A stretch of 64,000 nt of DNA from a phage: the NCBI GenBank assembly GCA_012646185.1, contig GCA_012646185.1_4706.1. One strand, written 5' to 3'. The position numbers and the translations under genes were made by a program. The notes beneath the pieces are model-generated. The model did no database searches. It saw only the letters and a list, made by a program, of their open reading frames with translations, and was not told where the DNA came from. Shown here one piece after another: positions 1 through 64,000 of this stretch (positions are counted from its first letter, which is position 1; every line of letters begins with the position of its first letter).

Positions 1-193
1 CCTCTAAGTGTTTCAAGTAGTTCCTGAAATTTATAACGATATTTAGGATTGCTTAACGTGTAGCAGCAGCCATGTACCACGTTATACGCGTAATCAACTT
101 GTAAACCACGAACCTTCGGATCCAATGATAGATTCAACGGCGCATCATCAAAAATCCACGCTTCAATGTTCTTCTTGGATTCCTTCGTTAACA
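1..193 (-). CDS. hypothetical protein, 5' portion only (gene continues beyond window start)
   Basis: Minus-strand reading frame runs off the window edge; ATG at 191-193 (plus-strand cat). Confidence 0.35.
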
Positions 194-326
194 TCGTTTT
201 TCACCTCGTCGTAAAAGTAAATAGAGTTTTGTCGAGACGCCCTAATTACTTACAACGTCGGTTCTCCCGGCTTCAGAGAATTCTTAAAATCCGTTAGTTT
301 TGATAGATAGGGTAAGACGGCATAAG

Positions 327-347
327 AGCCTCCCATTACGGGAGGCT
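327..347 (-). terminator. GC-rich stem-loop downstream of gene 360-908
   Basis: Inverted repeat agcctccc / gggaggct with 5-nt loop. Confidence 0.4.
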
Positions 348-359
348 TCATTAATCGGC

Positions 360-908
360 TTATTTCACAAGAACAGCGAATTCGAGAACATAAATAGCTT
401 CATCGTCCATCGGATTTGTTGTGGTATAACCAGCGAAGCAATAGCCCATATCCACGATAAACTCGCTAAGTTTATCGATGACTGATGCCCCGATACGATC
501 GTCAACAGACAGGCGACATTTACGGGTTATGTTTTGCCCGCGAGGAACGCCAGCTAACACGGATAGGAAATGTACGATCCGGTTATTGGTTGCGAACTGC
601 ATGTAATCATCGTAGTACTTAAGGTCTTTCATCGCAGACTCTACCGTCATACGACGACCAGGTGACACATACTCAGAATAAGAATAAGCTGCGATCGTAC
701 GACGATCTTCAGTAAGGTAAGTATTCCCTTCGGGATGATAACTCTCGACTGTTCCGTCTTCATGGGTGACGGTCACAACAGGTGCGCCGTACTCATCGCG
801 ACCGAAATCAATTTTACATTTATCCGAAAGCGGTAGAACCGTACAAGGCTTTGCACTGTTCTCATCAGGGAGATCGTAACCACTCATCATTTTCAAGAAC
901 ATAGACAT
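360..908 (-). CDS. hypothetical protein, paralog of 993-1526
   Basis: 182-aa ORF; N-terminal half shares NAKP, VTH.D, GN.Y, IA.Y.YS with the neighbouring ORF. Confidence 0.5.
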   Translation of the reverse strand: MSMFLKMMSGYDLPDENSAKPCTVLPLSDKCKIDFGRDEYGAPVVTVTHEDGTVESYHPEGNTYLTEDRRTIAAYSYSEYVSPGRRMTVESAMKDLKYYDDYMQFATNNRIVHFLSVLAGVPRGQNITRKCRLSVDDRIGASVIDKLSEFIVDMGYCFAGYTTTNPMDDEAIYVLEFAVLVK

Positions 909-992
909 AATAGAACCTCATGATAATAGATAATAGAAATGATAGATAGTACAACAAATTGAGGGGTATTATCCCACCCCTCGTAGGGATTA

Positions 993-1526
993 CTACTTAA
1001 CGATCGCGATGATTTTGCCACCCGCACCGGCGTAATATGCCGTTAACTTACCAGTAAACAACTCTTGTAAAAGACGATTTACGTTACTAACAAAATTAGG
1101 ATTGTCCGATTTTACAAAATCGATGTTTCGCGTTTGTTTTATATCACGATCGATTAAACGGATTTCCAACAACGCACAAATAAGGCGATCGTCGAGTTTA
1201 CCACTCGCATCCAGCACTTCCCCATACTTCGTAGCACGGACGTCCGCATACATACGGTCAACATCATCCTTCCCAAAACCACAGGAATAGGCATACGTTG
1301 CGATGGTGTTACCATTGTCCATCACATAAACGTTACCACCTGGGTAATCGATAAATCGTTGATCCTTATCACCATGAGTGACGAACTCCAGTGTCGGTCT
1401 ACCTAGTGAATCACGATTGAATTCGATAGTTGTCAAACGGTCAGGCACCACATGTAACGTAAACGGTTTTGCATTGTTACGATCGCTAGTATCGCAGTTA
1501 CCCATTACTTTTACGATAACACTCAT
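993..1526 (-). CDS. hypothetical protein, paralog of 360-908
   Basis: 177-aa ORF; tandem paralog, stem-loop gaggggt/acccctc downstream at 961-981. Confidence 0.5.
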   Translation of the reverse strand: MSVIVKVMGNCDTSDRNNAKPFTLHVVPDRLTTIEFNRDSLGRPTLEFVTHGDKDQRFIDYPGGNVYVMDNGNTIATYAYSCGFGKDDVDRMYADVRATKYGEVLDASGKLDDRLICALLEIRLIDRDIKQTRNIDFVKSDNPNFVSNVNRLLQELFTGKLTAYYAGAGGKIIAIVK

Positions 1527-1600
1527 GTTTTATTCCTTAGTAGTCCTAGTAGTAGTATTGAGGAATTTCACCTCATTAGATAGTCTATTTTGGTAATGTT

Positions 1601-1900
1601 TTACTGAAACAAGACATTAAATTCGACAAGATACCCATCGGATCTATCGCCCCGATAACGGTTGCAGAAAACACCGAATTTCATCAAGAACTCACATAGC
1701 TCTTCGGCTTTGTATAACGGAATACGATTTTCGTCGAGCAGAGGGCAACTATGGCTAACCCGCTCCGACGAATCAACGCAACACAAATAAAGAAGGAACC
1801 GAACAATAGCTCGGTTCTTAGTAAAGCTCTCGAATTCACCCACAGTTCTGAACTCATCGAGGAGCTTTGTCGTTTTCTTCAATCGTTCACGATCGAGCAT
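1601..1900 (-). CDS. hypothetical protein
   Basis: 99-aa ORF. Confidence 0.4.
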   Translation of the reverse strand: MLDRERLKKTTKLLDEFRTVGEFESFTKNRAIVRFLLYLCCVDSSERVSHSCPLLDENRIPLYKAEELCEFLMKFGVFCNRYRGDRSDGYLVEFNVLFQ

Positions 1901-1922
1901 GTTAACCTCAATACGAACATAA

Positions 1923-1954
1923 CCCTCCTCCTTCCCTTACGGGTTGGAGGAGGG
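1923..1954 (-). terminator. GC-rich stem-loop (ccctcctcc...ggaggaggg)
   Basis: Long inverted repeat immediately downstream of gene 1964-2278. Confidence 0.45.
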
Positions 1955-1963
1955 GATATACTG

Positions 1964-2278
1964 TTATTCTGTTTTCGGTGTTGAACCGTTCTTCTTGAAG
2001 TCGGATTCGTATTTCACGTTAGAATCGAGAACCTCACGAACGGTTTTATCTGTACAACCACGGGCGACGTATGCATTAAGATCGTCGCGTAATTTACGCA
2101 TCGTTGTTTTATCCGCATCAGAAACATCTGACTTGGTAAGACGGAATGCAATTGCATCACGAACTTTATTCAGCGTTGCTGGATTATTACGCTGCTCTGC
2201 AAATACCGCTTTGATGAATGTACCGCTATCTTTCGAAGCGATGGCTGCATCAAGAATTTCAATATGCTTTTCAGACAT
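1964..2278 (-). CDS. hypothetical protein
   Basis: 104-aa ORF. Confidence 0.45.
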   Translation of the reverse strand: MSEKHIEILDAAIASKDSGTFIKAVFAEQRNNPATLNKVRDAIAFRLTKSDVSDADKTTMRKLRDDLNAYVARGCTDKTVREVLDSNVKYESDFKKNGSTPKTE

Positions 2279-2329
2279 CTTCTTTCCTTTAATAAACGAT
2301 CATCGTCATATTCATTGCGCAGGATGCTA

Positions 2330-3655
2330 TCACTTCAAAAGCTTAGACACCGCCATGCTTCGCGCCATCGCAACGTCATACGCATCCATGATCGCGTCAC
2401 CGATAGCGGTATGACGGATCAACGGAATACCCATATCTGGATACTCTTTGGTGCCTAAGATGGATACCGGTTTGTCTTGATACGCGGCAACCATCGAACG
2501 AATATCCTGAACCTGGTTATAACGGCAGATTGGTTTGAAGCCCGCTTTACGGAACCAATGCTCTAATTGCGGCCAATCTGTTTCACCACGAGCAAGATAA
2601 TAGAAGGTATCTTTACCGTAGTATTCGGTCATTTTGTCACGAATACTGTTGACGAACGCATTTACTTCGGCGATGGCTTCTTTATAACCCATTGCCTTAC
2701 AATGTTGAAAACAATAGTCGCGCGCTTCCTTTGGTGCTTTGGTTTGCCACCATTCTACTGTTGATTCACTGATACGACCACCGTCAGCGATTTGACCATG
2801 AACGTCAGGGAAGATATCTATACGCGGACCGTTAACAATGGATTCTGGATTAGCCAGATCGAAGAACACGATACCGATTTCCAGCAATACTCCATTCTTT
2901 TCCAGACTAAGGTTTTCAACATCTAAACAAAATGCGGGCTTCTCTACCGCTAACGGCTCGAACGAATGGTTGCTGGTATCCGATTCGGTTTTAAGTTCGA
3001 CGACAGCCGGATCGGTATCCGTAGGTTTCAGTTCTACTACAGCATCATCGAGTCCCGATAACGAAAAATAGTCTTCGAAGAAATCGGATATCGTCATACC
3101 ATGCAAATTGATATCGCAATCTTCCAACCATTGCTTCAACTGGTGCTCACCGGCATGAATCGCTAAACGGCACGGTCCGGAACGATCATCTAGCGCTGCA
3201 TCGATCCAGAAGAAAGCGCGTATAAGTAAGTAAGGATTATACTCCGCGATGATTTCTTGGCTAGCCGAGAAATCGTACACCATTAGTTGTATTATTCCCT
3301 TACGCGTGTTATACGGATCAACTTTCAATCGACGCACTATTTCTTCTACGAATTCCAACGCGCGCGTGTACGAGGTGGACCCACCTTGTTCATACGAACA
3401 TATACCCGTCAAAAGTTCCTTATAGGACGCATATGGAACCATAGGCGATAATTTGTACGACAGTTCAGTATTGTAATTATCGCATAATTTCTTCGGGGCG
3501 ATAGCATCCTGTATCGCTGTAATAAACGCCGGTCCATCAATATCAAACAACCATCCTTGACGCCGGTATGCAGTGTACCGTAATAACGCACCGATAACTG
3601 CCTGGGGCGGTGTATATTCTTTCCCGTTAATTTCAAACAGTAGTTTGCTCATCAT
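2330..3655 (-). CDS. protein with C-terminal DEDDh-type 3'-5' exonuclease domain
   Basis: 441-aa ORF; Exo I-like FCLDVENLS, Exo III-like RHTAIGDAIMDAYD (H-x-A-x-x-D-A); internal repeat AVVELK x2. Confidence 0.55.
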   Translation of the reverse strand: MMSKLLFEINGKEYTPPQAVIGALLRYTAYRRQGWLFDIDGPAFITAIQDAIAPKKLCDNYNTELSYKLSPMVPYASYKELLTGICSYEQGGSTSYTRALEFVEEIVRRLKVDPYNTRKGIIQLMVYDFSASQEIIAEYNPYLLIRAFFWIDAALDDRSGPCRLAIHAGEHQLKQWLEDCDINLHGMTISDFFEDYFSLSGLDDAVVELKPTDTDPAVVELKTESDTSNHSFEPLAVEKPAFCLDVENLSLEKNGVLLEIGIVFFDLANPESIVNGPRIDIFPDVHGQIADGGRISESTVEWWQTKAPKEARDYCFQHCKAMGYKEAIAEVNAFVNSIRDKMTEYYGKDTFYYLARGETDWPQLEHWFRKAGFKPICRYNQVQDIRSMVAAYQDKPVSILGTKEYPDMGIPLIRHTAIGDAIMDAYDVAMARSMAVSKLLK

Positions 3656-3667
3656 AACACCTTTTCA

Positions 3668-4003
3668 TTATTCTGGTTTATCTGTTGTCAGGCCGAGTCC
3701 GGTCAATATCACGTAATCATACCACGCTTTTACTTCTGCTTTCGCTTCATCTAAACTGAATGCGTTGATGTGCGGAAACTCATCGTTGACTGGGAAAGGT
3801 AAATCGCAGTCGTAGCTTGTATCGTCTTTCCAACCTTTCCATTCGATCGTTAGGGAACCAAAAACGGTCTCAGCGACAACATGATTATAGCGACAGTTTT
3901 CACACGGTGCGTGCTCTTCCGACCACACAAGCTCATGCTGCGCTAAAAGTTGTTGTACAACCGATAATGGTTGCTCTTCATTAAGTTCGATACTGTCTAT
4001 CAT
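3668..4003 (-). CDS. hypothetical protein
   Basis: 111-aa ORF, 4-nt overlap with next gene. Confidence 0.45.
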   Translation of the reverse strand: MIDSIELNEEQPLSVVQQLLAQHELVWSEEHAPCENCRYNHVVAETVFGSLTIEWKGWKDDTSYDCDLPFPVNDEFPHINAFSLDEAKAEVKAWYDYVILTGLGLTTDKPE

Positions 4004-4596
4004 CGCATACCCTCCTTTTCCTTATCGTAATCGCTGCAAATATTGACAAACGCAGTATTATCAGACAGCGTGGCGACCATCTGACGGATTGCGACCAATG
4101 GTTCAAGTTTAGGATTGATTGATTCACCGGTCAACGCGCTTATTGCTCGTGTGATCTCAACCAAATCAACGTTCGGGTCTTTGTCATCAATAATGAGTAA
4201 ACTCTTCGCCGGTTTCTGACGACGTTTGATGATCAACAAATACGTGATGAGGTTCTCACGCCAAGCATCAGAATCCAGATTGCGTATCAGGGTTAACGCG
4301 CGACGCTCTTCCGCCCATGATGGTTTCTCACGGATAACAGGCATGTAAGATAATTGCTCAGCAAGCCCTTTCAAACTGACACGGTTGGTGCCACCGGGAT
4401 GCTCACTAATCCGCAACATCTCGGTTAACAGACGGACATAGGCGGCTGTTGTCGAAACACCCCTCAGCGGCAGGAACACATTATGTCCTGGAACCCCATC
4501 GTGACTCAGCGGTGCGATATACGCCATGAATCGCCGAATATCATCATCGGTCTGTTCTCCAGCAACGAACTTAAACGCTTCACGTAAAACGCTCAC
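4000..4596 (-). CDS. hypothetical protein
   Basis: 198-aa ORF. Confidence 0.45.
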   Translation of the reverse strand: MSVLREAFKFVAGEQTDDDIRRFMAYIAPLSHDGVPGHNVFLPLRGVSTTAAYVRLLTEMLRISEHPGGTNRVSLKGLAEQLSYMPVIREKPSWAEERRALTLIRNLDSDAWRENLITYLLIIKRRQKPAKSLLIIDDKDPNVDLVEITRAISALTGESINPKLEPLVAIRQMVATLSDNTAFVNICSDYDKEKEGMR

Positions 4597-4882
4597 TATG
4601 AAGTCTCCTTAATGTTTCTTGCATGCGTAGTCTCTTCGGCAGAAATAGACGTTTGTATAGATCGATTAACAGATAACGCATAACGGAAGCAACCACCAGG
4701 TATTCGCCTTCGGCTTCCGAGTAGCGTATCATGTTAATCGGATAGTTCAAATAAGAATAAGAAAAGAGATCATCGTTGGTGAGGTGATGATCTTCAAGAT
4801 ACTGACGAAACAATTCTGCTAAGGCATCGTACTCCATTCCGTAGTAACACAACGATACCTGTCTTACCGACAGTCGTTTCAT
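4580..4882 (-). CDS. hypothetical protein
   Basis: 100-aa ORF. Confidence 0.4.
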   Translation of the reverse strand: MKRLSVRQVSLCYYGMEYDALAELFRQYLEDHHLTNDDLFSYSYLNYPINMIRYSEAEGEYLVVASVMRYLLIDLYKRLFLPKRLRMQETLRRLHSERFT

Positions 4883-5721
4883 GCTGGGTTACCTTTTAGT
4901 TTTCCGCGTATCATGTCAACAACGCGTGAGGGATCAGAAATAACATTGGCGATAAGATGATCGATAGGTAGGTCGAGAATGATATTCTTCAGCTGGAAAG
5001 CCGTATCTTTACGACGCACGCCATAGAACACACCATCTTTAAACACAACCTCGTACGAAATGGGGAGCTGGCTAATAACCGTGTTAGCGTAATCACCCAA
5101 CCACATCGACCCCGCCATCAGATGCGCACAAACCGCATGACTAATACGCACATCTTTGTTCTTCCGGCTAACGTCTTTGGTTTTCGACATGGTGACCAGA
5201 AGCTCGCTGATCTTACTCAACATATCGTCGTATACCCCAAAGAACTTAATCAGTTGTCGGGCACCTAACGATATATATGTTTCCCGTGGTAAGACACAAC
5301 ACACCTGCGGTAACGTTCCAACCCCATAAACACAACTGTGTGGCGATAATGGGAGCAAATCAGCAACCGCGTTTTTGATGTTGTTATACTCAACGATATC
5401 ATTGAACGGTGAAAGGCCTTTCGTAATCGGTTTATCAATCGCCACATCGAACTCCGCGAACGTCCATGCTGCTTTACGTGGTTCCGCTTTCTGGTACGGT
5501 GGAGCCAGTACCGCGACAACGCGAAGCCGATGTTCATGGGTATCACGCAGCTTAAGTTGGATACCCTCATCGTCACCCTCACGCACAAGTGAGTAGCGGC
5601 TTGCGCAGTCATCACATACCACCGTTGGTTCGTGTTGACCGTATGCTGCAAGCATCGGTTTACTAAGATCTTTATCACAGTGTTTACAGCGATGATCCTG
5701 TTCCTGATAACTAATTTTCAC
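4879..5721 (-). CDS. hypothetical protein with N-terminal zinc ribbon
   Basis: 280-aa ORF; CKHCD...CDDC. Confidence 0.45.
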   Translation of the reverse strand: MKISYQEQDHRCKHCDKDLSKPMLAAYGQHEPTVVCDDCASRYSLVREGDDEGIQLKLRDTHEHRLRVVAVLAPPYQKAEPRKAAWTFAEFDVAIDKPITKGLSPFNDIVEYNNIKNAVADLLPLSPHSCVYGVGTLPQVCCVLPRETYISLGARQLIKFFGVYDDMLSKISELLVTMSKTKDVSRKNKDVRISHAVCAHLMAGSMWLGDYANTVISQLPISYEVVFKDGVFYGVRRKDTAFQLKNIILDLPIDHLIANVISDPSRVVDMIRGKLKGNPA

Positions 5722-5736
5722 ACCGAGACCCCTTTG

Positions 5737-6693
5737 TTAATGCAAGACACGATCTGCTGGAATTATCGAAGCATTGCTGTCGGACAGATTCGTCGCTTTA
5801 CGATCAGGACTGAATCGACGAGCGTTCTCTTCATGGTAGTTGACAGGGTTATCCTGTTTTAACAGTTCCATTGCCTCATCAAACGTTAGTTCCCGAAATC
5901 CTCTTGGATAGAGGAACAGGGGTTCATCAACATCCAGCCCTTTAACAAACCCGTGCGACAACCAGACACTACCATCAGCACTGTAAAGAACCGGCTCAAC
6001 GTCATAATCCAAGACGTATTGATACCAATAATTAAACAGTTGAGCAATCCACCGATTACGTAATAAGTAATCGATCGTAACCGCACTACGCACGCTGTGG
6101 CACCAGCCGATCTTACCATCAACTTTCTGCAGCAACGTACCCTCATTTGCTTGATGAATAACCGCATTAAATAACCACGCGAGATCGGTTGCGAAAAGTG
6201 CGGCTTCTTGAATATCGCTAATGTAACGCATGGGTATCGTCAGATGCGTGCGGTAATGTGACATTGCCTCTTCGTAGTTGTCTCCTTCGATGCAGAGAGT
6301 CCCGTTTGGCGACAGATGTCCCTGATTCAACGACTGACCAATATAAAGATCAGCGATCGCGTTAATATATTCGACGGTGCCCAAGGTTAACTCAGACATA
6401 AAACAATCGACATCAACAGCCATCGATGTGCTGGAAACAAACGGATTGGTTGGGCGAGTTGTATTAGAGAAAATAATCGACCAAATCGCTTCGTGTTTTT
6501 CATCCGATGGCAAAAACGAAATATGGCGTTCTGCGCTATTATCGACAACAAATACCTTAACGGTTTTCAAACAGCTAGTACAAACATAGCACGTGTTCGG
6601 CAACGGCATATCCGAAAACATATCGTAACGAATCGATGCCAACGAAATGTCATGTCCGCAATGAGGGCATGTCGTATCAATAAGCGTTTTCAT
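5737..6693 (-). CDS. hypothetical protein with N-terminal zinc ribbon
   Basis: 318-aa ORF; CPHCG...CYVCTSC. Confidence 0.45.
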   Translation of the reverse strand: MKTLIDTTCPHCGHDISLASIRYDMFSDMPLPNTCYVCTSCLKTVKVFVVDNSAERHISFLPSDEKHEAIWSIIFSNTTRPTNPFVSSTSMAVDVDCFMSELTLGTVEYINAIADLYIGQSLNQGHLSPNGTLCIEGDNYEEAMSHYRTHLTIPMRYISDIQEAALFATDLAWLFNAVIHQANEGTLLQKVDGKIGWCHSVRSAVTIDYLLRNRWIAQLFNYWYQYVLDYDVEPVLYSADGSVWLSHGFVKGLDVDEPLFLYPRGFRELTFDEAMELLKQDNPVNYHEENARRFSPDRKATNLSDSNASIIPADRVLH

Positions 6694-6956
6694 TATTGAA
6701 TTCCTTTTGATAAGAATAACTGAATATCGGTAAACTGTTCTTCAGGAACATCGTCAGCAGCCGTTAGAACCTTAGAGCCATGTTCATTGAGGTAAGCTTC
6801 CCGTAGACAACGATGACGTCGATTGGCTTCCTGGAACTCAGTGTCCGTCATGTAAACCAGCGTAAACTTCGAACGTTTATTCGGATTGTATCTCTTATTA
6901 CGTTTCTTTGGTTTCTTCGCCATAATAGCCTCGTGAAGGTGGATGGGCACACCCAT
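6693..6956 (-). CDS. small basic protein (start uncertain)
   Basis: 87-aa ORF; lysine/arginine-rich N-terminus MAKKPKKRNKRYNPNKR. Confidence 0.3.
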   Translation of the reverse strand: MGVPIHLHEAIMAKKPKKRNKRYNPNKRSKFTLVYMTDTEFQEANRRHRCLREAYLNEHGSKVLTAADDVPEEQFTDIQLFLSKGIQ

Positions 6957-6986
6957 CCACCTTCCTCCATGTTAAAGTGCGTTCAT

Positions 6987-7493
6987 TTATTCAGGTGTAC
7001 GTACGGTACGCGTGTTGGGATCAACCATTGCTGGCACACCCGCTGGACATTTACGGACATCGATCCGCATCTCCGGCTCGATCGGACGAACGCGATACGT
7101 TTTGCCGTCATCGGTTAACACCGAAATGGTCAACGCTTGGTTCAATTCACTAACGAAGCTCACCAAACGCTGTTGTCCGCCCTTCGACCAGAAGTTAAGA
7201 TCGGTTTCTCCATTGAAATAACTGATTCCATCAGCGGTTCCAATCGTGATTTTAACGATACCTGGATAGTCACGAAGAAGAGGTGCCTGATAACCTTCAT
7301 CTTCCGTATCCAGTTTTACCCACGCGCCTCCCGTAGACAAGCAGTTAACTTCCAAGGCGGTTGGTGCACTGACTTCTGCTGATGACCAGGTATACATCGT
7401 GCCTAGTTTAGCGTGTCCAGTTTCCAGTTCGCTATAATCCCAAGCATGTGCTGAAGCCGCAATAAACAAAGTCGCAAGAAACAACTTTTTCAT
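6987..7493 (-). CDS. secreted/periplasmic protein with Sec-type signal peptide
   Basis: 168-aa ORF; N-terminus MKKLFLATLFIAASAHA followed by W (n-h-c organisation, AHA cleavage motif). Confidence 0.55.
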   Translation of the reverse strand: MKKLFLATLFIAASAHAWDYSELETGHAKLGTMYTWSSAEVSAPTALEVNCLSTGGAWVKLDTEDEGYQAPLLRDYPGIVKITIGTADGISYFNGETDLNFWSKGGQQRLVSFVSELNQALTISVLTDDGKTYRVRPIEPEMRIDVRKCPAGVPAMVDPNTRTVRTPE

Positions 7494-7547
7494 TCTTTCG
7501 ATTCCTATTAAAAGTGACCGATTTCTGTGGTCGAGATTGCTAATAAA

Positions 7548-8009
7548 TTAATTCCGGTTTTGTTTCCGTATTGCACGGTTACGTTTACGTTCTTGGTCTT
7601 TGACTGTACCAAGAAACTTCTTTAATTCTGACGGTTCGAGCGTACCCTCACGTACCACACCGTTTTGTTCGATATGGTACGACCAATAACCAACTTCAGC
7701 CGTTAAGGATAACGTTGTCGGTTGTTCGTCAGGTAACGATCGGGGTGAGAAAATAAAGAGTAATTCAAAAGGCGTTTCTCGGCTGATGGTGGGGCGGATA
7801 CTCACATCAAGTCCCTCCCATCGCTGAGGTTTAAATATTCCTCCGGCGGCGATGATTGTCTCCGAGCGCTGGTCTACAAGCTCAGCTAATTCACGATCAT
7901 CGTTGAAATAAATATCGTGAAGGATATCCGTATCGATAAAAAACCCGCGATCCGAATCGTGACGAACAATGGAATTCTTCATTCTAACGCCTTTATTGTT
8001 TGTTTTCAT
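7548..8009 (-). CDS. hypothetical protein
   Basis: 153-aa ORF. Confidence 0.4.
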   Translation of the reverse strand: MKTNNKGVRMKNSIVRHDSDRGFFIDTDILHDIYFNDDRELAELVDQRSETIIAAGGIFKPQRWEGLDVSIRPTISRETPFELLFIFSPRSLPDEQPTTLSLTAEVGYWSYHIEQNGVVREGTLEPSELKKFLGTVKDQERKRNRAIRKQNRN

Positions 8010-8056
8010 GTCCTATACGAACATGAAAAACCGTTAATTTTTACCGTAGTCGTGTG

Positions 8057-8332
8057 TTAAAAATCCACGCCGCGACCCGTCATCGACGAAGGAACCGCGC
8101 GATAATAGAAGTAGATGTAATGGTCACGATGGCTAAAACAGTTTTTGCAAGCATAGAACTCTCCAGATCCAATGAATGATTTAATACGTGTAACTTGAGG
8201 GTGTCGTGTGAGTAACGCCTGTAGAACGATTTCCATTTGGTGTGCGCTCAAACCAGGTCGAGCTGCAACATGATAATGAAGCTCCTTAAGAAATCGCTTC
8301 CAGGGGTCAGGTTGTGTCGATGATCGAGACAT
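8057..8332 (-). CDS. hypothetical protein
   Basis: 91-aa ORF. Confidence 0.35.
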   Translation of the reverse strand: MSRSSTQPDPWKRFLKELHYHVAARPGLSAHQMEIVLQALLTRHPQVTRIKSFIGSGEFYACKNCFSHRDHYIYFYYRAVPSSMTGRGVDF

Positions 8333-8370
8333 CTTTATCTCCTTAACGGGTGCTGGTAACGCAGCATAAA

Positions 8371-8388
8371 CCCTCCCCGAAGGGAGGG
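8371..8388 (-). terminator. GC-rich stem-loop ccctccc-gaa-gggaggg
   Basis: Perfect 7-bp inverted repeat downstream of gene 8399-8956. Confidence 0.45.
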
Positions 8389-8398
8389 CGGTTAACGT

Positions 8399-8956
8399 TT
8401 ACTCCATCCATACTTCTTCGTCGTAATGATTTTCTATCGCATTACGCCAAAAACGTACGGTGTCCAAACTAATCGGTGCGTAAAAGTGTTGGTCAACGCC
8501 GACGTTAAGTCCGTTGGCCTTCGCTAACATACAGCGATGAATATGACCGAATAAATTAAAGTAGCCTGGGTTTCTTTCGCTGGGCTTATGGCATAGCCAG
8601 TAGGATTCGTCATTGCTAATCGGCAATACCAGCGGGTGCTCATAAACAGCAGCAAACCCCATACCGAGCAGTTTATCACGCCACGCTTCGAAGCTTAATC
8701 CTGTCGCTTTGTATGCGTCTTCGTCCCAATTCCCCATTACCAATTGAACCTGGATATCAGAACGAATGGCTTCCACGAACTCGAACTTACCCCAATCACC
8801 TAAATGCCATAACACACTGTTCTTTGGAAGGTTGTTGATGGCTTTCAGCATATGCTGGTTCATATCGGCGACGCTTGCGAACGGACGGCGTGAATACGTC
8901 CATGTACGCTCGCTATCAAAATGGGTATCCGACATAAAGAAGATGGGTGGGGTCAT
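8399..8956 (-). CDS. calcineurin-like metallophosphoesterase
   Basis: 185-aa ORF; motifs SDTHFD (D-x-H), HLGDW (GD), GNWD (GNHD-like), GHIH (GH-x-H). Confidence 0.7.
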   Translation of the reverse strand: MTPPIFFMSDTHFDSERTWTYSRRPFASVADMNQHMLKAINNLPKNSVLWHLGDWGKFEFVEAIRSDIQVQLVMGNWDEDAYKATGLSFEAWRDKLLGMGFAAVYEHPLVLPISNDESYWLCHKPSERNPGYFNLFGHIHRCMLAKANGLNVGVDQHFYAPISLDTVRFWRNAIENHYDEEVWME

Positions 8957-9435
8957 TGATTTAATTGCTCCAGAAATGCGCGACCCGATTTACTTGCTTT
9001 TAAATGCTGTTCTGCGGAAGTAAGCAGAAGATCGGTTGGCGTATATGCAGCGCTACCTTTCCACGCTGTTTTCAGTTTACCCTTTTCGATACTGAACTGA
9101 ATCAGTTGTTGGGTACCGAAGTTAAGCGTGTTCGTCGCGGCGCTAAATACACCGCCCATCATGCTGTAACCAAAGACTTTCACGTTTTCCGTGTAGAAGT
9201 CGTTATCGATCAATTTGTTCTGGAGCTCGAGTTGGTCGGACGGCAGCAATCCCCCATCAAAGACGCTTAAAATACCAGCCAGGCGATACATGCTCACCTT
9301 TCCTGAAACGCCCACCACGTAGTTGCCGTACAGGGTTTCTTCCAGTTTAGCAACAACGGTGCGATCGTCGGAGGTTTTCATCGAAACCTCAATACCATCA
9401 CCAACTTCTGTTAACGTTAAATCAACGATACTCAT
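8953..9435 (-). CDS. hypothetical protein
   Basis: 160-aa ORF. Confidence 0.45.
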   Translation of the reverse strand: MSIVDLTLTEVGDGIEVSMKTSDDRTVVAKLEETLYGNYVVGVSGKVSMYRLAGILSVFDGGLLPSDQLELQNKLIDNDFYTENVKVFGYSMMGGVFSAATNTLNFGTQQLIQFSIEKGKLKTAWKGSAAYTPTDLLLTSAEQHLKASKSGRAFLEQLNQ

Positions 9436-9456
9436 TCATTATTCTCCGCTTTCATG

Positions 9457-10143
9457 TTAACACATGATTTCACCATGTTTCTTTTCAACATACGTATAAA
9501 CGTCATCCAAATAAGCAATGAGTTTATCACGATCCGCACAGAGCGATTTAATCACCGCAATCTCTTTCATATAAAGCTGCTGACCTAACGCCGGATACGT
9601 AATCCATGCGTAGCCGTCAGGCGCAAATTTAGAAATAAGATAATCAGCGGTTTCCTGTAATGCGAACTCTTTACTCATCTGGCCGTAACGATGTTCGATT
9701 GCACGGATACCAAAACGTTCGTTATCAAGACGACCCATATCCGCCAAACGAAGCACCTGAGAAGCAACCGAGCTACGTGGACCAGAGTACGAGGCACGAT
9801 GTTCAGCAATAAGTACGCGTATCTCCTCGATGTCCTCCGGTGTGAAAATATGCTGCTCGTTACGAAGCAGGATAACCGATGCACGAATACCCCCGATAAG
9901 GTGGTGGTATGTTCTGTTTTCGTGGCAAGCGATATCATGCATAAAAGCAGCGGTTAATAGACGACGACGTTCCGTGGGTCTGATGATCCCAACCACATCA
10001 GCAAGTTCATTTGCCAGTTCAACAACAGCAAGCACATGTTCTTCTTGATGTGCAAGATCGTTCTTCCGAATATTTTCAATTACTTCAGCGCGTGTTTCCT
10101 GAGATAAGAAATTTAAACAATCCAACGAATATAAAGATTTCAT
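9457..10143 (-). CDS. putative HD-domain phosphohydrolase
   Basis: 228-aa ORF; H...HD signature (HQEEHVLAV...AAFMHDIACHE). Confidence 0.5.
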   Translation of the reverse strand: MKSLYSLDCLNFLSQETRAEVIENIRKNDLAHQEEHVLAVVELANELADVVGIIRPTERRRLLTAAFMHDIACHENRTYHHLIGGIRASVILLRNEQHIFTPEDIEEIRVLIAEHRASYSGPRSSVASQVLRLADMGRLDNERFGIRAIEHRYGQMSKEFALQETADYLISKFAPDGYAWITYPALGQQLYMKEIAVIKSLCADRDKLIAYLDDVYTYVEKKHGEIMC

Positions 10144-10184
10144 CGCACGTACCTCTTTGAATCTATTAATAAATTTTCTTTACT

Positions 10185-10208
10185 CACGTAAGTAATATAG
10201 CCGTGAAA
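10185..10208 (-). promoter_or_regulatory. early-promoter-like motif (minus-strand TTTCACGGCTATATTACTTACGTG)
   Basis: Contains TATATTAC; about 45 nt upstream of gene 9457-10143; one of four near-identical copies. Confidence 0.5.
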
Positions 10209-10287
10209 GGATTTGTGTTGGTCCGTCTCGATGCCCATCGTATTTTATGGATTGTCGAATGACGTCATTTTAAGGGACATCCCCGGC

Positions 10288-10316
10288 CTCCTCCCCAGGA
10301 AAGGTGTGGGGAGGAG
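10288..10316 (+). terminator. GC-rich stem-loop followed by T-run
   Basis: ctcctcccca...tggggaggag then ttttt on the plus strand. Confidence 0.35.
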
Positions 10317-10351
10317 TTTTTATCATACATTCTATTAAATCGAGCGCGATT

Positions 10352-12433
10352 ATGTTGGATAGAATCAATCGTTTAATGAACCGAATAACGGTTAAAAATC
10401 AGAGTAACAACACCGTGCATATCGGGGGTATCGATGCCTGGCGTCTTTCAGATGACATTCAGCGAATATGGGGTACCTCCCGATTTATGAAACATATGTT
10501 TCGTAATTTCTCTTCTAGTGGACTCAGTCTCCACAACTTTTACCTTCCCGATTTCGTTTATATTCTCGAAACGATCATCGAAGCAAAGAATACCCGTAGC
10601 AACAAACGCATGCTGAAACACCTTATTGAGGTACTGCTACAGGAAACCTGGCTGCAAAATACCACAATCGAGCAACCTGCAATCCTCGATAAAGCACGCA
10701 TGAACAAAATGCTAACGCTCTCTTTGTTCGATTATCAAGATGAGTTTATCGACATCTATAACCGTAACGTACCTAAATACCGACTGAAAGGATACGTGTG
10801 CGCGATGGGTGCTGGTGCGGGTAAAACAATCACCGCATTGGCTTTAAGCGCCGCAATGAACGTCGACGTATTTGTGGTCTGCTGTCCTAAGAACACCATG
10901 CGTTCAGCATGGCAATCCGATGTAAACAAAGCCATCGTTGACCCCGCAACAGAAACCGCGTTCTGGTCAGACACAATGCCACCATCACAGCTGCAGAAAA
11001 GCGATAAGTATTATTTTCTGCATTACGAATCGATGGGTTTATTAAACGATGTAATGATCAAGCATAAACGCACAGCGAAGCGCGTTCTTATTGTTGTTGA
11101 CGAAAGCCATAACTTCAACGACAAGAACAGCCAACGTTCCCAACGACTGGTTGATCTTGTACAGACAATGCGTCAAACCATGAATGCGGATGTGCACGTC
11201 TTGTTTATGTCGGGTACGCCTGTTAAACAAATGGGTTCTGAGATGATCCCCTGTTTAGGTTGTATCGACCCGATGTTCCAAGGACAGGTGGTCGATAGCT
11301 TCAAATCAATTTACGGTTTAACCAGCAGTCGCGCTAACGATATCCTCAGACATCGTCTTGGGTTCATGATGCATGTCGTACCTAAAGAGGCTTATCGTAA
11401 AACCCGTCCGGAAGTTCAGGACGTTTACGTGAAGCTCCCTAACGGTAGCGATTATACCATCTCAAGTATCCGCGACGACATGGCGGTATTTGTACGCGAT
11501 CGGGCGAAGTATTACAAGGATAACTGGGGGCATTACAGAAAGATTTTTGATGACGCCTTGGACTACTATCGTAAGACTATTCGTACCGATGGTGAACGTA
11601 AAGAGCTATCTCGATACGAATCGATTGTTACTCGTTTCCAGAAAGGTTACGATCCCGTCAGAGACAAAGAAGATGCGATGTTCTGCAATACGTTTGAAAA
11701 ACGAGCGATCATGCCGGTTCTTCCTTCCGATTTAAGGATCGCTTTCAAAGACGCCAAGAGCGTCATCAAGTACGTTGGGTTGAAAATTCAGGGTGAAGCG
11801 TTAGCGCGCGTTCTCGGTGCAGCCCGCATTCGGTGTCATGTCGACATGGTGGAGTACATCGACTTCGAAGGGTACATCAACAACGCTGAAGCCAAAGTGT
11901 TGATCTTCACGTCGTACGTTCAGGTGGTTGAGCGCGTCGACAACCTGCTTCGTGATGCGGGTTTCTTACCGGAACCCATTTACGGGAAGACCAACAAAAA
12001 CATCAACCAAATACTTGCTCGTCTACGCGATGATCCTGACAGCGGTCCCGCTATTGCAACATTTGATAGCTTAGCTGAAGGGGTTCCGATGCTGATGTGT
12101 AATGTCGGCCTTTTCCTGAACAACCCGTGGCGTTCATCCGATGAAATCCAAGCCATCAGCCGTCTCGATCGCGTAGGACAAACGCAGCCTGTTCGGATTT
12201 ATCGTTTCATGTTGGATACAGGAAGCGAGGGTAACGTTTCTACACGTAGCCACGAAATCATGGAGTTAAGTCGACAGCTTGTTGAAGAAATCACGGGTGT
12301 CAAATATGTTGTGAACAAGCAAGATGATGTTAACTTGCAAGAAACGTTGGCAATGGAAGGATACGACCAATACGTTACCGTAAACACCACGGAATACGAT
12401 ATTAAACCACGACCTGCGTTCTTGGAATGGTGA
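10352..12433 (+). CDS. SNF2-family SF2 helicase/ATPase
   Basis: Walker A GAGAGKT, motif II VVDESH, motif VI QAISRLDRVGQ; start placed at first ATG after the stem-loop (track ORF begins at 10304 with GTG inside the hairpin). Confidence 0.65.
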   Translation: MLDRINRLMNRITVKNQSNNTVHIGGIDAWRLSDDIQRIWGTSRFMKHMFRNFSSSGLSLHNFYLPDFVYILETIIEAKNTRSNKRMLKHLIEVLLQETWLQNTTIEQPAILDKARMNKMLTLSLFDYQDEFIDIYNRNVPKYRLKGYVCAMGAGAGKTITALALSAAMNVDVFVVCCPKNTMRSAWQSDVNKAIVDPATETAFWSDTMPPSQLQKSDKYYFLHYESMGLLNDVMIKHKRTAKRVLIVVDESHNFNDKNSQRSQRLVDLVQTMRQTMNADVHVLFMSGTPVKQMGSEMIPCLGCIDPMFQGQVVDSFKSIYGLTSSRANDILRHRLGFMMHVVPKEAYRKTRPEVQDVYVKLPNGSDYTISSIRDDMAVFVRDRAKYYKDNWGHYRKIFDDALDYYRKTIRTDGERKELSRYESIVTRFQKGYDPVRDKEDAMFCNTFEKRAIMPVLPSDLRIAFKDAKSVIKYVGLKIQGEALARVLGAARIRCHVDMVEYIDFEGYINNAEAKVLIFTSYVQVVERVDNLLRDAGFLPEPIYGKTNKNINQILARLRDDPDSGPAIATFDSLAEGVPMLMCNVGLFLNNPWRSSDEIQAISRLDRVGQTQPVRIYRFMLDTGSEGNVSTRSHEIMELSRQLVEEITGVKYVVNKQDDVNLQETLAMEGYDQYVTVNTTEYDIKPRPAFLEW

Positions 12434-12440
12434 TTAAGAA

Positions 12441-12464
12441 GCTCTGCATGATGTCAGGCAGAGC
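12441..12464 (+). terminator. stem-loop gctctgc...gcagagc
   Basis: Inverted repeat then TTTATA immediately after helicase stop. Confidence 0.4.
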
Positions 12465-12534
12465 TTTATACTTGCATTTGTTGCAACAATCGTATGACGT
12501 ATACGCGTTGTACTTATTTAATAAGGCAGAATAA

Positions 12535-13986
12535 ATGAAACTTAAACAAAGCTGGAAAGACGAACTTCTCGCGTTAGTAAATAGCAAAAACAGCTTACAG
12601 CTGACATTAGCCGACGTAAAATTTGAACTAACTGAACCGGTAAGCGAAGTGCCCGGAACGGTTGTCGTTACGATCAAACCGAACGATGATAGCCGTTACT
12701 TTAACGAGCAGTCTCTGACCTACATCCGTCGAGACATCGCTAAAAACTTCACCGGGATCCCGTTACGGGTTATCGTTAAAAATGATACCGCCGTAAGGGA
12801 TATCATCAATACGATTGCTGAACGTTACGGATTGGTATTTGACACAACCATCGACTTCCTCGAATCCGAGCTGAATAAGCAGATTACGTTCGAAGACACC
12901 GGTATTAAAGACATTACGGTTCCGGTTGCAAACACGTCTTATGTTTGGGCTGGTAATCTTCAGTTCAATATCGCTAACGATACGTTGAGCTTGATTACGA
13001 TCATCAAGCAAACCAATCTTACGAATCTGGTTTATCTGGATGGTGTTGAATCTAACACATCGGGTTCGTTACTATTAGCAACGACCTCGGTTATCGGCGA
13101 AAACGGAAATGCCGAAACAACTGAAGGTGTCCTTGACGCCGCGTACTTCCAGAATATCCTGAACGTCATGGTTCGTTATGGTGATATTACCAGCGAACAA
13201 ATGCAACAAGCAATGCAGACAATTAACGGAAGCGAAGACGCTCGTAGAGTAGAGGTGCGGTCATACGGTGACGCCGAATTACTGGTAACCACCAAGAAAG
13301 ATTGGGTTATCGGTAGCCTTAAGGGTGCTATGGTTGTTGGTCACGCTTCACCTAAACCAATCCAATACGTTCTTAAAACAAAAGGCGGCACCATTATATT
13401 GTCATTAGATGGTTGGACAAATGTCAATATCGATTGGGGTGATGGGAATAAGACGACGCAGGACTCAGGCGATAATGAATATCAGCACAATTATGCGGAC
13501 ACTACAGAACGTACGATCGTCGCTACGGGTACCCCTACCAACGTTGGAGATACAGACGTACAGCAAAGCTTCACCGGTGGTAACATCACTGAAATCGTTG
13601 ACTGGAACAACGGATTACCTAAGGCCCCATCATTACTTGCAGCGAACAGTTTAACTAAGGTTCCCGATTATATCCCGGCATACTGGACATCGTTAGAAGG
13701 TATGTTTACGCGATGCAGCGCTATTAACGACGTGAACATCACCAAATGGAACACCCGCAACGTTACTTCAATGAAGGACCTCTTCTACGGTTGCGCTACG
13801 TTCAACCAACCGATCGGTTCGTGGGATGTTTCGTCTGTTAAGAATGCAGACAATATGTTGTCTGGGTGCTTCGCGTTCAATCAGGATCTGAGTGGTTGGA
13901 CATTCCCGGCAGGCACTTCACACATCAACTACGACGCCATGACCGCCGCATGGCAGGCTGGTTATAAACCACACTTCACCGAGTAA
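12535..13986 (+). CDS. DUF285/BspA-like repeat protein (possible surface or host-interaction protein)
   Basis: 483-aa ORF; C-terminal tandem repeats MF.RC..N..I.KW.T.NVT.M..LF.GC..FNQ.I..WDVS.V.N...M..GC..FNQDLS.W. Confidence 0.6.
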   Translation: MKLKQSWKDELLALVNSKNSLQLTLADVKFELTEPVSEVPGTVVVTIKPNDDSRYFNEQSLTYIRRDIAKNFTGIPLRVIVKNDTAVRDIINTIAERYGLVFDTTIDFLESELNKQITFEDTGIKDITVPVANTSYVWAGNLQFNIANDTLSLITIIKQTNLTNLVYLDGVESNTSGSLLLATTSVIGENGNAETTEGVLDAAYFQNILNVMVRYGDITSEQMQQAMQTINGSEDARRVEVRSYGDAELLVTTKKDWVIGSLKGAMVVGHASPKPIQYVLKTKGGTIILSLDGWTNVNIDWGDGNKTTQDSGDNEYQHNYADTTERTIVATGTPTNVGDTDVQQSFTGGNITEIVDWNNGLPKAPSLLAANSLTKVPDYIPAYWTSLEGMFTRCSAINDVNITKWNTRNVTSMKDLFYGCATFNQPIGSWDVSSVKNADNMLSGCFAFNQDLSGWTFPAGTSHINYDAMTAAWQAGYKPHFTE

Positions 13987-13999
13987 AAAAAAAAAAAAA
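13985..13999. repeat. A15 homopolymer tract
   Basis: 15 consecutive A overlapping the stop codon of 12535-13986. Confidence 0.9.
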
Positions 14000-14011
14000 T
14001 AGATAGCATAT

Positions 14012-14045
14012 CTTCCTCCCTACCCATAACGGGCGGGGAGGAAGG
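14012..14045. terminator. GC-rich stem-loop between convergent genes
   Basis: cttcctccc...ggggaggaagg followed by ttt. Confidence 0.4.
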
Positions 14046-14061
14046 TTTATGTCAATTTAAC

Positions 14062-14400
14062 TTAGAACCAGAGTTCTTTCATGAAGTAGGCTTCCATATC
14101 GTAGATAAGCCACTCGTCAGGGATTTCTAAAGGATCGTCTTCGGTTAAGGTCAGCATGTGCAGGGCGAACGCACGCTTAATATCGTTCAGCAGTTTCTCG
14201 TCGTCGTAACCTTCGGGTAGTTTACGGTCTACCAGCTGGGTTTGTTTATAGACGTCGCGGAATGCTTCAGGGCTGTGTTTGTCCATCGGAAATTGTTCAG
14301 CAGCCTGAACCATAGAAAGCGTCCAGCTTACAACATTGTAACGCTCACCATTAATTTCACTGAACTGATCATCGATTAAACAGATTTGTTGTACGTTCAT
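14062..14400 (-). CDS. hypothetical protein
   Basis: 112-aa ORF. Confidence 0.45.
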   Translation of the reverse strand: MNVQQICLIDDQFSEINGERYNVVSWTLSMVQAAEQFPMDKHSPEAFRDVYKQTQLVDRKLPEGYDDEKLLNDIKRAFALHMLTLTEDDPLEIPDEWLIYDMEAYFMKELWF

Positions 14401-15290
14401 TCATTTTCTCCATTCTTATCTTGGTCGCAATCACACTCTTCGACGTCTTTCTTACTTAAACGTAAGACACCGAGTGCGGCATGCTTGAGTTCTTGCAACG
14501 CGCTTTTCAGCTGACCTTCTTCATCGAAATCAAAATACTTCTCGTTGTAGCTTAATGCTGGAATCATATTTACGAGAGGTTCGATGGCGGGCATCAGCAT
14601 TTCAATGACGACCTTAGGATCAACAAAGCGTTCAAACCCTTCAGGAAGTTTGCTCGCTACAACCTTATCGTTTTTGATGTAGAATTTGTTCTTGAACAGA
14701 TCGTCAAGAATAGCGTTCTCTTCATCCGTACGTTTTGCGTGAGGACGATCGATCATCTGTACAAACACACCATTCAACGCTTCAGGCAACGTCGGATTTT
14801 CACGAAGATAAGTTCCAGCCGGAATTTCAATATCGATCTTCGTCCACTCAACAACCTGGTGGTCTCGTGTGTAGATGACGTCAACTTCCCACGCCAGGCC
14901 ATCAGCGCTTTCTACGGTGTAACGTGTTTTCGCCTGGCCTTCAGGAGCCATGCGTTCGATCGCGTCAAACATCTCGACTGGAATTTCGACTTCGCTTTCC
15001 GTTGCATCACCTGGACCACGATACACCTTCGTGGTCATGATGTATTTCGGCTCTTCGTTATCGATCTGGATCGCACGTGCGCGCACCTGACCTTTCACAC
15101 CACCAACGGCTGTGTTATCAAACAACCATTGATGTTGCACCATATGTTCGATTTTTGATGCGACTTGACGAAGACGTTCAACACCGTCTTCAGCCAGTTT
15201 ACCAAAGAAGACCAGCTCACGTTCCTGCTGTGTCTCACCACTTAACATCATTAAATTGGCGATTTGTTTCACGCCTCTTACTTGTGACAT
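14397..15290 (-). CDS. hypothetical protein
   Basis: 297-aa ORF. Confidence 0.5.
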   Translation of the reverse strand: MSQVRGVKQIANLMMLSGETQQERELVFFGKLAEDGVERLRQVASKIEHMVQHQWLFDNTAVGGVKGQVRARAIQIDNEEPKYIMTTKVYRGPGDATESEVEIPVEMFDAIERMAPEGQAKTRYTVESADGLAWEVDVIYTRDHQVVEWTKIDIEIPAGTYLRENPTLPEALNGVFVQMIDRPHAKRTDEENAILDDLFKNKFYIKNDKVVASKLPEGFERFVDPKVVIEMLMPAIEPLVNMIPALSYNEKYFDFDEEGQLKSALQELKHAALGVLRLSKKDVEECDCDQDKNGENE

Positions 15291-15358
15291 ACATGCTCCG
15301 GTTATAAGGGCCTACATCGAGGCCCCTCATTGATTTTTGATTCCACCAAACGCTATCG

Positions 15359-16933
15359 TTACAATTCAAAATCTTCATCGATAACACGCTGGGTAAGCAC
15401 TTTGTCGCTGAAGAACTCCACCTTGCGCTGATGGTATTTACGGTGCGCTTCGATAGAAGTACATACCAGATACCAGAACGTTGGCGTCATTCCTTCAAAC
15501 TTCCCTTTCAGCTGACGCAGTCGCCCCAACACCTGAATGTTGCCGGTTCGTGACCCCATCGCTAACGTCATGAACGTCATCACCAAGTCAGGGAGGTCGA
15601 TACCTGTACCTGCCGATTTCACCGTCGTAACGCTAATATCGTTATCCAGCAAGACCATGAAATCTTCTTCAGCAGTATAAGGACCGATCTCTAGCTCAGG
15701 AATACGCTCACTGAGATAGTGCGACAACGACTTACACATATCAACGGTTGCACAATACACCAGCATCTTCATGCCTTCCTGATACTGGTTCATGAAACCT
15801 TTGATGATAACGGTATAGATGAAGTTAAAATACGCGAGTTTGAGTTGCTTGTTCTTCATGATAGACTGTTCGAATATCGTGTGTGAATAAGCTCCGCCAA
15901 ACCCTTTGTATCTGACTTTATCTGTACTGCGTAGTCGATATGTTACCGCATTTACCGCAATATATTTCTTGTATTCGCCTTTTGCATAACGGGCTTCTTT
16001 CGGATACATCAAATACAACATCTGTTCGATAAACGGATCATCGGACACCGCCGTTGCCGACAGATAAATGATTTCCGGAATACTGGCGTAACACTTGACC
16101 TTAAACAAGAAATGCAATGCTTCGTGACACTCGTCATGAATCAGCAAACCTATGCCGGTCTTTTCCCAAAACTCAGCGGGATGAAAGGCATATGGCGCAA
16201 CGCAGTTATTCTTCTCGTAGTCCGCAATATAACGTTGGAACATGTTCAAGGAGAACAATGCGATTTTGAAGTCGAGCTCACCTTGTTCAACCAAGGTTTG
16301 AAACTCCAGCATGCTGTAACGAGGAATGTCGGGATGTGGTGGATCCTCCTTAGCGTTCCCGCGTATCTCAATAACGTCCCCTGGTTCCATCCCGAAGAAG
16401 TTCAGCAGTGAGCTTCGCCAACCTGGCATGTATCTCGGCGACAGAATGATACCCGTCCGTACACCACGTCGGAAGGTAATCTCCTGCGACATGGCCGTTT
16501 TTCCTGACCCCGTTTGAGCGGTGTTTAGGCTCATTCTGAAGGGGGTATCCTTACCCCCGTCCATGTACTCCAACCATTCTTGCTGATCTTGACGCCATGG
16601 AAACTTCCATTTCTTTACGAACTCCACTTCTTTACCTGGTACCGGATCGTGATAGACGATTTCCAACCACTCTTTTCGTATCCCTCGGGAAAAGATAAAA
16701 TCCAAAAACGATTTCAACTGTTCACGGAGTAAGTATACCTCGCTATAATCGCTTCTCGCCGCGGCATACGTGTTTATGGTATCGGTAACCATTCTCCGTG
16801 TACGAGGGTCACGCCGTTTCCTCAGATGCAAACAACGGTCTCGAAGGTAATGGCCTATCAAATGGGCAAATCGAAGTCCGTATCCGCTCAGCCTCATGCC
16901 ATGCGAGAAGACGTCGATACGAGCTAACTTCAT
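15359..16933 (-). CDS. SF2 DExH-box helicase
   Basis: 524-aa ORF; Walker A AQTGSGKT, motif II IHDECHE, SAT, motif VI QVLGRLRQ. Confidence 0.65.
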   Translation of the reverse strand: MKLARIDVFSHGMRLSGYGLRFAHLIGHYLRDRCLHLRKRRDPRTRRMVTDTINTYAAARSDYSEVYLLREQLKSFLDFIFSRGIRKEWLEIVYHDPVPGKEVEFVKKWKFPWRQDQQEWLEYMDGGKDTPFRMSLNTAQTGSGKTAMSQEITFRRGVRTGIILSPRYMPGWRSSLLNFFGMEPGDVIEIRGNAKEDPPHPDIPRYSMLEFQTLVEQGELDFKIALFSLNMFQRYIADYEKNNCVAPYAFHPAEFWEKTGIGLLIHDECHEALHFLFKVKCYASIPEIIYLSATAVSDDPFIEQMLYLMYPKEARYAKGEYKKYIAVNAVTYRLRSTDKVRYKGFGGAYSHTIFEQSIMKNKQLKLAYFNFIYTVIIKGFMNQYQEGMKMLVYCATVDMCKSLSHYLSERIPELEIGPYTAEEDFMVLLDNDISVTTVKSAGTGIDLPDLVMTFMTLAMGSRTGNIQVLGRLRQLKGKFEGMTPTFWYLVCTSIEAHRKYHQRKVEFFSDKVLTQRVIDEDFEL

Positions 16934-18936
16934 AACGTGATTACATCCTCCGGTTTAGGTTCTTTACGCGGTAACAGCATGTAGTCGATCGGATGATCTG
17001 GCTTCATGGTTGGGATATAACTGTTCGGGTTTTGGAACGCATCCAGTTGCTCTTGGTGAGCGAACTTCATACTCAAGGAGCGCATGTTCATGTTCTTCTT
17101 GAAGGTACTGAAGTATCGTGTTGTTCCCTGTTTCGGCATGCGATAATCTTTCGTGTGCGGCGAACGAATCATGCTGGCGTAGAGAATAACATCGAGATGC
17201 GAAAGGTTCATTCGCAGACGCTGAGCGCACAGACGATGCCAATAGTACAGCACGTTTGCAACTTCTTCCGGCGTTGCTTCGTCTTCCGAGAGGAATCCGG
17301 CACTGAAAGAACCTTTCCCGAATTTGAACTCACGTTCGATTTCTTTTGCGTATTCCATCATGTTTTTGTGGATTAACGGCATCTGGAATAACGTACGTGA
17401 ATTGTCCCAATGTTTCAAGTCGAAAATCACAATCCCGTCAGGCGTCACTTCCCAGCTATGGCGTTTAAGATAACGGATAAACGCTTTACTCGGTACAACA
17501 GGACGACCGCAGAAATCGAAATTGACTTTGAGCTTACGATAGCTTTCATCTTTCCTGTCGTAAATCTCCATATCGCAAAGCGTCATGTTGAACAGACGCT
17601 GTGGTATCAGCGAACTGATTTCTTCCGCTTCGGCTACGTCGTACAACATGTTAGCAAGACCTAACTTCATCTTAATCAACACGTGTTTACCTTTCAGCTC
17701 ACGTGCGAGTTTGATGTCGTTCATGTTCTGGCTGTAGCGAAGGATATGCTGATATTCCGGTGGGATTGGTGCTGTAGAGACCGTTGACGAACCATCGTGG
17801 TGTTTGGTAGAAAGAATGTTCTGCGTTACCTGTTGCGAGCAGGTACGCGCTGCACCATCGCCGACATTATCAGTCAATGCGAAGTTATGACTTAATTCAC
17901 CGTAACACGTTGTACATACCCCAGCAGGATCGGGATGATGACAATAGTTAACGGAGCGCATGCGTACCGTCGTGCCGATCAATTCTTTCATGTGTGGTTG
18001 TATCGCTACCAACGAACCGTCGTCACGAATAATGAATCGACCGTGGAAACCACGCAGGTCGGTCTCATCGCGGATTGGCATCGGGATGGTCTCTTTACTA
18101 CCACAATCACCAGGATGAAGTCGTTGTACAACCGCTGTCGCTATCTGAAGTTCACGACCGAAATATTCAGACTTTTTAATCTGCTCTTTGTTGAACAGCA
18201 ACGATTTCGCCGCAGAACGACTTTCTTTCAAGCTGTCAGGAAGAGAGATCAAACCGGCTGCGTACGACCGCATTACCGGATCGCGGAATATCTCGGAGTT
18301 AATATCAGTCAAGAATCCACGCATCCCAATACACTGTAGCACCTGCCCAATCGAAACGTGTTCGGTTCTTACCGCACGTGCGATAGGGTTTGCATGTAAC
18401 GTTTTATCGGTGCTCAGTACCTTCGTCAGTTTCTTGTATGCGCTTTCAATGCCTTCGCGGGTGGGTTCCGCTTCGGCGATGATTTTCTTAACTTCGGGGT
18501 GTACAGTAATCTGATAAAAATCATCCGCGCAAATCGTTGTTACGTATTCCTCCAACGCATACGTAAAGAAGTTATATACATTGTTAAACATATCGAACAG
18601 TGCTTTCCAGAGAACCTCACGATTCTCTTGTGGATAAGCATACATGCATTGACGATACGCTGCGCTTTGCAACGCAACCGATGAACCCGCTGTGAACTTG
18701 CGTTTATCGACCAGGTTCTCTTTTGTCAATGGTGTCTCAGGATACATGCGATGTACAGACCAGTGCATGTAACTAAAGAAAATGCGTCGCGCACGTAATT
18801 CATGAACGCCATCGTCCATCTCGATATATACACGGTCATTAGGCTGTGCCCATTCGAACACCTCATCAACCGGCCAATGCATAAGCTCGCGTGCCCTCAC
18901 ACGACGTTTCGTGGTGGTTGTCTGTGTTGTAATCAT
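16930..18936 (-). CDS. multisubunit RNA polymerase beta-prime, C-terminal fragment
   Basis: 668-aa ORF; VRMRSVNYCHHPDPAGVCTTCYGEL...GDGAARTCSQQVTQNILSTKHHDGS matches the conserved beta-prime region RS...C...GVC..CYG...GEA.G..AAQSIGEPGTQ.TMRTFH.GG. Confidence 0.6.
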   Translation of the reverse strand: MITTQTTTTKRRVRARELMHWPVDEVFEWAQPNDRVYIEMDDGVHELRARRIFFSYMHWSVHRMYPETPLTKENLVDKRKFTAGSSVALQSAAYRQCMYAYPQENREVLWKALFDMFNNVYNFFTYALEEYVTTICADDFYQITVHPEVKKIIAEAEPTREGIESAYKKLTKVLSTDKTLHANPIARAVRTEHVSIGQVLQCIGMRGFLTDINSEIFRDPVMRSYAAGLISLPDSLKESRSAAKSLLFNKEQIKKSEYFGRELQIATAVVQRLHPGDCGSKETIPMPIRDETDLRGFHGRFIIRDDGSLVAIQPHMKELIGTTVRMRSVNYCHHPDPAGVCTTCYGELSHNFALTDNVGDGAARTCSQQVTQNILSTKHHDGSSTVSTAPIPPEYQHILRYSQNMNDIKLARELKGKHVLIKMKLGLANMLYDVAEAEEISSLIPQRLFNMTLCDMEIYDRKDESYRKLKVNFDFCGRPVVPSKAFIRYLKRHSWEVTPDGIVIFDLKHWDNSRTLFQMPLIHKNMMEYAKEIEREFKFGKGSFSAGFLSEDEATPEEVANVLYYWHRLCAQRLRMNLSHLDVILYASMIRSPHTKDYRMPKQGTTRYFSTFKKNMNMRSLSMKFAHQEQLDAFQNPNSYIPTMKPDHPIDYMLLPRKEPKPEDVITL

Positions 18937-19081
18937 TATTACTTTCCGATTTAAATGGTTTTATCATACGGTTTACCAATTCCGTTGGAATTTACTATCA
19001 TCATGATAGCATCGGGAATCCCTTCTCTTAGGTTATGTAGGTGTTAATATATCTCCACTGCCGGAGTAAAAGTCGGCAACA

Positions 19082-19567
19082 TTACCCGGCTTTCTGTCGT
19101 AGAGCGTACGGATCCATAGCGTCTGATATATCCGAAACAACCGTGAGAATGAAGCCCTTTATCTGTCTCACTTCGGTCACACGCAATCCTTTATCGTTAC
19201 GGTATACGTTTTCTTCACCAACCAACTTTGGTCGGATAACATAAACGCCATCAACATACGGGAATGTCGAATACGGATAAACACCAATAGAAATGATGTT
19301 TGGATAATCGCCTCGAAGGTCGCGTCCGAACTTATCAACTCGACCATAAATCGTTCCATCCGCACCTTCCACCTCAATGAGATCATTTCGAATATCCTGA
19401 AATAGCTGTTCTAAGGTGTCGGCGGGGTACGCGTATGCGACGCCTAACGCACGATCCTCGATCGTTTTGACATTGAATCCGTTAAGCCAAACAATCCGTT
19501 CATTCGCCCATGTTTCTTCATATACCGTTAACCCATCGCCGTATATGTTGGCGTGTGCTATCTCCAT
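19082..19567 (-). CDS. hypothetical protein
   Basis: 161-aa ORF. Confidence 0.45.
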   Translation of the reverse strand: MEIAHANIYGDGLTVYEETWANERIVWLNGFNVKTIEDRALGVAYAYPADTLEQLFQDIRNDLIEVEGADGTIYGRVDKFGRDLRGDYPNIISIGVYPYSTFPYVDGVYVIRPKLVGEENVYRNDKGLRVTEVRQIKGFILTVVSDISDAMDPYALRQKAG

Positions 19568-19681
19568 AATCTCATTTCCTCTTCTACGTAGAAATAGATG
19601 ACATGTTGGATATACGTTGCCTTTGCATATATTGCTTTATTTCCGTCAGAAATAACGGAAAATAAAAACAACGACATAATT

Positions 19682-19711
19682 CCCTCCCACCTCCACATGG
19701 GAGAGGGAGGG
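19682..19711 (-). terminator. GC-rich stem-loop ccctccc...gggaggg
   Basis: Inverted repeat downstream of gene 19725-20087. Confidence 0.4.
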
Positions 19712-19724
19712 TTATTCGTGTTTA

Positions 19725-20087
19725 TTATTCTACGCTGTCTTCTTCCGTATCTTCCTCTTCAGAACCATCGAATGTTTTCATTGTGACGGTGGTATCCCAG
19801 TTAGCCGCGTAATCGGCCATCGCTTCACGCAGCGCTTCTTCACCAGCATCACCAGCCAGGTCAAGTACAACCAAACCTTGTGCGACGTTTTGAGCAACGG
19901 TATCAATAACGGTTGCATCTTCTTCAAAACTACGTACGGGTTCAATGGTACCTACATCAACAGCATAGTTCGTGGTTGCTGTAAACACGGCGACTTGTAG
20001 CGCATTGCTATCTTCATCATGCAGTGCTGCTTCAATACCGATTGGACGAGCCAGTTCTTGCAGTGTTAATTTGCGAATTAAGTTCAT
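19725..20087 (-). CDS. hypothetical acidic protein
   Basis: 120-aa ORF, D/E-rich C-terminus. Confidence 0.45.
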   Translation of the reverse strand: MNLIRKLTLQELARPIGIEAALHDEDSNALQVAVFTATTNYAVDVGTIEPVRSFEEDATVIDTVAQNVAQGLVVLDLAGDAGEEALREAMADYAANWDTTVTMKTFDGSEEEDTEEDSVE

Positions 20088-20119
20088 TATGTTTTCCTCA
20101 GGTGAATGTTAGCAATCGT

Positions 20120-20545
20120 TTAAAACTTTAAAACTTTTTCGATACGATGGTTGACGAGTTCATTGAACGACTCTTCAGCTTGTTCGATGATTTCATCAAC
20201 GTCGATATCTAATTGTTGGGGTTGGATAACATGCTCTTTCATGGTTTCCAGCCAGTATTCGGCTTTAATCATGACGTTAGCGACGTGTTCGACCTGGCTG
20301 CGTATGTCGACGATCTGGCAGTCAGGATTGTTAATATCGATGATGTGTCCGTGGTGGTTGATAAAACCTAGCTTATTTGATGCCCTTACCGCATCGCGGG
20401 TAAGTTCTTGCAAGATTAAATTATTAACGTAGTTCACTGCTACGGAACGATTTTCGTTATCACTCATACCAGGGATCCTCTTTAAGTCATCACATTCTAG
20501 TGTTAAGCAGTTAAAATAAACCGTTCCTTTTATCAGCATAAACAT
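20120..20545 (-). CDS. hypothetical protein
   Basis: 141-aa ORF. Confidence 0.45.
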   Translation of the reverse strand: MFMLIKGTVYFNCLTLECDDLKRIPGMSDNENRSVAVNYVNNLILQELTRDAVRASNKLGFINHHGHIIDINNPDCQIVDIRSQVEHVANVMIKAEYWLETMKEHVIQPQQLDIDVDEIIEQAEESFNELVNHRIEKVLKF

Positions 20546-20585
20546 CCTCCTCCCACCACATGGGCAGGAGGAGGCGTAATATGCA

Positions 20586-20996
20586 TCAGAAAGGAGGACG
20601 ATCTTTAAATTCTAGCAACGTGTCTTCGAAGCAAGCGATAAGTTCAGACTGCAATTCGGTACGGCCTTGTTCACCGAAGAGTTCCAGCAACATTAACCCC
20701 CGAGCGGTCTTCGTAGCAACCTCTTCGCAGATGCGGAGATCGTGAACTTCATCATCGCCGACATCTTTACGTAACTGCGCTGCAATGGGCTTAAGATTGC
20801 CGTTTTCATCGTGTTCGTCACGAAATGCATCATAAGCCGCATCGATGTTCGCGATCCGTGTCAACCCTTCAGAATCCCGCCAGTCTCGATATAATCCAAG
20901 AAGACGGTTATGATTCTTCGTTTTGACGTTCGGTGCCGGAAGGTTGCGCAACAGATGTGGTGTAATCATTGCTATCACGCTATCCGAATGATCCAT
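20586..20996 (-). CDS. hypothetical protein
   Basis: 136-aa ORF. Confidence 0.45.
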   Translation of the reverse strand: MDHSDSVIAMITPHLLRNLPAPNVKTKNHNRLLGLYRDWRDSEGLTRIANIDAAYDAFRDEHDENGNLKPIAAQLRKDVGDDEVHDLRICEEVATKTARGLMLLELFGEQGRTELQSELIACFEDTLLEFKDRPPF

Positions 20997-21007
20997 CGTA
21001 TACCTCG

Positions 21008-23176
21008 TTAGCTTTCGCAGTCATCTGCGTCGATGATTTGTCCGCCAGCAACGTTCAGTTGATGATACAGAATCCTCAACGCACGGTTGCCGCCAATGGG
21101 ATACTTCTCGAAGTTGGTTGCAATAGGAATCGCTGACGGTTTATCGGTCGCATAGATGCTTTCAGTGATGCTATCCACCTGTTTTGGATTGTTCGCATAA
21201 TCCATAAAGACGCTCGCGAACCATCCGCCAGCAAAGGCGGTAACTTCGCGATGTTCAGATTCACCACAGTAACGAGTTGGTTGCTCTTTACCCGGAGAAC
21301 TGTATTTATCGCTATTACTGAGTTTCGACGGTAGTCCATGCGCTTGCAGTTTAGGGATGCCCACCGCTGACCAGTCGTTCGCCGTCTTCTCCAACATCAT
21401 GATGTACGTGTCACCGATCGCAATATCGTTCTTGGTTGTCCGCCACTGCCCAGAACGCCCACGATACCGTACAGGACCTTTCTTCAACGGGAACTCACGA
21501 ATCAGATTCTCCATACGTTCTGAACCTGCTGCGATACTGTCTGTCGGGATATAAACTTCCGTACCGTGGCGTTGTACGTACCGTAAATGATCCCATTTAT
21601 CCTCATCCGTGATACAGTATTTTTCAACAACCTGTTCCACGAATTCAGGACTGACGATATAGTAGTAGCGCATCAGTGTGTTCCAAGCGGTCTCCAGATC
21701 GCCTGCATCCATCACCGGTTTCAGTTCACGCATGATCTGATCACCAACGCCGTTGATGTAAGGTGCGTTAACACGACTTAAACTCATCCTTTTGATTACC
21801 GTACTATCGTCGAACATGAAGTCCGCAACGTTACCCCATTGGTCAACCGGCATTTCATCGTCTTCCATGATGTCGGTTACGACGAATTTATCACCCGCCA
21901 TACCGGTGAATTTAAACCCGATACCTGGAACAACGTCGTACGTGTACGTGATGGTCACACGCCAATCATCGAGATTCTCTTTACGATAATCGCGGGTCGG
22001 TAACACATGACGTAGCTGTCCGTTGGGATTGCGGATATCAATACCGTGTTCAGCATCAGCCAGGTTCAACCACCACATCACCGTTTGATGATGACGTATC
22101 GGCGTACCAACGCGTTCACGTTCGTACTTACGAACAGCATCCTGAATTCGGGTGTAAAGCAAACCAATCGCGTTCTCGTATTTCAGGAATTGACGATACG
22201 GAGGACGCATCTTCTCTTCCATCATAATCGCACGCTCGCGGGCTTGACGTCCAGAACGACGATGCCGGTCGCTGACAACATCGATATCCGTTACACGCGC
22301 ATTCGGTTCCGCGTAAGTGAGGTCGTCGTAAACATAATCCACGCGCTGAAGATTACACGTCATCATGTCAACAACGCTGAGGATAGGATCGATTTCGCGT
22401 GTTGCTGCAAGTAACCCATCCTTACGAATACGCTCACCGTTCTCGGGTATTGCTTGATATACCTCATCGTCACCGTAGAGATTGATTGGGTATCGTGATT
22501 TACCTGATGTGATCGTCCGCTTCTCAATGCCGGTACTGGTGAAATGCTTCAATACACCACGACGGGCAACACCACCATCCTCGATACACTGATAGAAGCT
22601 ACCGAAACACACTTTGCAATCGCGACCGTAACCCCACTCGCGCGTTTCTTGATTGATCGCTGGGCTTTCCATCAAACGAGAATATCGCGGTACGATCTGG
22701 CCTCGACGAAGGGAATGGAACAAGTTGGTTGGTCGAAAACGGAAACCGTACTGCTGATGCATGATGTGATGCTCAGGCACTTCAAGCAAGCGTAGCTCGT
22801 GACGGTTACCATCCTCTTGGTTTTCATACAGCACGTAATGCATCGTGTTTGTTTTGATGCTGTTTGCTGTATGCCCCGGTTGGAAACGTGGGATGATATC
22901 TATGATGCGAGATTCGACTGGAAACTCTACTGACCACGTGTTCTGTCCGTACTGGTATTCGATCCCCGTCGTCAGTCGGGACGGTTTCGCATCTTTGATA
23001 ACCAACGCTTGGCTAAGATGTCCACCAAACATCGCAGCGCGCTGTGCTGAGTTATAATGCAGTAGCCCGTTAAGTCCAGTCCCTACGCCAGTATACTCCT
23101 GTTTAATGGGAATGATTTTACCTTCAGCGATTGCCTGCTTCACAGATTCATAAAGAGGTTTTTCTTTATAATGCAT
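21008..23176 (-). CDS. multisubunit RNA polymerase beta, C-terminal fragment
   Basis: GMAGDKFVV...EDDEMPVDQWGNVADFMFD...IKRMSLSRV resembles the beta catalytic region GDK.AGRHGNKGV...EDMP...VD.V.NP..VPSRMN; start moved to internal ATG (MHYKEK) preceded by aggaag. Confidence 0.55.
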   Translation of the reverse strand: MHYKEKPLYESVKQAIAEGKIIPIKQEYTGVGTGLNGLLHYNSAQRAAMFGGHLSQALVIKDAKPSRLTTGIEYQYGQNTWSVEFPVESRIIDIIPRFQPGHTANSIKTNTMHYVLYENQEDGNRHELRLLEVPEHHIMHQQYGFRFRPTNLFHSLRRGQIVPRYSRLMESPAINQETREWGYGRDCKVCFGSFYQCIEDGGVARRGVLKHFTSTGIEKRTITSGKSRYPINLYGDDEVYQAIPENGERIRKDGLLAATREIDPILSVVDMMTCNLQRVDYVYDDLTYAEPNARVTDIDVVSDRHRRSGRQARERAIMMEEKMRPPYRQFLKYENAIGLLYTRIQDAVRKYERERVGTPIRHHQTVMWWLNLADAEHGIDIRNPNGQLRHVLPTRDYRKENLDDWRVTITYTYDVVPGIGFKFTGMAGDKFVVTDIMEDDEMPVDQWGNVADFMFDDSTVIKRMSLSRVNAPYINGVGDQIMRELKPVMDAGDLETAWNTLMRYYYIVSPEFVEQVVEKYCITDEDKWDHLRYVQRHGTEVYIPTDSIAAGSERMENLIREFPLKKGPVRYRGRSGQWRTTKNDIAIGDTYIMMLEKTANDWSAVGIPKLQAHGLPSKLSNSDKYSSPGKEQPTRYCGESEHREVTAFAGGWFASVFMDYANNPKQVDSITESIYATDKPSAIPIATNFEKYPIGGNRALRILYHQLNVAGGQIIDADDCES

Positions 23177-23207
23177 AGGACTTCCTATTATCGAATTGAG
23201 GTACGTC

Positions 23208-23561
23208 ATGTCTAACACGCCCCTGAACGACTTTCTTAAGACAAACCCCGATGACCTCATCCACGATCTTGATTTCAGGAACGTTGTTGAGATGCATCTG
23301 GAATATTTCAAAAATGCCGGACTGGTCTCTACGATAGACATACCACCCGAACGCGCCTACGAATTCGATGGTAACTTTTATGGATTGTGTCGTGTTCTGC
23401 TCGGCGAGGGTAGCGAACCAATGCACTGGATAACCATGAGACTCAATGGTTATCGCGACCCTACGGAATACACCGCCGATGTTCTAACCATGAAGATTGT
23501 CGATACAAGCGCAATCAACACATTAAAACAACAGTACCGCACAATCCACTACAGCGCTTAA
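23208..23561 (+). CDS. hypothetical protein (plus-strand gene embedded in minus-strand block)
   Basis: ORF with gaggt RBS-like sequence before ATG (MSNTPLND); stem-loop 23568-23595 follows. Confidence 0.4.
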   Translation: MSNTPLNDFLKTNPDDLIHDLDFRNVVEMHLEYFKNAGLVSTIDIPPERAYEFDGNFYGLCRVLLGEGSEPMHWITMRLNGYRDPTEYTADVLTMKIVDTSAINTLKQQYRTIHYSA

Positions 23562-23626
23562 GATAACCCTCCCACAGCGTAAAGCGTAGGGAGGGCATTT
23601 ATGCCGTCGTTCGATGACTTAATACA

Positions 23627-24907
23627 TCAGAAACGATTCACAGTACGTCCTGTCCACGCGCTCAGGATGTTGTTACGTTCCATCTCAGCCCGACGACGTA
23701 AACCGTTTGGCGACTGCGGTGCTTGCGGCATCCCCCATCCAGCCGGTTGCATACCCATGCCCGGCCAAGCAGCGTTATTGAACATCGTACCGTTACGTTC
23801 CGCAACACGGTTCATCAGCGCATCAAACGTGCTATTACCTGCCGGTTGGTTACCGCCGCTTTCCCACTGATTAGGTTGGACAGGTGCGGTTTTACCCAAC
23901 AGGTTATCGATCACACTGCCTGTTGAAGCAGGACGCGGTTGCATACCTTCATGTGCAGCTGCTGATGGATTTGGCTTAACCGTCGGCTGTGGACGACTGT
24001 TCAGCGTTACACCCATGTTGTATTTCGCTGGCGGAATCTGACCACGATGTTGATTGATCGGTTCAAAATCCTCAACCCAGGTAACATCACAGTAGCCGTT
24101 CTCTTTACCGTCGTACTTATCACCAAACAGTTTGATGAGATTGTTCAGCGGTTCCATCAGCTTAGCGAAGCTGTGGATAAGACAATCGAAATACGGAGCA
24201 TGAGGATCGCTTGACCCAGCGTTGTACGTTTCACTTACCTCACCCGCGTGCGGGATAACGTACTCAACCAGGTTTCTCAGCATGTTAAGATCTTTCTTGG
24301 AAATCTCAACACCACACCAGTACGTTTTCTTATCTTTCGTGCTGATGTGTTCTTCTTCCATGAACGGGAAAGTAACGACCGCAACGCGGGTCATCTTCTT
24401 ACCCATGTAGGTTGCGCCGGTACGACGAAGATAAATTTTGGACAGCGTATACGGTGTGTCGCGTTTCAGCCAAACGGTGACCAGTTTGCCCAGGGTCGTT
24501 AGTGTTTTATCGCTGGCGTCCGCAAGGATGTTGAAGAACTCTTTTTGCTTCGGTCCGAAACGTTTTGCTTCTTTAGGATTGATTGCGGTTTCAACCATCC
24601 AAATCAGCATGGAGCATAGCGTGGCGTTAAAACGAACAACCATCGCACGACGCAGGAACTGAAGTACTTCCGATTCGCCGTTCATCACGTCTTCACTTAG
24701 CGGATGGAACAGCACACGTTCAGCCAGCTGATTTCCGGTACGAACTTCAGAAACCGGCATCAGCAACGGCATGCTTTCCACGGTAGCGGCAACTGCAACA
24801 ACTTTACCATCCCCATCCGTAAAACGATATTCTAATTCGTGGGCGTCATTCTCAAAATAGTTAACGCTCTGTAGTGCTTTGCGATAAGCTTCGATAAGCT
24901 TCGACAT
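23627..24907 (-). CDS. hypothetical protein with P/G/Q-rich C-terminal region
   Basis: 426-aa ORF. Confidence 0.5.
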   Translation of the reverse strand: MSKLIEAYRKALQSVNYFENDAHELEYRFTDGDGKVVAVAATVESMPLLMPVSEVRTGNQLAERVLFHPLSEDVMNGESEVLQFLRRAMVVRFNATLCSMLIWMVETAINPKEAKRFGPKQKEFFNILADASDKTLTTLGKLVTVWLKRDTPYTLSKIYLRRTGATYMGKKMTRVAVVTFPFMEEEHISTKDKKTYWCGVEISKKDLNMLRNLVEYVIPHAGEVSETYNAGSSDPHAPYFDCLIHSFAKLMEPLNNLIKLFGDKYDGKENGYCDVTWVEDFEPINQHRGQIPPAKYNMGVTLNSRPQPTVKPNPSAAAHEGMQPRPASTGSVIDNLLGKTAPVQPNQWESGGNQPAGNSTFDALMNRVAERNGTMFNNAAWPGMGMQPAGWGMPQAPQSPNGLRRRAEMERNNILSAWTGRTVNRF

Positions 24908-24962
24908 ATTGTATTTCCTTTTCTTTACGTCAACGGTCCCCCTACAACAGGGGACCTATGGA

Positions 24963-26549
24963 TTAGAAGTTGCCTTTGGTAGTTACCGCATCCACCAGGT
25001 TAAACAAATCAACGCTCAGCTTATACACCTCCTGCTGGCTACGGTTGAGCAGCGGGCTGTATGCAGATGGGTTGATGTTCGGCATGGTGTACGGAATCGG
25101 TGCAGAACCGTCAACGCTGATCTTGAACTGGCTGTCCAGGAACAGGTTAATCGCGCCGCTCACCATAACCGCATTCGGGTTGTTGCCCAACATGGAGGGT
25201 AGGATATTGGTAATCATGTCAGAACGCATTTGTTCAGCAGCACGGTTACAATCGTATCCTTTAATGAACGGTACTGCGTCGGTAACCGCAACCGCCCACT
25301 GACCAGGCATGATACCGAGTTCTGGGTGACCATGGTTGTCAGCAATGAAACGGAACGATTCCAACATGCGGTATGTCATCGCAGCAGGCATCATTGCAGC
25401 AAGCGATGAGCAATACAGCGTTGGATAATCGATCACGTCCCAGCTCTGACTATCGGTCGGCATCCAACCAAACTCGGTGGTTGCTGATGTACCACGACGA
25501 GCTTCCACATACGGGAATAACGTTAAGACATCACGGATATGTTCACCGAACATCCGTTTCATGTCCGCCCAACTCAGGCTGCCGCTGAACGCGAATCCTT
25601 CATCACGCATAATCGCACCGAATACCGGATGCGCAACCAACGGTTCTTCGCGAACAGCTTGAGCGGCTTCTACGTAAATATCCTCGTTCTCTGCGCTACC
25701 TGGATGAGACCCGCTTTCGTACGTCTGACGAATAGCCCCAACATTATCGAAGGCTTTTCTTAGATAAATGGTTGGGATGTTCGTATCGGCACTAGCGGGT
25801 TTGATTTTCTCTGTTGCGAAACACATTGCTGCTTCCACACCACGGAAAACCGGTTCCGGTTGCGGTGGATAGGATGTACGATGAACCACATCAGCGTAGG
25901 CGGGATCGAACTGTTGCATTACGTTCTGCATGGCTGGGTCCATGAACTGGTTATCAAAACCACCATTGCCCACCCAACGCGCTGTTGATGCATAGGTCAG
26001 CGTATCCTGAACACGAGTACTGAACTGAACATCACGATTAACCGGGTCGTATGCGCCGGTCAACAGGTTCGTTGCGTCCATCGGGGTTGCACGAACGATT
26101 TGCTTACCGAACATATCCGTTGTGGTTGTTTCGGTTACCTGGATTACGTTCGTGAAGAAGAACACCAGTTCGTTCGGCAGATCGATAGCGCGCGTTGTAA
26201 ACGCATCGAGGCTTACAGAATGGTCGGTGTATCCAGAAATGTAATGGACACGCTTGGTTCCTGGTGCGAGGGTCAAGGATTCTTCTACCGCCATCATGAA
26301 ATGGAAACGACGTGTGCCCCAACCATTCGCAATCTCCGAAACCCCCTCAGGTTCTGCAGACTGCTGCAACAAACCGGTTGCAAGCTTATTGATTGCTGAT
26401 GGTGTTGTTGCCGTACCGAACTTCGTCGTGTTAATGAAGTCTTCGATGCTACGCATGCTATCTGCGTGGAATCGTAGTGGGCGACGTTGTACGTTGTTGT
26501 ACGGTGCGGTTTCAACCATCAGTATTTCACGAACATTCATCGGGATCAT
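24963..26549 (-). CDS. hypothetical protein
   Basis: 528-aa ORF; no motif recognised. Confidence 0.5.
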   Translation of the reverse strand: MIPMNVREILMVETAPYNNVQRRPLRFHADSMRSIEDFINTTKFGTATTPSAINKLATGLLQQSAEPEGVSEIANGWGTRRFHFMMAVEESLTLAPGTKRVHYISGYTDHSVSLDAFTTRAIDLPNELVFFFTNVIQVTETTTTDMFGKQIVRATPMDATNLLTGAYDPVNRDVQFSTRVQDTLTYASTARWVGNGGFDNQFMDPAMQNVMQQFDPAYADVVHRTSYPPQPEPVFRGVEAAMCFATEKIKPASADTNIPTIYLRKAFDNVGAIRQTYESGSHPGSAENEDIYVEAAQAVREEPLVAHPVFGAIMRDEGFAFSGSLSWADMKRMFGEHIRDVLTLFPYVEARRGTSATTEFGWMPTDSQSWDVIDYPTLYCSSLAAMMPAAMTYRMLESFRFIADNHGHPELGIMPGQWAVAVTDAVPFIKGYDCNRAAEQMRSDMITNILPSMLGNNPNAVMVSGAINLFLDSQFKISVDGSAPIPYTMPNINPSAYSPLLNRSQQEVYKLSVDLFNLVDAVTTKGNF

Positions 26550-26550
26550 T

Positions 26551-28137
26551 TTATTTTTTTCCTCTTAAATTTACTACGTGTTCATTTAATCGAACAACTA
26601 ATTGCACAAGCTGCTGACGGATATCTGCTGGACAAAGCATCAATCCTTTACGGTCAGCTGGGACTTTCTCAAGGATTTCCGGGCCTGCTGCTGAAACATC
26701 CCAGTCCCATTCACAAAACGCATCGGCCACCATGTTAATACCGACAACCGGTAAAGTTGTACGTTCATCTTCATACATGGCGTGTGGATACAATTTATTG
26801 ACAGTAATGATCTCCTGTGGTTTTAATTGGTGGATAATCTGATAAACATCGTCGCGTTTGACCTGGATACCTACGGTCAGCGCTGCCAGTTGAGGAAAAC
26901 CCCAATGGTCTAATAAGCAAGCTGCAATCGCTAACGCTTTTGCTTGATGCACGGCTTCAATCGGTGCCAGACTTCTCGCCGGAAGATGGCTATCAAGCAA
27001 CCATTGTGCCAGTGCTCGGCATCCACGGTTGATTGGTTTTAACTCAACGGTGTCATCATGTTTAGCGTACGTGTATCCGTCGTAACGTTTTGCGATACGC
27101 GCATACATGTCTTCAACTTTACCGTAAGGTGCCGTTTCGTCGACGTCGTGCAACACACGTTCCATCTGGGTAAGATACGCGATATCAAGAATGAGTACAC
27201 GCGGTGAACGTTTATCTTTCACCATCAACGCATCAATCACGCCTTGACTGTCTTCATCTTGCGCGTTCCCTCGTGGGGTTTTCTCACGAATCGGTCCGCT
27301 GAAACGTCGTTCCGTACAAAGGTTATTCACATAGCTAAAGATCAGTGTTACCAGATGCGTACAACTCACCAACACCCCATCTTTAACGACAGGCTGTACG
27401 GCTTGGTCCAAGTCGCGTACGGCGAGACGGCGGACGATGGCTTGTGAACGCAACCAGCCGGGCACTTTCTCCGTCGACATGTAATCCACGGTCATCGACA
27501 GCGTGATCTTTTTATCACCCGTCTGTGCGCGGATATAGTCTTCCAGTCGGTCGTAAGCGGCGATATCGTGAATGCGTGTTTTATACATCAACGACATAGC
27601 CACTTCTTCTTTACGAACCGTTCCGTACGTTTTCCCTGCGTCAATCAGAAACTCTGCCCAAATCGGCACCATCAGACGGACGTAGATCGCTAACGCCGTT
27701 AACTCAACGTAATCATTTCGTAAATAGGTTTTCTCAGGAATATCATCCTCACCTAATGTTGTTTTCATGTCCGGCGGTAATTTTACCCAACCCGGGGTAT
27801 TACACAACGCCAGAATCTCTTCGTACACAACCGGTTTGTAAATTTCACCAACAGCGCGACTCAACTCCTCCATTTGTTGTTGTGGAGCAATGTAGTTATC
27901 CATCGCTTCACGTGCTTTAACGAACCCTTCGAAGATGTCGTCAATTCGACGTGGGTTCTTTTGTTCTATCCAGGCGAGATACTTGTTAATCTCCCGCATC
28001 TGATTGCTAGCCATATCCCCATCAATCTTGATGTAACCCTGACCTGAAAATTCCACAGTACGTCCATCACGGTGTTTGATGAGATAGTGATCCAGCTTTT
28101 CTTTTCCTTGCGTCGTAATGACGGGCACTATGTGCAT
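26551..28137 (-). CDS. hypothetical protein
   Basis: Start moved to internal ATG (MHIVPVITTQ); the Arg-rich N-terminal extension in the track looks non-coding; early-promoter-like motif about 60 nt upstream. Confidence 0.5.
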   Translation of the reverse strand: MHIVPVITTQGKEKLDHYLIKHRDGRTVEFSGQGYIKIDGDMASNQMREINKYLAWIEQKNPRRIDDIFEGFVKAREAMDNYIAPQQQMEELSRAVGEIYKPVVYEEILALCNTPGWVKLPPDMKTTLGEDDIPEKTYLRNDYVELTALAIYVRLMVPIWAEFLIDAGKTYGTVRKEEVAMSLMYKTRIHDIAAYDRLEDYIRAQTGDKKITLSMTVDYMSTEKVPGWLRSQAIVRRLAVRDLDQAVQPVVKDGVLVSCTHLVTLIFSYVNNLCTERRFSGPIREKTPRGNAQDEDSQGVIDALMVKDKRSPRVLILDIAYLTQMERVLHDVDETAPYGKVEDMYARIAKRYDGYTYAKHDDTVELKPINRGCRALAQWLLDSHLPARSLAPIEAVHQAKALAIAACLLDHWGFPQLAALTVGIQVKRDDVYQIIHQLKPQEIITVNKLYPHAMYEDERTTLPVVGINMVADAFCEWDWDVSAAGPEILEKVPADRKGLMLCPADIRQQLVQLVVRLNEHVVNLRGKK

Positions 28138-28186
28138 AACAACCTCTTTTCGCGGTTCCCTGTTAAAACGTCTTCTGTGACGTCTA

Positions 28187-28213
28187 CCACAAAGGTAATA
28201 TAAGCGTGAATAA
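28187..28213 (-). promoter_or_regulatory. early-promoter-like motif (minus-strand ...TTATTCACGCTTATATTACCTTTGTGG)
   Basis: Contains TATATTAC; upstream of gene 26551-28137. Confidence 0.5.
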
Positions 28214-28341
28214 TTTTGGATTCCGGCTGAGTTATCGCTCAGCATGCAAGGCATCCCGCCGAAGCGAGACACCTTGCACTAACGGAAAATATTCGCGTTA
28301 CCTTCTGAATCGAAGACTCAGAATGCGATGCTAAAGCGTTA

Positions 28342-29130
28342 TTAGAACGCTAAGCCATCAAAGGCTATGGACGGATCGTCGTCGTCATTTGCGCTTGGCG
28401 CATCCCAACGGGTATCAGGGGCCGCTGAAGCCGAACTTGATGCGTTAGAGTTACCGTTGTACTGGCCATTACCAGCATTACGGTTACCGCCGCCGTTGTT
28501 ATTGTTACGGTTATAGCTATTGTTGCCATTACTTACGCTACGGCTTTCACCGTCGAAATTGGTTGCGAGGATGCTCGGCAACACTGCGCGATGAATACGT
28601 ACAAATTCCAACGCACAAAGCGGAGAAACAACCCCGATCTGTAAAGGTTGCCCAGACTCATCAACCAGAGCGTGGAAACGCGGCGGCTTGAATACGAATT
28701 GGATGTTCGGTTTTTGGTACGCTGTTACAGCGATATATACCGAACCATCATCGTTCTTACCAACCCATGTTGTACTTTCGGTAATCTGTTTCTTCTTACC
28801 TGGGTTATTGCGATCGTCGATAACCTTTTCGTTCTTCATCGCAAAACGTTGGCCTGGTTTACCCTTAGCAACCTGCTCGAGGATCGCAAGCAGGTTATAG
28901 AACGCGTATGAACTCATGCGCGCCCAAATGCTTTCAGCGCGACCCTGCTGGTCTTTACGACCGGTGTAAACCGTGATACGCGGTTGATTCTTAGCAACGC
29001 TAATTTTCAATGAGGGGATTGAATTACCGCCCTCAACCTTTTCGTCCGCCCACAGTTTCCAGTTGTTGTCGTCATACGCTGTAGGAATAATGTTTCCTTG
29101 TGGTTTACTGCCCGAATTCCAATTGCTCAT
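28342..29130 (-). CDS. hypothetical protein with SSB-like architecture
   Basis: 262-aa ORF; N/G-rich low-complexity linker then acidic tail ...NDDDDPSIAFDGLAF. Confidence 0.35.
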   Translation of the reverse strand: MSNWNSGSKPQGNIIPTAYDDNNWKLWADEKVEGGNSIPSLKISVAKNQPRITVYTGRKDQQGRAESIWARMSSYAFYNLLAILEQVAKGKPGQRFAMKNEKVIDDRNNPGKKKQITESTTWVGKNDDGSVYIAVTAYQKPNIQFVFKPPRFHALVDESGQPLQIGVVSPLCALEFVRIHRAVLPSILATNFDGESRSVSNGNNSYNRNNNNGGGNRNAGNGQYNGNSNASSSASAAPDTRWDAPSANDDDDPSIAFDGLAF

Positions 29131-29203
29131 TTTCAGCCTCGTTACGTAGTGTGAATCAATTTCTGGTTCAGATGATAGTCAATATTAGTTAAAAATTACA
29201 GCC

Positions 29204-30037
29204 TCAGCGGAACATGTCCAACAGAAAACGTTTTGCGAAGGGGTCACGTAACTGGTTGACACCAAAGCGTGTACGGTCTTCTGTTGTTAATGGATTCCAT
29301 TGACTCTGTTTCGCAAGATCTAACAGCATCCTTTTTATTTTCACCGGCCCACTGTTGAACTGTACGGCTTGGTCACCGAACGTTCCCAACGTCATCTTTG
29401 TAAATGGAAGATTCGCAACCTCTGGACGATCCCCACCAGTAAGTTTGGTCGACCACTGATGTTTTCGTTTCAAGGTTCCAGTATGGCTTTCTACCAAAAT
29501 AAGTTCACCAAAACCGGTTCTTGCCAACAAGTCAGAAACATAGTGCGTGGTGATATACGATGTCTTGGTTATCGTGGGTAATTTACAATCCATCGATTCG
29601 ATATTAGGGAGTCGATCTACAGACGCCATCAACCCACGATAAAGTGTAGCGAGTCCTTTTTGTTTTTCGGTGTGTGGCTCCTTATGTATAGCGTGCGGAT
29701 AAACACGCTTTATTGACGCATAGGTTGGCGCATATATCCGCAAACGAATATGGGGAACGAGTTCATTCACCAACTGCCTTAGCTGCAGTAACTCGTTTTG
29801 AAAATCCCCTGTTATCATCGATAACGGTAATTTATGTTGTTCAACGTCTTCAAAGCTTTCAACGAAATTGCGTGCTAAAGTACGCAGGTTGAACAACCAA
29901 TCCATCGGTGTTTCTGGCTGTTGCTGTACTGCTGATAGTGTTGCTGACGTCCCTACCGATAAAGGATAATCACCTAACGTGCGGGCGTACATATTGCTCA
30001 TACCCCACAACTCCTTCTTATCATGGCAACGTATCAA
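29204..30037 (-). CDS. hypothetical protein
   Basis: 277-aa ORF. Confidence 0.5.
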   Translation of the reverse strand: MIRCHDKKELWGMSNMYARTLGDYPLSVGTSATLSAVQQQPETPMDWLFNLRTLARNFVESFEDVEQHKLPLSMITGDFQNELLQLRQLVNELVPHIRLRIYAPTYASIKRVYPHAIHKEPHTEKQKGLATLYRGLMASVDRLPNIESMDCKLPTITKTSYITTHYVSDLLARTGFGELILVESHTGTLKRKHQWSTKLTGGDRPEVANLPFTKMTLGTFGDQAVQFNSGPVKIKRMLLDLAKQSQWNPLTTEDRTRFGVNQLRDPFAKRFLLDMFR

Positions 30038-31163
30038 GCCAAGCAGAAACCTTTAAGGCATCAACGTTCGGGTATTTATTACGAATGCGTTCGACCAACA
30101 AACGCTTAACGTTGTCCTTTGTCAAGTCCCCACCTTTCTCGATAACGTTATTGACAAAACTGTTCTTTAATAGCGACTGGTTGTTCTTGGCATCCGTTTT
30201 AATTGACCAGACAAAACCTGGATACAAAGAAGGGATAGAACGAAACGTTTTCGCCGCATCGTCTTCCTTATCGCAGCGTATTCGGATATGATCACCCTTC
30301 TTCAATGGAGCCAATTCCCGTTCCAACACACGGACAATTTCATCTCCAACAAGACCATGCAGTTTTATCGTCTTGTAGACATCTGCTTTCTTGTTTTCAA
30401 CAAATTCCCACTGGTCGTTAAACGTTTCCGTTAACATATAACGGAGATACCCTTTTGGACCTTCTTCACCGTGCGCCAAGCGACCGAACGAACCGCCAAC
30501 CATGATACGTCCTTTCTGGGATTGTAAGTGGATGTGCCCGCTCACGACCCACCCTTGGGTCTTCTCCACCATTGCGTTATACGCATCGCTGCTATGAACA
30601 CATGTTGCTTTTAACGCTTCTGGTGGAAGCTGATATTCAAACGCGCCATGCATCAGAATGAAGTCCGGCGATCCCTTCTCATCAATAAGTCGGTTCACAG
30701 CCGACAACGTCACATCCGGATCGTGGCTGTAGTTATCTGGAAGATAGAGCACTTTTAAACCAAAGTCTTCATCAACCATGCAGAGATCATCGTAATAACG
30801 AACTTTCGCTCCTATCTCCATGACCTCGTTCTGTTCAACGAACCACTGGCTTTGCTTCTGGTCGTGTAAATTGGTACCCTCAAGAAAGATCAACGTAATA
30901 TCGTGTTTTCTTGCATACCGTAACAACCAGGTGCCCCAGGCACGAACAGCAACCACGTCACTCGTCACAAACGTCGTGATACGATCGAAGACATCACCGC
31001 TGAACGTAATCACATCAAGCAGCGCAGGATCTTCTTTTGTAATGTAATAACGCAGTTGGCTAATCAGGTTTACTGTCGGTGTTTGACGATGGATAAAGTG
31101 AATATCCGACAAATTGATTCCACGTAATACCCCAGGCGTTTTATTTCGACTGAAGTCTCGCAT
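30021..31163 (-). CDS. Mre11/SbcD-like metallophosphoesterase nuclease
   Basis: 380-aa ORF; motifs LSDIHF (D-x-H), FSGDVFD (GD), LEGTNLHD (GNHD), LMHGAF, VSGHIH (GH-x-H). Confidence 0.6.
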   Translation of the reverse strand: MRDFSRNKTPGVLRGINLSDIHFIHRQTPTVNLISQLRYYITKEDPALLDVITFSGDVFDRITTFVTSDVVAVRAWGTWLLRYARKHDITLIFLEGTNLHDQKQSQWFVEQNEVMEIGAKVRYYDDLCMVDEDFGLKVLYLPDNYSHDPDVTLSAVNRLIDEKGSPDFILMHGAFEYQLPPEALKATCVHSSDAYNAMVEKTQGWVVSGHIHLQSQKGRIMVGGSFGRLAHGEEGPKGYLRYMLTETFNDQWEFVENKKADVYKTIKLHGLVGDEIVRVLERELAPLKKGDHIRIRCDKEDDAAKTFRSIPSLYPGFVWSIKTDAKNNQSLLKNSFVNNVIEKGGDLTKDNVKRLLVERIRNKYPNVDALKVSAWLDTLP

Positions 31164-31945
31164 CAGAATTCCTCTAGGTTGCTGCTGCTAATAGTCCCCG
31201 TCGTAGACGGCATGTTTCTACTACCCACCGACGCAGTTGTTGAAGAGGTTCTGGCTAGATTCAATCCATTTAATAACCCACGCTCTTTTACCGTACGACG
31301 TGAACCATCACGAACATCGTAAAGGGGTACGTTATAATGGTCAAAAATCCGAAGCCATTGCACGTAATCAGCAACAACATGGTCTTTGCTTTCATTCGGG
31401 GCAAAGCGATCAAGCTGATGGTCGACGTAAGCTTTAGCGCTTTCAGGATTGAAGTTATACTGTCGACGTGCTTTGTCCACCATCGCGAGGAAACATGTGT
31501 TGGGGTCACGATTGATGTATGAACGTGTCCGGATAAAGATAGCCGGTACCGTAAACAGAACCTTGTTGTTATTCCCATCAGCAACGATGTTAACCGCACG
31601 ATGCGGTTGGCCTGCTATCTTACACCAATCGTGAACAATGGTGCTATTACTCAGCATCTCCGCGTATTCAGGATCCTGCGAAAACATTCCTGCGAACGGA
31701 TACAAGAAATGTTTAACGAACAGCGATTCAGGCAGGATGTTGGGACGCGTCATCTCCTGTAAACCTTTTCGTAGAAGCTCGCTATTGTCTACCAGCTCCT
31801 GCCACATGTCCGGTCGTGTTTTCGGGATGGACGGATCCTGAGCGCGGCGAATGCGCTCTTCCTCATTTACAACCACTACCCCAGCCGGATACCCCAATAA
31901 ATCCGTTCCTTCGCTAACGTTGCTGTTAGTTTGGCGCGCCTTCAT
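31163..31945 (-). CDS. hypothetical protein
   Basis: 260-aa ORF. Confidence 0.5.
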   Translation of the reverse strand: MKARQTNSNVSEGTDLLGYPAGVVVVNEEERIRRAQDPSIPKTRPDMWQELVDNSELLRKGLQEMTRPNILPESLFVKHFLYPFAGMFSQDPEYAEMLSNSTIVHDWCKIAGQPHRAVNIVADGNNNKVLFTVPAIFIRTRSYINRDPNTCFLAMVDKARRQYNFNPESAKAYVDHQLDRFAPNESKDHVVADYVQWLRIFDHYNVPLYDVRDGSRRTVKERGLLNGLNLARTSSTTASVGSRNMPSTTGTISSSNLEEF

Positions 31946-32333
31946 TTACTTCCTCCTGCCACTTGATAAAATTACCACGCTCGGATCGCAGAACACCGCC
32001 CAAATCGTACGATATACCTTTCTCTGTGACAATCCCACCAATCTGGAGATCGACACGTTCCGTCGTCGGATCGATATACTTGACACGGACTTTCAATTCC
32101 ACGCGATCGTAATAACGCATTAAATAATCATACAACATCCGGTATGTCGCATCTTCCAATTTGGGTGCGCTATACTGCGACGTTGCAATGAGGTACGGTA
32201 GTGAAACGATGGAACCTTGATAGCAATACGACTGGGAATAATTCGATATTGCGAAATTGGTCATTAACCCATCCAGCTTTTTACCCGACGCGGTTAAAAA
32301 GCTCGACAGTCCCGGTAACGGATTCGATGCCAT
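31926..32333 (-). CDS. hypothetical protein
   Basis: 135-aa ORF. Confidence 0.45.
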   Translation of the reverse strand: MASNPLPGLSSFLTASGKKLDGLMTNFAISNYSQSYCYQGSIVSLPYLIATSQYSAPKLEDATYRMLYDYLMRYYDRVELKVRVKYIDPTTERVDLQIGGIVTEKGISYDLGGVLRSERGNFIKWQEEVNEGAPN

Positions 32334-32346
32334 GAGGAACTCCTCT

Positions 32347-32796
32347 TTAAGCGTAATTCATTCCAACCAATCTATCGTAGTTAGGCATATGTCCTAACTC
32401 CAGTTCGACGGGCATGGATACATTGGTGCGCGGTGCGTAAAATGTTCGCGTATGCATATCGATATACCCACAGTCCAAATAAACAATATCGGACAACTCC
32501 GCTGGATGTTTAGGTGCGGGAATCTTTAAGCGATTGTAACACTCAAGCTGCCACCAGGCATGAAAAAAGTTATTGTAGGCGTACGATTTACTGTTGGCAA
32601 CTTTAAGTCCGTAGATCACCCATAACGCCGCCATGAAGTTGGTTGCGTTAATTCGCATCGGTTGTTCATTATTGAGCATGTACGTGTAGGTAAACAACGG
32701 TGTGTTACCATCACCGAAACGTCCGACTAAGGTATTGTTCGTGTGTTCGACCTCAAAGGAAAAATGCTGGCTGCTATTGCCATCAAAATGGATCAT
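32347..32796 (-). CDS. hypothetical protein
   Basis: 149-aa ORF. Confidence 0.45.
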   Translation of the reverse strand: MIHFDGNSSQHFSFEVEHTNNTLVGRFGDGNTPLFTYTYMLNNEQPMRINATNFMAALWVIYGLKVANSKSYAYNNFFHAWWQLECYNRLKIPAPKHPAELSDIVYLDCGYIDMHTRTFYAPRTNVSMPVELELGHMPNYDRLVGMNYA

Positions 32797-32914
32797 CCCG
32801 TTCTCCTCAAGCTTTTCATTTCATAGAGTGGTGGAAATTCGTAGAAAGTTACAAAAATAAAAAAGAATGGGCAGCCCCTCCCCACCCGAAGGTAGGGAGA
32901 GACCGCAAATATAC

Positions 32915-33379
32915 TTAAACCAAAGCTGCGATAACGTCGTTAACATTACGGCCTCGCAACTCTGCCGCTAAACGAATAACTTCATCCAGGGAACGGTTTG
33001 TACGAATCTTGGCCACTTTCCAATTTTCAGGATACTGTTCGAAGTTAAGCAACCAAGTCATTACCTTTGCTTGTTCCATACCGTTGAGTTTGATTGTCGT
33101 GCGCGGATTGGCTTTGAACCACTTCTTGCTCAGCTGCGCCATACGGCGAACAGGGTAAGCGTAAGCGCGAGTCCAGTCTTTGGACAGATTGTCGAGTAAT
33201 TCACAGTAGCTGTTGTCGTAGTCTTTGTTGATACGACGTAATAACCAGTTGGCGGTCATCTGATAAAGTTTATCATCTTCACGTAACCGCATACCTGCTA
33301 CTGCTAAATAAATGATAAGACCTGCGCCCAGGATGAGAGACAGGATAAACAGAATTTGGGTTTCTTGTGCTAAAGTCAT
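32915..33379 (-). CDS. membrane-anchored protein (single N-terminal TM helix)
   Basis: 154-aa ORF; hydrophobic stretch ILFILSLILGAGLIIYLAVAG; early-promoter-like motif about 90 nt upstream. Confidence 0.5.
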   Translation of the reverse strand: MTLAQETQILFILSLILGAGLIIYLAVAGMRLREDDKLYQMTANWLLRRINKDYDNSYCELLDNLSKDWTRAYAYPVRRMAQLSKKWFKANPRTTIKLNGMEQAKVMTWLLNFEQYPENWKVAKIRTNRSLDEVIRLAAELRGRNVNDVIAALV

Positions 33380-33463
33380 TTTACTATCCTCGGATTTCGT
33401 TAGGATTTAATTTCCAATATAAGGACAATGTGATATGCCTTATACAGTCGATTGATGTTGTAC

Positions 33464-33490
33464 ATCACTTAAGTAATATAGCCGTGAAAA
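33464..33490 (-). promoter_or_regulatory. early-promoter-like motif (minus-strand TTTTTCACGGCTATATTACTTAAGTG)
   Basis: Contains TATATTAC; near-identical to the copy at 10185-10208. Confidence 0.5.
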
Positions 33491-33498
33491 ATGTTGGA

Positions 33499-34335
33499 TT
33501 AACGTGTTCTCCTATCACGATGCGTATACGACTGAAGACCGATGTCCATATGCGGTAACGTCAGCGTCTGCCAGATCTGTCGTGCGTAGCGATCGAGCGT
33601 ATGATCGTCAGTAACACAATCGACGGGTTCGATGAGGTGGGTCGTATACTGGCTTTTCTCGGAGAAAGGTTCGAGGTTAGCTGTATCGCCTAATCCGCTT
33701 TTCACTGTGAAGACAAGACGTGTGACTATCATCGCTTTATGTTGCTGTTCATTATAACGAAGGCTGCGGTATACGGCATAGCTCCCTCCTTTTAGGCTTC
33801 GGGTATAACGAAGGTCGGAGGTCGTCTCGGAAATCTGATACAGCATCCAGTCCAACGTATCACGCCAGTACGCATCATCCACATCAGGAACCGTGATACC
33901 GTATCGCGTAGGCAGCAATTCTAAAAGCAATTTATAAAGTCCGCGACGCAGACCATGCTCTTCTGTTTCCGATAAACCGTTTCCAACGTAACGTGAAATA
34001 CGTGTACGTAAATACGTACGGATGAACATATTCGCCATCAAGGTCTTCACTCTGCTACTGGTATCCTCAAAGCGATCAACGCTGAAACTCGTTTCAATCA
34101 GTCGTCCATTAAAATACAATGCGGCAACATACATCGCGTTATTACTATCACGTTCAATGTTTAAACGTCCGCAGATATTGGCTGCGTCGTTCATGGTGAA
34201 TTCTAATTTATCGTGTTCGATACGATAGATAATATCCTCTTGGGTTGCCAGGCTCGCAATGCGACGGTAGCCCGGAGAAGTACGTTTTACACTCATGATT
34301 GTCCTCGTTTTCAATTTTAAGATTGCATGCGGCAT
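33499..34335 (-). CDS. hypothetical protein
   Basis: 278-aa ORF. Confidence 0.5.
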   Translation of the reverse strand: MPHAILKLKTRTIMSVKRTSPGYRRIASLATQEDIIYRIEHDKLEFTMNDAANICGRLNIERDSNNAMYVAALYFNGRLIETSFSVDRFEDTSSRVKTLMANMFIRTYLRTRISRYVGNGLSETEEHGLRRGLYKLLLELLPTRYGITVPDVDDAYWRDTLDWMLYQISETTSDLRYTRSLKGGSYAVYRSLRYNEQQHKAMIVTRLVFTVKSGLGDTANLEPFSEKSQYTTHLIEPVDCVTDDHTLDRYARQIWQTLTLPHMDIGLQSYTHRDRRTR

Positions 34336-34378
34336 AAACCCTCCCCGCCTTATGCAGGGAGGGCAGCCATTAAATGGA

Positions 34379-35017
34379 TTAACCTAATTTACCACCGGCA
34401 ATGTTGGTGAAATCTTCGCCATCAGGAACTTGCAGTAGGATACGTGCCATGTCCCAGTTGGTTAATGTAATTGCTTTATCATCGATACTCAGTTCTGGTA
34501 GGTCGAGTTCATGATCATCAAACTCGTAGGAAATACTCCACGTTTCATCTGTTTTAGGATCGGTTATCAACACACCGTCTGTTACACGCATGTAGTCCGG
34601 ATGCAATTCATTACTGAATGTGCTGAACGGATCGGTGTAACATTCAGCATACCCCTCGATCTGCTGACGTTGCGCCTTCGTACGTAATTCAGGGCACGCC
34701 ATAATCAGTTGTCGAGATATGCCGTTTGCAGCACGGAAGTCTTCCACGGTGTTGCATGGCATAACCACATCGTCATGGAAGATGTTCTCCGATTGTCTCA
34801 ACAGCGTCTTACGGAGTTCAGCATAGTTTATCTGATTGAATGCGTCGAACGTTGCTAACGATTCAGCGTAAAAATGCTTTACGTGTTCGCTTGCACTGCC
34901 GAGGCTATTCATCAGCTTGTGGCCGTACTCCATAAAGCTTTTATCGAGACCGGAGGACATTTCTCCGAACCTCAGTGCACGATAACTGTCTCGTCCACCT
35001 GTAAATATTTGCGCCAT
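34379..35017 (-). CDS. hypothetical protein
   Basis: 212-aa ORF directly downstream of the beta-prime exons. Confidence 0.5.
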   Translation of the reverse strand: MAQIFTGGRDSYRALRFGEMSSGLDKSFMEYGHKLMNSLGSASEHVKHFYAESLATFDAFNQINYAELRKTLLRQSENIFHDDVVMPCNTVEDFRAANGISRQLIMACPELRTKAQRQQIEGYAECYTDPFSTFSNELHPDYMRVTDGVLITDPKTDETWSISYEFDDHELDLPELSIDDKAITLTNWDMARILLQVPDGEDFTNIAGGKLG

Positions 35018-35032
35018 TACAGGCGTCCTCCT

Positions 35033-35257
35033 TTAGCAATGGTTGTTAGTTGCTTCTATTTCATCAAGATACGGTTCTACGTCATCGCCCTCCACGAATT
35101 CGTTGAACCAACAGTCAATGGTAGAAATAACCGGTGACTGGTGTTCACATTTCTTAGATACCTTAAAAGGCACGTTATTATCCATCATACCGAGTTCGGG
35201 TCGAAAACGCCCGAAATGTTTCGCAGTCCAAATGTCTGGGACGATATGGTTGTTCAT
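35033..35257 (-). CDS. RNA polymerase beta-prime N-terminal subunit, exon 3 (proposed)
   Basis: Encodes MNNHIVPD...GMMDNN, matching the beta-prime sequence that follows NADFDGD (MAVHVP / MNLHVP, then LMMSTNN); exact 5' boundary uncertain. Confidence 0.5.
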   Translation of the reverse strand: MNNHIVPDIWTAKHFGRFRPELGMMDNNVPFKVSKKCEHQSPVISTIDCWFNEFVEGDDVEPYLDEIEATNNHC

Positions 35258-35617
35258 CAAAATCTTCAGTATGAATCGCTACTTCATACCCGCAGCATTA
35301 CCTGCAGCTCCTGGTGTTACCAGGATGTTGAGAGTATATCATGCCCATATTCCAAATGGAACGTAGGACTTCCGCGCTGGATCTCGCTTGAGACCACTTA
35401 CTCGTTGAACGTTCTCCTAAACGGAGCTTCGCTGCTGATTGGACATTGTTACGTACGGTAGGCGTCCCATTAAAGGGATTTTCATTGAAGCCGCGTACAT
35501 CCGTTACCTTGTTTCTACCTTATCGGTTCCTCTTACGAGGCGTAACGGCTTTAGCCTATTCCAGCAATTCACGGAATGCATATTCTCCTTTTCAGGAGAT
35601 AAGGCCATGGCTCTGGC
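35258..35617 (-). ncRNA. putative self-splicing intron 1 (ORF-less, group I-like), boundaries approximate
   Basis: About 360-nt hairpin-rich sequence between DFDGD codons and resumption of beta-prime homology; tandem relative of intron 2. Confidence 0.5.
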
Positions 35618-35632
35618 ATCACCGTCAAAGTC
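35618..35632 (-). CDS. RNA polymerase beta-prime micro-exon encoding DFDGD (proposed)
   Basis: Minus-strand codons GAC TTT GAC GGT GAT; flanked by the two intron copies; exon 1 ends ...GYNA. Confidence 0.5.
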
Positions 35633-35982
35633 CACATATCTTCAGTATGAATCGCTACTTCATACCCGCAGCATTACCTGCAGCTCCTGGTGTTACCAGG
35701 ACGGAGAGATCATCTCATCACCCACGAAGGGTGTTCCGCGCTACCCTCAGCGAATTCGAGGGACATGATCGTTGAACCTTCCACCGATAATCGGTGGCTA
35801 GGCTGCTGATTAAACATTGTACGTTGGGGTGGCATCCTGGTTCAGGACTGTCGTTGAAGCCTCCCAACATCCACTCACTTATTTCCGCCTTATCGGCTCC
35901 CATAAGGGCAGAGTGGCTTTAGCCCGTCTCAGCAATTCACGGAATTCAAGCTCTTCCTTTCAGAAGGCAGGGCCTCATCTGA
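35633..35982 (-). ncRNA. putative self-splicing intron 2 (ORF-less, group I-like), boundaries approximate
   Basis: Follows the codon for Ala of ...KGYNA (exon ends in U); RNA ends in G just before GAC of DFDGD; track ORF reads 17 codons into it then stops. Confidence 0.5.
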
Positions 35983-37233
35983 AGCATTGTATCCCTTAAG
36001 GATCATCACGCTTAACCCGATGGTGTTATCCTGCGGATCGCGTTTAACCTTGGTGATTTCAAGACATTGGTTACTGCTTCGGTCAAGTGATGGGTTTCGA
36101 ACAAAGCCGCACACAATCCCATCGAACGGCGTATCAGCAATAAGCTCATCGTGCAGCTCGCTCATCATCGGATGATAATTACGGACATGTTCCGCAACGA
36201 ACGCACGCGCTGCTCTCGGTGAGTAACCACGATGGAATAACTTGGATTGGATATGTTCTTTATTGGTTAAAGTAAATGGTGCGTATGGGAAATGCAGATG
36301 ATAATAACGATGGTTCGCTGTTATCGAACTGATTACGGTACGCGTGGTGAATGGATGTAATGTACCTAATATGTTTTTACGTGTAATACCTTTCTTCTTA
36401 CCGATGAACTCATCGAAAATCGCTGCGTGGTATTGCAGTAGCTTCAATTGCACTTTCGCCATCCAGTTTTCTTTCTTTCTGGCGCTCAAAGGTGTTGTTG
36501 GATGATAGATACTGTTCAACGTACCAATAGCATCGATCGCACCTTCCATTTTGCTATCCGCATAACGACCGGTCGGCGTATTTTCGATAACGAACATCAT
36601 GGCTGCAGGAAAGCTGATATACTGACTGAAGAACTTATCACGATGGATACGGATGAATTCTCGTAGCGTGTCAACTTTCTCCATGTTCTTCGGTCCACGT
36701 AACGTCGGTCCTTTATACAAGATCTCCATGATGCGATCGAAGTTCTGTATAAAGCTATTTACGCCACGCCGTATCCCGAATACATCGAATTGCTGCTCCA
36801 GATAGTTCTTGAGTTCGATGGGTCGTTTTACATTTGGACGGTAACTGGCATCAATGAGCCACGTCATCGTTTCAAAGCTTTTGATATTCAACTCGCTTGC
36901 CAGCACGAGATGGACCAACGGGTTAATGAACGCATCGATTCCTTCAGGAACGCGCGCCCAAACCGTCGAACGAATCTCTTGTTCTGCTGGGTAGGTTACA
37001 ACCGTTTTACAGTTTGGACACACCGTGCCGAGTAGCTCACCACGATTGTAGAAACCACAACCACATTGTGGTGTGATATCCAACGTATCGCTGGAGTAAA
37101 CACGGGTGATAAAACTGTTTAATTTCTTCTTCTCTTCGACGACTTTTGTATCGTAATCATTCAACAAAATCGGCGTGAAAGGAAGTTCTGCGAGCTGTCT
37201 ATCGAAACTCACGATATCGAGCATGATGGCCAT
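35983..37233 (-). CDS. RNA polymerase beta-prime N-terminal subunit, exon 1
   Basis: Zn-finger CGCGFYNRGELLGTVCPNCKTVV (compare CxCGKY...C..CGVEV); NPSLDRSS (compare NRQPSLHK / NRAPTLHR); IGLSVMILKGYNA (compare LNLSVTSPYNA) immediately before the missing DFDGD. Confidence 0.65.
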
Positions 37234-37275
37234 GGGGTATCTCCTACAAATGAAAAAGAACGTTAGGACGTATAA

Positions 37276-37299
37276 GGGAGGGAGGTTGCCCTCCCTCCC
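37276..37299 (-). terminator. GC-rich stem-loop gggagggagg-ttgc-cctccctccc between chimallin candidate and beta-prime gene
   Basis: Perfect 10-bp inverted repeat. Confidence 0.45.
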
Positions 37300-37325
37300 G
37301 TCAGATTACATCGAACGTTCTTCCA

Positions 37326-39221
37326 TTAGAACAGGTTGAATGCCCCACCCATGTTGTTAACGCCAACATTCGGACGATCGCTACGTGCGTAGATGTTACC
37401 GGAGATGTTACCCAGACCACGAGCACGTGCTGCCATGTTACCACGAACAGCGGTACCTGCCAGATGCTGGATGTTCTCAGGACGGATGGTGAAGCCAGCA
37501 TCAGCCGCAGCTTCGATCAGCGCCTGCAGTGCTAACGGATCGAAGTCGTAACGCATTGCCCAGCCGGTTTGTTCCCAGCTACCAGACAGAACACGATCGA
37601 TGATTTCGTGACGAGCGACAACACGCTGAGACATCGTCATATCGGTACGGTCGAAGCTGTCTTCCCAAGCTTCTACGGTATCCGGGTTAGTGATGTTCAT
37701 CATGTACAGATCGTCCATATCACGAATATCGTGACGGTGACCATCCTGGTGGTTGTAGTAACCCAGCGGGATACGGTTACCGGTAGCGTAGACCAGCGGT
37801 TGGCCGTATTGATATTTCTTGCTGAAGCAACCCAGGGTAGTATCATCGAAGGCACGGTAAAGTGCTTTGTAGCCTTCAGAGACTTCCTGAACTTTACCTT
37901 CAACATTACCCGTATAGATCTTCTCAGCCGCCGGGATCATACGCAGCAGCCAGCTGTATTCGCCTTCTTCCGGTACGTCGATAGAAATCAGCAGAGACGG
38001 ATACAGAACCTGTTGCAGGAACTTGTAAATCTGCTCGTTGGTTTGCGTAGACAGATCCAGCGGTGCAGTCACTTCAGGATCCAGCACCATCGCCAGAGCA
38101 CCTGGGTTATGCGGACCAATACCACGAGCCGCGTTGCTGATTAAAGACTGTGCCCATGCCATGCCGCTGTTCAGCGTAGCGATGGTACCAATCAGACCCA
38201 GCACGAAGCTGTTCGGTGTGAACGCATCCAGCTCCAGCGGGTAAGCGCTGGTCATCACGTAACGCGGCTGGTATTGTACAGTCGGCGGTACCGGATAGCC
38301 GTTAACCAGAACAGGGCCTTGGTTGAAGGTCGGGTTCTGCGGGCTGTAGGTCAGGTCGATGTAACCGGTGGTGGCGACCAGACGCTGTTGACTATCGTAA
38401 TCGCTCATCGCTTGACGGATGCGGTTAGAGATAGTTACAGTGATGTCAGAACGCACAGGGTTACCAACAATATCACTGTCCTGCATACCGCTGGTGTTGT
38501 ACTGAACGCTGCTGATTGGCTGATCGCTTGCCATCATGCCCAGGTTGAACTGCGGCAGACCCAGTTTATCACCGAGACGGATTTCGATTGCGGTCTGGAT
38601 TGCGTTATCTGCAGCAGACAGCAGGGTGGTTGCCAGATGCGCAGATTCAGCGGTGATTTCATTGGTCACCACAGCCAGACCAGCGATACGAACAGTACCG
38701 TTAGACTTACCGCCAATAGCTGAATACATTGCCGCCATGACTTCGTTGATGAACGTACCGTTCAGGTTATCAACCCAGGTACGCGGTACCAGAATGTTAC
38801 CATGCGGACCTTGTTCTTCACGACGCGGCAGCGGAGCCAGACCAGCAACCAGCGGCAGGACGTAACCGAAGAAGTGGTTATGATCACCAACTTTTGCACC
38901 GCTCATAACAACCAGGGTCGGATACGGTACGCTGTACTGGTTCGGGTCAACCGCAACAAAGATGAAGTCGTCTTTGAACTGGGTATCTTCCAGATATTTC
39001 TCCATCAGACGACGGAGATTCAGTACCTGCTCGGAGCCGGTATTACGGCTGATACGACGGCTCAGTGTACGGTTGATCGTACGCATCGTATGAGTTACTT
39101 TAGGACGGTCGGCAAAATCTGCAGCGGTTTCCAGCGCCTCATCAGCACGTTGTGCGGTGCGGGTTTCAGCTGCACGAATTTCTACATTATCGTTACCGTT
39201 ATTACGTACGTCTAAGCCCAT
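37326..39221 (-). CDS. chmA: candidate phage-nucleus shell protein (chimallin); alternative is a major virion structural protein
   Basis: 631-aa ORF directly upstream of the beta-prime N-terminal gene (same order as phiKZ gp54-gp55); early-promoter motif 70 nt upstream; extended charged N-terminal tail. Confidence 0.45.
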   Translation of the reverse strand: MGLDVRNNGNDNVEIRAAETRTAQRADEALETAADFADRPKVTHTMRTINRTLSRRISRNTGSEQVLNLRRLMEKYLEDTQFKDDFIFVAVDPNQYSVPYPTLVVMSGAKVGDHNHFFGYVLPLVAGLAPLPRREEQGPHGNILVPRTWVDNLNGTFINEVMAAMYSAIGGKSNGTVRIAGLAVVTNEITAESAHLATTLLSAADNAIQTAIEIRLGDKLGLPQFNLGMMASDQPISSVQYNTSGMQDSDIVGNPVRSDITVTISNRIRQAMSDYDSQQRLVATTGYIDLTYSPQNPTFNQGPVLVNGYPVPPTVQYQPRYVMTSAYPLELDAFTPNSFVLGLIGTIATLNSGMAWAQSLISNAARGIGPHNPGALAMVLDPEVTAPLDLSTQTNEQIYKFLQQVLYPSLLISIDVPEEGEYSWLLRMIPAAEKIYTGNVEGKVQEVSEGYKALYRAFDDTTLGCFSKKYQYGQPLVYATGNRIPLGYYNHQDGHRHDIRDMDDLYMMNITNPDTVEAWEDSFDRTDMTMSQRVVARHEIIDRVLSGSWEQTGWAMRYDFDPLALQALIEAAADAGFTIRPENIQHLAGTAVRGNMAARARGLGNISGNIYARSDRPNVGVNNMGGAFNLF

Positions 39222-39283
39222 TTGGGATTCCTCTTTTCTTAAACTTTATTAAATGACGTCATTGAATCAGCTTCTACTCGCTC

Positions 39284-39311
39284 ATTCACCTAGGTAATAT
39301 AACCCTGAAAT
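39284..39311 (-). promoter_or_regulatory. early-promoter-like motif (minus-strand ATTTCAGGGTTATATTACCTAGGTG)
   Basis: Contains TATATTAC; upstream of 37326-39221; palindrome AATGACGTCATT at 39252-39263 in the leader. Confidence 0.5.
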
Positions 39312-39475
39312 TTTTTTCAATATTGGTGTAACCACATTGAACGATATAAACCCCCAGGCGAACGCTGCCGAGAAGCAACATTCTTTCTACATATAATCAG
39401 GATATGTCTGTAAACTTTTACTTCTCTTATTGAGAGTAATGTCATATCCGTTTACTACCTTCTTACGGAGTTCGT

Positions 39476-40570
39476 ATGTTTCGTGTTTTAAATAACCTCC
39501 CGCGAACATCATCGGGTGTGCAACCCGTCCCTCAGAAAGACTATCTAATACGCGAAGTTCAAAGAAACCTACAGACAATCCAGAACCACTATCAAGGTTT
39601 TACCTTCGCGGTTCAGAGCGATCACATCCTTGCGTTGCTGCTCGCACAGCTCCCTATGAGATACGACATCTCAGTACAAACTTACTACGACATGATTCTC
39701 GATCTTACCCCAGAATTGGGTAATCGTGTCAAGTTGACAACATCAAGATACGCGGGTAAGTTATTCGACGGTGCTTTCTATCCGGGATTGCACGAAGCTA
39801 TTATCGCAACCGGTGAAAGTCGTCTTATTTCACGTGACGTTCTTGACAACTGGCGTAATTGGTCACCAGTTAGAATCGTGACGCACCCATACGCAAATCT
39901 TCGTTACATTCCTCTTCACCGAAAGCAGGTTGAAGATGGGCGAGGTTTTGCAGTCATTATGGTTGACGTACCTTTATTAGCGCTACAGTATCGAATGTGG
40001 TCTTTGATCATGGGTCATAACGTCGACGGTAAATGGGTGGTTAAAGAACCGGTTACAAGCTTCCTTGCGAGTTTTCCGTTGGTTAACGCATTATACTCAC
40101 ACAACGATGTTGTTATACGTAATCGTTGTTTGTGGGTATCTCCGGCTAAGAATCCACTCAAATCACCCATTTACGTTAACGACCTTGATAACGTATTCAG
40201 CCAAGTCGTTCTGTCCGTACAGCATCATTTATTACGAAGAAGACGAAGCTACACCGATATGCTTAAACAGATACCGAGTTTATACGGAGATCAGTACCAA
40301 GCAACCCGAATGGGTTACACCGTCGATCTTCGACAAACACGATGGGCAAGGGATCTGGGTTGTCTGTCATTATGGCAACAACTCGTCACATTGCAAAACG
40401 TATCTGAAAGCGTCGGGTTCAGCAGTCAAATCGATAACGACCTGTACCGTGCTGCCGACCGGAGTCTAAAAGAAGGTAACTGGGAATCCTCTCCGTTACC
40501 TGGCGATTTAAGACGTGAAGTTATCGCACAGGTTGCCGACCTCTTAAAAATTCTTCCCGCTGGTGCATAA
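39476..40570 (+). CDS. hypothetical protein
   Basis: 364-aa plus-strand ORF. Confidence 0.5.
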   Translation: MFRVLNNLPRTSSGVQPVPQKDYLIREVQRNLQTIQNHYQGFTFAVQSDHILALLLAQLPMRYDISVQTYYDMILDLTPELGNRVKLTTSRYAGKLFDGAFYPGLHEAIIATGESRLISRDVLDNWRNWSPVRIVTHPYANLRYIPLHRKQVEDGRGFAVIMVDVPLLALQYRMWSLIMGHNVDGKWVVKEPVTSFLASFPLVNALYSHNDVVIRNRCLWVSPAKNPLKSPIYVNDLDNVFSQVVLSVQHHLLRRRRSYTDMLKQIPSLYGDQYQATRMGYTVDLRQTRWARDLGCLSLWQQLVTLQNVSESVGFSSQIDNDLYRAADRSLKEGNWESSPLPGDLRREVIAQVADLLKILPAGA

Positions 40571-40591
40571 TCACCTCCCTCTTCCCTTGCA

Positions 40592-40620
40592 TCCTCCCAA
40601 CCCGTAAGGGAAGGGAGGAT
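40592..40620. terminator. GC-rich stem-loop between convergent genes
   Basis: tcctcccaaccc-gtaa-gggaagggagga. Confidence 0.4.
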
Positions 40621-40636
40621 GGGGTGGTGGATTATG

Positions 40637-42790
40637 TTACTCTGCGGTTTCTTGCTTCGGTAAATAACTTGCTGCAATGTCTTGGGCTAACAATGTATTG
40701 TTTTTATTCGAGATGAAAATACCGTAACTTTCCATTAACGCGTAATACGAACGCACGAGCGTAGAGATCAATCGACGAATATCCATACCTTGAATAAAGA
40801 TATCGGGAAGCCCGGAGGCTTCGATCACCGGTAATGGTATCGTTAAGTTGCTTATCGTTTTCTTATCGTTACGTACAATCCAATCACGGAAACGTTGTTG
40901 TAACCCTTTATCCTCCCAGGAATCAATCCAATCGTTAAGAAGCGTTTTGTTCTTCGTCGCCAACGGCACACGAACCCCAACATAGGGTGGTTCCTGGCAA
41001 TGGCCGTACGATTGAGCAAACACCTCTTCCCACATATCGTAAGACTGTTTCGTTACTGCAACATGCGGTTTCACTTTAACACGTGTTAAGAAATCGGGAT
41101 CACCTCGTTTCATGGACTCAACGATTTCGTTTTCTAACGAGATAATATCATCAAGAACCAATCGAATGCTGATCTTCTCATTACGTAACAGCTTATCCAT
41201 GATACCACACATCATGCGTTCAACACGTTTGACGATCATTTTTGGTGCTGACGCATCACGCATAACAGGACCTTTCAATTCCAGCTTCGGTGGATTGATA
41301 GGAACCCCTTCACGCATGGTCATGTAACCGTAATAGTTTTTACCCATCGAGGTTAACGACAGAATCAAGAACATATATTCGTTCTTCATTTCCATTACGT
41401 ACATATGCTCTTTCGCTACACCGATATTACCAGAACACATCGCCATCAGATGAACCGTAATCTGCGTAACCAGATAGATAAGCGTATTTGCTAAGCGCGT
41501 CGAAACTGGATTGATCTCCATATTTCCAAATCGCCACTGAACCCACTCCTGGCAGGTAAACACCGTCGAGTCGGTATCAGACAACACACCCACTTCACGG
41601 ATTGCTGATGGGAAAGCATAAACGCCAGCCGGTTGGTTCTCGGTACGCCAGAACGCCATAATCAAATCAGCATAGCTTTGAATACGCTGTAGCATTAATT
41701 TTGTCGTTGCTGCAGTAAGACGATAACCAAGCTCATTTCCTTTTTCTAGCGCTACGTAAATCGCTTCCCCGTTCAAGAACTCCGTGCATTGTGCTGTAAT
41801 CCAAGCGACCGTGTTGTTATCCATGGAAGCAATAATGGCTTTAGCCTCTTCCATCGTTTCAACCGGTTCGGATGCCAGTTCACATAACGAGTCAAGAAAA
41901 TCTCGAACAAATTCAGGATTAAGCTCACGTAACGAGTACAGGTTATTGCTGTACATGTAGCAGGCACGTTCCAGTGGGGTTAAACCAGTAATTAACTCCC
42001 GGATAATCAGTTCTTTCTCTGGGTCGAAAGTATATCGATGCAAGCATTTCGATACGTTAGCCCAAACCTCTTCCGGTGTAGGGTAATGTAATTTGTATTT
42101 TACCATTACCTGTTCAATGGCTTTACGATCGCTGTTACGGACAATACTTACGATGTTTTCGATTGCGATATCACAATCGTAATAATGGAAATTGCCCGCA
42201 AGGAAGCGTTCGTTGTTCGCATTGGCTGAACCTGAAGCACAGCGACATGTTGTCGTTAAACTTGGATGCGCGATCGGATTATAAAAAGGGTTAAACTTGG
42301 ACGCCTGGGTTCCTGACAAACTGTTGTTATCTAACTTGGTGTTGGTTTGTCGTTTATCGTGTAACTCAGCTTCATCTTTACGTCCGTGTGCTTGTGCTAT
42401 CGACATTTGTTTCTTTTGTTTCTTACGCAACTTACCGTTTTCAACCGCGAAGTCGCTTAGCACACTGGAGCGTGTCTCACGTGGGTAACAGTTAGCCCAC
42501 ACCGGCGTGATAATTAAATTATTTTCTTTAATATCGTTGAAGTATTGGCTGAACTTGATGACTTCTTTTTCTCGATTTCCTTCGGTACGCTGTGTTAATA
42601 CAAGACAGTCGGGATCAACCATCCCGTATTTTCCACCAGGACGAACCGTTTCAAGAACAAACTGCAACGCTTCCTGCTGTGATATCCCACGCATGCGCAT
42701 TAAGAACAGGGTATAATCCTGTACCGCTTCTTTGGTCATATCCAACGTACGACCATATCCGTTTTCATCGTAAAAGAACGGATTTTCCAT
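40637..42790 (-). CDS. hypothetical large protein
   Basis: 717-aa ORF; contains SDTDS but no ordered polymerase motif set. Confidence 0.5.
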   Translation of the reverse strand: MENPFFYDENGYGRTLDMTKEAVQDYTLFLMRMRGISQQEALQFVLETVRPGGKYGMVDPDCLVLTQRTEGNREKEVIKFSQYFNDIKENNLIITPVWANCYPRETRSSVLSDFAVENGKLRKKQKKQMSIAQAHGRKDEAELHDKRQTNTKLDNNSLSGTQASKFNPFYNPIAHPSLTTTCRCASGSANANNERFLAGNFHYYDCDIAIENIVSIVRNSDRKAIEQVMVKYKLHYPTPEEVWANVSKCLHRYTFDPEKELIIRELITGLTPLERACYMYSNNLYSLRELNPEFVRDFLDSLCELASEPVETMEEAKAIIASMDNNTVAWITAQCTEFLNGEAIYVALEKGNELGYRLTAATTKLMLQRIQSYADLIMAFWRTENQPAGVYAFPSAIREVGVLSDTDSTVFTCQEWVQWRFGNMEINPVSTRLANTLIYLVTQITVHLMAMCSGNIGVAKEHMYVMEMKNEYMFLILSLTSMGKNYYGYMTMREGVPINPPKLELKGPVMRDASAPKMIVKRVERMMCGIMDKLLRNEKISIRLVLDDIISLENEIVESMKRGDPDFLTRVKVKPHVAVTKQSYDMWEEVFAQSYGHCQEPPYVGVRVPLATKNKTLLNDWIDSWEDKGLQQRFRDWIVRNDKKTISNLTIPLPVIEASGLPDIFIQGMDIRRLISTLVRSYYALMESYGIFISNKNNTLLAQDIAASYLPKQETAE

Positions 42791-42865
42791 AAATCCTCCA
42801 AAAGTTATTTAGTCTGTCTACATCATCTCGTATATCTGTTAAAAAAGAAGGACGGCATAAAAAAG

Positions 42866-42893
42866 AACCGATCCAGCCGAAGCCAGATCGGTT
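42866..42893 (-). terminator. rho-independent-type terminator (minus strand)
   Basis: aaccgatc...gatcggtt 8-bp stem followed on the minus strand by a U-run (plus-strand aaaaaag at 42855-42861). Confidence 0.5.
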
Positions 42894-43088
42894 AAAAAGG
42901 ATAATAACTGACAGAAAGATATCGATGATGTTCGTGAAACAAGATCTTCTCTCGTGTACAATGATGCTAGATCAGAGGGAGGTTGTAACACGAGAGGTGG
43001 TCCGCCAAAGAAGGAATAAAAACACGAACCTATCTTATTTCACTGATGGCACTAACCACTCAAAATATATAGTACTGTATGTAAAAGT

Positions 43089-43502
43089 TTACTGATTAAT
43101 CAAGTCGTTAGCAACAATCTTGGTGTAACCCGCCTGATTAAGAATTTGATTAATTTTCGTCACGTCGGTCGCATCCTCAATAACGATGCTGGGTTTATAG
43201 ATCAGCGTCTTGGTAACGACGATTGTACTCTCCTTAATCCAAGGAATCCCTAGAATCACATACTCGCCGTCGGCTGTAATGACCTCGACGTAATTGTATT
43301 TCGTCGGATCGTTCGGTACACTAGACGGGAGCCGGGAATAAATCTGTTGGTGAATGGCATCTACATCACGACCGTTACGTACAGCTGTGCGATAATTGTA
43401 CACAGCGCTAATTTCTACTCCGTTGAAGTTAACCCCAAGTTCTGGGGCGTACACATCAAAACTCACAACAGAGCCAATCTTTTCTAAATCAGAAGCTGGC
43501 AT
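43089..43502 (-). CDS. hypothetical protein
   Basis: 137-aa ORF. Confidence 0.45.
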   Translation of the reverse strand: MPASDLEKIGSVVSFDVYAPELGVNFNGVEISAVYNYRTAVRNGRDVDAIHQQIYSRLPSSVPNDPTKYNYVEVITADGEYVILGIPWIKESTIVVTKTLIYKPSIVIEDATDVTKINQILNQAGYTKIVANDLINQ

Positions 43503-43513
43503 AATAGCATCCT

Positions 43514-43912
43514 TTATTTAAAAATGTATTCATATCCGAAAGTCGTCGCTGACCAGACCCGGATAGATGATAGTGTTCCGCCACGATAAAACGTTTTTGT
43601 GAATTCCATATCCTGGACAACACGATAATAAACACGTCCGATAATACGCACGATAAGGTTTCGTGATAACGATCTCTCCTCGCAGTATTCATCGATAAAG
43701 TCATCGTCGATATCCGATAAGACAACATCCGCAATTTCTTGCAGTAGATTCCTCATCAGCATCTGCCTTCCTTCGGTACCCCACCCAGACAAACAGTAAT
43801 CGTCTTCTGCCTGACTATAGATGTCGTTAACCGCCTGTTCGAGCAGTTGCTCAAGATAGTAGTCATCGCGTTTTATAACGTGGCGACGGCGCTCAGTGGC
43901 GTATTTTTCCAT
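43514..43912 (-). CDS. hypothetical protein (start uncertain; track ORF extends to 44035)
   Basis: Internal ATG (MEKYATERRR) chosen to limit overlap with 43873-44361. Confidence 0.35.
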   Translation of the reverse strand: MEKYATERRRHVIKRDDYYLEQLLEQAVNDIYSQAEDDYCLSGWGTEGRQMLMRNLLQEIADVVLSDIDDDFIDEYCEERSLSRNLIVRIIGRVYYRVVQDMEFTKTFYRGGTLSSIRVWSATTFGYEYIFK

Positions 43913-44361
43913 CCTGTGTTTCTCTTGTTCGGCGTATGTATTAACGACGCCACAGTCTTTTCTGGATCGTCCCACAATGCACGACGAAAACTGGATACTA
44001 CCATAACGGTAGGATAGATTTGTACAACCTCCCATCCGTAACGATGTGCGTTAGTCGTACGTCCGACATTGAACAGACATAGCTGATTTAAGAAACAGAG
44101 CTGCATCTTCGTAAACAACACCATGTCTTCACGTTTAACGTATCCGAGGATATACGCATTCTCGAACGCCTCGCGTGACAAGACGGGACGATTAAGATAC
44201 CGTAACGCTAATACCAACAACGTTGTTATGCGCAACGGATCTTCTGGGTCATTCATGGTACTCAGCTCTGCTTGTAACCAGTCAGGGATAGTAACCGTCA
44301 GACGATAGGTATCTGTTCCACGATCAACCACATTCAATGTTGAAAAAGGCAACATATCCAT
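43873..44361 (-). CDS. hypothetical protein
   Basis: 162-aa ORF. Confidence 0.4.
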   Translation of the reverse strand: MDMLPFSTLNVVDRGTDTYRLTVTIPDWLQAELSTMNDPEDPLRITTLLVLALRYLNRPVLSREAFENAYILGYVKREDMVLFTKMQLCFLNQLCLFNVGRTTNAHRYGWEVVQIYPTVMVVSSFRRALWDDPEKTVASLIHTPNKRNTGWKNTPLSAVATL

Positions 44362-44899
44362 GAATTCCTTCTAGCTCGAGGTTGTTCTCGCCGGTCTTCG
44401 GTAATAACCCACTGGCCGTTAACATCTGTGTCATCGAGTAGTCAAAGCACGGGAATATCAGGTTAACGGTTTCCTGGATCGCGTCAACATAACTATAAAT
44501 GGCTTCATAATACTCACCGTCATGATCTACGCTAACCAGTTCCTGACACAGTTCTTCGCTTATCATTTCATATACCGGTGGATACCACGATTGAAATGGT
44601 CGCTGCATACGTAACGACCAGTACTCGTACGTTGTATACTGAAGCACGTCATAAGCCGATACGTTAATGCGGTCGAAGAAAGCATACTTGTCCATATGCT
44701 GGTACAACATCGCCAACACGGTTTCCAAGCACACCGATATCCGCACGCCGTCATCTTTCCCGTTAAGAAAATTAGGTTTCTGCCGATAACGCACAAATGC
44801 CGACGGCCTTGATTGCATTATTCCACCACCAACCATAACGTCATACTCGTATCTAACGTAAAATTGAAATGCCACCAATCTTCTACACGTGGAATCCAC
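44324..44899 (-). CDS. hypothetical protein (start uncertain, possibly ATG at 44818)
   Basis: 191-aa ORF. Confidence 0.4.
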   Translation of the reverse strand: MDSTCRRLVAFQFYVRYEYDVMVGGGIMQSRPSAFVRYRQKPNFLNGKDDGVRISVCLETVLAMLYQHMDKYAFFDRINVSAYDVLQYTTYEYWSLRMQRPFQSWYPPVYEMISEELCQELVSVDHDGEYYEAIYSYVDAIQETVNLIFPCFDYSMTQMLTASGLLPKTGENNLELEGIHGYVAFFNIECG

Positions 44900-45501
44900 G
44901 TACGAAGGATTTGGTTAACTTCGCTTCGCATCACCGATAAACGACAACGAAAATCGAACTTCTCATCGTGGCCGTAGTCTTCATGCATGAAAACTTCATC
45001 CAAAACGAACTCAAGTTGCATGTCGACATCGCGGCCAGAGATATTCCGTTTGTACAAATACAGTTCAATCGTGTCGTAAAGCAACGTATGAATATCATAA
45101 TTTCCGTTCGGTGAGAAATAAGGTAATCGCTCATCGAGCATCGAAAACAGATATTCACTGTAGTTTAATAACGGGATGATGTATCGACGCCCTGTCTGTG
45201 GTGTGCGAATATGTATCGAAACCTGACTTGGGCGCGGAATAACCGACGGCTTAGAATCGTCTCTCTGAAATTGCTCTAAAGATCGCAACAAAGGTGGCCG
45301 CATTGTAACTCTCCAACGCCCAATTGTAAGGCCCTTCCAACATGTGTTCCCATACGTGAATAAACTCACTACCGAAGACAGGCTCCAGCGCCATGGTGAG
45401 ATTCGTAAGTTCTGACGCAGCCGCATGGTAAGCATCAACATGTCTTTCCATTGACGGATCGTCTTCATTGAAAATACGTTCTGTGTCGCCAGCCCGCTCA
45501 A
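44818..45501 (-). CDS. hypothetical protein (N-terminal third likely non-coding)
   Basis: 227-aa ORF; R/W-rich N-terminus, plausible start at MLDERLPYF. Confidence 0.35.
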   Translation of the reverse strand: MSGLATQNVFSMKTIRQWKDMLMLTMRLRQNLRISPWRWSLSSVVSLFTYGNTCWKGLTIGRWRVTMRPPLLRSLEQFQRDDSKPSVIPRPSQVSIHIRTPQTGRRYIIPLLNYSEYLFSMLDERLPYFSPNGNYDIHTLLYDTIELYLYKRNISGRDVDMQLEFVLDEVFMHEDYGHDEKFDFRCRLSVMRSEVNQILRTWIPRVEDWWHFNFTLDTSMTLWLVVE

Positions 45502-45712
45502 TAAGTTCGGTAATGAGATCTGTCCATGTCTCGTGACACGTCATCATTTCCTGTTCTCGACTTAGTATGCCGATGTCTGCGTGGACGCTGGACTCGAACC
45601 GGTCTAAAAGGACCCGAAGAACGTGCACCTTGTCGATGTATTTCACCGTTATCCAGGAAAGCGGTTGCCACCGACTCAGCATCCATCCGGTACTCGGGAA
45701 CCCCAAACTCAT
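45251..45712 (-). CDS. hypothetical protein, possibly the frameshifted continuation of 45498-46475
   Basis: Track ORF 45251-45880 overlaps the upstream ORF by 383 nt in another frame. Confidence 0.3.
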   Translation of the reverse strand: MSLGFPSTGWMLSRWQPLSWITVKYIDKVHVLRVLLDRFESSVHADIGILSREQEMMTCHETWTDLITELIERAGDTERIFNEDDPSMERHVDAYHAAASELTNLTMALEPVFGSEFIHVWEHMLEGPYNWALESYNAATFVAIFRAISERRF

Positions 45713-46475
45713 ATAGTACGGGTTGCACCGGACCGAAGACGGAGCGACGTTGTTTAAATCGTTCCTTAAGGGCAAGGCCTTGTTTAATATAAACGGGTTC
45801 ATTGGCGAGCTGTTCCGCTTTTCGTTTTGCGTGAGCCAATCGAAGTTCTTCCAATTGCCCAAGCCATTCAAATTGTTCATCTGTTAGCTCCTGGGGACGT
45901 TCAACAATCGCGCCAGACGGGCAGATATTGATCGTAATGTTAATTGACGGCATCGCCATCACTCGAGGATTACTATTACGTACGCGGACAACATGTTCGG
46001 TTGCTGATTTACGATCGACGCAATACTCTGTTTCTTGGAACTCAAATGCTTTTAACGGCGTTGGTTTTGTTTGATGTTTAGGAACGCGGCCAAGATCAAC
46101 AATATAGGCATAATCGCACACACGTTCTATTCCGTAAATACGGTTATCCGACCAGTTCTTACCAAACAGCTTGTTGTGATGATAAGACAGATATTCGGTT
46201 ACCATACCCTGGACAACATCGAAGTCTTCTCGAAATTCAGGTTGGTACCAAATCGGACCGAGAATATCTGCGAACGATTCATGACGATATCGAGGATCAT
46301 GTCGAGTCCAGGTCATTCTCTGATTAAGATCGAAATCCACCAACAACTCGGTTAATTGCAATTTTTCCTTCGGAGAAAGCTGGCGTTGATGATGCAAACT
46401 CAGACAATCGATAAGCGGTAATGAAACCCACGATGCTAATGTGTACAAATCGATCCTGGCTAATCTCTTGGTCAT
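45498..46475 (-). CDS. hypothetical protein (C-terminal tail Arg-rich, probably out of frame)
   Basis: 325-aa ORF. Confidence 0.4.
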   Translation of the reverse strand: MTKRLARIDLYTLASWVSLPLIDCLSLHHQRQLSPKEKLQLTELLVDFDLNQRMTWTRHDPRYRHESFADILGPIWYQPEFREDFDVVQGMVTEYLSYHHNKLFGKNWSDNRIYGIERVCDYAYIVDLGRVPKHQTKPTPLKAFEFQETEYCVDRKSATEHVVRVRNSNPRVMAMPSINITINICPSGAIVERPQELTDEQFEWLGQLEELRLAHAKRKAEQLANEPVYIKQGLALKERFKQRRSVFGPVQPVLYEFGVPEYRMDAESVATAFLDNGEIHRQGARSSGPFRPVRVQRPRRHRHTKSRTGNDDVSRDMDRSHYRTY

Positions 46476-46566
46476 ACTCTTTTCCTAAGTCCCCATTGTT
46501 TATACACACGATATCTGGGAATAGTTAAAATATACGGCGTAAAACGAAGCAGGAGAGTTTCTGACG

Positions 46567-46887
46567 TCATTTTCTCCCTCTTCGAATACTACCGATACCT
46601 CTTTCGTCTAAGACGTCCCAGGCACGCTTTATTTCATCCTCCGTTGCTCTGGTATCTGGAGGGACAACCATAACACAGTCATGGAATGGCCAATGTGTAG
46701 GTCTGGGGTTAGCGAACAAATCATCCCATTCAAATGTCCATTCTTTCTTTGAGCGATTGTAGTAGAGCGTAAGGTACGTGTTGGTATACGCTGGATAACC
46801 ATGCATCACTTCAATATCCTTACGATCTTGCCGTTCCTGATTCCAATCGTTAAACCGCTTTCTTATTTTCTCCCACCACTTTCCCAT
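46567..46887 (-). CDS. hypothetical protein
   Basis: 106-aa ORF. Confidence 0.45.
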   Translation of the reverse strand: MGKWWEKIRKRFNDWNQERQDRKDIEVMHGYPAYTNTYLTLYYNRSKKEWTFEWDDLFANPRPTHWPFHDCVMVVPPDTRATEDEIKRAWDVLDERGIGSIRRGRK

Positions 46888-46940
46888 GCTTTCTCCTACA
46901 CGGCATAAAAGCCTGCCCCGAAGGACAGGCTCGATAGAAC

Positions 46941-47141
46941 TTAACGACCATCCAATTTCAATGAAGGATGGTTGACGATATGTGCGTGTTTTGCTGGGTC
47001 ATATAGCTGATATGGAAAATAGCCATGCCATTGACGGCCTTGGCATTTCGTACACAGGAACTGACCAACACCTTGTCGATTCTCGTAAGCGAGTTCGGTA
47101 CTATCAACATGACCGCAACGTTCGCAGATAAACAGCGACAT
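46941..47141 (-). CDS. small zinc-ribbon protein
   Basis: 66-aa ORF; CERCG...CTKCQ. Confidence 0.45.
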   Translation of the reverse strand: MSLFICERCGHVDSTELAYENRQGVGQFLCTKCQGRQWHGYFPYQLYDPAKHAHIVNHPSLKLDGR

Positions 47142-47178
47142 AGCGCATCCCCATTCACTTGAACCTTTTGGTTCGGCA

Positions 47179-48159
47179 TTAGAAAAGCAAGAAACCGCTA
47201 TTCTTCGCTTCCGCTACAGTTTCGTCACCAACTTTCGGTGCCTGTTGACGTGCGTTACGATGTTCGATGTAACGTTTCGCTTCGTCAGCGATTTGTTTGA
47301 TAATACCCCCTAAACGATCGGTACTTAAAACAAACGACGTCGCTTCACGAATCGGGCTGCTTTCAGGCACAAAACCATCACAGCTGTAAATAGCGCTAAC
47401 ACCCATGACTTTTGTCGCGTCTTTCGGATAAAGCGTACAGAAAGCAATCGGGCTATCGTTCTCTTTCGTCCAATCGTATCCCATGAACGTATTCAGTTCG
47501 GTGATCGTTGGTTCCAAACCGGTAACACGTGGATGGTTTAAGAAGTTTTCCAGGTCGGCGCTGTCAAGACGACGGTTCTCGCCAGAAAACAGAACACAAA
47601 GCTGGCTAATAACAACCTGCACGTCCAGGTTGACATCCTGCTCCGATTTCCCATTTTCGCCATTCATGTGATAGCTAACAATCACTGGACGTTTCAACCC
47701 TTCTGCAGCCGCCATCAGTCCCTTGAAGGTGCGATCGGCGTTGATCGTCTGGCGCTCATCATCGAACGAGGCAACGATACAACACACCACACGTTCACCG
47801 CGTTCCAGCAGGTTAGCAACCAACGCAGGACCGGCAACAGAACCTGAACCACCGCTCAAACTAAAGACCACGATATTAAATTTACCGGGCGTACGCTTAT
47901 TCAGAATACCCGGGATTTGTGAACAGATCAGTTCAGCGTTCTCATCACGCTTCTTACCAGAACCGTCTAACTCACGACCGGCTGCATCTTTAAAGATGTA
48001 AATATGATCGTCACCCAGTGTGCTATCGCGTAGGTTAGCGCGGCTGGTATCGACATACGTCATGCTGTGTAATCCTTTCGCGACTTCGCCTTCAAATGCT
48101 GAGCCGATTTCGCCACCACAACCACCGACAGCCCAAATATGTACTTGGTTCTCTTGCAT
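47179..48159 (-). CDS. phuZ: tubulin/FtsZ-like GTPase PhuZ
   Basis: 326-aa ORF; N-terminal AVGGCGGEIG (T1 loop) and SLSGGSGSVAGP (tubulin signature GGGTGSG-like). Confidence 0.8.
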   Translation of the reverse strand: MQENQVHIWAVGGCGGEIGSAFEGEVAKGLHSMTYVDTSRANLRDSTLGDDHIYIFKDAAGRELDGSGKKRDENAELICSQIPGILNKRTPGKFNIVVFSLSGGSGSVAGPALVANLLERGERVVCCIVASFDDERQTINADRTFKGLMAAAEGLKRPVIVSYHMNGENGKSEQDVNLDVQVVISQLCVLFSGENRRLDSADLENFLNHPRVTGLEPTITELNTFMGYDWTKENDSPIAFCTLYPKDATKVMGVSAIYSCDGFVPESSPIREATSFVLSTDRLGGIIKQIADEAKRYIEHRNARQQAPKVGDETVAEAKNSGFLLF

Positions 48160-48223
48160 GTGAACTCCTAATTTAATATGTATTTAACGCACAATGAATC
48201 TTTCTTTGCTAAAGGGGTGACCC

Positions 48224-49066
48224 ATGGGTGCTATTGACTACAGTGTAGATCGTATCTGTCGTACAATACCGGCAGATATCCTACAGTATTGCTATATCGA
48301 TCGTTACGACTGGCGTAATCGCTATCCTCGTTCCGTAGAAGACATCATTACCGATTGGGTAATCCGTAAACGGGTTATCGGCGACATCGATATCTACGGG
48401 GGGCTACAAACCGTTATCCCCCTTGATGATGCCGGTGTCACTATCGAAGAAGTCACCATTAACTGTTATGTTTTCCACATTCCGTTGGAAGCCACACAGG
48501 GACGTTATATCACGTCCGCATTATCCATTATTTCAGGGAGCGTGAACAACTACGGAATAAACTATAACGGGCAATGGGGTGCTTTCAACCAAACCCAGTT
48601 TCAACGTCAGCTTTGTGGGTGGAACCCCGCAAGCAACACGTTACAGCAAGGGATGAACGCGTTCGGTCCCATGAACGTTCTTAGTACAGCCAACGTTGAT
48701 ATCATCGCCCCTAACACCATCATGGTGAACAACGTCACGCCTGTACAATTTCCCCTGAGCCTACGCTGTTTCCTTGCCCACGATCCGGAACTTACCAACC
48801 TCAGCATGGAGGTTTGGAACGACTTCTACAAACTCTGTTTATACGCCACGCAAAGTGACATCTACAACAGAACCGTTATCCGTCTCGATAGAGGTGTTAC
48901 AGCACAAGGACAAGAAGTCGGTGCATTCAAGGAATACATCGATCGCTTTGCCGATGCTGAAAACACATATCAGGAATTCCTGAACGAAACGTGGGCTGGC
49001 GTTGCCGCCTGGAACGATCCGCAAACTAAACGTCGCGCCATTCGACTACAAACCGGTTACTTCTGA
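48224..49066 (+). CDS. hypothetical protein
   Basis: 280-aa plus-strand ORF. Confidence 0.5.
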   Translation: MGAIDYSVDRICRTIPADILQYCYIDRYDWRNRYPRSVEDIITDWVIRKRVIGDIDIYGGLQTVIPLDDAGVTIEEVTINCYVFHIPLEATQGRYITSALSIISGSVNNYGINYNGQWGAFNQTQFQRQLCGWNPASNTLQQGMNAFGPMNVLSTANVDIIAPNTIMVNNVTPVQFPLSLRCFLAHDPELTNLSMEVWNDFYKLCLYATQSDIYNRTVIRLDRGVTAQGQEVGAFKEYIDRFADAENTYQEFLNETWAGVAAWNDPQTKRRAIRLQTGYF

Positions 49067-49593
49067 TTAACGACAGCTTCCTCCCTCGGAGTTTTCGAGG
49101 GAGGTATTTGCCGTTTGAACACTTTCAGCATGTTCGCAAAATCAGCAGCAATAATACAGGCCGAGGTTGATAGCTTATTACTGAAAATGAGATCGTCCGG
49201 TAAACAATCGAACTGAATACCGTATTGCGTCTTTGTCTCATCAACGATCAATGACGGTGTCGATCTTGTCTTCGCGATGTCGGTGATATACAAACGTAGA
49301 AATAATTCACCGTCTTCGCTATCCATAAAACGATAAGCGTTACCAGAAAACGCAACATGCGGCGTAACGATAAATTGAACACGATCGTCGGTCGGATGGA
49401 TATTTAACCAACGTTCGATATCATTACTACTCACATTTCGCATATTTACTACGGTAAAAGCAAATAGCGTATCGTGATGTTTGGAATAATGCAGCACGTA
49501 CGCCGCACCTTTCTTTTTGTGAATCCCTTCAATGTATTCTATTGTCGTATAGCCAGATTTATATAGCTTTACTTGCGGTTTATCACTCATCAT
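49057..49593 (-). CDS. hypothetical protein
   Basis: Start moved to ATG (MMSDKPQ) that overlaps the stop of the upstream ORF (ATGATGA arrangement). Confidence 0.45.
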   Translation of the reverse strand: MMSDKPQVKLYKSGYTTIEYIEGIHKKKGAAYVLHYSKHHDTLFAFTVVNMRNVSSNDIERWLNIHPTDDRVQFIVTPHVAFSGNAYRFMDSEDGELFLRLYITDIAKTRSTPSLIVDETKTQYGIQFDCLPDDLIFSNKLSTSACIIAADFANMLKVFKRQIPPSKTPREEAVVNQK

Positions 49594-49889
49594 AACAACC
49601 CTTCCCGTTTCATCGCAGCACGCATACTTGCGTAAAGCGCATTCTTCATCGCACCTGGACGCAACGGATAACAAATCTCATATCGACGTCCTTGTTTTAC
49701 AGCAATTTTCCTTCCGTTCAGAAACAACGCACCATTATCCAGCAACAACTCACCTTGTAGTATCATGAGTCCTGCTTTAACATGACGTCCTTCTTCTTTC
49801 GTTAAGACCTTATAGCCGTGTTTATCCAATAACCACAATTCGTAGATACCATGCGCAGCCTTCGGCATTACTTTCTTCTTCGTCGTCAT
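49590..49889 (-). CDS. hypothetical protein
   Basis: 99-aa ORF. Confidence 0.45.
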   Translation of the reverse strand: MTTKKKVMPKAAHGIYELWLLDKHGYKVLTKEEGRHVKAGLMILQGELLLDNGALFLNGRKIAVKQGRRYEICYPLRPGAMKNALYASMRAAMKREGLL

Positions 49890-49901
49890 GGAAGATCCTC
49901 C

Positions 49902-50276
49902 TTAAACTCCTTGTCGGATCATCACCAACCGGAGCATGTTGTATTCCAATGTAGCGCTTTCTAATTCGAATTCATATCGATACCAGAAATTCGGCTCTAA
50001 TTGACCTACAACACATTTACGAACATCTGTCTGCACCTTCCTCGACAACACCTGTAACAGTTGTGTTATCTCCGGCTTGAAGTAATGCGCCAAACCTAAC
50101 TGATCAGAATAAAACAGGCCACAATCAAAGATGGCCTGTAAAATAACATATTCAACCATCAGGTGACGCGCATCGGGGTCAGGGAATGGCGAACGTAAAG
50201 CGAGATCTAACACATCGACGATTGGGCCGACATAAATGGCGGCACGGTACTCACGAATAACACTGATGTTATCCAT
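49902..50276 (-). CDS. hypothetical protein
   Basis: 124-aa ORF. Confidence 0.45.
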   Translation of the reverse strand: MDNISVIREYRAAIYVGPIVDVLDLALRSPFPDPDARHLMVEYVILQAIFDCGLFYSDQLGLAHYFKPEITQLLQVLSRKVQTDVRKCVVGQLEPNFWYRYEFELESATLEYNMLRLVMIRQGV

Positions 50277-50289
50277 GATAACCTATTCG

Positions 50290-51114
50290 TTAACTATCGC
50301 TTTCTGACGTATCGACGTAGTTGAAAATACGATCCCGTAAACACTCGTAACGAGGCAACGCGCTAAGAATGATCATCTTCAACTGCATCGCGATCGATAC
50401 ACGTTCTTCATCCGACGCATCGTCTCCCCATTTACCCGGCTTAACCTGAATGGGTTCATGCGGATCCTGCGGGAATATAAAACTTAACAACAGATAATCC
50501 GTACGGAACTCCCACACTTCTCGACCGTCGTTATCGGTTTCCTTACGCAACGTGAAGAGTTGGCGTTCGGTGGTTGGATCCAGCATCAGCGGTCGGCCAC
50601 GAACAATCTCCAGTTTACGTGGGCTGACGAACGTCGTACGTTCAGGAAGGTATTTTTCAACATCATCCGTATCCAACAAGAACAAAATGATGTCGTCAAA
50701 ATACTTCGGTGCGTACGTGTGTATCGGTTCACCGTCGCTATACGAAGAGATCTCCTGGAGTATTGGCGTCTTAGACGAAAAGTTCTGGCACGAACCACGG
50801 GTGATCGGTAAGGTGGTCCATTGATGTTCTGTAGACAATTCGACAGGCACCAACGGATAATCATCGATGAAGACCACGCACGTTGTACTAATGGGTATTC
50901 TTCCATCATTACCCGGTTCAAAAACCAAACGTATCTTACCTGTAATCAACGCCATCTCATCTGGCATTAAATGGCTTGCTGAACGGGCAAGCCTGAAACC
51001 GCTCGCCTGTTTATAAGGTTCGGGTTTATAGCCACGGACAATAAGAGACACATCCGCAAGTTCAACGCTCACAAATGCATCTTTGGTGTCTTCATTGTTC
51101 GTCGTTAACGTCAT
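50290..51114 (-). CDS. hypothetical protein
   Basis: 274-aa ORF. Confidence 0.5.
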   Translation of the reverse strand: MTLTTNNEDTKDAFVSVELADVSLIVRGYKPEPYKQASGFRLARSASHLMPDEMALITGKIRLVFEPGNDGRIPISTTCVVFIDDYPLVPVELSTEHQWTTLPITRGSCQNFSSKTPILQEISSYSDGEPIHTYAPKYFDDIILFLLDTDDVEKYLPERTTFVSPRKLEIVRGRPLMLDPTTERQLFTLRKETDNDGREVWEFRTDYLLLSFIFPQDPHEPIQVKPGKWGDDASDEERVSIAMQLKMIILSALPRYECLRDRIFNYVDTSESDS

Positions 51115-52129
51115 TGTTCATTTTCTCCATTGCAACAAATCGTTCAAGCTCGCGTAATAAACGCTCTTTTAACGCAGTATCAACTTCCGGAGCATGTTTA
51201 TCACGATACCATTCTGTCCCGTTGTATTGCAGGCTAACATGCCATGTTCCTAACGGGCTTTCCTCTGCAGCGGCGATGAAATTCTTAACGCCGGTTTTGG
51301 TAGGATACTCCATGATAGGAACAGCCTGCTTCAGATCCATCACGGTAAGATCCTGGAAGTTATAATCCAGAAGCGTTAATGCACGTTTGTCGCGTAGCAG
51401 TAACCCGCAATCCAAGATGGTGAAATCAATACCCCAGAAACGTAACTTACCTCCAACCCCAACAGGAGTATGGCCACGATAAACTGCAAGATAAATCTCA
51501 CCTTTATCGGTTTCTTTGTTGTATCCAGCAATAAAAGCGGCTGTGATTAATGGTTGGTGTCCTTTCGCTAAGAAGACAGGGTGGTTATGATACAACCAGT
51601 CACTACGAATCAGATCGGTAACCTGACCTAAACGTGCGGTTGGTACCATCACCGATCCCAGAGTTTCATCAACAGGAACCTGGTAATATTCAAACAGAAC
51701 ACCATCGATTTCTTCGGTAGCGTAAGGTGTACGTGTGGGATCGTTAAGGAGTTTACGGAGTTTTGTGTTGATTTCATTAACACGACTATCCTGTTCTTTC
51801 TCACGGCTACCGATAACAAAAGCAACAAGATTGCGTACGCTAACAAAAACATCATCTTTCTCGGTGTCGCTGAGATCAGCTTCATCCGGCATTGTTGTCC
51901 AATGTAACGGACCTTCAACGACCTTAAGCCATTTATCTTCGCGTTCAGGATAAACAAAAGGCTTATGCACAGGAACACTGGTATGCTGAACACGTAATAA
52001 CAGATTGCATAACGACGGTAATGTTTTCTCTAGAGGAGGGACAATACCTGAGGTAACGGAAATAACATAGCGGTTAAGAACAAGAGAAGCTGAATAAGTA
52101 ATGTTATCTAATCCTGGTAATTGATCCAT
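51092..52129 (-). CDS. hypothetical protein
   Basis: 345-aa ORF. Confidence 0.5.
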   Translation of the reverse strand: MDQLPGLDNITYSASLVLNRYVISVTSGIVPPLEKTLPSLCNLLLRVQHTSVPVHKPFVYPEREDKWLKVVEGPLHWTTMPDEADLSDTEKDDVFVSVRNLVAFVIGSREKEQDSRVNEINTKLRKLLNDPTRTPYATEEIDGVLFEYYQVPVDETLGSVMVPTARLGQVTDLIRSDWLYHNHPVFLAKGHQPLITAAFIAGYNKETDKGEIYLAVYRGHTPVGVGGKLRFWGIDFTILDCGLLLRDKRALTLLDYNFQDLTVMDLKQAVPIMEYPTKTGVKNFIAAAEESPLGTWHVSLQYNGTEWYRDKHAPEVDTALKERLLRELERFVAMEKMNNDVNDEQ

Positions 52130-52384
52130 GATAGGAATCCTTAGTATGTTTGATATGTTGTTTAATTGACATATTAAGTTTAAAAGAGGTTATGTTTTAC
52201 GTATTGTTAATAACGTATTCTTATCTCTATTAAGTTATGTTCTATCTAAAGATAGTAAACAGATATAATGCTCCCCACCTCCCCATTCTCCCAAGTAATA
52301 CTGGCCTACCGGCCCTCTCCTTTTTAAGGGAGAGAGTAAGCATTCAGTATTGCTCAAATGAATAAGCAAAACAGTATAAACTTA

Positions 52385-52408
52385 CCGTCTCGAGTTATCT
52401 CGAGACGG
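52385..52408 (-). terminator. perfect 10-bp stem-loop ccgtctcgag-ttat-ctcgagacgg
   Basis: Downstream of gene 52438-52791. Confidence 0.5.
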
Positions 52409-52437
52409 CGTAGTAGTATCTGTTTATCTCTTTTATG

Positions 52438-52791
52438 CTAACAGCCTATTTCTGCATGAACCTTTAACGATTCGAATACATCTTGCTTCTTTGTCATCGT
52501 CTTGTATAAACGTGATTGAGCAATGATCTTTATCCATTGTTGTGGATCGCGTAAATTCACATTTTCAAAACGGGGTGGGGTATTAGCTCCGTCGAGTCGG
52601 ATATACCCTAAGAGCAATCCTTCATGGTCTCCTCGACGGATTTCGATATGCGGTTTGAGGAAGACACGATTGTCTGGTGGATACCAGCTTACGGTGTAGT
52701 AATGGTTTCCTGAAACAACGAATTCGTGAACGGTTTTTGTCTCATCGTCAATGACCGCATTTACGTTGGGAATCATTAATTTTTGAAGCAT
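52438..52791 (-). CDS. hypothetical protein
   Basis: 117-aa ORF. Confidence 0.45.
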   Translation of the reverse strand: MLQKLMIPNVNAVIDDETKTVHEFVVSGNHYYTVSWYPPDNRVFLKPHIEIRRGDHEGLLLGYIRLDGANTPPRFENVNLRDPQQWIKIIAQSRLYKTMTKKQDVFESLKVHAEIGC

Positions 52792-53375
52792 GGGACATAA
52801 ACCTCCATCAACATCGCATAAAGCGCACCAAGCCCGTGTAGGACTTGGTTAGGTGCAAAGGTTGGTGTGTAACATACTTGTTCGGTTGGTGTTTGTTGAC
52901 GTAAGTCTAACGGATCCCCGTTGATAAGCATCTGCAGGAGATCAGCATCATCTTGCAATGTGTCTTCATCGATATACGCATCAACACAAAGCAGTCGGTG
53001 TAACTGTTCGGGTTTAATTGAAATACCTACAACCATGCAGTTGTTGTAGGTGGCGTTGTCCAGAAAGAAGTGGATGACGCCCGCTTGAGGATCGCCACCG
53101 TAGTGAAGCCAGCGCGTAAAACCAGCCGACATCATCCATAGCGGGTTGTGTTGTAACGCACTGACGACGCGGGTCTCGAAATCCAAACCAAACTTCTGGA
53201 AGATCGCACCCATCTGGAAACGATCTTCATCGAGACGGTAGCGGAATATACAAGCATCCGATCCCGATGAGTTATCATACACCGAAAGATACCCACGATG
53301 GATTTCCACGGTAACATTGTTGTCGTCAAGCGTGGCGCTCGCAACGCCGTTAGAAAAGGTTGGAACAAAGCTCAT
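52776..53375 (-). CDS. hypothetical protein
   Basis: 199-aa ORF. Confidence 0.45.
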   Translation of the reverse strand: MSFVPTFSNGVASATLDDNNVTVEIHRGYLSVYDNSSGSDACIFRYRLDEDRFQMGAIFQKFGLDFETRVVSALQHNPLWMMSAGFTRWLHYGGDPQAGVIHFFLDNATYNNCMVVGISIKPEQLHRLLCVDAYIDEDTLQDDADLLQMLINGDPLDLRQQTPTEQVCYTPTFAPNQVLHGLGALYAMLMEVYVPCFKN

Positions 53376-53923
53376 CTTGTAATCCTTAATTTACCTGAAT
53401 GAATTATCGTTGATGGGTCCACGACGCGACCGTATTTCGCGTTACGTAATACACGATGCCCAAAGAAGTCAGCGGTTTCCAAAACAACCGTGTAACAACC
53501 CAGCTGATGTTGGTGTCCCCAAAACCGTTCAATGGGAATCCAGCAGGGCGACATGCCTTTGTGTCGCCAATCCGTAACACAACCGAATTCAGCAAACTGT
53601 TCAGTAAACCACTCGTCAATGTCGGTATCCGTAAAGAGAAATACGTGGTTTTTAACCAGATAAGCGAACCCAGGATAAAAAAGCTGAGGGTCATCCGGGT
53701 CACGGAGATAAACACGAAGTTTGTCTAGCGTACCCTCGATAACGATCGTATCGGGTAATCCTGGCGGCGTGAACCGAAGTTGGAAGTTATCCTCGTTTGC
53801 CGAGGCGTTAACCAAATACCCCAATTGAAGGGGCCGATGCAATTCGAAAAGGTTGAACGTTAATGCATATTCGATATACTCTAATCCTATATTCATGTCT
53901 GACCTATGTGGTATGGACGGCAT
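53372..53923 (-). CDS. hypothetical protein
   Basis: 183-aa ORF. Confidence 0.45.
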   Translation of the reverse strand: MPSIPHRSDMNIGLEYIEYALTFNLFELHRPLQLGYLVNASANEDNFQLRFTPPGLPDTIVIEGTLDKLRVYLRDPDDPQLFYPGFAYLVKNHVFLFTDTDIDEWFTEQFAEFGCVTDWRHKGMSPCWIPIERFWGHQHQLGCYTVVLETADFFGHRVLRNAKYGRVVDPSTIIHSGKLRITR

Positions 53924-54028
53924 TGCATTGCCTTCCGCGAGTGTAATCAGGAAGGTAATGTAGGTTTATTTTAATCTCCATTTCGCGATGATATGACAGT
54001 CTTTATTACGTTTACCATCTGAGGGAGC

Positions 54029-55273
54029 ATGCTCATGTCTTCTATTTTACAGGTGTTTAATGCGCATGCGGAAGGCATTGACATCGACGAGTATTTTGTT
54101 AATCAGGTTATCCGTTACGCGACACGCTTCCGTACGCAAGACCAAGAACACATGCGTTTTTTCGGTGGGGTTCTGTTAGGTGTACAGAAAATCCGATTCA
54201 CAACAAGACATAACGATACATGGTTTTCCGACGTCTTGATGATGGATGAAGAAAGCTTACGGCGCGATTTGAGTAAACTGCCCTTCTACAATACGCAGAC
54301 CAACCGTGTTGCCTCAAACGCCTTTAACCTAAGTTGCTGTTGGTTGCTTTATGCGATCTTCCACAGCAAACAAATCAAAAAAGAAAAGGTTCGTGAAGCC
54401 GGGATGCTTGCAGCAATGCAAGTCCTCCATTATAAATTCATTTGCGGTCTGGTAGCACGACGTTATCCTTATAACGCCGATCCGGCTATCGCCATTAAAG
54501 CGTACGATGAGTTAACACTCAAATCAGGCATCAAGCGCATGAATAGCTGGAATGAGTACATCGACGAACGCTGTAATGCCATCATTGCGCGTAATAGTAC
54601 ACATTTCAGTCGTTGGTCAACCCTGGAACCTGATAGCGTCGCCGAACGTTTTGTGCGTGATGTGAATACCGGAATCCGTAAGGTTATCAACCGTATCACC
54701 GATACGTACTACGCGATGTACGAAGAAGGTAAGAAGATAGGCACGTCTTCTCAAACTGTAGAGTTAGACGATGGTCTCGCTGTTCGCGATATTAAACGCA
54801 ACGAAACCACTTATCGTCAATATCTGTTCGAAATCGCTTATGACCGAACAAGTTTCGTTAAACGTGAACTCATGGTCGTCATCCTCGACGTGCATCATAC
54901 TACCAATCTTTTATCCCTTGAGCGAGCGTTAAGCTATATCAGCGCTAACGTAGAACGACCGACAAGAGACGGAAAACAGGTCTCTCAGATGTTGCGGCTT
55001 GTAATGGAGCATGCTATCGAGTATATCATCTTGAATAAGGTCGATATGCGCGATCTTACGTTCTTATTCTACATGCGTAACGTGTACACGTCCAACCGTA
55101 CCAGCAACCCGAAACTGTTAGAACTGCGTAAAATTGGCTCTGAAGTCATTAAGAAAGCAACCAATGCGAGAAACGACGCTGAAGCTGCGGCGACACGCAC
55201 CGGTGTCTTTCTGTATATCCTGCTTCGTGTGTTTAGCCGTAACTATTACGTTCGACGTGCGATGTCACGTTAA
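54029..55273 (+). CDS. hypothetical protein
   Basis: 414-aa plus-strand ORF; gagggag before ATG. Confidence 0.5.
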   Translation: MLMSSILQVFNAHAEGIDIDEYFVNQVIRYATRFRTQDQEHMRFFGGVLLGVQKIRFTTRHNDTWFSDVLMMDEESLRRDLSKLPFYNTQTNRVASNAFNLSCCWLLYAIFHSKQIKKEKVREAGMLAAMQVLHYKFICGLVARRYPYNADPAIAIKAYDELTLKSGIKRMNSWNEYIDERCNAIIARNSTHFSRWSTLEPDSVAERFVRDVNTGIRKVINRITDTYYAMYEEGKKIGTSSQTVELDDGLAVRDIKRNETTYRQYLFEIAYDRTSFVKRELMVVILDVHHTTNLLSLERALSYISANVERPTRDGKQVSQMLRLVMEHAIEYIILNKVDMRDLTFLFYMRNVYTSNRTSNPKLLELRKIGSEVIKKATNARNDAEAAATRTGVFLYILLRVFSRNYYVRRAMSR

Positions 55274-55425
55274 CAATGTAACGGTAAAACTTTACTGACG
55301 TTGGTTATTATTTGAAGCATAGGGCTTCACCCAGGAGTACCATCCCTTTAAGTCGTTTGTCCTCTCCTGGTTAACTGTCGTTCTCTCACAGTGCTCGACA
55401 GACCAAAAATGCTCAGGCCTCATAG

Positions 55426-55454
55426 CCTCCTCTGGGAATGGAACCCAGAGGAGG
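55426..55454. terminator. perfect 11-bp stem-loop cctcctctggg-aatggaa-cccagaggagg between convergent genes
   Basis: Inverted repeat in the 190-nt non-coding region. Confidence 0.5.
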
Positions 55455-55466
55455 ACTATGTTTGCC

Positions 55467-55787
55467 TTAAAATTCAATGCGACCTTTTGTCGTAAACAAT
55501 ACACCTCTTTGCCAACAGAAAAGATCCTCCGATTGAGCGCAAACACGAATACCCGCATCGAATAGATGTTTTGTTCTGGCGCTTAAACAATCAGGATCTT
55601 CTACATACAACAGAAGACGTTGGCATTTATTTTGAATGCGTTCGACAAGGATGTTCTTATCGCTTAAAATAAAATGCGCGTTATCTGTTAAGTTATCGTC
55701 GGTTTCCAGCTGCCCGACAAGTTTGATTAAAATACGCAATTGCTCAAGTGTGTCATGATCAAGTGAATCACCCATGGCGTACCTCAA
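55467..55787 (-). CDS. hypothetical protein
   Basis: 106-aa ORF. Confidence 0.4.
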   Translation of the reverse strand: MRYAMGDSLDHDTLEQLRILIKLVGQLETDDNLTDNAHFILSDKNILVERIQNKCQRLLLYVEDPDCLSARTKHLFDAGIRVCAQSEDLFCWQRGVLFTTKGRIEF

Positions 55788-55860
55788 CGTTATACGTCGT
55801 TTGTATTATAATACGCTATCGTCTCCCCGCCTGTATTAACGGGGAGTCTGCAAACTACTC

Positions 55861-58092
55861 TTAGAAAAAACCGCCCGGACGGTATTGACCCATCGTCATC
55901 CACGCATTACGAGAAATATTCCGTTCATTCGAAGAGCGGCTTATTTGACGATAAGTATTCGCTCGTTCCTCCCTTGCTTTCGTGATCATCGCATCAATAG
56001 AAACAGCCGCTGAATCCTCCCCACGTATTTTTCCTTTATACGTAAGAAGCTCTGCCTCCAATCGATCCAAGATAAGGCCGTTGGTTTCGGTCTTAAGCAA
56101 CTCATAGATTTCAGCAACGCGTTGACGTAGCTTCGCCTGCTGTTGGTTAAGATACGCTTCATACGGATCGATTTCACCCGTTACAGATGCTGGTAAACGA
56201 CTCATGACTTTAAGTGGATCGATACCGTAATGGATCTGTTTCTTAGCACGCTTGATGAACCACATCGCTAACATCCATGCGAACGTCATGTCATCGTGCA
56301 TTCCATCCTGGTGATCAACACGCCCATCTTTGATAACCAATCCAAGGATCTCGGAACACAACATCTTATCACGTAATTGCCCGCGGGTTTCTACAATACC
56401 TTCCATCAAGATGTCGGAATACAACTCCATACGTTTGCGTGCATCCGTTGTGAAGCCTAAATGCCGTTTACGTTGAGCATACCAACTTTCATCACGCATA
56501 CTCAATGGTAATTTCAGGTCTTCGAACATCGCTGGGTTATCAGCATGTCTGTCCACAATCGTGTTGTATACGCGTTTGAACACGTCGATGCCCGCTTGCC
56601 GCAAGAACTCTTCAATCGCATCTAACAACATGATTGCGCTGCTTTTACGTTCAGGAATCAACGTAACGTTCTTAAAACGCATCATGAAGTTGGCCATCCA
56701 ACGAGCAAAAGAAAGCAGGCTCAGTTTATTAAAACGTCCCGTCGCGACAACTTCTGCTGTTTCCACATCCACCATCACCAAACCGATAGCGTCACGACCG
56801 ATCGCGTCACTGGTGTCTAAACCAGCAACCACCTTATTGTTCTGCATGTATGTCTCGATTTGACCTCGAGGTATATACCAGTTGATGCAGTAGCCTTCAG
56901 GTGAGATCTCGATATGGTCGATTTCACGTTGTCCTGCCATGATCATCTCAACCATCTCAGCGGTTAACGGGCTTTCTGCTGAACCGTTGGTCCAGATGTT
57001 CATGTAGTCGCGGTCTTTCTGAAGTTTATCACCTTCCGTTTCGTTCATGGTTTTTGCTAACCATTCATCACTGAATCCCAATTGGGCATGGTTCCATTGT
57101 GCCCCGATCCTGACGGTCGCTTTGCTGAGCTCGCACGGTACGTTGTTCAATACCGTCTGATGCAGATGCTTTTCGTTACGGCAGTCAAAGAAACTTTCAG
57201 AGAACGGCGCTGAACGCATGAAAACTTCATAAGCCCATTTGCCTTCGCGTTTATCCAATTCACCTGCTGTTGTCGTATAGATGATACTTGTCAGGTCGCC
57301 GTTGCTTAATGCTTCATCGCGTGCCGCACCCATCGCACCGATACCAGCAGGAACAATAATTTCGATGTATTTCGTAAACGCGGTTTCGTCGCTATGGAAT
57401 AGCGGGGTTGTTAGACCACGACCGATGTTTGTTGCTTGTTTCTTATCCGAACGTGGAATCTTTACCGATAACTTGTTCTTAAACCGCGTGTAGGTCACGT
57501 TCTCTTTGTTCGATGAATCGCGACTATCCAGCGTCCAGAGATATGCAGGCAACAGATCGCGTATACTACGCACGTCTTCTACCGTTTTCGTACGGGCATC
57601 ACCGTCTTTTGTTAACTGAATAACCTCGGTGTTTCGACTACGAACATAGGTTAGATAACAGAACAACCCTAACATGGTCATGGATTTACCCGTCTGACGT
57701 ATCTGTATCTGATACCAGTTCGTTCGGGTAAATATCCCCCAGAGCATCGGAATGTTACCACGGTTAGCACGGAATGAAATTTTGTTATCACCCGCTTTAG
57801 CCGGAACGCGCATCACTTCACGGAAGAAGTACCATGGATTAAGATAGCATTCCGCACTGATCATCTGAATCTGTTCTGACGTCAAATTCGGTGCGTGGGG
57901 ATCAACACCAATCAATCTTGGGTTTAATAACGCCATGAAAAACGCAGAGTTCCGGACACCGAATTCACGACGATACAAGATCGCTAAATCACGCCAACTT
58001 GTGTTTGTTGTTTCCCAGTGTGGAACAGCCTGAGGAAAATAATCCCAATCTTCCTCAAACAGGATGATTTTCTTCGGATCGACAATCGACAT
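55861..58092 (-). CDS. terminase large subunit (ATPase plus nuclease)
   Basis: 743-aa ORF; Walker A-like IRQTGKSMT, nuclease-like GLDTSDAIGRDAIGLVMVD and C-terminal VDHQDGMHDD. Confidence 0.6.
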   Translation of the reverse strand: MSIVDPKKIILFEEDWDYFPQAVPHWETTNTSWRDLAILYRREFGVRNSAFFMALLNPRLIGVDPHAPNLTSEQIQMISAECYLNPWYFFREVMRVPAKAGDNKISFRANRGNIPMLWGIFTRTNWYQIQIRQTGKSMTMLGLFCYLTYVRSRNTEVIQLTKDGDARTKTVEDVRSIRDLLPAYLWTLDSRDSSNKENVTYTRFKNKLSVKIPRSDKKQATNIGRGLTTPLFHSDETAFTKYIEIIVPAGIGAMGAARDEALSNGDLTSIIYTTTAGELDKREGKWAYEVFMRSAPFSESFFDCRNEKHLHQTVLNNVPCELSKATVRIGAQWNHAQLGFSDEWLAKTMNETEGDKLQKDRDYMNIWTNGSAESPLTAEMVEMIMAGQREIDHIEISPEGYCINWYIPRGQIETYMQNNKVVAGLDTSDAIGRDAIGLVMVDVETAEVVATGRFNKLSLLSFARWMANFMMRFKNVTLIPERKSSAIMLLDAIEEFLRQAGIDVFKRVYNTIVDRHADNPAMFEDLKLPLSMRDESWYAQRKRHLGFTTDARKRMELYSDILMEGIVETRGQLRDKMLCSEILGLVIKDGRVDHQDGMHDDMTFAWMLAMWFIKRAKKQIHYGIDPLKVMSRLPASVTGEIDPYEAYLNQQQAKLRQRVAEIYELLKTETNGLILDRLEAELLTYKGKIRGEDSAAVSIDAMITKAREERANTYRQISRSSNERNISRNAWMTMGQYRPGGFF

Positions 58093-58142
58093 ATAAACTC
58101 CTCCGATGGAGGGTGCCGGGCACCCTCCATCGTTGTATTACC

Positions 58143-59882
58143 TTATGCGACTTTACTAATAACGACTGCTGTGATACCGAGATGTAGGTCGACGCCATTC
58201 TGTACTTTAATCCAGCGGATATACAGGTTAGCGTTATCCTGTCCCGTACCACCTGGGACGTTATTGTTCCTATTCCATTGCGAGATTTCGAAACGTTTCT
58301 GCACGTTAGGACCAACCATGATTTCAAAGTGGGTCGGTTCTGGTGCTTTCGATTCCGTTTTCTCAAGATAGAGCGGATGTGTCGTGTAGTAAAGCTGCTT
58401 CAACCATTCACCCAGATCTGAGTGTTTGTTCGTCAAGTCAACATACGCGTTACCAGCAACATCGTAAGTAAACAACGCTTTCGTGTTACGACCGTACACA
58501 TCCGTTGTCGTCGGCGTTGTTTGCGAGCTGAACGTTACTGTCCAGTAATCACCGGATGTTGCCGAACCTGCTTGCAGTAACGTCATTCGAATAGTCTGCG
58601 TATGACGTACGCGTTTGTAAACGGTAGGATCGACTTCATCTAACCAGATGTTGTACGCAAATTCCTGAGGTTGTCCGTATTTCTTCGGATTAAACTCAGG
58701 GCTGTTCAGCGCCAATTGTACTTTATCGGTTACGTTGTAGTATCGCTCACGGTCAACGTTGTACAACCAGAACACCAGCTCATATCCCACTGCATCAGAT
58801 ACCCATTGTGGATAGCAGAACAGTTTAACACTGTATGCCCCTTTCGCTTCTTTAGAAACGACGGTATAAGGTACGCTGATGTGTTTCACTGCGCCAGGTA
58901 ACGCGTAGGATGTGTCCTCATCATCGTCCAGGTAGTAGTGTAACGCCAGCGGGTGTTTGCTGTTGATAACCTGGGACGTGAAGACGTTAAGGCCGTCCAA
59001 CACAACCTTGTTACCAGTAACCGGCCAATGTTTAATGGAACCATCACTGTAGGTGACTTCAGCCTGAAGGTCGACGGAATCCAGGTTGACGTTAATCGGC
59101 AACTCGAGTAGTTTGGTATCGCTGCTGCTCAGCCACGTTGACTTCAGTCGTACCCCGTCTTCCAGAATATATTTAATACCCCGGTCTGGTGTGCGTACAT
59201 AGTCGGTGATACGAACAATCATACGTTTCATGGATAGTGGCTGTGGACCGTCACCATAACCTACTACCATCACCTGCTCAAAATCTTCGACAGGCTTAAT
59301 GCAGTAACCTTCACGAGGTGCCCAGATAGCTTTATTCGTTCCGTCTTTGTAAGCGATAAGCTGACACGGAATGAAATCACTGATCTTATTCCCGCTGTTG
59401 TCATACATCGCACTGATGATTTCGCCTTTGGCGCTGATATCAGAACCGCGGAACACTGCGATACGTCGAATATCCGAGCCATGCAGATGGAAACGACGAT
59501 CGATGTTCATTGTAGCAGGGATCGTGTTCGTATTAATCAATACACGCCATGTATCGTACGACCACGTCGGGTCAATACCTTCAAAGGTTGTCGTCTCATC
59601 ACCCTGGCCGTCGAATGGAGCAGACAGCTGACCGATAAGTTTAAGGGTACTTAGTTTTGTGCGATCGTCTACGGCGATAACACGGTACACCGCATTCGTA
59701 TCCCAGTCTTCAACTTTATCGTCCACGTTGGGGACGTAAAGTTTCCAGTCTTCTTCAACGCCATTATAGATCTCTTTATACGCATAGGTGGTATAGCGTC
59801 TGTCGAGATCCTGAATAGCGAGTTTATCCGGATGCTGTTGTGCATAAAGCACCGGATTGGTAATCTCTCTTCCCATTATCAC
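58143..59882 (-). CDS. hypothetical protein, possibly virion structural
   Basis: 579-aa ORF upstream of terminase. Confidence 0.45.
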   Translation of the reverse strand: MIMGREITNPVLYAQQHPDKLAIQDLDRRYTTYAYKEIYNGVEEDWKLYVPNVDDKVEDWDTNAVYRVIAVDDRTKLSTLKLIGQLSAPFDGQGDETTTFEGIDPTWSYDTWRVLINTNTIPATMNIDRRFHLHGSDIRRIAVFRGSDISAKGEIISAMYDNSGNKISDFIPCQLIAYKDGTNKAIWAPREGYCIKPVEDFEQVMVVGYGDGPQPLSMKRMIVRITDYVRTPDRGIKYILEDGVRLKSTWLSSSDTKLLELPINVNLDSVDLQAEVTYSDGSIKHWPVTGNKVVLDGLNVFTSQVINSKHPLALHYYLDDDEDTSYALPGAVKHISVPYTVVSKEAKGAYSVKLFCYPQWVSDAVGYELVFWLYNVDRERYYNVTDKVQLALNSPEFNPKKYGQPQEFAYNIWLDEVDPTVYKRVRHTQTIRMTLLQAGSATSGDYWTVTFSSQTTPTTTDVYGRNTKALFTYDVAGNAYVDLTNKHSDLGEWLKQLYYTTHPLYLEKTESKAPEPTHFEIMVGPNVQKRFEISQWNRNNNVPGGTGQDNANLYIRWIKVQNGVDLHLGITAVVISKVA

Positions 59883-62473
59883 TCACCTTTGATTGTGTAA
59901 AACTTCGTGAAGTCCACGCGATCTTTCAAGAACTCACGACTGACGCGTTCTAAGAACCGCAGTTGTTTAACCGTAACTTCAAGCGGCGTCCAACTGTCGT
60001 GTGGATGAATAGAGACCATCCGCCAATCGTAATTACGTAACGCAGGATCGTAGTCATAGAACCATTTATACGGCTCCATGAAATCCATCAGTTTAACGTC
60101 CTGCATATCAGGATCGGGATCGATAACACCATTGATAAGATCGTACGTTACCGCCATCAACGTTGGGCTGATAAGCTGGTATTTGTTTTCAATCGTTACC
60201 GGCGTATCGTACTTCACACGAGGGAAATACAAGGACATATAGTCTTCAACGCGTTTATCGGTTTCAAGACTTTTGTCGCGTAGATAATACGTGTCTGTGT
60301 TCACGAGACCACGGATAGGGGCAATAACGTGGTAAATCGCATAAGGCACCCCATCGTTGACTTTGATGTCAGCAGGGTATTGTGTGTCCTCAGCTGTAAC
60401 CACTTCGCTACGATCGTAAATACGTCCACCAACCACAATACGAACAACATGGTCGTCACGAACATTAAACACGTCGTCGTAAGAAAGCTGATTATGCATC
60501 GTCCAACCGGTATCGTAAACGGTTTCACTGGTTAAGTCCGTACGTGGAAAACCGGTGCATCTCACGGTAACCGTGTGTGTGTTCCCCTCACTGAAATACC
60601 GTTTCGCGTTGATCATGATCGTTGGCCATTTTACGATATAATCGATATCGCGTACCAAGCTGTAGCTTTTGGTTGCTCGCTCGTCACCTAACCATACTTC
60701 GATTTGACCAGGTTCGAAAGGCAGCGGGTATTCAACATCAATACCCGTCGTAACATCCAACCATACGGTGTGATTACGATGTTGTATCGTGGTCTTATAC
60801 GCTAAGAAGTAGGTGTCGAACAATACTAAACCGGTTTGCTTTCTTCCGTCCAACGACCATTTTATTACCCCGTTCTCTTCCGTTACCACAGAAGCATCAT
60901 CGGTAACATCCTTCCATGTGTTCGCAACAGGTTGTCCGTTACGAAGGTTTACGCTGTAGCAGCGGTAACTTGCCCACTCACGGATTGGGACGTCGGCAAC
61001 ACCCATCACGTAATCAAGCGTTCTCCCACCAACACCCGATCGGCCCTCAACATAGGACGTGGTTTCATATTGCGGATAAAAATGTCGGCCTGCCGGATGT
61101 TGCGTGATACCCAATAATAGACCGTCACTGTCGTACTCGAAGAACGTCGCATTTGCACGCAAACCCCACGGTACTTCAGCGGTAGGGGTACCCATATCGT
61201 CAGTAACGCGTTGTGGACTATCTGCAACCAGTTTTGCCATCGCGTTATACCCGTAAGCGGAGGTCACCATGTCGATCGTGATATTGCTTTCCTTATTACG
61301 CATGATGCGTGTATAATCACTGGCTTCAAGCGTACGTGCAAAGAACTCGGGTATATTAGCGTTCTGTTCTAACATCGCACCGACGATGACGTCGTCTGGA
61401 AGTTTATACAATTCGTGGATGCGGTTATGTTCGAAGGTTAACTGCGTTTTCAAACCGCTATCACGGACAACCACTTCCAGGGTTAAATCACGAAGCGATT
61501 CTGCTCCATCAACCCGTTCAACGAAGTAACTGACATAATCAACAGGAATCCCGTAATCACGATGCGTGAGCATGCGGATACTATTTTCCTGGTTGGTATG
61601 GTAATAACGTCCTTTTCCGTTAGGTCCTTTCACGTAGATATCAACGTCATCACGATACCGGATTTTAGTATCCGCTTCATCTTTCGGCGGATGAATAAGA
61701 TACTTCACTTTTTTGTCCAGATCGCTGTTGTACGTTCTAAGATCTTCTACACGGAAGCTGTACCGATGAACAACTGTGCCATCATAGATGACCTGAATGC
61801 TATCGCCGATCTTAAAACTTGACGGTGGGATGTCTTCAACCGCTTCACCATTGATACTACAGTGCGTCCAACCGATTCCGGTTTCCTGGATCTTTTTACG
61901 CCAGGCGTATAGCTGACGCTGCCACTGTAGAACCTGTGTCGAGCTGGTTACAATCCCCCCAAGGACATGCACTTCACGCCCCGCCGGTTTCGTGTATGAT
62001 GGATAGCCTTCCGCGAAGTCAGCGTTGAGATAGGTGCGCCAGTAATAATCACCAACGCCAAGGTCAGCGATATTCGGTTGGTCGAGCACACAGACCAGCA
62101 TCGTTTCGTTTTCCAGATTACCCGTCCACGTTAATGTCAACGGGAATTCTTTACCGTCCTCGGTATAGATATTGTAATACGATCCCTTCACCTCACAGAA
62201 CTTGCTGAGTTCTCGCCACCACAACCGACCCGCCCCGACATTAAAATCCTCTCCCATGTGTCGTCCAATAACAAACACATGGAACGTATTGGTATCATCA
62301 GGAAGATTGAATGTACGATGCCAAGCCGTAAAGTTTTTTACTGCGCCGGTCTTTCCGGTAATACGACGCATCTTGATACGATGCTGGTTGTCCATTAATG
62401 GACGGCAGTTCACGTTCAGCGCAGCATGATTTATCAAGTATTGCGCTGTAGGATTAGAAGCGTTCAACACCAC
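59879..62473 (-). CDS. hypothetical large protein, possibly virion structural
   Basis: 864-aa ORF. Confidence 0.45.
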   Translation of the reverse strand: MVLNASNPTAQYLINHAALNVNCRPLMDNQHRIKMRRITGKTGAVKNFTAWHRTFNLPDDTNTFHVFVIGRHMGEDFNVGAGRLWWRELSKFCEVKGSYYNIYTEDGKEFPLTLTWTGNLENETMLVCVLDQPNIADLGVGDYYWRTYLNADFAEGYPSYTKPAGREVHVLGGIVTSSTQVLQWQRQLYAWRKKIQETGIGWTHCSINGEAVEDIPPSSFKIGDSIQVIYDGTVVHRYSFRVEDLRTYNSDLDKKVKYLIHPPKDEADTKIRYRDDVDIYVKGPNGKGRYYHTNQENSIRMLTHRDYGIPVDYVSYFVERVDGAESLRDLTLEVVVRDSGLKTQLTFEHNRIHELYKLPDDVIVGAMLEQNANIPEFFARTLEASDYTRIMRNKESNITIDMVTSAYGYNAMAKLVADSPQRVTDDMGTPTAEVPWGLRANATFFEYDSDGLLLGITQHPAGRHFYPQYETTSYVEGRSGVGGRTLDYVMGVADVPIREWASYRCYSVNLRNGQPVANTWKDVTDDASVVTEENGVIKWSLDGRKQTGLVLFDTYFLAYKTTIQHRNHTVWLDVTTGIDVEYPLPFEPGQIEVWLGDERATKSYSLVRDIDYIVKWPTIMINAKRYFSEGNTHTVTVRCTGFPRTDLTSETVYDTGWTMHNQLSYDDVFNVRDDHVVRIVVGGRIYDRSEVVTAEDTQYPADIKVNDGVPYAIYHVIAPIRGLVNTDTYYLRDKSLETDKRVEDYMSLYFPRVKYDTPVTIENKYQLISPTLMAVTYDLINGVIDPDPDMQDVKLMDFMEPYKWFYDYDPALRNYDWRMVSIHPHDSWTPLEVTVKQLRFLERVSREFLKDRVDFTKFYTIKGE

Positions 62474-63446
62474 GGCATGCCTCCAGGAGGTATTTCATGT
62501 TGGCTTGGAAATCATTGACGTCACGCGCCATACGACGCTGATCCGCCATGAGACGAGCCAACACGGTATCACGGTAACCACGATCGTGGTCGGCAGCAGA
62601 GCATAAAAGAATAAATGTTGGTGGATGCTCTAAAGCAATCCCAGCAACTTCTTTGCTATAACCCCCAACCCAGCTGTAAGCGGTGATTTCAAACAACAAC
62701 GCTTGGGTTAACGTGTTCAAACGGGGACTAATATTACTTTCTTTTAGTGCGGTTACAAAAGCTGCCATGTTAGGGATATAACCCAGGTTTTCGGTTACGA
62801 TACCGATGCTCGCAAAATCGTAACGAAGCGTTGTCTGGATGGTGCGCACCATAGTTAGTCTTTCATTATTTGTAAGGCTATCTTTAAATAAGCAAAGATA
62901 GTACCACGCTGTTATGATGGCAACGTCACGACGTTGTTGGAGATCCAGACCTAAACGTTGAGTAATTTGTCCACTGATCCAATCGCAGAAGACACGCATC
63001 GGGATAGGGCCAAGACGTTCAAAAGGACGTGTGCCCAAGGATTCCCATCCTACCTGAAGATACGCACGTGATTGAAGAAAGTTATATTCACGTTCGTTAA
63101 CGACGGTAGTACGCGATCCTGGGCGTGAAGTGTCGGTTGGTGTGCGAGCATAGGCACGCTGGTCGATGACGACGCGTTGTCCATCCATCACCGTTTTAAT
63201 CACCAGCGGATGACCGAAGGAAGGAATATCGTCTAACGTGTTTTTGTTACCGATAACTTCTAAGACGGGGGTGTTTACACCATTTTCTTCTCCTGGTGCG
63301 CTTAACAACCCACCGACATAAGCAACCTCGATTGCGGTGCGAATACGGTCAATCCCTTTGAGTTTTGTTCCAACAGTTGTGTCGTAAGGAGAGATGAACA
63401 TAGATAATTCCTTTATTACGGCATAGTAAGAAAACGGGTTACGCAC
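62454..63446 (-). CDS. hypothetical protein
   Basis: 330-aa ORF. Confidence 0.45.
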   Translation of the reverse strand: MRNPFSYYAVIKELSMFISPYDTTVGTKLKGIDRIRTAIEVAYVGGLLSAPGEENGVNTPVLEVIGNKNTLDDIPSFGHPLVIKTVMDGQRVVIDQRAYARTPTDTSRPGSRTTVVNEREYNFLQSRAYLQVGWESLGTRPFERLGPIPMRVFCDWISGQITQRLGLDLQQRRDVAIITAWYYLCLFKDSLTNNERLTMVRTIQTTLRYDFASIGIVTENLGYIPNMAAFVTALKESNISPRLNTLTQALLFEITAYSWVGGYSKEVAGIALEHPPTFILLCSAADHDRGYRDTVLARLMADQRRMARDVNDFQANMKYLLEACRGVERF

Positions 63447-63546
63447 ACAGATTTAAGCATAATGGTAATATTTTACGTAATGCCTATGACATTGTGTCAC
63501 GTGTGCAATTATGTCATACAATTTCCTTAATTTAAGGAGAGTTATA

Positions 63547-64000
63547 ATGAGGCTCAAAAACAGTACGCCTCGCGCGATTTTCACGGGCTTTAAAGAGGGT
63601 CTCACTACGGATCCGGTAACCGCCCCTGAGATCACGCCCATTCACCTCCCGTATGTCTACATTCAGGGTGGTCGTGGTAAAGAGGATACCTTGCTTTTAA
63701 CAGGGGACGCCCTGTCCACCGTTTACGGTGACGAAATGTTGAATTACCGTAGTAAGTATGCTTCTCCTGCAACACTGATTGCACGTCAAGCGGCTTCAAC
63801 CGGTAGCGCAATTTTCACCAAACGTTTGGTGTCACCCGATGCAAAATACGCCCGTATTCGTATCGGTGTAGAAGTGGTTGACGATGTTCTTCCGGTTTGG
63901 CAGCGTAACCCTGACGGTTCCTATAAAAAGGATCAGGACGGCAACCGTATTCAGGACGGCGACAAAGTCACCAATAAAATCAAAATGCGTTGGGTCGTTA
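63547..64000 (+). CDS. hypothetical protein, 5' portion only (gene continues beyond window end)
   Basis: ATG at 63547 preceded by aaggag; reading frame open to the window edge. Confidence 0.45.
   Translation, partial: MRLKNSTPRAIFTGFKEGLTTDPVTAPEITPIHLPYVYIQGGRGKEDTLLLTGDALSTVYGDEMLNYRSKYASPATLIARQAASTGSAIFTKRLVSPDAKYARIRIGVEVVDDVLPVWQRNPDGSYKKDQDGNRIQDGDKVTNKIKMRWVV

Follow-up and report, generated by a model that had tools for sequence, protein, structure and literature searches.

The window, a 64,000-nt stretch of phage DNA, comes from a Goslar-like, nucleus-forming jumbo phage; the flanks of the locus are 97.4% identical to those in Escherichia phage Goslar across 24 kb. The minus strand hosts a split gene encoding the beta'-N subunit of the non-virion RNA polymerase (nvRNAP), a homologue of phiKZ gp55. 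Exon 1 matches PHROG 2987, 'RNA polymerase beta subunit' (E = 6e-131), and phiKZ gp55 itself (7OGP_A, E = 2.5e-73), and 205 public contigs have exon 3 annotated as an ORF of its own (P0057, 74 aa). With both introns taken out, the gene yields a 497-aa protein, colinear with the intron-less homologues and with phiKZ gp55. The exons, introns and main structural elements are as follows.

35983..37233, minus strand: exon 1 of nvRNAP beta'-N, 417 codons, ending in ...ILKGYNA with the final codon GCT (open reading frame and translation)
35633..35982, minus strand: intron A, 350 nt, predicted group I, no ORF; 5' splice site after GCU (U·G wobble), last base G
35972..35985, minus strand: P1 of intron A, exon GCU and intron UC paired with the guide GAGGC
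35708..35770, minus strand: P7 of intron A, GAUCAU (35770-35765) with AUGAUC (35713-35708); an additional hairpin, P3' and P8 lie inside it
35645..35701, minus strand: P9-P9.1-P9.2 domain of intron A, nearly identical to that of intron B
35615..35632, minus strand: micro-exon, 18 nt, GACTTTGACGGTGATGCC, encoding DFDGDA, the catalytic Mg-binding Asp triad plus Ala
35258..35614, minus strand: intron B, 357 nt, predicted group I, no ORF; 5' splice site after GCC (C-G), last base G
35598..35623, minus strand: extended P1 of intron B, GGUGAUGCCA (35623-35614) paired with UGGCCUUAUC (35607-35598)
35332..35403, minus strand: P7 of intron B, GAGUA(A) (35403-35398) with (A)UACUC (35337-35332)
35269..35325, minus strand: P9-P9.1-P9.2 domain of intron B
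35033..35257, minus strand: exon 3, MNNHIVPD...NNHC including the stop; the first codon is exactly ATG

The interval 35258-35982, singled out by the first-pass annotation, has exactly the outer borders of the two tandem minus-strand introns, and the small exon between them does carry the catalytic aspartates. Its length was given there as 15 nt (DFDGD), whereas the alleles and homologues show it to be 18 nt (DFDGDA). In the alleles that have intron A only (L128, L152) the sequence NADFDGDAMNNH is uninterrupted and DFDGDAMNNH is continuous; their consensus across the border, GACTTTGACGG(C/T)GACGC(A/G)ATGAAC, has no interruption either. In all other alleles, including those with only the S1 or only the G1 intron (see below), DFDGDA is followed by MNNH, and the closest intron-less homologues (P0002, P0003) read DFDGD[A/E]MN. 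Hence intron B starts at 35614 and not at 35617. A 15-nt micro-exon was rejected, as it would create a U×C mismatch at the splice site, leave no P10, and make the protein one residue shorter than in all alleles and homologues. At the other border, the alleles without intron A have AATGC(C/A)GA(C/T)TT uninterrupted. Both 15 and 18 are multiples of three, and the junction of exon 1 with exon 3 (GYNA-MNNH) is in frame.

The Rfam search of the whole window at the gathering threshold yields no match. In a search restricted to 951 nt, the group I intron family RF00028, whose gathering score is 50, matches both introns below the threshold, B with 27.4 bits (E = 9e-5) and A with 23.1 bits (E = 1.7e-3). 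Both introns keep the full P1-P9.2 structure (the RNAalifold consensus with P7 added, 105 pairs), with 98.2% of cells paired, compared to 37–42% in slid controls, and with changes on both sides of the helix in 33 of the 105 consensus pairs, compared to 1–3 in the controls. Motifs resembling P, Q, R and S are present (AAUUGCUGG, AAUCAGCAGC, GUUCAACGA and GAUAUACUCU), and both introns have a terminal omega-G directly before the exon, the 3' ends being ...AUAUGUG in A and ...GAUUUUG in B. No ORF longer than 61 aa, and hence no homing endonuclease gene, is seen inside A or B. HNH genes do occur, in some alleles, in the neighbouring intron family G1. Thus, A and B are predicted to be paralogous, ORF-less, self-splicing group I introns.

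The 5' splice sites of the two introns differ. All copies of intron A have the U·G wobble, formed by exon GCU and the guide GGC, with the exon contributing just three base pairs to P1. The wobble is absent from intron B, where the pair at the cleavage site is C35615-G35606, and C-G occupies this position in the window and in the genomes L095 and L174 alike. In the alignment (columns 12-21) this pair is C-G in B and U·G both in A and in G2, the orthologue of B. The extended P1 of intron B forms a hairpin in cis with the energy of -8.9 to -10.1 kcal/mol, and CAU (35609-35607) can pair with AUG of exon 3, making a candidate P10. Since the other defining features are present, intron B is still classed with the predicted group I introns, as one with an atypical splice-site pair.

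The homology of the two introns, also proposed in the first pass, is borne out by the blastn alignment (71% identity over about 355 nt, E = 1e-31), by direct repeats and by the common fold. The repeats cover 81 nt at 93%, 60 nt at 77%, 34 nt at 76% and 24 nt at 83% identity, are 368–376 bp apart and contain an identical 16-mer core. This core also occurs in tandem in other viral contigs; in the one checked, L051, the copies lie in a capsid-like gene and are split by an exon of about 100 nt, not by a micro-exon. The similarity is distributed unevenly. The P9-P9.2 domains are identical in 58 of 61 positions (95%) in the window and in 51 of 61 in L095, and P3 and most of P4 are the same, whereas P2, P5, P6a and P8 all differ, with compensating changes. 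The P7 duplexes have energies of -6.3 (A with A) and -5.6 kcal/mol (B with B), but 0.0 for the 5' strand of A with the 3' strand of B and -1.4 kcal/mol for the reciprocal combination. The P7 strands of A and B are thus orthogonal and cannot cross-pair, so that the homology does not provide an interchangeable core.

Intron B is the orthologue of G2, the unannotated second intron of Goslar (87% identical to L001:2994-3348). The P1-P2 module of intron A is 81% identical to that of G2 and has the same guide; both introns follow GCU, at sites 18 nt apart. The core of A, however, is only 39–67% identical to G2, which points to module exchange in the history of these introns rather than to a simple recent copy. 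Moreover, the 3' extension of the guide of intron A, CCUGCC, fits the exon GGUG at the fourth insertion site rather than its own exon. A similar situation was described in rDNA, where related group I introns at two neighbouring sites with shared guide complementarity were taken as circumstantial evidence for ectopic reverse splicing (PMC3984707). The likeness lies in the guide shared by A and G2 and in the extension still matching the exon of the other site; the differences are that here the host is a protein-coding phage gene, and that just three exon nucleotides pair at the site of A.

The locus is highly polymorphic. Among 20 resolved alleles, from genomes that are nearly identical, nine presence/absence configurations occur: {G1+HNH, G2}, {S1, G1, G2}, {A, B}, {A}, {S1}, {S1, G1}, {G1}, {S1, G1+HNH'} and {G1+HNH'}. 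Four insertion sites fall within 31 nt, in the codons of the catalytic NADFDGDA loop, with at most three introns per gene. Intron A is also present, at 97–100% identity, in L095, L128, L152, L174 and L167, while B without A is found in none of the 20 alleles; the latter observation could mean that the pair is something more than two independent insertions. The whole arrangement of A, the 18-nt micro-exon and B is seen in three independent genomes, the window, L095 (237.5 kb) and L174 (240 kb), with identical micro-exons. Of the 56 homologues in more distant chimalliviruses, about 15 are ORFs cut short within NADFDGD. Protein-based scans of IMG/VR and the GTDB representatives found no Goslar-like allele free of introns.

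The micro-exons are 13 nt long in {G1+HNH, G2} and {S1, G1}, 13 and 13 nt in {S1, G1, G2}, and 18 nt in {A, B}. Only the last one is in frame, and skipping in the other multi-intron configurations would cause a frameshift. Hence no skippable exon conserved in arrangement or in frame emerges among the relatives: A occurs alone, and the other configurations have out-of-frame exons of 13 nt. The sites of both A and B follow an Ala codon (GCN), matched by the guide triplet GGC that the two introns share, and it is this specificity that accounts for the in-frame spacing. Judging by these sequences, A and B look like independent selfish mobile insertions at an intron hot spot.

The same gene of Goslar (MK327938) is annotated as Goslar_00188, an 'Intron_gpI' ncRNA, the NUMOD1/HNH gene Goslar_00186, and Goslar_00185. 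Its second intron, G2, occupies the same site as B, after DFDGDA, but has U·G at the splice site instead of C-G. The first one, G1, belongs to another family, carries an HNH endonuclease gene, and is inserted 7 nt further downstream than A, leaving a micro-exon of 13 nt, so that skipping would shift the frame. Group I introns at conserved catalytic residues are known from RNA polymerase genes of another chimallivirus, PhiPA3, where the intron-encoded endonuclease gp210 resides in an RNA polymerase gene (PMC11620839) and the nvRNAP gene gp65-66 holds an intron (PMC11077065). Those introns interrupt other subunits (beta-like genes), one in each, whereas A and B form a pair in beta'-N; further, the gp210 intron encodes an active HNH endonuclease involved in phage–phage competition, and A and B have no ORF. 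Our literature search found no paper on a group I intron at DFDGD in a phage.

The best explanation, which we consider quite probable, is constitutive splicing of two selfish introns, with the micro-exon kept and skipping being at most a minor side reaction. Each ribozyme would fold alone and excise itself. Intron A is transcribed first and probably is spliced first; the 18-nt micro-exon would be retained, producing the active 497-aa subunit. Joining of exon 1 to exon 3 is allowed chemically, and would give an in-frame protein lacking the six residues DFDGDA, but it is most likely a minor event and a cost rather than a function. The three-exon conceptual protein of Goslar, with exactly the predicted junctions, is a contiguous ORF on a Logan contig of 8818 nt (P0071), and the consensus three-exon version is on record as well (P0072, on a Logan contig of 1864 nt). 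These contigs, which may be derived from either RNA or DNA, indirectly support retention of the micro-exon. Three skipped versions of the protein were looked up by exact match and none is on record, which is a weak negative.

The energies point in the same direction. Pairing of the intron B guide with GCU of exon 1 involves three base pairs and yields +0.9 kcal/mol, compared to -8.9 for the native P1, so capture of exon 1 by this guide was rejected as a route to skipping. A chimeric ribozyme, composed of the 5' half of A and the 3' half of B, is weakened by its hybrid P7, with two mismatches per five pairs and 0.0 kcal/mol; A/B chimeras crossing before P7 stay compatible in pairing due to the identical P3. 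The orthogonal P7 and the strong local P1 hairpin of B are thus calculated to disfavour skipping. Comparisons of P9.0 and P10 by eye produced pairings of 2–4 bp, which is the chance level, and were set aside.

Several features make skipping easier here than in a random pair of introns. These are the nearly identical 3' domains (P9-P9.2) together with the identical P3 and most of P4; the guide GGC in both introns, so that GCU of exon 1 offers the guide of B the canonical U·G, while the own site of B is C-G; and the ability of the B guide to pair also with exon 3 (CAU with AUG).

Exon skipping between tandem group I introns of phage genes is already documented. It was observed in orf142 of phage Twort, which has three similar group I introns (Landthaler & Shub 1999, as cited in PMC3073962 and PMC11878797). 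As far as these later accounts describe it, Twort resembles our case in having a phage protein gene with several related group I introns devoid of ORFs, and in that an internal exon can drop out if splicing connects an upstream 5' site with a downstream 3' site. By the same accounts, skipping in Twort was seen in experiment, whereas here it is proposed from sequence, and the Twort host is the tail-tube gene, whereas here it is a polymerase gene whose internal exon has only 18 nt and encodes the catalytic loop. The Bacillus phage SIOphi also has an essential gene interrupted by group I introns in tandem: the skipped form predominates for TerL in vitro, and an exon is skipped in over 47% of the transcripts of another SIOphi gene (PMC11878797). 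The intron clades, the host and the gene are different, skipping is abundant and measured there, and no active-site micro-exon is described in that paper.

The closest competing explanation, although an unlikely one, is that intron B is handicapped: the C-G pair slows or blocks the first step, and splicing of B restricts the output of the subunit or sets its timing, or depends on a helper, either a protein or intron A. The U·G pair was reported to be required for the first step (Barfod & Cech 1989, as cited in PMC1920249). C-G replaces it in all three genomes with A and B, while G2 has U·G in six of six cases; P1 of B is unusually long; and B was never found without A, although the sample of 20 alleles is small. 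However, the gene is essential, and the genomes with both introns were assembled at full length (235–240 kb) from several samples, which requires sufficiently efficient removal of B; moreover, the remainder of B is under clear structural constraint. A variant with B left unspliced and exon 3 translated from its own ATG was rejected, as it would put a 35-aa junk tail on the catalytic loop.

We regard as still less probable that skipping is programmed, that is, that the share of the exon 1–exon 3 product is tunable or regulated, and that beta'-N without DFDGDA assembles into the polymerase and, being inactive or dominant-negative, regulates transcription in the middle and late stages. In favour of this are the in-frame junction and the similarity of the flanking introns, whose 3' domains are nearly identical; further, GCU of exon 1 would form U·G with the guide of B while the own site of B is weakened by C-G, P10 of B pairs with exon 3, skipping has precedents in Twort and SIOphi, and the pair has been kept with the same micro-exon in three independent genomes. 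Against that, DFDGDA is constitutive in phages having A alone, skipping in the sister configurations would cause a frameshift, the in-frame spacing follows from the site specificity, P7 is orthogonal, and P1 of B in cis is better than the alternative by about 10 kcal/mol. The skipped ORF is also missing from the records covered by the exact look-ups, and harm is to be expected when an essential enzyme receives a dead catalytic subunit. In E. coli, substitutions in NADFDGD of beta' are dominant lethal. Thus, of the catalytically dead isoform suggested in the first pass, the chemical possibility stands, together with the reading frame and the precedents, but its role as a built-in regulatory route finds no support in the nine configurations, in the frameshifts elsewhere, in the spacing or in P7. 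If it were true, the pair of introns would be a device producing a subunit without catalytic aspartates that damps or times the nvRNAP activity in the phage nucleus.

The same deletion might arise at the DNA level, when recombination between the A and B repeats leaves one chimeric intron and no micro-exon, producing defective genomes rather than an RNA isoform. The repeats lie 368–376 bp apart, the whole core of A with the 3' tail of B would form an intact intron, and the short-read contig L167 breaks inside intron A, hence the repeat is long enough to confuse assembly. But no such allele is present among the 20, the deletion would be lethal on its own, and it would be a further process that leaves the identity of the locus as it is; we consider this very improbable. 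Finally, it is hardly credible that the tandem is an assembly artefact merging A-only and B-only alleles: A-only alleles do exist and repeats can mislead assemblers, but the same A, micro-exon and B are shared by the window and two long contigs of independent origin (L095, L174), no B-only allele is seen, and the micro-exon of the A+B alleles, GGTGATGCC, differs in sequence from GG(C/T)GACGC(A/G) of the A-only alleles.

The 31 nt encoding the catalytic loop of an essential polymerase that resides in the phage nucleus are a very active intron hot spot. In practice, gene callers break beta'-N into two or three 'hypothetical proteins', many of them under bacterial names. This group of phages turns up in hundreds of enterobacterial sequencing runs. 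The locus offers a natural system for the spread and module exchange of group I introns, for splicing of closely packed ribozymes around micro-exons, and for asking what level of mis-splicing in an essential gene a virus can bear. The C-G pair that occurs naturally at the splice site of intron B is directly testable.

The conceptual product of the interrupted gene, assembled from the three exons listed below, is predicted to be the N-terminal beta' subunit of the non-virion RNA polymerase of a nucleus-forming jumbo phage, since it matches PHROG 2987 (E = 6e-131) and, with alignment of the NADFDGD motif, phiKZ gp55 (E = 2.5e-73, structure 7OGP), and Pfam PF00623 is present in its homologues. 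The chimallin gene lies directly upstream, and the 24 kb around the locus are 97.4% identical to Escherichia phage Goslar.

Features of the gene (window coordinates)
37233-35983, minus strand: exon 1, ending in ...ILKGYNA, last codon GCT
35982-35633, minus strand: intron A, 350 nt
35632-35615, minus strand: micro-exon, 18 nt, GACTTTGACGGTGATGCC, encoding DFDGDA
35614-35258, minus strand: intron B, 357 nt
35257-35033, minus strand: exon 3, MNNHIVPD...NNHC, then stop

Gene callers split the subunit into separate "hypothetical proteins" (35033-35257 and 35929-37233 in the window, the latter being exon 1 that reads on into intron A). Depending on the intron into which exon 1 is read, its called product has 434, 449 or 421-423 aa; that of exon 3 has 74-81 aa. 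As an ORF of its own, exon 3 is called on 205 contigs, many of the entries carrying a Salmonella, E. coli, Shigella or Enterobacter label; hence contigs of Goslar-like phages are widespread in bacterial assemblies, and the subunit is systematically mis-annotated.

The first-pass annotation described the micro-exon as 15 nt encoding DFDGD, which is 3 nt too short. In two metagenomic genomes of 238-240 kb (L128, L152), intron A is present (99% identity) but the second site is empty; their sequence is ...AATGCT, then intron A, then GACTTTGACGG(C/T)GACGC(A/G)ATGAACAACCAT, giving NADFDGDAMNNH. The remaining alleles all read DFDGDA followed by MNNH, and the closest intron-less homologues have DFDGD[A/E]MN. 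Thus, the micro-exon occupies 35632-35615, and intron B 35614-35258. With this border the GGC of the B guide, 5'-CAU-G-GC-3', pairs with exonic GCC, and its CAU pairs with the AUG of exon 3, forming a regular P10. The 15-nt model would place a U×C mismatch at the splice site and leave B without a P10. As 18, like 15, is a multiple of three, exons 1 and 3 would still be joined in frame, and the skipped product would read ...ILKGYNA followed by MNNHIVPD... (491 aa).

The homology of the introns, from which the idea of skipping had been derived, is confirmed: A and B are 71% identical over about 355 nt (E = 1e-31) and share direct-repeat blocks, the longest being 81 nt at 93% identity. Rfam at gathering thresholds gives no match in the window; in the E-value mode the sole matches in the whole window are two to RF00028 (group I intron), on the B and A segments, with scores of 27.4 and 23.1 bits, respectively (E = 9e-5 and 1.7e-3 in the local search). 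Neither A nor B contains an ORF longer than 61 aa. Seven copies were aligned: A and B, each from two genomes, and G2, the second intron of Goslar and orthologue of B, from three. The alignment produces a complete group I fold with P1, P2, P3, P4, an extended P5 domain, P6/P6a, P7, P8, P9, P9.1 and P9.2, and an extra hairpin between P7 and P3'. This hairpin (35744-35762 in A, 35380-35395 in B) is fully compensated between the two introns, all 6 of its pairs being altered on both sides. After P7 had been added by hand to the consensus fold, standard pairs were observed in 98.2% of cells, compared to 37-42% in controls with slid partners, and both sides had changed in 33 of 105 pairs, compared to 1-3 in the controls. 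Hence both A and B are under selection to fold, neither being a decaying relic.

Evidence bearing directly on the products is thin. The conceptual three-exon protein of Goslar (497 aa, predicted junctions) is found as an exact contiguous ORF on an 8.8-kb Logan contig (P0071, 8818 nt), and the consensus version (497 aa) as a contiguous ORF on a 1.9-kb Logan contig (P0072, 1864 nt). Both are probably assembled spliced transcripts; this is the simplest reading of P0071, since the Goslar genome has the introns and searches of IMG/VR and GTDB yielded no Goslar-like allele lacking them. By exact look-up, neither the skipped proteins of the window and of the consensus, nor the Goslar skipped and G2-retained products are on record.

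Joining of exon 1 to exon 3 is chemically possible, and such skipping is documented for tandem group I introns of other phages. In Twort, with three similar introns, some transcripts lack one exon (PMC3073962); skipping yields the dominant variant of the SIOphi terminase gene in vitro, and an exon of another SIOphi gene is skipped in >47% of transcripts (PMC11878797). That skipping forms a built-in route to a regulatory, catalytically dead subunit, as the first-pass annotation proposed, is nevertheless of low probability. Several features would favour skipping: A and B have the same P3 and almost the same P4, their 3' domains differ little, the guide is GGC in both, P10 of B fits exon 3, and the end of exon 1, GCU, would offer the B guide a canonical U·G. 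Other features oppose it. The guanosine-binding helix P7 is orthogonal between the introns (A×A -6.3, B×B -5.6, A5'×B3' 0.0, B5'×A3' -1.4 kcal/mol), and compensating changes distinguish A from B in each of P2, P5, P6a, the extra hairpin and P8. Moreover, the native P1 of B is a 10-position cis hairpin (GGUGAUGCCA/UGGCCUUAUC, -8.9 to -10.1 kcal/mol), whereas the B guide paired to GCU of exon 1 has +0.9 kcal/mol, and A would be transcribed and able to fold about 375 nt ahead of the 3' splice site of B.

Only one feature makes the proposed route more credible. The U·G wobble at the 5' splice site is conserved in group I introns, and Barfod and Cech reportedly observed in 1989 that this pair is required for step one of splicing, not for step two (cited in PMC1920249). 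The pair at the 5' cleavage site of B is C35615-G35606 in all three genomes with A and B (the window, L095, L174); the homologous pair in A and in G2 of the Goslar-type alleles is a conserved U·G. The end of exon 1 is the only partner capable of forming U·G with the B guide, which makes skipping more credible. Still, B must be removed, since the gene is essential and the genomes with both introns are full-length and come from several samples. B may tolerate C-G, perhaps aided by its long P1 (10 positions); alternatively, its first step may be slow.

Related genomes, taken from a phage collection, IMG/VR, metagenomes and those assemblies in which the identical exon-3 peptide is encoded, provided 20 resolved alleles of near-identical Goslar-like genomes, in nine configurations.

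Intron configurations (G1, first intron of Goslar; S1, intron of another sub-family)
G1 with HNH gene + G2: Goslar
S1 + G1 + G2: L002, L068, L132, L139, L142
A + B: window, L095, L174
A alone: L128, L152
S1 alone: L169, L175, L177
S1 + G1: L168
G1 alone: L173
S1 + G1 with another HNH gene: L170
G1 with the HNH gene of L170, no other intron: L171, L172, L176

The 31 nt encoding YNADFDGDA (window 35615-36000) are thus a hot spot for introns, as many as three of group I being present in one gene. Four insertion sites are used: after GGGT; after GCT, the Ala codon preceding D in NAD; after GA(C/T)TT; and after the Ala codon 3' of DFDGD (site 4, that of B and G2). S1 and G1, which match RF00028 at 31 and 47 bits, belong to other sub-families of group I introns. 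Among the 20 alleles, a small sample, B was never seen without A, nor A together with S1 or G1. Micro-exons are 13-18 nt long across the alleles. Goslar has one of 13 nt and the three-intron alleles have two, each of 13 nt; skipping in either case would cause a frameshift, the Goslar product ending in ...NADL, then stop. Among 56 homologues from more distant chimalliviruses, about 15 are ORFs that break off within NADFDGD (after NAD, DFD, DFDG or DFDGD); in one such case (L162), the only intron follows GGT and carries an HNH gene. Intron insertion at active-site codons of essential phage genes is a known theme (PMC12908238, PMC11620839), as are introns in chimallivirus polymerase genes (PMC11077065); our literature search found no description of a DFDGD hot spot with phage group I introns.

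A and B form a mosaic. In P1-P2, A is 81% identical to G2, and B is 54-57% identical to A or G2; in the core, B and G2 share 88-97%, and A and B 43-65%; in P9-P9.2, A and B share 95% (58/61) in the window and 84% (51/61) in L095. The 3'-terminal module (P9.2 and tail, GGGUAUGRNGUAGCGANYCAUACUGAAGAU) is common to A, B, G2 and the otherwise unrelated S1 (window 35633-35665 and 35258-35289; L068 1165-1212; L002 about 1800-1836). This sharing and the different A/B identity in the window and L095 suggest module exchange or gene conversion between introns. Both A and G2 are positioned after GCU and have the guide GGC. The guide extension of A just 3' of the guide, CCUGCC (35966-35976), is complementary to GGUG of the micro-exon (site 4) and not to A's own upstream exon, which suggests that the 5' (P1-P2) module of A was derived from a site-4 intron. 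As both sites directly follow an Ala codon, the spacing between them is in frame, and selection for an in-frame isoform is not needed.

The 16-mer of the P3-P4 core, ATTCCGTGAATTGCTG, is situated at 35562-35577 and 35930-35945 and occurs in at least 120 IMG/VR contigs (loci L003-L122 among the matches listed). In several of the listed contigs it occurs twice, with spacings of 338, 592 or 1000 nt; a capsid-like gene in L051 is interrupted by a pair of small introns of this family, with about 100 nt of exon between them. A and B (35258-35982) form direct repeats at a distance of 368-376 bp, in which identical stretches reach about 68 nt. If they recombined, the catalytic micro-exon would be lost from the DNA, and one intact chimeric intron would remain. 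A short-read contig with the window's allele (L167, Logan SRR10990315), which matches it at 100% identity through exon 1 and nt 1-311 of intron A, ends inside intron A, consistent with the A/B repeat disrupting assembly.

Hence, what stands of the proposed route to a dead isoform, given the borders and homology, is the introns and the in-frame skippable micro-exon, while the built-in regulatory role is unsupported by the comparative evidence. The best explanation is a pair of selfish group I introns inserted at a polymorphic hot spot, A and B being removed one after the other and the 18-nt catalytic micro-exon retained; skipping, if any, would be a minor, probably costly by-product. Tandem phage group I introns with skipping potential are an already known kind, to which this locus adds a member. 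Its surroundings are more striking than the first-pass annotation could tell, and the locus is of value mainly for its hot spot, its micro-exons and the C-G splice site of B, each of them accessible to simple RNA experiments.

Follow-up and report, generated by a model that had tools for sequence, protein, structure and literature searches.

Chimallin (ChmA) is the major shell protein of the phage nucleus, and the founding members of its family come from Pseudomonas phages, namely phiKZ gp54, 201phi2-1 gp105 and PhiPA3 gp53 (PhuN). The chimallin of Escherichia phage vB_EcoM_Goslar, gp189 (YP_009820873.1), has a cryo-EM structure at 2.3-4.2 Å and is the protein in PDB entries 7SQT, 7SQU and 7SQV (PMC9365700); RefSeq labels the same record (HOV27_gp246) 'nuclear shell protein'. 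The chimallin core consists of two domains, a novel alpha/beta N-terminal domain and a GNAT-like C-terminal domain without catalytic residues, and an N-terminal segment docks on the neighboring protomer to give C4 tetramers (PMC9365700). CTS1 and CTS2 reach neighboring tetramers through flexible linkers, producing a pliable square lattice with pores of ~1.4 nm, and the Goslar protein forms an 11.5-nm grid in situ and cubes of ~22 nm in vitro (PMC9365700). The C-terminal domain resembles the AtaT fold and the binding of CTS1 resembles that of an antitoxin; the Goslar and 201phi2-1 chimallins are 19.3% identical, and CTS2 is shorter in the Goslar-type protein (PMC9365700). When ChmA is knocked down in Goslar, plaquing drops at least 10,000-fold and infection does not proceed beyond the vesicle stage (PMC10541120); the gene is described as early in this phage, expressed from the EPI vesicle (PMC12908238). 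In the phiKZ genome (NC_004629), gp54 carries the annotation 'nuclear shell protein' and the next gene, gp55, that of 'RNA polymerase beta subunit'; upstream of gp54 lie gp52, an opposite-strand head protein, and gp50, a DNA polymerase.

We analyzed a 64,000-nucleotide stretch of phage DNA (the window) that contains a locus of this kind. In a first-pass annotation, a 631-aa ORF without enzymatic motifs had been proposed, by synteny only, to encode a chimallin, and the phiKZ gp54-gp55 arrangement on which the proposal leaned is correct as given in the phiKZ record. The features of the locus are listed here in the direction of chmA transcription.

47179..48159, minus strand: PhuZ phage tubulin (PHROG 4733 'tubulin PhuZ', E 1.1e-66; Goslar annotation 'tubulin PhuZ')

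40637..42790, minus strand: divergent family B DNA polymerase, a neighbor typical of Chimalliviridae (Pfam PF20286, E 1.4e-204)

39476..40570, plus strand: divergently transcribed 364-aa gene in the position of phiKZ gp52 (PHROG 3938, a weak 'virion structural protein' match)

39287..39310, minus strand: early-promoter-like element TTTCAGGGTTATATTACCTAGGTG of the phiKZ type, a presumed virion-RNAP promoter (enriched motif, published consensus)

39229..39233, minus strand: Shine-Dalgarno-like GAGGA, 7 nt before the chmA ATG, read from the sequence

37326..39221, minus strand: chmA, almost certainly encoding chimallin (ChmA), the major phage-nucleus shell protein (631 aa, ATG start; Pfam, PHROG and PDB matches)

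37248..37322, minus strand: compound GC-rich hairpin followed by a U-rich tract, terminator- or attenuator-like by its fold energy, between chmA and the beta-prime gene

The identity of the chmA product was evaluated with three independent libraries, Pfam, PHROGs and PDB sequences, and all three bear out the proposal. Pfam family PF25677 (Chimallin_Phikzvirus) matches at 94.9 bits, with a gathering cut-off of 27 (E 4.6e-27), and aligns residues 19-596 to profile positions 10-592 of 627. This was the only Pfam family matched, in agreement with the description of an ORF free of enzymatic motifs. PHROG 4795, 'nuclear shell protein', covers residues 20-629 (E 5.6e-54) and was likewise the only family found in its library. 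The PDB sequence search returned 7SQT_A, 'Chimallin', at 1408 bits in a gapless alignment over residues 1-631, with weaker but significant matches to phiPA3 PhuN (8FNE, 1e-21) and 201phi2-1 chimallin (7SQQ, 5e-11; also 8IGG); all PDB matches above noise were chimallins. The charged N-terminal tail that had been described is present, with 32% charged residues at positions 1-62 versus 18% in the core, and the GC content of the ORF is ~0.48, the same as that of the remaining window. By every feature that could be tested from its sequence, the product is a member of the chimallin family, and nothing was found that contradicts the identification. We are close to certain that the ORF encodes the major phage-nucleus shell protein ChmA of a Chimalliviridae phage closely related to Escherichia phage Goslar.

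The alternative named in the first-pass annotation was a major capsid protein or another abundant virion structural protein. The circumstances that suggest it are the large size of the ORF, its lack of enzymatic motifs and a neighboring gene matched weakly in PHROGs to a 'virion structural protein'. Homology of the sort this alternative would call for is lacking: the comparison with chimallin and capsid families that had been proposed matched chimallin, neither Pfam nor PHROGs (E<=0.01) gave a capsid or other virion family, and the PDB matches included none. In the collinear Goslar map, the virion genes, including terminase, sheath and structural proteins, occupy other positions. A capsid assignment is already refuted by the alignment to the chimallin cryo-EM chains over the full length of the protein, and we regard it as extremely improbable.

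Through the gapless alignment to 7SQT_A over residues 1-631, the full chimallin architecture is present in the chmA product, comprising the N-tail and NTS, the N-terminal alpha/beta domain, the GNAT-like C-terminal domain, CTS1 and CTS2. The one point that would favor reading the product as an active GNAT-type acetyltransferase toxin instead of a shell protein is the resemblance to AtaT reported for the C-terminal domain of chimallin (PMC9365700). In contrast to such a toxin, the chmA product matched no acetyltransferase family in Pfam, leaving AtaT-like tRNA-acetylating toxins without a sequence-level match, and the catalytic residues are absent from chimallin (PMC9365700). The chance that the product is a toxin of this type is vanishingly small.

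The chmA product is equal in length to Goslar chimallin and identical to it at 618 of 631 residues (98%), with no gaps. At the DNA level, the locus is 97.4% identical to Goslar, the sole phage in the collection matching at that level, and the window is collinear with Goslar positions 132,659-197,675 (63 kb) at ~96% DNA identity, except for two replaced segments. The two loci have the same neighbors on both sides of the shell gene, the same promoter motif and the same hairpin; they differ in thirteen chimallin substitutions and in the set of introns in the downstream beta-prime gene. The substitutions relative to Goslar are G38D, Q39R, R81Q, A167S, A177V, T338S, K439N, E443K, R445Q, I447V, V461T, L474Q and H488Y. 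Among the 58 codons that differ, 45 are synonymous and 13 non-synonymous, which indicates purifying selection on chmA. Residues 40-80 and 489-631 are identical to those of Goslar chimallin. An alignment to 201phi2-1 (NTS 48-61, CTS1 590-611, CTS2 622-631), with domain limits taken from PMC9365700, places all three predicted segments inside these identical stretches. None of the substitutions falls in these parts of the tails, which join protomers into tetramers and tetramers into the lattice.

Residues 439-488 of the C-terminal domain account for seven of the thirteen substitutions, a clustering with p ~0.001 (21 of 20,000 random placements were as tight). Across 16 near-identical alleles of the 90% cluster of the chmA product, 39 columns vary, 11 of them within residues 425-474. 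Speculatively, residues 439-488 may be a fast-evolving surface patch that sets lineage-specific recognition of partners such as import, export or capsid-docking factors, or alternatively may mediate escape from a shell-sensing host factor, contributing to the incompatibility of co-infecting Goslar-like phages; we think this proposal unlikely to be right.

The sequences flanking chmA carry a single mismatch to Goslar in 346 nt, with 253 of 254 nt identical upstream and 92 of 92 downstream, the latter being the intergenic DNA between chmA and beta-prime with its hairpin. A special regulatory constraint on these flanks was considered and rejected, as conservation of this degree is reached by 6.8% of 254-nt windows across the two genomes and is not exceptional.

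A 236,379-nt contig at NCBI carries the exact chmA protein under the accession EFI3629364.1, with the title 'hypothetical protein [Escherichia coli]'. Its 90% cluster has 249 members, many of them from Salmonella and E. coli isolate assemblies, on contigs of 235-241 kb. The filing of the protein under E. coli isolate assemblies as a 'hypothetical protein', together with the many cluster members from Salmonella and E. coli isolate WGS, could be taken to mean that phage-derived DNA within an E. coli genome assembly carries the ORF as a chimallin copy that is decaying or no longer functional. We consider this very improbable: the ORF is uninterrupted over its full length and shows a synonymous to non-synonymous ratio of 45:13, the assembly-critical tails are identical to those of Goslar, the carrying contigs of 235-241 kb have the full size of a Goslar genome, and the 64-kb window is collinear with Goslar with its neighboring genes intact. 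The 'hypothetical protein' label of EFI3629364.1 is an annotation gap and not evidence against a chimallin. Homologues were found by tblastn in 111 phage records, all of them from jumbo phages whose hosts include Pseudomonas, Erwinia and Ralstonia. Outside Goslar these are 22-30% identical, and several are annotated as nuclear shell protein or ChmA. A scan of contigs of GTDB species representatives found no relatives.

The position of the gene is that expected of a chimallin. The order in the window is divergent family B DNA polymerase, opposite-strand 364-aa gene, chmA and nvRNAP beta-prime. The beta-prime ORF (35929..37233, minus strand) starts 92 nt past the chmA stop on the same strand, as had been claimed from the sequence, and it matches PHROG 2987 'RNA polymerase beta subunit' (E 5e-115) and phiKZ gp55 (PDB 7OGP, E 1e-74). 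PhuZ, which had been placed 8 kb away, lies 7.96 kb from the chmA start. The Chimalliviridae core genes PhuZ, divergent DNA polymerase and nvRNAP beta-prime thus accompany chmA, and more RNAP beta subunits are present in the collinear Goslar map. The suggestion of a nucleus-forming phage holds as well, the Goslar-collinear window with its PhuZ gene belonging to a nucleus-forming Chimalliviridae phage of E. coli. The founding Pseudomonas-phage chimallins belong to the same Pfam family as the chmA product, with ~535 residues alignable across both core domains, and their shell gene likewise lies just upstream of nvRNAP beta-prime (gp55) and likewise has the TATATTAC early-promoter core, but they are only ~20-25% identical to the chmA product.

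The early-promoter-like motif that had been noted for chmA is supported in its extended form. The core TATATTAC lies at 39301..39294, 73 nt upstream of the chmA ATG. The bare 8-mer TATATTAC is not enriched in the window (4 observed versus 2.56 expected); the 16-mer TTCACGGCTATATTAC, allowing up to 3 mismatches, occurs 4 times in the window versus 0.69 expected, and none of 100 shuffles reached 4. The four copies share the consensus tttTTCAcGGyTATATTACyt..GTG, and each lies on the coding strand at a distance of 49-94 nt from the ORF start downstream of it. The chmA element is identical in Goslar. The published early-promoter consensus is TATATTAC for phiKZ and ..TTTRARR_BTATATTACDWHDGTG for 201phi2-1 (PMC7058600 Table 2), and TTTCAGGGTTATATTACCTAGGTG fits both. 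Such motifs are reviewed as early promoters read by the virion RNAP (PMC7598289). A sigma-70 promoter scan gave nothing relevant. From this resemblance and from the Goslar orthologue, we infer that the injected virion RNAP would transcribe chmA early from the TATATTAC-type element at 39310..39287.

A strong stem-loop had also been claimed at the 3' end of chmA, and folding confirms it. The inner stem, GGGAGGGAGG-GCAA-CCUCCCUCCC at 37299..37276, is closed by a GCAA loop and sits within a longer stem at 37322..37256 with an outer 9-bp stem formed by AAGAACGUU and AACGUUCUU, followed by UUUCAUUU. The hairpin has an MFE of -40.9 kcal/mol (z = -5.3), and none of 200 shuffles folds as well. A simple terminator scan gave nothing relevant, having missed the long compound hairpin. 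Located past the chmA stop, the hairpin may terminate or attenuate transcription ahead of the much less abundant RNAP subunit.

A separate observation concerns the nvRNAP beta-prime gene beside chmA, which is a three-exon gene in which two group I introns without ORFs, 18 nt apart, interrupt the catalytic NADFDGD motif. Its parts are as follows.

35983..37233, minus strand: nvRNAP beta-prime (N-terminal part) exon 1, 417 codons ending in ...LKGYNA; the annotatable ORF runs into the intron to 35929

35633..35982, minus strand: group I intron 1, 350 nt, no ORF (Rfam RF00028, covariation, in-frame splice model)

35615..35632, minus strand: mini-exon 2, 18 nt, GACTTTGACGGTGATGCC, encoding DFDGDA with the catalytic Asp triad (gapless alignment to phiKZ gp55 NADFDGDQ)

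35258..35614, minus strand: group I intron 2, 357 nt, no ORF (Rfam RF00028, the allele at locus L005, covariation)

35033..35257, minus strand: beta-prime exon 3, MNNHIVPD...NNHC and then a stop, annotated separately in Goslar as hypothetical gp185

The two RF00028 matches lie at 35992..35686 (23.1 bits, E 0.0045) and 35671..35310 (27.4 bits, E 2.4e-4) and both span model positions 1-253, with scores below the gathering score of 50 and E-values that refer to a 2.5-kb search. Joining 37233..35983, 35632..35615 and 35257..35033 gives an in-frame product of 497 aa. This product matches PHROG 2987 over positions 1-474 of 478 at 445 bits, versus 386 bits for the exon 1 ORF alone, and the 75-aa ORF of exon 3 by itself matches positions 425-475 of the same family. 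The predicted spliced product also aligns without gaps through NADFDGDAMNNHIVPD to phiKZ gp55/56.1 in PDB 7OGP, where the phiKZ chain is named as a PHIKZ055+PHIKZ056.1 fusion. We therefore rejected the C-terminus of the 434-aa beta-prime ORF (…SDEALPSERKSLNSVNC) as genuine; it is intron read-through, the residues after LKGYNA being unrelated and the splice model restoring the frame. The first-pass annotation had called this ORF the beta-prime N-terminal gene, which stands insofar as it is an nvRNAP beta-prime homologue and has to be amended in that the ORF is exon 1 only of an intron-split gene.

The intron alleles were compared at 8 loci. RNAalifold on 8 intron copies gave 86 consensus pairs, 28 of them with compensatory changes on both sides. 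The window and L009 carry both ORF-less introns. At L005, intron 1 is present and intron 2 is absent (…GACGGTGACGCA/ATGAAC…, the slash here and below marking the splice position), exactly at the predicted junction, and the boundaries of intron 2 are therefore fixed empirically. In Goslar, the first intron is unrelated, is inserted 5 nt further on and carries the HNH gene gp186, and the second intron is present as well; L006 and L011 have this Goslar-type first intron without the HNH ORF. Contigs with identical or near-identical chimallin thus differ in the beta-prime introns that they carry. Canonically, group I introns have a U.G wobble at the 5' splice site and a terminal G (omega-G) at the 3' end. 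With P1 assigned by eye, GCU/UC of intron 1 would pair with GAGGC (U.G), and the intron ends in ...GUG/. For intron 2 in the window and L009, assigned in the same way, GCC/ would pair with UGGC as C-G, not U.G, and the end is ...UUUG/. An intron-split beta-prime is already known in kind, because phiKZ has the HNH endonuclease gene gp56 between its gp55 and 56.1 pieces. In PhiPA3, a comparable intron/HNH element in a virion-RNAP gene acts in inter-phage competition (PMC11620839).

By orthology with the 98%-identical Goslar protein and with 201phi2-1 gp105, tetramers of the chmA product would form a square lattice that surrounds the replicating phage DNA and keeps host nucleases out. The chimallin finding itself is already known, since the orthologue is characterized structurally and genetically, and chmA adds little biologically to a structure and an essential role that have been demonstrated. 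It does show that reasoning from synteny only, with a shell gene 5' of nvRNAP beta-prime, a PhuZ nearby and an early-promoter motif, correctly picked a chimallin. The label 'hypothetical protein' still stands on the exact protein and on ~249 cluster relatives from E. coli and Salmonella isolate assemblies, all of which are open to re-annotation. The Goslar lineage recurs as contigs of ~237 kb in enterobacterial isolate sequencing, and the intron polymorphism in the active-site codons of its RNAP provides natural variation in which homing of introns and competition among chimalliviruses can be studied.

The nvRNAP beta-prime gene adjoining chmA, the chimallin gene, occupies 35033-37233 on the minus strand. 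It has three exons, separated by two predicted group I introns:

35982..35633, minus strand, intron 1, group I, without an ORF
35614..35258, minus strand, intron 2, group I, without an ORF

The two introns are spaced 18 nt apart and both lie within the codons of the beta-prime catalytic NADFDGD motif. The third exon is a 75-aa ORF that carries the label hypothetical gp185 in the annotation of Goslar (Escherichia phage vB_EcoM_Goslar), and the protein predicted after splicing gives a gapless alignment with phiKZ gp55/56.1. At the 5′ splice site of group I introns the usual pair is a U.G wobble; at that of intron 2 (35612-35617, minus strand) the final exon base is a C (exon end GCC), with a G as its partner in the inferred P1. 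The identical C precedes intron 2 in the related contig L009, so a sequencing error at this base is unlikely.

The intron site was compared among contigs whose chimallin is 97-100% identical, namely L005 (4472-4890), L006 (4612-5400), L009 (9215-9990), L011 (9986-10353), and the Goslar record L001 (9186-11030). At least four intron configurations occur among them, including intron 1 together with intron 2, intron 1 alone, and an unrelated intron, in some cases carrying an HNH endonuclease ORF and in others lacking one, accompanied by a second intron (intron B). The three insertion sites in beta-prime all fall inside ~25 nt. Within chmA itself, the product differs from Goslar chimallin at 13 residues, 7 of them clustered in codons 439-488 of the C-terminal domain (window 37758-37907; p about 0.001). 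Variability across 16 alleles of the 90% cluster is likewise highest in these 50 residues.

Elsewhere in the window, positions 2330-3655 (minus strand) encode a homologue of Goslar gp147, a 3′-5′ exoribonuclease. The C-terminal 205 aa of the two proteins are ~94% identical; the N-terminal ~236 aa give way to sequence that can scarcely be aligned, and a blastn search with window DNA 2950-3663 returned no match in Goslar. The gene has the appearance of a mosaic domain swap. Three more intergenic copies of the extended early-promoter-like element, TTCACGGCTATATTAC…GTG, are present, each lying 49-94 nt before the start of an ORF on the minus strand:

10192-10207, minus strand, upstream of the Goslar gp159 counterpart
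28195-28210, minus strand, upstream of the Goslar gp175 counterpart
33473-33488, minus strand, upstream of the Goslar gp182 counterpart

The exact chimallin sequence has a public record, EFI3629364.1, from a 236-kb contig, under the name ‘hypothetical protein [Escherichia coli]’. The 90% chimallin cluster has 249 members, many of them from isolate assemblies of Salmonella enterica and E. coli, on contigs of 235-241 kb. It therefore seems that Goslar-like jumbo phages accompany sequenced enterobacterial isolates; they are still unannotated.

Follow-up and report, generated by a model that had tools for sequence, protein, structure and literature searches.

Same-strand overprinted genes, in which the second gene is initiated internally in the +1 frame of the first, are represented in phages by Rz/Rz1 of lambda, A/B/K and D/E of phiX174 and the lysis gene of MS2. 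An overlap arrangement of this kind is already well known in phages. Overprinting has been reviewed in general (PMC8227390, PMC6195259), and so have the +1 frameshifting of prfB (RF2) and the 'translational correction' of indels (PMC5009743). Here, we compare these systems with a pair of overlapping genes in a Goslar-like phage.

The stretch of DNA analyzed (64,000 nucleotides, hereafter the window) belongs to a Goslar-like nucleus-forming jumbo phage with 98.5% identity to Escherichia phage Goslar. It contains a conserved module of small co-directional orphan genes on the minus strand, A to G, located between PhuZ tubulin and DNA polymerase of Goslar-like phages. Pfam, PHROGs and PDB sequence searches returned no match for any of genes A to F, and A to G may be expressed as one transcript. 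The module consists of the following features:

45498..46475, minus strand: gene A, 325 aa, homolog of Goslar gp237 (Goslar_00198); ATG 46475, with AGGA at 46486-46483; annotated in Goslar
45251..45880, minus strand: gene B as proposed here, 209 aa, a longer version of Goslar gp238, read at +1 relative to A; a variable leader of ~51-63 aa, then a conserved helical core
44818..45303, minus strand: gene C (gp239), 161 aa; 53-nt overlap with B, non-coding extension at 45304-45501, homologs in L012 and L013
44324..44836, minus strand: gene D (gp240), start ATG 44836 or ATG 44818, overlap with C of 19 nt or 1 nt; homologs known
43873..44355, minus strand: gene E (gp241), 160 aa, 32-nt overlap with D; annotated in Goslar, homologs found
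43514..43912, minus strand: gene F (gp242), 132 aa, 40-nt overlap with E; non-coding extension at 43913-44035; annotated in Goslar
43089..43502, minus strand: gene G (gp243), SH3DP domain protein (Pfam PF20287, 1.3e-36), last gene of the module
42866..42893, minus strand: intrinsic-terminator-like hairpin closing the module, with a 12-bp stem and a T run behind it; also annotated as a terminator in Goslar

Two sets of relatives were used for comparison: seven Goslar-group genomes (identity 87-98.5%) and the distant syntenic loci L012, L013 and L022, which show ~30% protein identity. The frame structure could be read from independent sources, namely the Goslar isolate genome (NC_048170, with YP_009820882.1 for gp237 and YP_009820881.1 for gp238; MK327938, with Goslar_00198 and Goslar_00197), two IMG/VR genomes and three Logan assemblies from different samples. 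Homologs of A were found in P0005, P0007 and P0008, and P0009 lies on an 870-nt contig that ends short of the A/B junction. Goslar was the sole match to A and B in 50,697 phage records searched by megablast and tblastn. When the A alignment was used as a profile against IMG/VR and JGI metagenomes, only near-identical genomes came up in addition, and a profile search of a 5.8-billion-protein set revealed no further lineage of A. A PhuZ-anchored scan identified L021 as a more distant chimallivirus, in which PhuZ and SH3DP were present and neither A nor B was recognizable.

ORF coordinates were computed from the first ATG, GTG or TTG after a stop. The maximal ORFs obtained in this way, all on the minus strand, were 45498-46475 (A), 45251-45880 (B), 44818-45501 (C), 43873-44361 (E) and 43514-44035 (F). 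The original prediction pointed to three large overlaps among them (383, 251 and 163 nt); these lengths are exact for maximal ORFs, and two of the three proved to be artefacts of ORF extension. For the C/B pair (251 nt), all of the 30+ variable sites within 45304-45497 were synonymous in B and non-synonymous in C, and the extension of C was interrupted in relatives, by TAG in Goslar (site 45386) and by a stop in L009 (site 45391). Starting C at ATG 45303, which has GGAG 7 nt upstream (SD -6.4), leaves an overlap of 53 nt. For the E/F pair (163 nt), the extension of F carried stops in the L009 group at sites 43969 and 43930, its variable sites were E-synonymous down to 43897, and a start at ATG 43912 gives 40 nt. 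Both upstream extensions, of 44818-45501 and of 43514-44035, evolve as non-coding sequence. With regard to the remaining starts, ATG 44361 of E reads ACG in L009 and ATG 44355 is retained; the candidate start ATG 44818 of D reads ATA, GTG or GTA in L005, L009 and L010, and D is 170 aa long in Logan gene calls. Overlaps between adjacent genes of the module are 19-53 nt in the window, and called overlaps in relatives are 19-41 nt; the C/B overlap in L012 is possibly 80 nt or more. A first impression that 43749-43980 was hyperconserved vanished when the 87%-identity genomes were added.

The A/B overlap is of a different size, up to 383 nt on the same strand and in different reading frames. Relative to A, B is read at +1 in the window ((46475-45880) mod 3 = 1) and also in L012, L013 and L022. 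The segment 43021-46593 contained no indel among the seven Goslar-group genomes, and in all seven A had 325 aa and B 209 aa. Compared with the Goslar proteins, A of the window is 99.4% identical and the B frame is 100% identical from 45670 down. In every lineage the B ORF is open, and its opening ATG follows a stop by one codon. Long ORFs of the window contain the starts of 319 alternative-frame ORFs on the same strand, of which only five reach at least 100 codons; B is one of these five and has the best SD among them. An indel, a pseudogene or a programmed frameshift had been suggested for this junction. The junction is indeed unusual and its frame change is real, but the indel, the pseudogene and the -1 frameshift did not hold. 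An assembly or sequencing error, or a single gene that was recently pseudogenised, would fit only the raw look of the junction, with one frame falling apart as the other takes over, and we give it practically no credence: the frame structure is the same in the Goslar isolate, both IMG/VR genomes and all three Logan assemblies, the same frame relation recurs in lineages at about 30% protein identity, and both parts are under strong purifying selection, with a variability of.70 at third positions vs.00-.10 at positions 1 and 2 in B-only sequence. The relatives compared carry the same two separate overlapping genes, which is the first half of what the original prediction had itself set against its reading, the other half being independent detection of both proteins by proteomics.

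The exchange of one frame for the other could be followed in some detail around these features:

45888..45892, minus strand: Shine-Dalgarno site AGGAG, placed 7 nt before ATG 45880; B-frame stop TAA at 45886-45884
45540..45727, minus strand: hand-off zone with all three codon positions constrained (variable fraction [.11,.02,.06]); A aa 250-312, B aa 52-114
45498..45650, minus strand: Arg-rich tail at the C-terminus of A, which uses the -1 frame of the sequence encoding B's conserved N-terminal helix; length differs by lineage
45542..45547, minus strand: ATG ATG, the annotated start of Goslar gp238 (98 aa); not conserved, SD poor (-3.0/-4.3)

The earlier observation that A turns junk-like where B becomes protein-like was borne out by both codon usage and substitution phase. 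The codon-usage score of A turned negative near 45615, and that of B was positive from ~45570 and clearly so only from ~45525. Substitutions in A were dominated by third positions over 46475-45881 (variable fractions [.14,.08,.39]); the pattern was purely that of A to 45728 and purely that of B from 45539, where the B-only region has fractions of.10,.00 and.70 at codon positions 1, 2 and 3. In between (45727-45540), third-position variability of A dropped from.39 to.06 (p=1e-7) and that of B was.11 vs.70 in B-only sequence (p=9e-10); this low variability is not securely a sign of dual coding, because the B-only segment 45370-45304 is equally invariant. Between lineages, B-frame conservation begins at ~45691, and BLOSUM scores over codon columns 16-33 were 46/72/40 for the B frame vs 19/19/19 for the A frame. 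Ahead of every called start, the residues encoded in the B frame are kept between lineages while their codons differ synonymously (STGWMLSRWQPLSWITVKYIDKVHVLRVLLDRF / RTAMVIRSFQAISWMTMKYVKPVNIIRLLLDRF / QTGILLNQWQPLCWVTVSYVNKLMVLRF), and B third positions hold four of the five variable sites within 45656-45548 (p about 0.01 if A alone were coding). An 11-codon linker at the hand-off is conserved in neither frame between lineages and is nearly invariant within them. The functional frame does change over from A to B around 45730-45620, a good distance upstream of the Goslar-annotated start. Past the LDNGE-equivalent motif, the tail of A comprises 45-47 aa in the Goslar group, 26 in L012, 34 in L022 and 2 in L013; it has a negative codon-usage score, is predicted as coil in a low-confidence model and is unconstrained in the L012 lineage. 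The apparent amino-acid resemblance of this tail between Goslar and L012 (RPVRxQR) is best read as a by-product of the conserved LLDRF codons of B rather than as selection on A.

Evidence on where B begins came from its ribosome-binding sites. The SD:anti-SD duplex at ATG 45880 (-6.6 kcal/mol) is the best among 12 B-frame start candidates, and the first B ATG also has the best SD in the relatives: -9.5 (GGAGG) in L012, -9.3 (GGAGG) in L013 and -5.9 kcal/mol (GAGGA) in L022. The 5th and 1st background percentiles are -6.4 and -9.5 kcal/mol, the SD of most genes in this phage is -5.5 or stronger, and the called B starts have -3.0, +0.3 and -3.1 kcal/mol. Thirteen consecutive third positions of A are invariant over the SD and ATG of B (45912-45876). 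It should be noted that in Goslar and L012 this SD and ATG arise from the conserved P-x-E-(x)-L-T-D-E motif of A, so the two are not fully independent observations. The B frame is open for 78, 77 and 59 codons upstream of the GTG 45646 equivalent (probability 0.046, about 0.45 and about 0.25 given the A sequence and codon usage), and it is open in 10 of 10 genomes, for which the naive probability is about 3e-5 and the joint p, with the A protein sequence fixed, about 0.005, a modest figure only. A test for avoidance of B-frame stops in the Goslar group was without power (stop-creating changes make up 8 of the 128 A-synonymous mutations, 16 events seen, P=0.36).

Selection on the leader differed between groups. 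Between L012 and L022, B leader aa 18-41 showed seven synonymous and two conservative changes in the B frame, and one synonymous and seven non-synonymous changes in the A frame (p about 0.004). In this lineage the leader is therefore under purifying selection, and the B frame would be translated far upstream of the hand-off. Within the Goslar group, substitution phase in seven genomes revealed no constraint of its own on the leader: in 45880-45728, 20 amino-acid changes were counted over 56 codons, and third positions of A varied as much as elsewhere. Because of this, the case for the upstream start in the lineage of the window is built on the SD, on the open frame and on the analogy with L012/L022.

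Taken together, we somewhat favor the view that A and B are two separately translated genes and that B starts inside A at 45880, giving 209 aa rather than 98. Judging from substitution patterns and start signals, the coding region of B would extend at least 144-180 nt farther upstream than annotated, most likely from ATG 45880, and the Goslar gp238 annotation (98 aa, ATG 45547, 50-nt overlap) is probably too short. Ribosomes entering at ATG 46475 would produce A, whose last 45-60 residues would form a basic, low-complexity tail with a sequence largely dictated by B codons. Other ribosomes would enter in the +1 frame at ATG 45880, behind AGGAG, and produce B, with a variable, probably disordered leader that overwrites the conserved C-terminal region of A and then a conserved helical core. 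The passage of selection out of frame A and into frame B near 45727, which the original prediction had picked up, follows from this arrangement. Both initiation at 45880 and translation of the A tail are parts of this proposal. By inspection, neither a lipobox nor a transmembrane segment was evident in B. The single-sequence AlphaFold model of long B (pLDDT 38.8) and the model of A (pLDDT 44.4) were too poor for fold assignment, and Foldseek against viral models gave weak matches only, to the N-terminal domain of A.

There is a smaller but real chance that the genes are indeed two and that B starts near the hand-off, at GTG 45646, GTG 45628, ATG 45682 or ATG 45712, which would reduce the overlap to ~130-215 nt and leave the long open frame to chance. 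The onset of between-lineage conservation, the unconstrained leader of the Goslar group and the beginning of within-group invariance at 45728, just upstream of ATG 45712, all agree with such a start, as does a canonical start codon that lies, in each lineage, no more than three codons away from position 45646 (GTG in Goslar, ATG in L012, GTG in L013). However, every candidate has a weak SD (-3.0 to -3.3, with -4.1 the best in L013), no candidate position is kept in all lineages (ATG 45682 is ACG in L005), and B-frame conservation with synonymous changes reaches upstream of 45646; moreover, the strong SD at the first ATG of every lineage and the selection on the leader in L012/L022 would be left unexplained. 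It is considerably less probable that the annotated arrangement is correct, with B starting at ATG 45547/45544 and the upstream B-frame signal a by-product. The GenBank and RefSeq records of Goslar, the B called in L012 (which begins at the aligned Met), AGGA 4 nt before ATG 45544 and the late rise of B-frame codon usage are in line with it, but ATG ATG reads ACA CTG in L009/L010/L011, L022/P0012 have Glu in place of the aligned Met, and B is under strong purifying selection downstream in both cases. The bias of variable sites towards B third positions in 45656-45548, and the cross-lineage conservation of the B frame upstream of ATG 45547, also argue against this start.

Recoding at the junction would offer another route to the B core, and we consider it very unlikely. 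With regard to programmed frameshifting as originally suggested, the -1 form fails: no X XXY YYZ was present in frame A over 45900-45500, which includes the 45600-45720 segment where a search for slippery heptamers had been proposed, and B is in the +1 rather than the -1 frame. A +1 shift in the linker at ~45725-45690 would yield an A-B fusion of ~408 aa, with the 325-aa product as the unshifted form. The sharp hand-off across an 11-codon linker, the +1 relation in all lineages, zero-frame tails of differing length, the lack of a conserved, well-placed start codon near the hand-off, and rare codons (CTA, ATA, CGA, AGA) with a CCC-G site nearby speak for such a shift. On the other hand, no shift-prone site is common to three lineages (CAA CCC GTA / CGC TCC GAG / GCT CCC GTC; TAC CGG / CAC CGC / AAC CGG), codon columns 4-17 contain no shared site and the junction no zero-frame stop. 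A stimulatory structure is also lacking, with z=-0.24 for the RNA fold of 45560-45760 and a weak four-lineage consensus fold (-11 kcal/mol, covariation term -0.4). A frameshift has no need of a B frame that is open as far as a strong SD and ATG, 59-78 codons upstream, and accounts neither for this nor for the selection on the L012/L022 leader upstream of the hand-off. It is equally doubtful that Goslar-like phages share a conserved recoding site at this junction, at which the ribosome or the phage RNA polymerase would shift +1 in this linker with no canonical motif to give the A-B fusion, and the internal SD-ATG would serve as a parallel route to B.

A/B resemble overprinted phage genes in that a second +1 ORF with its own SD and ATG (AGGAG, ATG 45880) lies inside the upstream gene, in that one frame dominates selection in each sub-region, and in that the overprinted segments have an odd composition and are probably disordered. 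Within the overlap, the alternative frame is under purifying selection in 45727-45540, and the leader is selected only in L012/L022. The extent of the overlap also differs among relatives, just as Rz/Rz1 may be embedded, overlapped or separated. Unlike embedded overprinted genes, B exits A and has its conserved core downstream. Neither in sequence nor in domains are A/B related to spanins or lysis proteins, and the internal start of B is a predicted one. A/B share with the prfB type a +1 downstream frame, a sharp hand-off of conservation and a short, variable zero-frame tail, but differ from it in having no CUU-UGA-like site, no zero-frame stop at the junction and no SD 3 nt upstream of a lineage-conserved shift codon, and in that, in one lineage, the B frame is selected before the putative shift site is reached. 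As in -1 frameshifting of tail-chaperone G/GT and dnaX, two overlapping ORFs lie on one strand; in contrast with these, B is in +1, X XXY YYZ and a downstream structure are absent, and A/B are not tail genes. A/B are the same genes as the annotated gp237/gp238 of Goslar, with a different annotation: gp238 has 98 aa and a 50-nt overlap there vs 209 aa and 383 nt here. The pair is a clean, conserved case of two proteins, each with a probably disordered arm encoded across the ordered region of the other.

Prodigal-type gene callers limit same-strand overlaps to ~60 nt, which would explain why B is missed or shortened. Where a contig end truncates A, the 45880-type start of B is chosen (209 aa in P0011, 215 aa in P0012); in the other assemblies examined, B is omitted or assigned a short, non-conserved start. 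Calling long B only where A is cut by a contig end represents a systematic blind spot. In the portion covered of one Goslar virion proteome, gp237-gp242 were not found, and our literature search yielded no Goslar ribosome profiling, no mention of the A/B genes and no infected-cell data set. Predicted B-frame peptides include NFDWLTQNEK and CNPYYMSLGFPSTGWMLSR from the leader, and FESSVHADIGILSR and WQPLSWITVK.

For Goslar, a widely used model phage, these results amount to a correction of a gene model: gp238 is probably a protein of 209 aa, with its ribosome-binding site inside gp237. This affects deletion, tagging and knockdown of gp237 or gp238, the last by dCas13 or antisense oligomers directed at start sites, and proteomic searches miss leader peptides that are absent from the database.

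The region 43000-47200 was found to align without gaps, at 98.5% identity, to vB_EcoM_Goslar, an Escherichia phage of the genus Goslarvirus and a jumbo phage that forms a nucleus. The flagged ORFs are Goslar gp237-gp242 in RefSeq numbering (Goslar_00198-00193 in GenBank), all annotated as 'hypothetical protein' and all located on the minus strand. Their coordinates and overlap lengths in the original prediction proved exact for maximal ORFs, that is, ORFs read back to the first ATG, GTG or TTG after a stop. These ORFs and their surroundings are listed below.

47179-48159, PhuZ tubulin, on the other side of gp237-gp242 from the SH3DP gene
45498-46475, minus strand, A (gp237, 325 aa)
45251-45880, minus strand, B (gp238, 209 aa in its long form, 98 aa as annotated)
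44818-45501, minus strand, C (gp239)
44324-44899, minus strand, D (gp240)
43873-44361, minus strand, E (gp241)
43514-44035, minus strand, F (gp242)
43089-43502, SH3DP protein, flanking gp237-gp242 together with the DNA polymerase
40637-42790, divergent DNA polymerase, flanking gp237-gp242 beside the SH3DP gene
42893-42866, strong terminator-like hairpin, the end of the co-directional block

No relatives of A to F were found in Pfam, PHROG or PDB, and homolog searches restricted these proteins to the Goslar-like clade. A more distant chimallivirus contig (L021, 4992-10337; PhuZ 32% identical) retains PhuZ and SH3DP with ∼4 kb in between; this interval holds about nine small ORFs, and no relationship of any of them to A-F could be recognised. 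In position the module is conserved, in content it has turned over. Upstream of A, the gp236 homolog (46567-46887) carries a 189-nt deletion (46643-46831) and a 1-nt deletion at about 46595 in the IMG/VR genome L005 (IMGVR_UViG_3300011560_000001), where it appears dispensable or decaying.

For comparison, the Goslar group comprised Goslar, the IMG/VR genomes L004 (98.3% nucleotide identity) and L005 (95.8%) and the Logan assemblies L009-L011 (87%), and a distant syntenic set at ∼30% protein identity comprised L012, L013 and L022, the last being an 81%-identical sister of L012. The original prediction had suggested an indel or a pseudogene at A/B. Both can be dismissed because independent assemblies agree without an indel (zero indels in the alignment of seven Goslar-group sequences across 43021-46593) and both parts are under purifying selection.

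The frame of B is +1 relative to A, and variation by codon phase across the junction is shown below.

Share of sites that vary at each codon phase, seven genomes (A positions 1, 2 and 3 are B positions 3, 1 and 2)
Region; coordinates; A p1/p2/p3
A only; 46475-45881;.14/.08/.39
First part of overlap; 45880-45728;.14/.04/.37
Second part of overlap; 45727-45540;.11/.02/.06
Last 14 codons of A; 45539-45498;.36/.00/.07
B only; 45497-45371;.70/.10/.00

Evolution is purely that of A as far as 45728 and purely that of B from 45539. Frame B is constrained from 45727 on, with a sixfold drop in A third positions (p=1e-7), and in 45727-45540 the third positions of B vary much less than they do in B-only sequence (p=9e-10). 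The low variability of 45727-45540 is compatible with dual coding rather than proof of it, the B-only sequence 45370-45304 being equally invariant. Codon usage in frame A turns negative from near 45615, and that of frame B stays near neutral in the overlap, becoming distinctly positive from about 45525 onward; codon usage and phase-wise variation thus agree with the earlier remark that frame A is junk-like where frame B is protein-like. Judged from these sequence comparisons, the long overlap of the same-strand genes A and B is real and conserved; the other two of the three long overlaps reported, C/B and E/F, are artefacts of ORF extension.

Four start candidates lie near the hand-off, the passage of selection from frame A to frame B (ATG 45712, ATG 45682, GTG 45646 and GTG 45628). 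Their SD pairing is weak (-3.0 to -3.3 kcal/mol), and the position of none is conserved across all lineages. In every lineage, the first ATG of the long B ORF lies one codon past the stop and has the best SD among B-frame candidates: 45880 in the window (AGGAG, -6.6 kcal/mol), 6686 in L012 (GGAGG, -9.5 kcal/mol), 6046, a different position, in L013 (GGAGG, -9.3 kcal/mol) and 113 in L022 (GAGGA, -5.9 kcal/mol), the background of SD duplex energies having its 5th percentile at -6.4 and its 1st at -9.5. Counted upstream from the reference codon, frame B runs through 78, 77 and 59 codons without a stop, with a probability of ∼3e-5 naively and ∼0.005 jointly, given the A protein sequence and codon usage. 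Exactly across the SD and ATG of B (45912-45876), 13 successive A third positions are invariant. Where a contig end truncates A, gene callers chose the long B (homologs P0011, 209 aa, and P0012, 215 aa).

The frame-specific substitution test of the leader rests on one pair, L012/L022. In B leader residues 18-41, the differences are 7 synonymous and 2 conservative in frame B, against 1 synonymous and 7 non-synonymous in frame A (p∼0.004); A is then back in control for 20 codons, followed permanently by B. This alternation, which reads as the product of two translated frames, is the most telling result on the start of B. Reading of frame B that began only past a shift site or at a nearby start could not give rise to it. 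The most likely mechanism of the overlap is that B is translated by internal initiation at ATG 45880 inside A, and the arrangement belongs to a well-known kind. Predicted long-B peptides are NFDWLTQNEK, NSSPMNPFILNK and CNPYYMSLGFPSTGWMLSR.

A programmed frameshift had also been proposed. A -1 shift is impossible, as B lies in the wrong direction (+1) and a search for slippery heptamers revealed no X XXY YYZ in frame A between 45900 and 45500. A +1 shift from A into B, with ...PVLYEFGVPE as the frame-A side of the putative joint, would accord with the abrupt hand-off and with zero-frame tails of variable length, but we consider it very improbable: no shift-prone site is common to the three lineages, the junction has neither a zero-frame stop nor an RNA structure (z=-0.24, with a weak consensus fold), and such a shift would account neither for the SD-ATG upstream nor for the open frame or the selection on the leader.

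Beyond the hand-off, A continues as an Arg-rich tail, which past the LDNGE-equivalent motif measures 45-47 aa in the Goslar group, 26 in L012, 34 in L022 and 2 in L013. Between L012 and L022 the tail is free to evolve and B is conserved; the RPVRxQR likeness of the tail in Goslar and L012 would follow from the conserved LLDRF codons of B. Predicted A-tail peptides are GARSSGPFRPVR and TGNDDVSR.

Low-confidence structure models suggest for A an alpha/beta domain at the N-terminus, a pair of long helices around the conserved motif TDEQFEW and, from about residue 275, a tail that lacks structure; B is modelled as a leader without structure (residues 1-74) and helices after it. The N-terminal domain of A (residues 1-150) is modelled with moderate confidence and, in Foldseek, is weakly matched (E 1e-3 to 0.1) by uncharacterised proteins of 120-190 aa from other jumbo phages: Klebsiella Eowyn, PhiPA3 (gp039, gp044), 201phi2-1, Psa21 and the Erwinia phages Derbicus, Desertfox and RisingSun; it may represent a small-protein fold that the family shares. 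None of the A to F proteins was seen in the portion of one Goslar virion proteome that was examined, and no translation data from Goslar-infected cells were found in the literature.

With regard to the other starts, all variable sites in 45304-45497 are B-synonymous and C-non-synonymous, and a stop interrupts the C extension both in Goslar (site 45386) and in L009 (site 45391). C starts at ATG 45303, with GGAG 7 nt upstream (SD -6.4 kcal/mol), and overlaps B by 53 nt. In the L009 group, stops at sites 43969 and 43930 break up the F extension, and the E-synonymous substitution pattern persists down to 43897; F starts at ATG 43912, giving a 40-nt overlap with E. E starts at 44355, because ATG 44361 is ACG in L009, which gives a 32-nt D/E overlap. 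D starts at 44836 or 44818. ATG 44818, the annotated gp240 start, overlaps the C stop as TAATG and is ATA in L005, GTG in L009 and GTA in L010/L011; ATG 44836, in frame six codons upstream, is kept, but its SD is weak. In the L012 and L013 modules, homologs of C, D, E and F are recognisable and called overlaps are 19-41 nt; moderately long overlaps are a conserved habit of the module.

It should be noted that 45251-45370 has only 2 variable sites in its 120 nt among the seven genomes, the adjoining B-only third positions being 70% variable, and that its overlap with C is limited to 45303-45251. Shuffled controls fold better than the RNA of this segment (z=+1.6), which might remain unfolded to let C initiate. 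In L012, the C homolog (7194-7377) is called from an ATG within the conserved region; EVSVHLRRPQSGRQY precedes this called start and aligns to residues 27-41 of window C, and the frame is open for 61 codons upstream. Its true start probably overlaps B by at least 80 nt, another under-called overlap of the module. Elsewhere in the window, just one further same-strand ORF in an alternative frame combines a length of at least 100 codons with a good SD: 5265-5612 (minus strand; first-ATG SD -6.4 kcal/mol), wholly contained in ORF 4879-5721.

Finally, the annotated gp238 start, ATG ATG (45547-45542), is ACA CTG in L009-L011, with strong purifying selection on B directly downstream, and L022 has Glu at the position aligned with the annotated Met. 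By these alignments, the annotated start differs from the conserved one. Frame B is conserved between lineages upstream of all called starts, nucleotide differences being synonymous (STGWMLSRWQPLSWITVKYIDKVHVLRVLLDRF in Goslar, RTAMVIRSFQAISWMTMKYVKPVNIIRLLLDRF in L012 and QTGILLNQWQPLCWVTVSYVNKLMVLRF in L013). Over 18 codon columns of the Goslar/L012/L013 comparison, BLOSUM62 sums were 46, 72 and 40 for frame B versus 19, 19 and 19 for frame A; 16 codons further upstream the contrast was reversed, with frame A above frame B. Because of this cross-lineage conservation, selected B coding must begin 144-180 nt or more ahead of the annotated ATG, and WQPLSWITVK and FESSVHADIGILSR are frame-B peptides predicted upstream of it. 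As the A/B result implies, the Goslar annotation of gp238 needs correction.

Follow-up and report, generated by a model that had tools for sequence, protein, structure and literature searches.

A Goslar-type PhuZ tubulin gene in a jumbo phage genome, its gene neighbours and the expected behaviour of its filaments

Which protein is encoded at 47179..48159 in a 64,000-nt stretch of phage DNA, and what would that protein do in an infected cell? The whole of the stretch that was analysed is referred to here as the window. The initial annotation had regarded the product as a tubulin-like PhuZ homolog and, on the pattern of other jumbo phages, as the material of a spindle that centres the phage nucleus. 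PhuZ relatives are encoded in 157 phage records, mostly of jumbo phages of Pseudomonas, Erwinia, Serratia, Klebsiella, Ralstonia, and Vibrio. The tubulin/FtsZ GTPase domain of PhuZ is shared with TubZ (Clostridium phage c-st 3v3t; 4xcq) and with FtsZ, proteins whose respective roles in DNA partition and cell division are unlike that of PhuZ.

Identity of the reading frame and its product

In the ORF listing of the window, one ATG-initiated ORF spans 47179..48159 exactly, on the minus strand, and comprises 326 amino acids and a stop codon. A Shine-Dalgarno sequence, AGGAG (48165..48169, minus strand), can be read 5 nt upstream of the ATG. A profile search aligned the product with PHROG 4733, 'tubulin PhuZ', over profile positions 1-323 of 323 (E 1.1e-66), and the best match in the PDB was 9pm9_C (also 9pmk; E 5e-219), from which it differs by two substitutions. 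In the same database, it matched the structure of phiKZ gp39 (3zbp, E 1.6e-28) and the structures of 201phi2-1 PhuZ (3r4v/3rb8/3j5v, E 6e-15). The general-purpose libraries were less responsive; in a single-sequence search, Pfam Tubulin (PF00091) gave E 7.4e-7 and 30.1 bits, below its gathering score of 33, and no NCBIfam model matched the product, so that these libraries alone would not call PhuZ. The name given in the initial annotation is nevertheless borne out by the full-length PHROG match, by the PhuZ crystal structures, and by identity at 324 of 326 residues with the PhuZ of Escherichia phage vB_EcoM_Goslar, of whose gp234 (HOV27_gp234, annotated 'tubulin PhuZ' in RefSeq) the window protein is the orthologue.

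The 9pm9_C deposit carries the title 'Tubulin/FtsZ GTPase domain-containing protein'. A literature search found no primary paper for 9pm9, and the one paper that cites this entry employs it as a cryo-EM benchmark. The suggestion that 9pm9, in which PhuZ is chain C, represents a defence-sensor complex from a paper on Avs5 was considered and rejected, as the structure in the Avs5 paper is 9RP3 (JADA) and PhuZ appears there as background only.

Connection to the wider superfamily was sought with a PhuZ-family profile built from the window protein and five other PhuZ proteins, either characterised or annotated. This profile reached TubZ (3v3t, 4xcq) at 5e-13 and many FtsZ structures at values down to 1.5e-7; the matches are confined to the N-terminal GTPase half (about positions 3-209 of the profile). 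The search against tubulin/FtsZ and PhuZ families that had been proposed as a check came out in favour of both memberships. That the two TubZ structures are the nearest solved relatives of the profile outside PhuZ, and that some database records label PhuZ homologues 'TubZ', could be taken to mean that the window protein is a DNA-segregation tubulin of the type found on Bacillus plasmids and in phage c-st, engaged in partitioning a plasmid-like prophage. This is very improbable, since the single window sequence, which matches PhuZ structures at values on the order of 1e-28 and 6e-15, retrieved no TubZ structure from the PDB. Moreover, the genome in which the gene resides is that of a lytic jumbo phage with a chimallin gene, and no TubR-like match came from either of the genes next to it, one coding for the neck adaptor and the other for a small zinc-ribbon protein. 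Complete E. coli genomes, when searched, contained no integrated or co-assembled copy of the region.

The residues on which a tubulin-like GTPase depends were examined in an alignment of six PhuZ proteins, namely that of the window and those of 201phi2-1 (gp59), PhiPA3 (gp28), phiKZ (gp39), PhiEaH1, and Ea35-70, which are 24-30% identical to the window protein. Both motifs quoted in the initial annotation are present: the G-box, or T1 nucleotide-binding loop, AVGGCGGEIG at residues 10-19 (48103..48132, minus strand) and the T4 loop, SLSGGSGSVAGP, at residues 100-111 (47827..47862, minus strand). The latter is the PhuZ form of the tubulin/FtsZ signature, reading S-G-G-S-G-S-V and so departing from a strict fit to [SAG]GGTG[SA]G, the classical tubulin signature; its core, GG[ST]GS, occurs once in the six-frame translation of the whole 64 kb. 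The T7 loop, RRLDSADLEN, follows at residues 196-205 (47545..47574, minus strand). Invariant columns are G12 and G13 in the G-box; D37, T38, N42, G66, G68, and R71 beyond it; G103, S105, G106, S107, G110, and P111 in the T4 loop; N140; D199 (nt 47563-47565) and D202 (nt 47554-47556) in the T7 loop; and G322 near the C-terminus. By residue count in the HMMER alignment, D199/D202 correspond to D187/D190 of 201phi2-1 PhuZ, and the catalytic T7-loop residues are hence in place. The LDxAD motif of the PhuZ T7 loop resembles the (V/L)DFAD motif of FtsZ.

The C-terminal tail, APKVGDETVAEAKNSGFLLF (residues 307-326; 47182..47241, minus strand), ends in GFLLF, and its 20 residues include three acidic ones and carry a net charge of -1. 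An acidic tail had been expected; the tail and its terminal G-hydrophobic motif are indeed there, and its acidity is weak, at a level normal for the family. Among 65 distinct homologues from IMG/VR, the terminal G-hydrophobic-hydrophobic motif is the conserved tail feature, and net charge ranges from -6 to +3 with -1 as the modal value. Weak acidity was for this reason rejected as a distinguishing feature of the window protein, although the tails of the five reference proteins, those of 201phi2-1, PhiPA3, and phiKZ among them, are more acidic, at -2 to -5.

Taken as a whole, the reading frame at 47179..48159 almost certainly encodes PhuZ, a tubulin/FtsZ-superfamily GTPase of nucleus-forming, chimallin-encoding jumbo phages, and belongs to their Goslar-like lineage. 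From its 99.4% identity to 9pm9_C and its homology to crystallised PhuZ proteins, a tubulin/FtsZ fold is predicted for it. The gene is not new: annotation, imaging, mutation, and structure determination have all been carried out on the Goslar protein, of whose gene that of the window is a near-identical allele.

Relation to Goslar, wider relatives and genome context

The Goslar protein gp234 (YP_009820885.1; PDB 9pm9/9pmk) has the same length as the window PhuZ and is identical to it at 99.4% of residues, the exceptions being H89 and E229 in Goslar versus R89 and D229 in the window, both in variable columns. D202, the residue that has been mutated experimentally in Goslar, is also present in the window protein. 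The two genes differ at 12 nucleotides, of which 10 changes are synonymous and two non-synonymous (pN/pS 0.058), which shows purifying selection. Goslar likewise has the same flanking genes and the same terminator, together with an identical 64-nt upstream spacer.

These figures bear on the idea that the window carries a decaying or non-functional copy of an accessory gene. PhuZ is non-essential and is missing in about a third of chimalliviruses (PMC12908238), an accessory status also given in PMC11724907, and Xanthomonas phage Xoo-sp14 has an unrelated 132-aa ORF in the corresponding slot between the adaptor and zinc-ribbon genes. Against such decay are the intact full-length ORF with its strong ribosome-binding site, the conservation of all catalytic and nucleotide-binding columns, the low pN/pS ratio, and the restriction of both substitutions to variable columns; a degenerate copy is scarcely credible, and the window gene is better regarded as a functional PhuZ.

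DNA around PhuZ is 98.6% identical to that of vB_EcoM_Goslar, and collinearity with Goslar extends over the whole window (Goslar positions 132,659-197,597) at 94-98% identity, a level of divergence that makes the source of the window a distinct isolate or a metagenomic relative. The window phage is about 96-98% identical to Escherichia phage Goslar. One segment of about 710 nt, at 2950-3662, has no megablast match to the Goslar segment 135613-136262, which lies inside the 3'-5' exoribonuclease gene gp147; both of its flanks are 94-96% identical to Goslar, and it is a locally diverged or replaced segment.

Use of the T4 peptide SLSGGSGSVAGP as a pattern retrieved 112 relatives from IMG/VR. Two further Goslar-like genomes in that collection are 96-98% identical to the window in this region, so that neither is the same as the window. 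Contig 3300045988_173921 encodes a PhuZ 100% identical to that of the window, but was rejected as its source on account of DNA that is only 98.2% identical over 3,978 nt. Outside the Goslar group, every PhuZ is only 24-34% identical to the window protein; because none exceeds about 34%, Goslar-type PhuZ is an isolated branch. The well-characterised proteins of 201phi2-1 (gp59; 3r4v, 3rb8, 3j5v), PhiPA3 (gp28), and phiKZ (gp39; 3zbp) are only 24-27% identical to it. These proteins, of 315-327 amino acids, nonetheless share with it the G-box, the T4 GGSGS, the T7 DxxD, and a tail ending in G-hydrophobic residues, and they are encoded by jumbo phages that, as the window phage does, also encode chimallin.

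The chimallin gene of the window (37326-39221, minus strand; 631 aa) lies about 8 kb from PhuZ and corresponds to gp246, the nuclear shell protein of Goslar, inside an ungapped block of 97.7% identity. Mapping to Goslar further places in the window three split RNA polymerase genes, for beta-type subunits, two helicases, a DNA polymerase, the terminase large subunit, and virion proteins, as well as the first ~380 nt of a tail sheath gene that is cut by the window end. With these genes, the window shows the complete gene context of a chimallivirus that forms a nucleus.

One of the polymerase genes is interrupted. Residues 1-415 of 201phi2-1 gp107 align with 37233-35983 and residues 422-482 with 35257-35060 of the RNA polymerase beta-prime gene, and the insert between them (35258-35992, minus strand; about 725 nt) contains two tandem group I intron-like units of ~370 nt, which share blocks of 76-93% identity. 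No Rfam family matches anywhere in the window at the gathering threshold, and the two units score 23.1 bits (35992-35686) and 27.4 bits (35671-35310) against RF00028, both below the gathering score. The insert contains no HNH endonuclease ORF. At the same beta-prime codon position, Goslar differs in having ~1.8 kb, in which another group I intron (46.9 bits) is accompanied by an HNH endonuclease gene and by an incomplete copy of the second unit. An intron/homing-endonuclease difference of this sort between PhiPA3 and phiKZ is said, in work by Birkholz in 2024, to mediate competition between co-infecting phages.

Genes flanking PhuZ

Upstream of PhuZ, a divergent intergenic region of 64 nt (48160..48223; identical to Goslar at 64 of 64 positions) separates it from a head-to-tail adaptor gene on the plus strand (48224-49066). 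The adaptor, a member of Pfam DUF7484, matches Goslar gp233 (PDB 11ed_U, 8e-196) and PHIKZ042 (9xpe); gp233 is described as a T4 gp13-like adaptor in the 2026 Goslar virion preprint. Across 80 PhuZ loci from IMG/VR, an adaptor homologue is arranged head-to-head with PhuZ in 56, representing 15 of the 21 PhuZ clusters formed at 45% identity, and the spacers are mostly 64-240 nt. The neighbourhood differs in 201phi2-1, where the adaptor homologue gp73 is situated ~4 kb from PhuZ and no zinc-ribbon ORF lies downstream of PhuZ.

The 64-nt spacer presumably holds the promoters of both PhuZ and the adaptor gene. No sigma-70-like match falls within 48160..48223, matches around the gene are no more numerous than in shuffled sequence, and the only one nearby, whose -35 hexamer is at 48164, extends into the coding sequence. 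Goslar-type phages use their own RNA polymerases (PMC9891218), and the sigma-70 scan is for that reason uninformative.

Downstream of PhuZ, on the same strand and 37 nt away, is a 66-aa zinc-ribbon-like ORF (46941..47141, minus strand) that corresponds to Goslar gp235 and is probably co-transcribed with PhuZ. An intrinsic terminator hairpin (46909..46932, minus strand) follows, with a 10-bp GC-rich stem, a UUCG loop, and a UUUUAU tract (MFE -18.1 kcal/mol, z -2.9); it ends the PhuZ/gp235 unit, and its Goslar counterpart is annotated as a terminator at 180588-180607. Just past this terminator, a 106-aa ORF on the minus strand (46567-46887) matches PHROG 5903, a family of unknown function, at E 1e-18; among the 80 PhuZ loci, those of the Goslar group alone have this ORF downstream of PhuZ.

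The 66-aa protein has no PHROG assignment, no above-threshold Pfam match, and no match in the PDB, and it was not found in the literature. Its family is defined by the pattern CxxC..CxxC..WH..Y.P..N..PS, which is conserved in 18 distinct homologues. In 20 of the 80 IMG/VR loci, a zinc-ribbon ORF lies 0-69 nt past the PhuZ stop, its start overlapping that stop in five of them. Homologues in isolate phages were sought by tblastn. The gene is directly downstream of PhuZ in Xanthomonas phage LucasX too, and is separated from it by 1.8 kb in pPa_SNUABM_DT01 and by 69 kb in Erwinia phage pEa_SNUABM_54. In Xoo-sp14 (MT939492.1 186609-188087), the adaptor and zinc-ribbon genes keep their positions and the unrelated 132-aa ORF occupies the slot between them, as if PhuZ had been lost or replaced locally.

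Given its place before the shared terminator, and the retention of this position in a quarter of the loci (20/80), the gp235-family protein could be a partner factor of PhuZ that, for instance, nucleates or anchors the filaments or regulates how they are organised. This is offered as speculation and is unlikely; the linkage is broken in pEa_SNUABM_54, and in Xoo-sp14 the gene persists with PhuZ missing from its slot. Were it true, such a factor could help to explain why filaments form a vortex in some chimalliviruses and a bipolar spindle in others, the cause of which is listed among the unknowns in a 2025 review (PMC12908238).

Filament behaviour and its meaning

The part of the initial annotation that concerned function, a spindle centring the phage nucleus, is true for Pseudomonas phages and fails for the Goslar lineage, in which PhuZ forms a vortex and the nucleus is rotated without being held at midcell (PMC9891218; PMC12908238). 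In Goslar-infected cells, filaments of GFP-PhuZ form a vortex around the nucleus and reach out to the membrane, the nucleus turns in a direction that matches filament orientation, and a role of PhuZ in capsid trafficking has been proposed (PMC9891218; PMC12908238). The mutant PhuZ(D202A) needs far less expression in order to polymerise and forms no vortex, and only 29% of nuclei then rotate, more slowly (PMC9891218; PMC12908238). PhuZ (gp234) has also been detected by mass spectrometry in Goslar preparations (2026 Goslar virion preprint).

It might still be argued that the window PhuZ builds the canonical bipolar spindle of 201phi2-1, phiKZ, and PhiPA3, centring the nucleus at midcell, given that it belongs to the same family and has the same catalytic and nucleotide-binding residues as the proteins of those Pseudomonas phages, and that in some Goslar-infected cells the nucleus lies between two long filaments, much as in a spindle (PMC9891218). 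It is, however, the 99.4%-identical Goslar protein that makes the vortex, and the Goslar nucleus shows no midcell enrichment in two host strains (PMC9891218; PMC12908238). The D202A protein, furthermore, is dominant-negative, as expected of a mutant defective in hydrolysis, and reduces nucleus rotation with nucleus position unchanged (PMC9891218). A centring spindle is thus improbable for the window phage, and a rotating vortex is the preferred reading.

The Goslar mechanism is applied to the window PhuZ by analogy, on the basis of 99.4% identity, and the differences R89H and D229E would be expected to leave vortex and rotation behaviour unchanged. With the G-box and T4 loops as their GTP-binding elements, monomers would polymerise head-to-tail, the C-terminal tail of each inserting into the next subunit. 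D199 and D202 in the T7 loop of one subunit would complete the GTPase site of its neighbour, giving rise to dynamic filaments; dynamic, GTP-dependent filaments in infected cells have been shown for Goslar PhuZ (PMC9891218) and may be anticipated for that of the window. Arranged as a vortex around the chimallin shell, such filaments would push on the cell membrane, so that the nucleus would rotate and not be centred, and this rotation would probably spread capsid docking over the nucleus surface. Details of assembly, such as a three-stranded filament and tail-mediated contacts, are carried over by analogy from 201phi2-1 PhuZ and are an extrapolation, since the window protein is only 24-34% identical to any PhuZ outside the Goslar group.

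As a marker, the window PhuZ reliably points to a nucleus-forming chimallivirus from the Goslarvirus group. It also serves as a caution that the textbook function of PhuZ, the centring spindle, does not extend to the Goslar lineage, where a rotating vortex is found instead. Three of the accompanying observations may outweigh this finding, namely the undescribed small zinc-ribbon gene linked to PhuZ, the widely conserved head-to-head pairing of PhuZ with the adaptor gene, and the intron/endonuclease difference in the beta-prime gene between close relatives.
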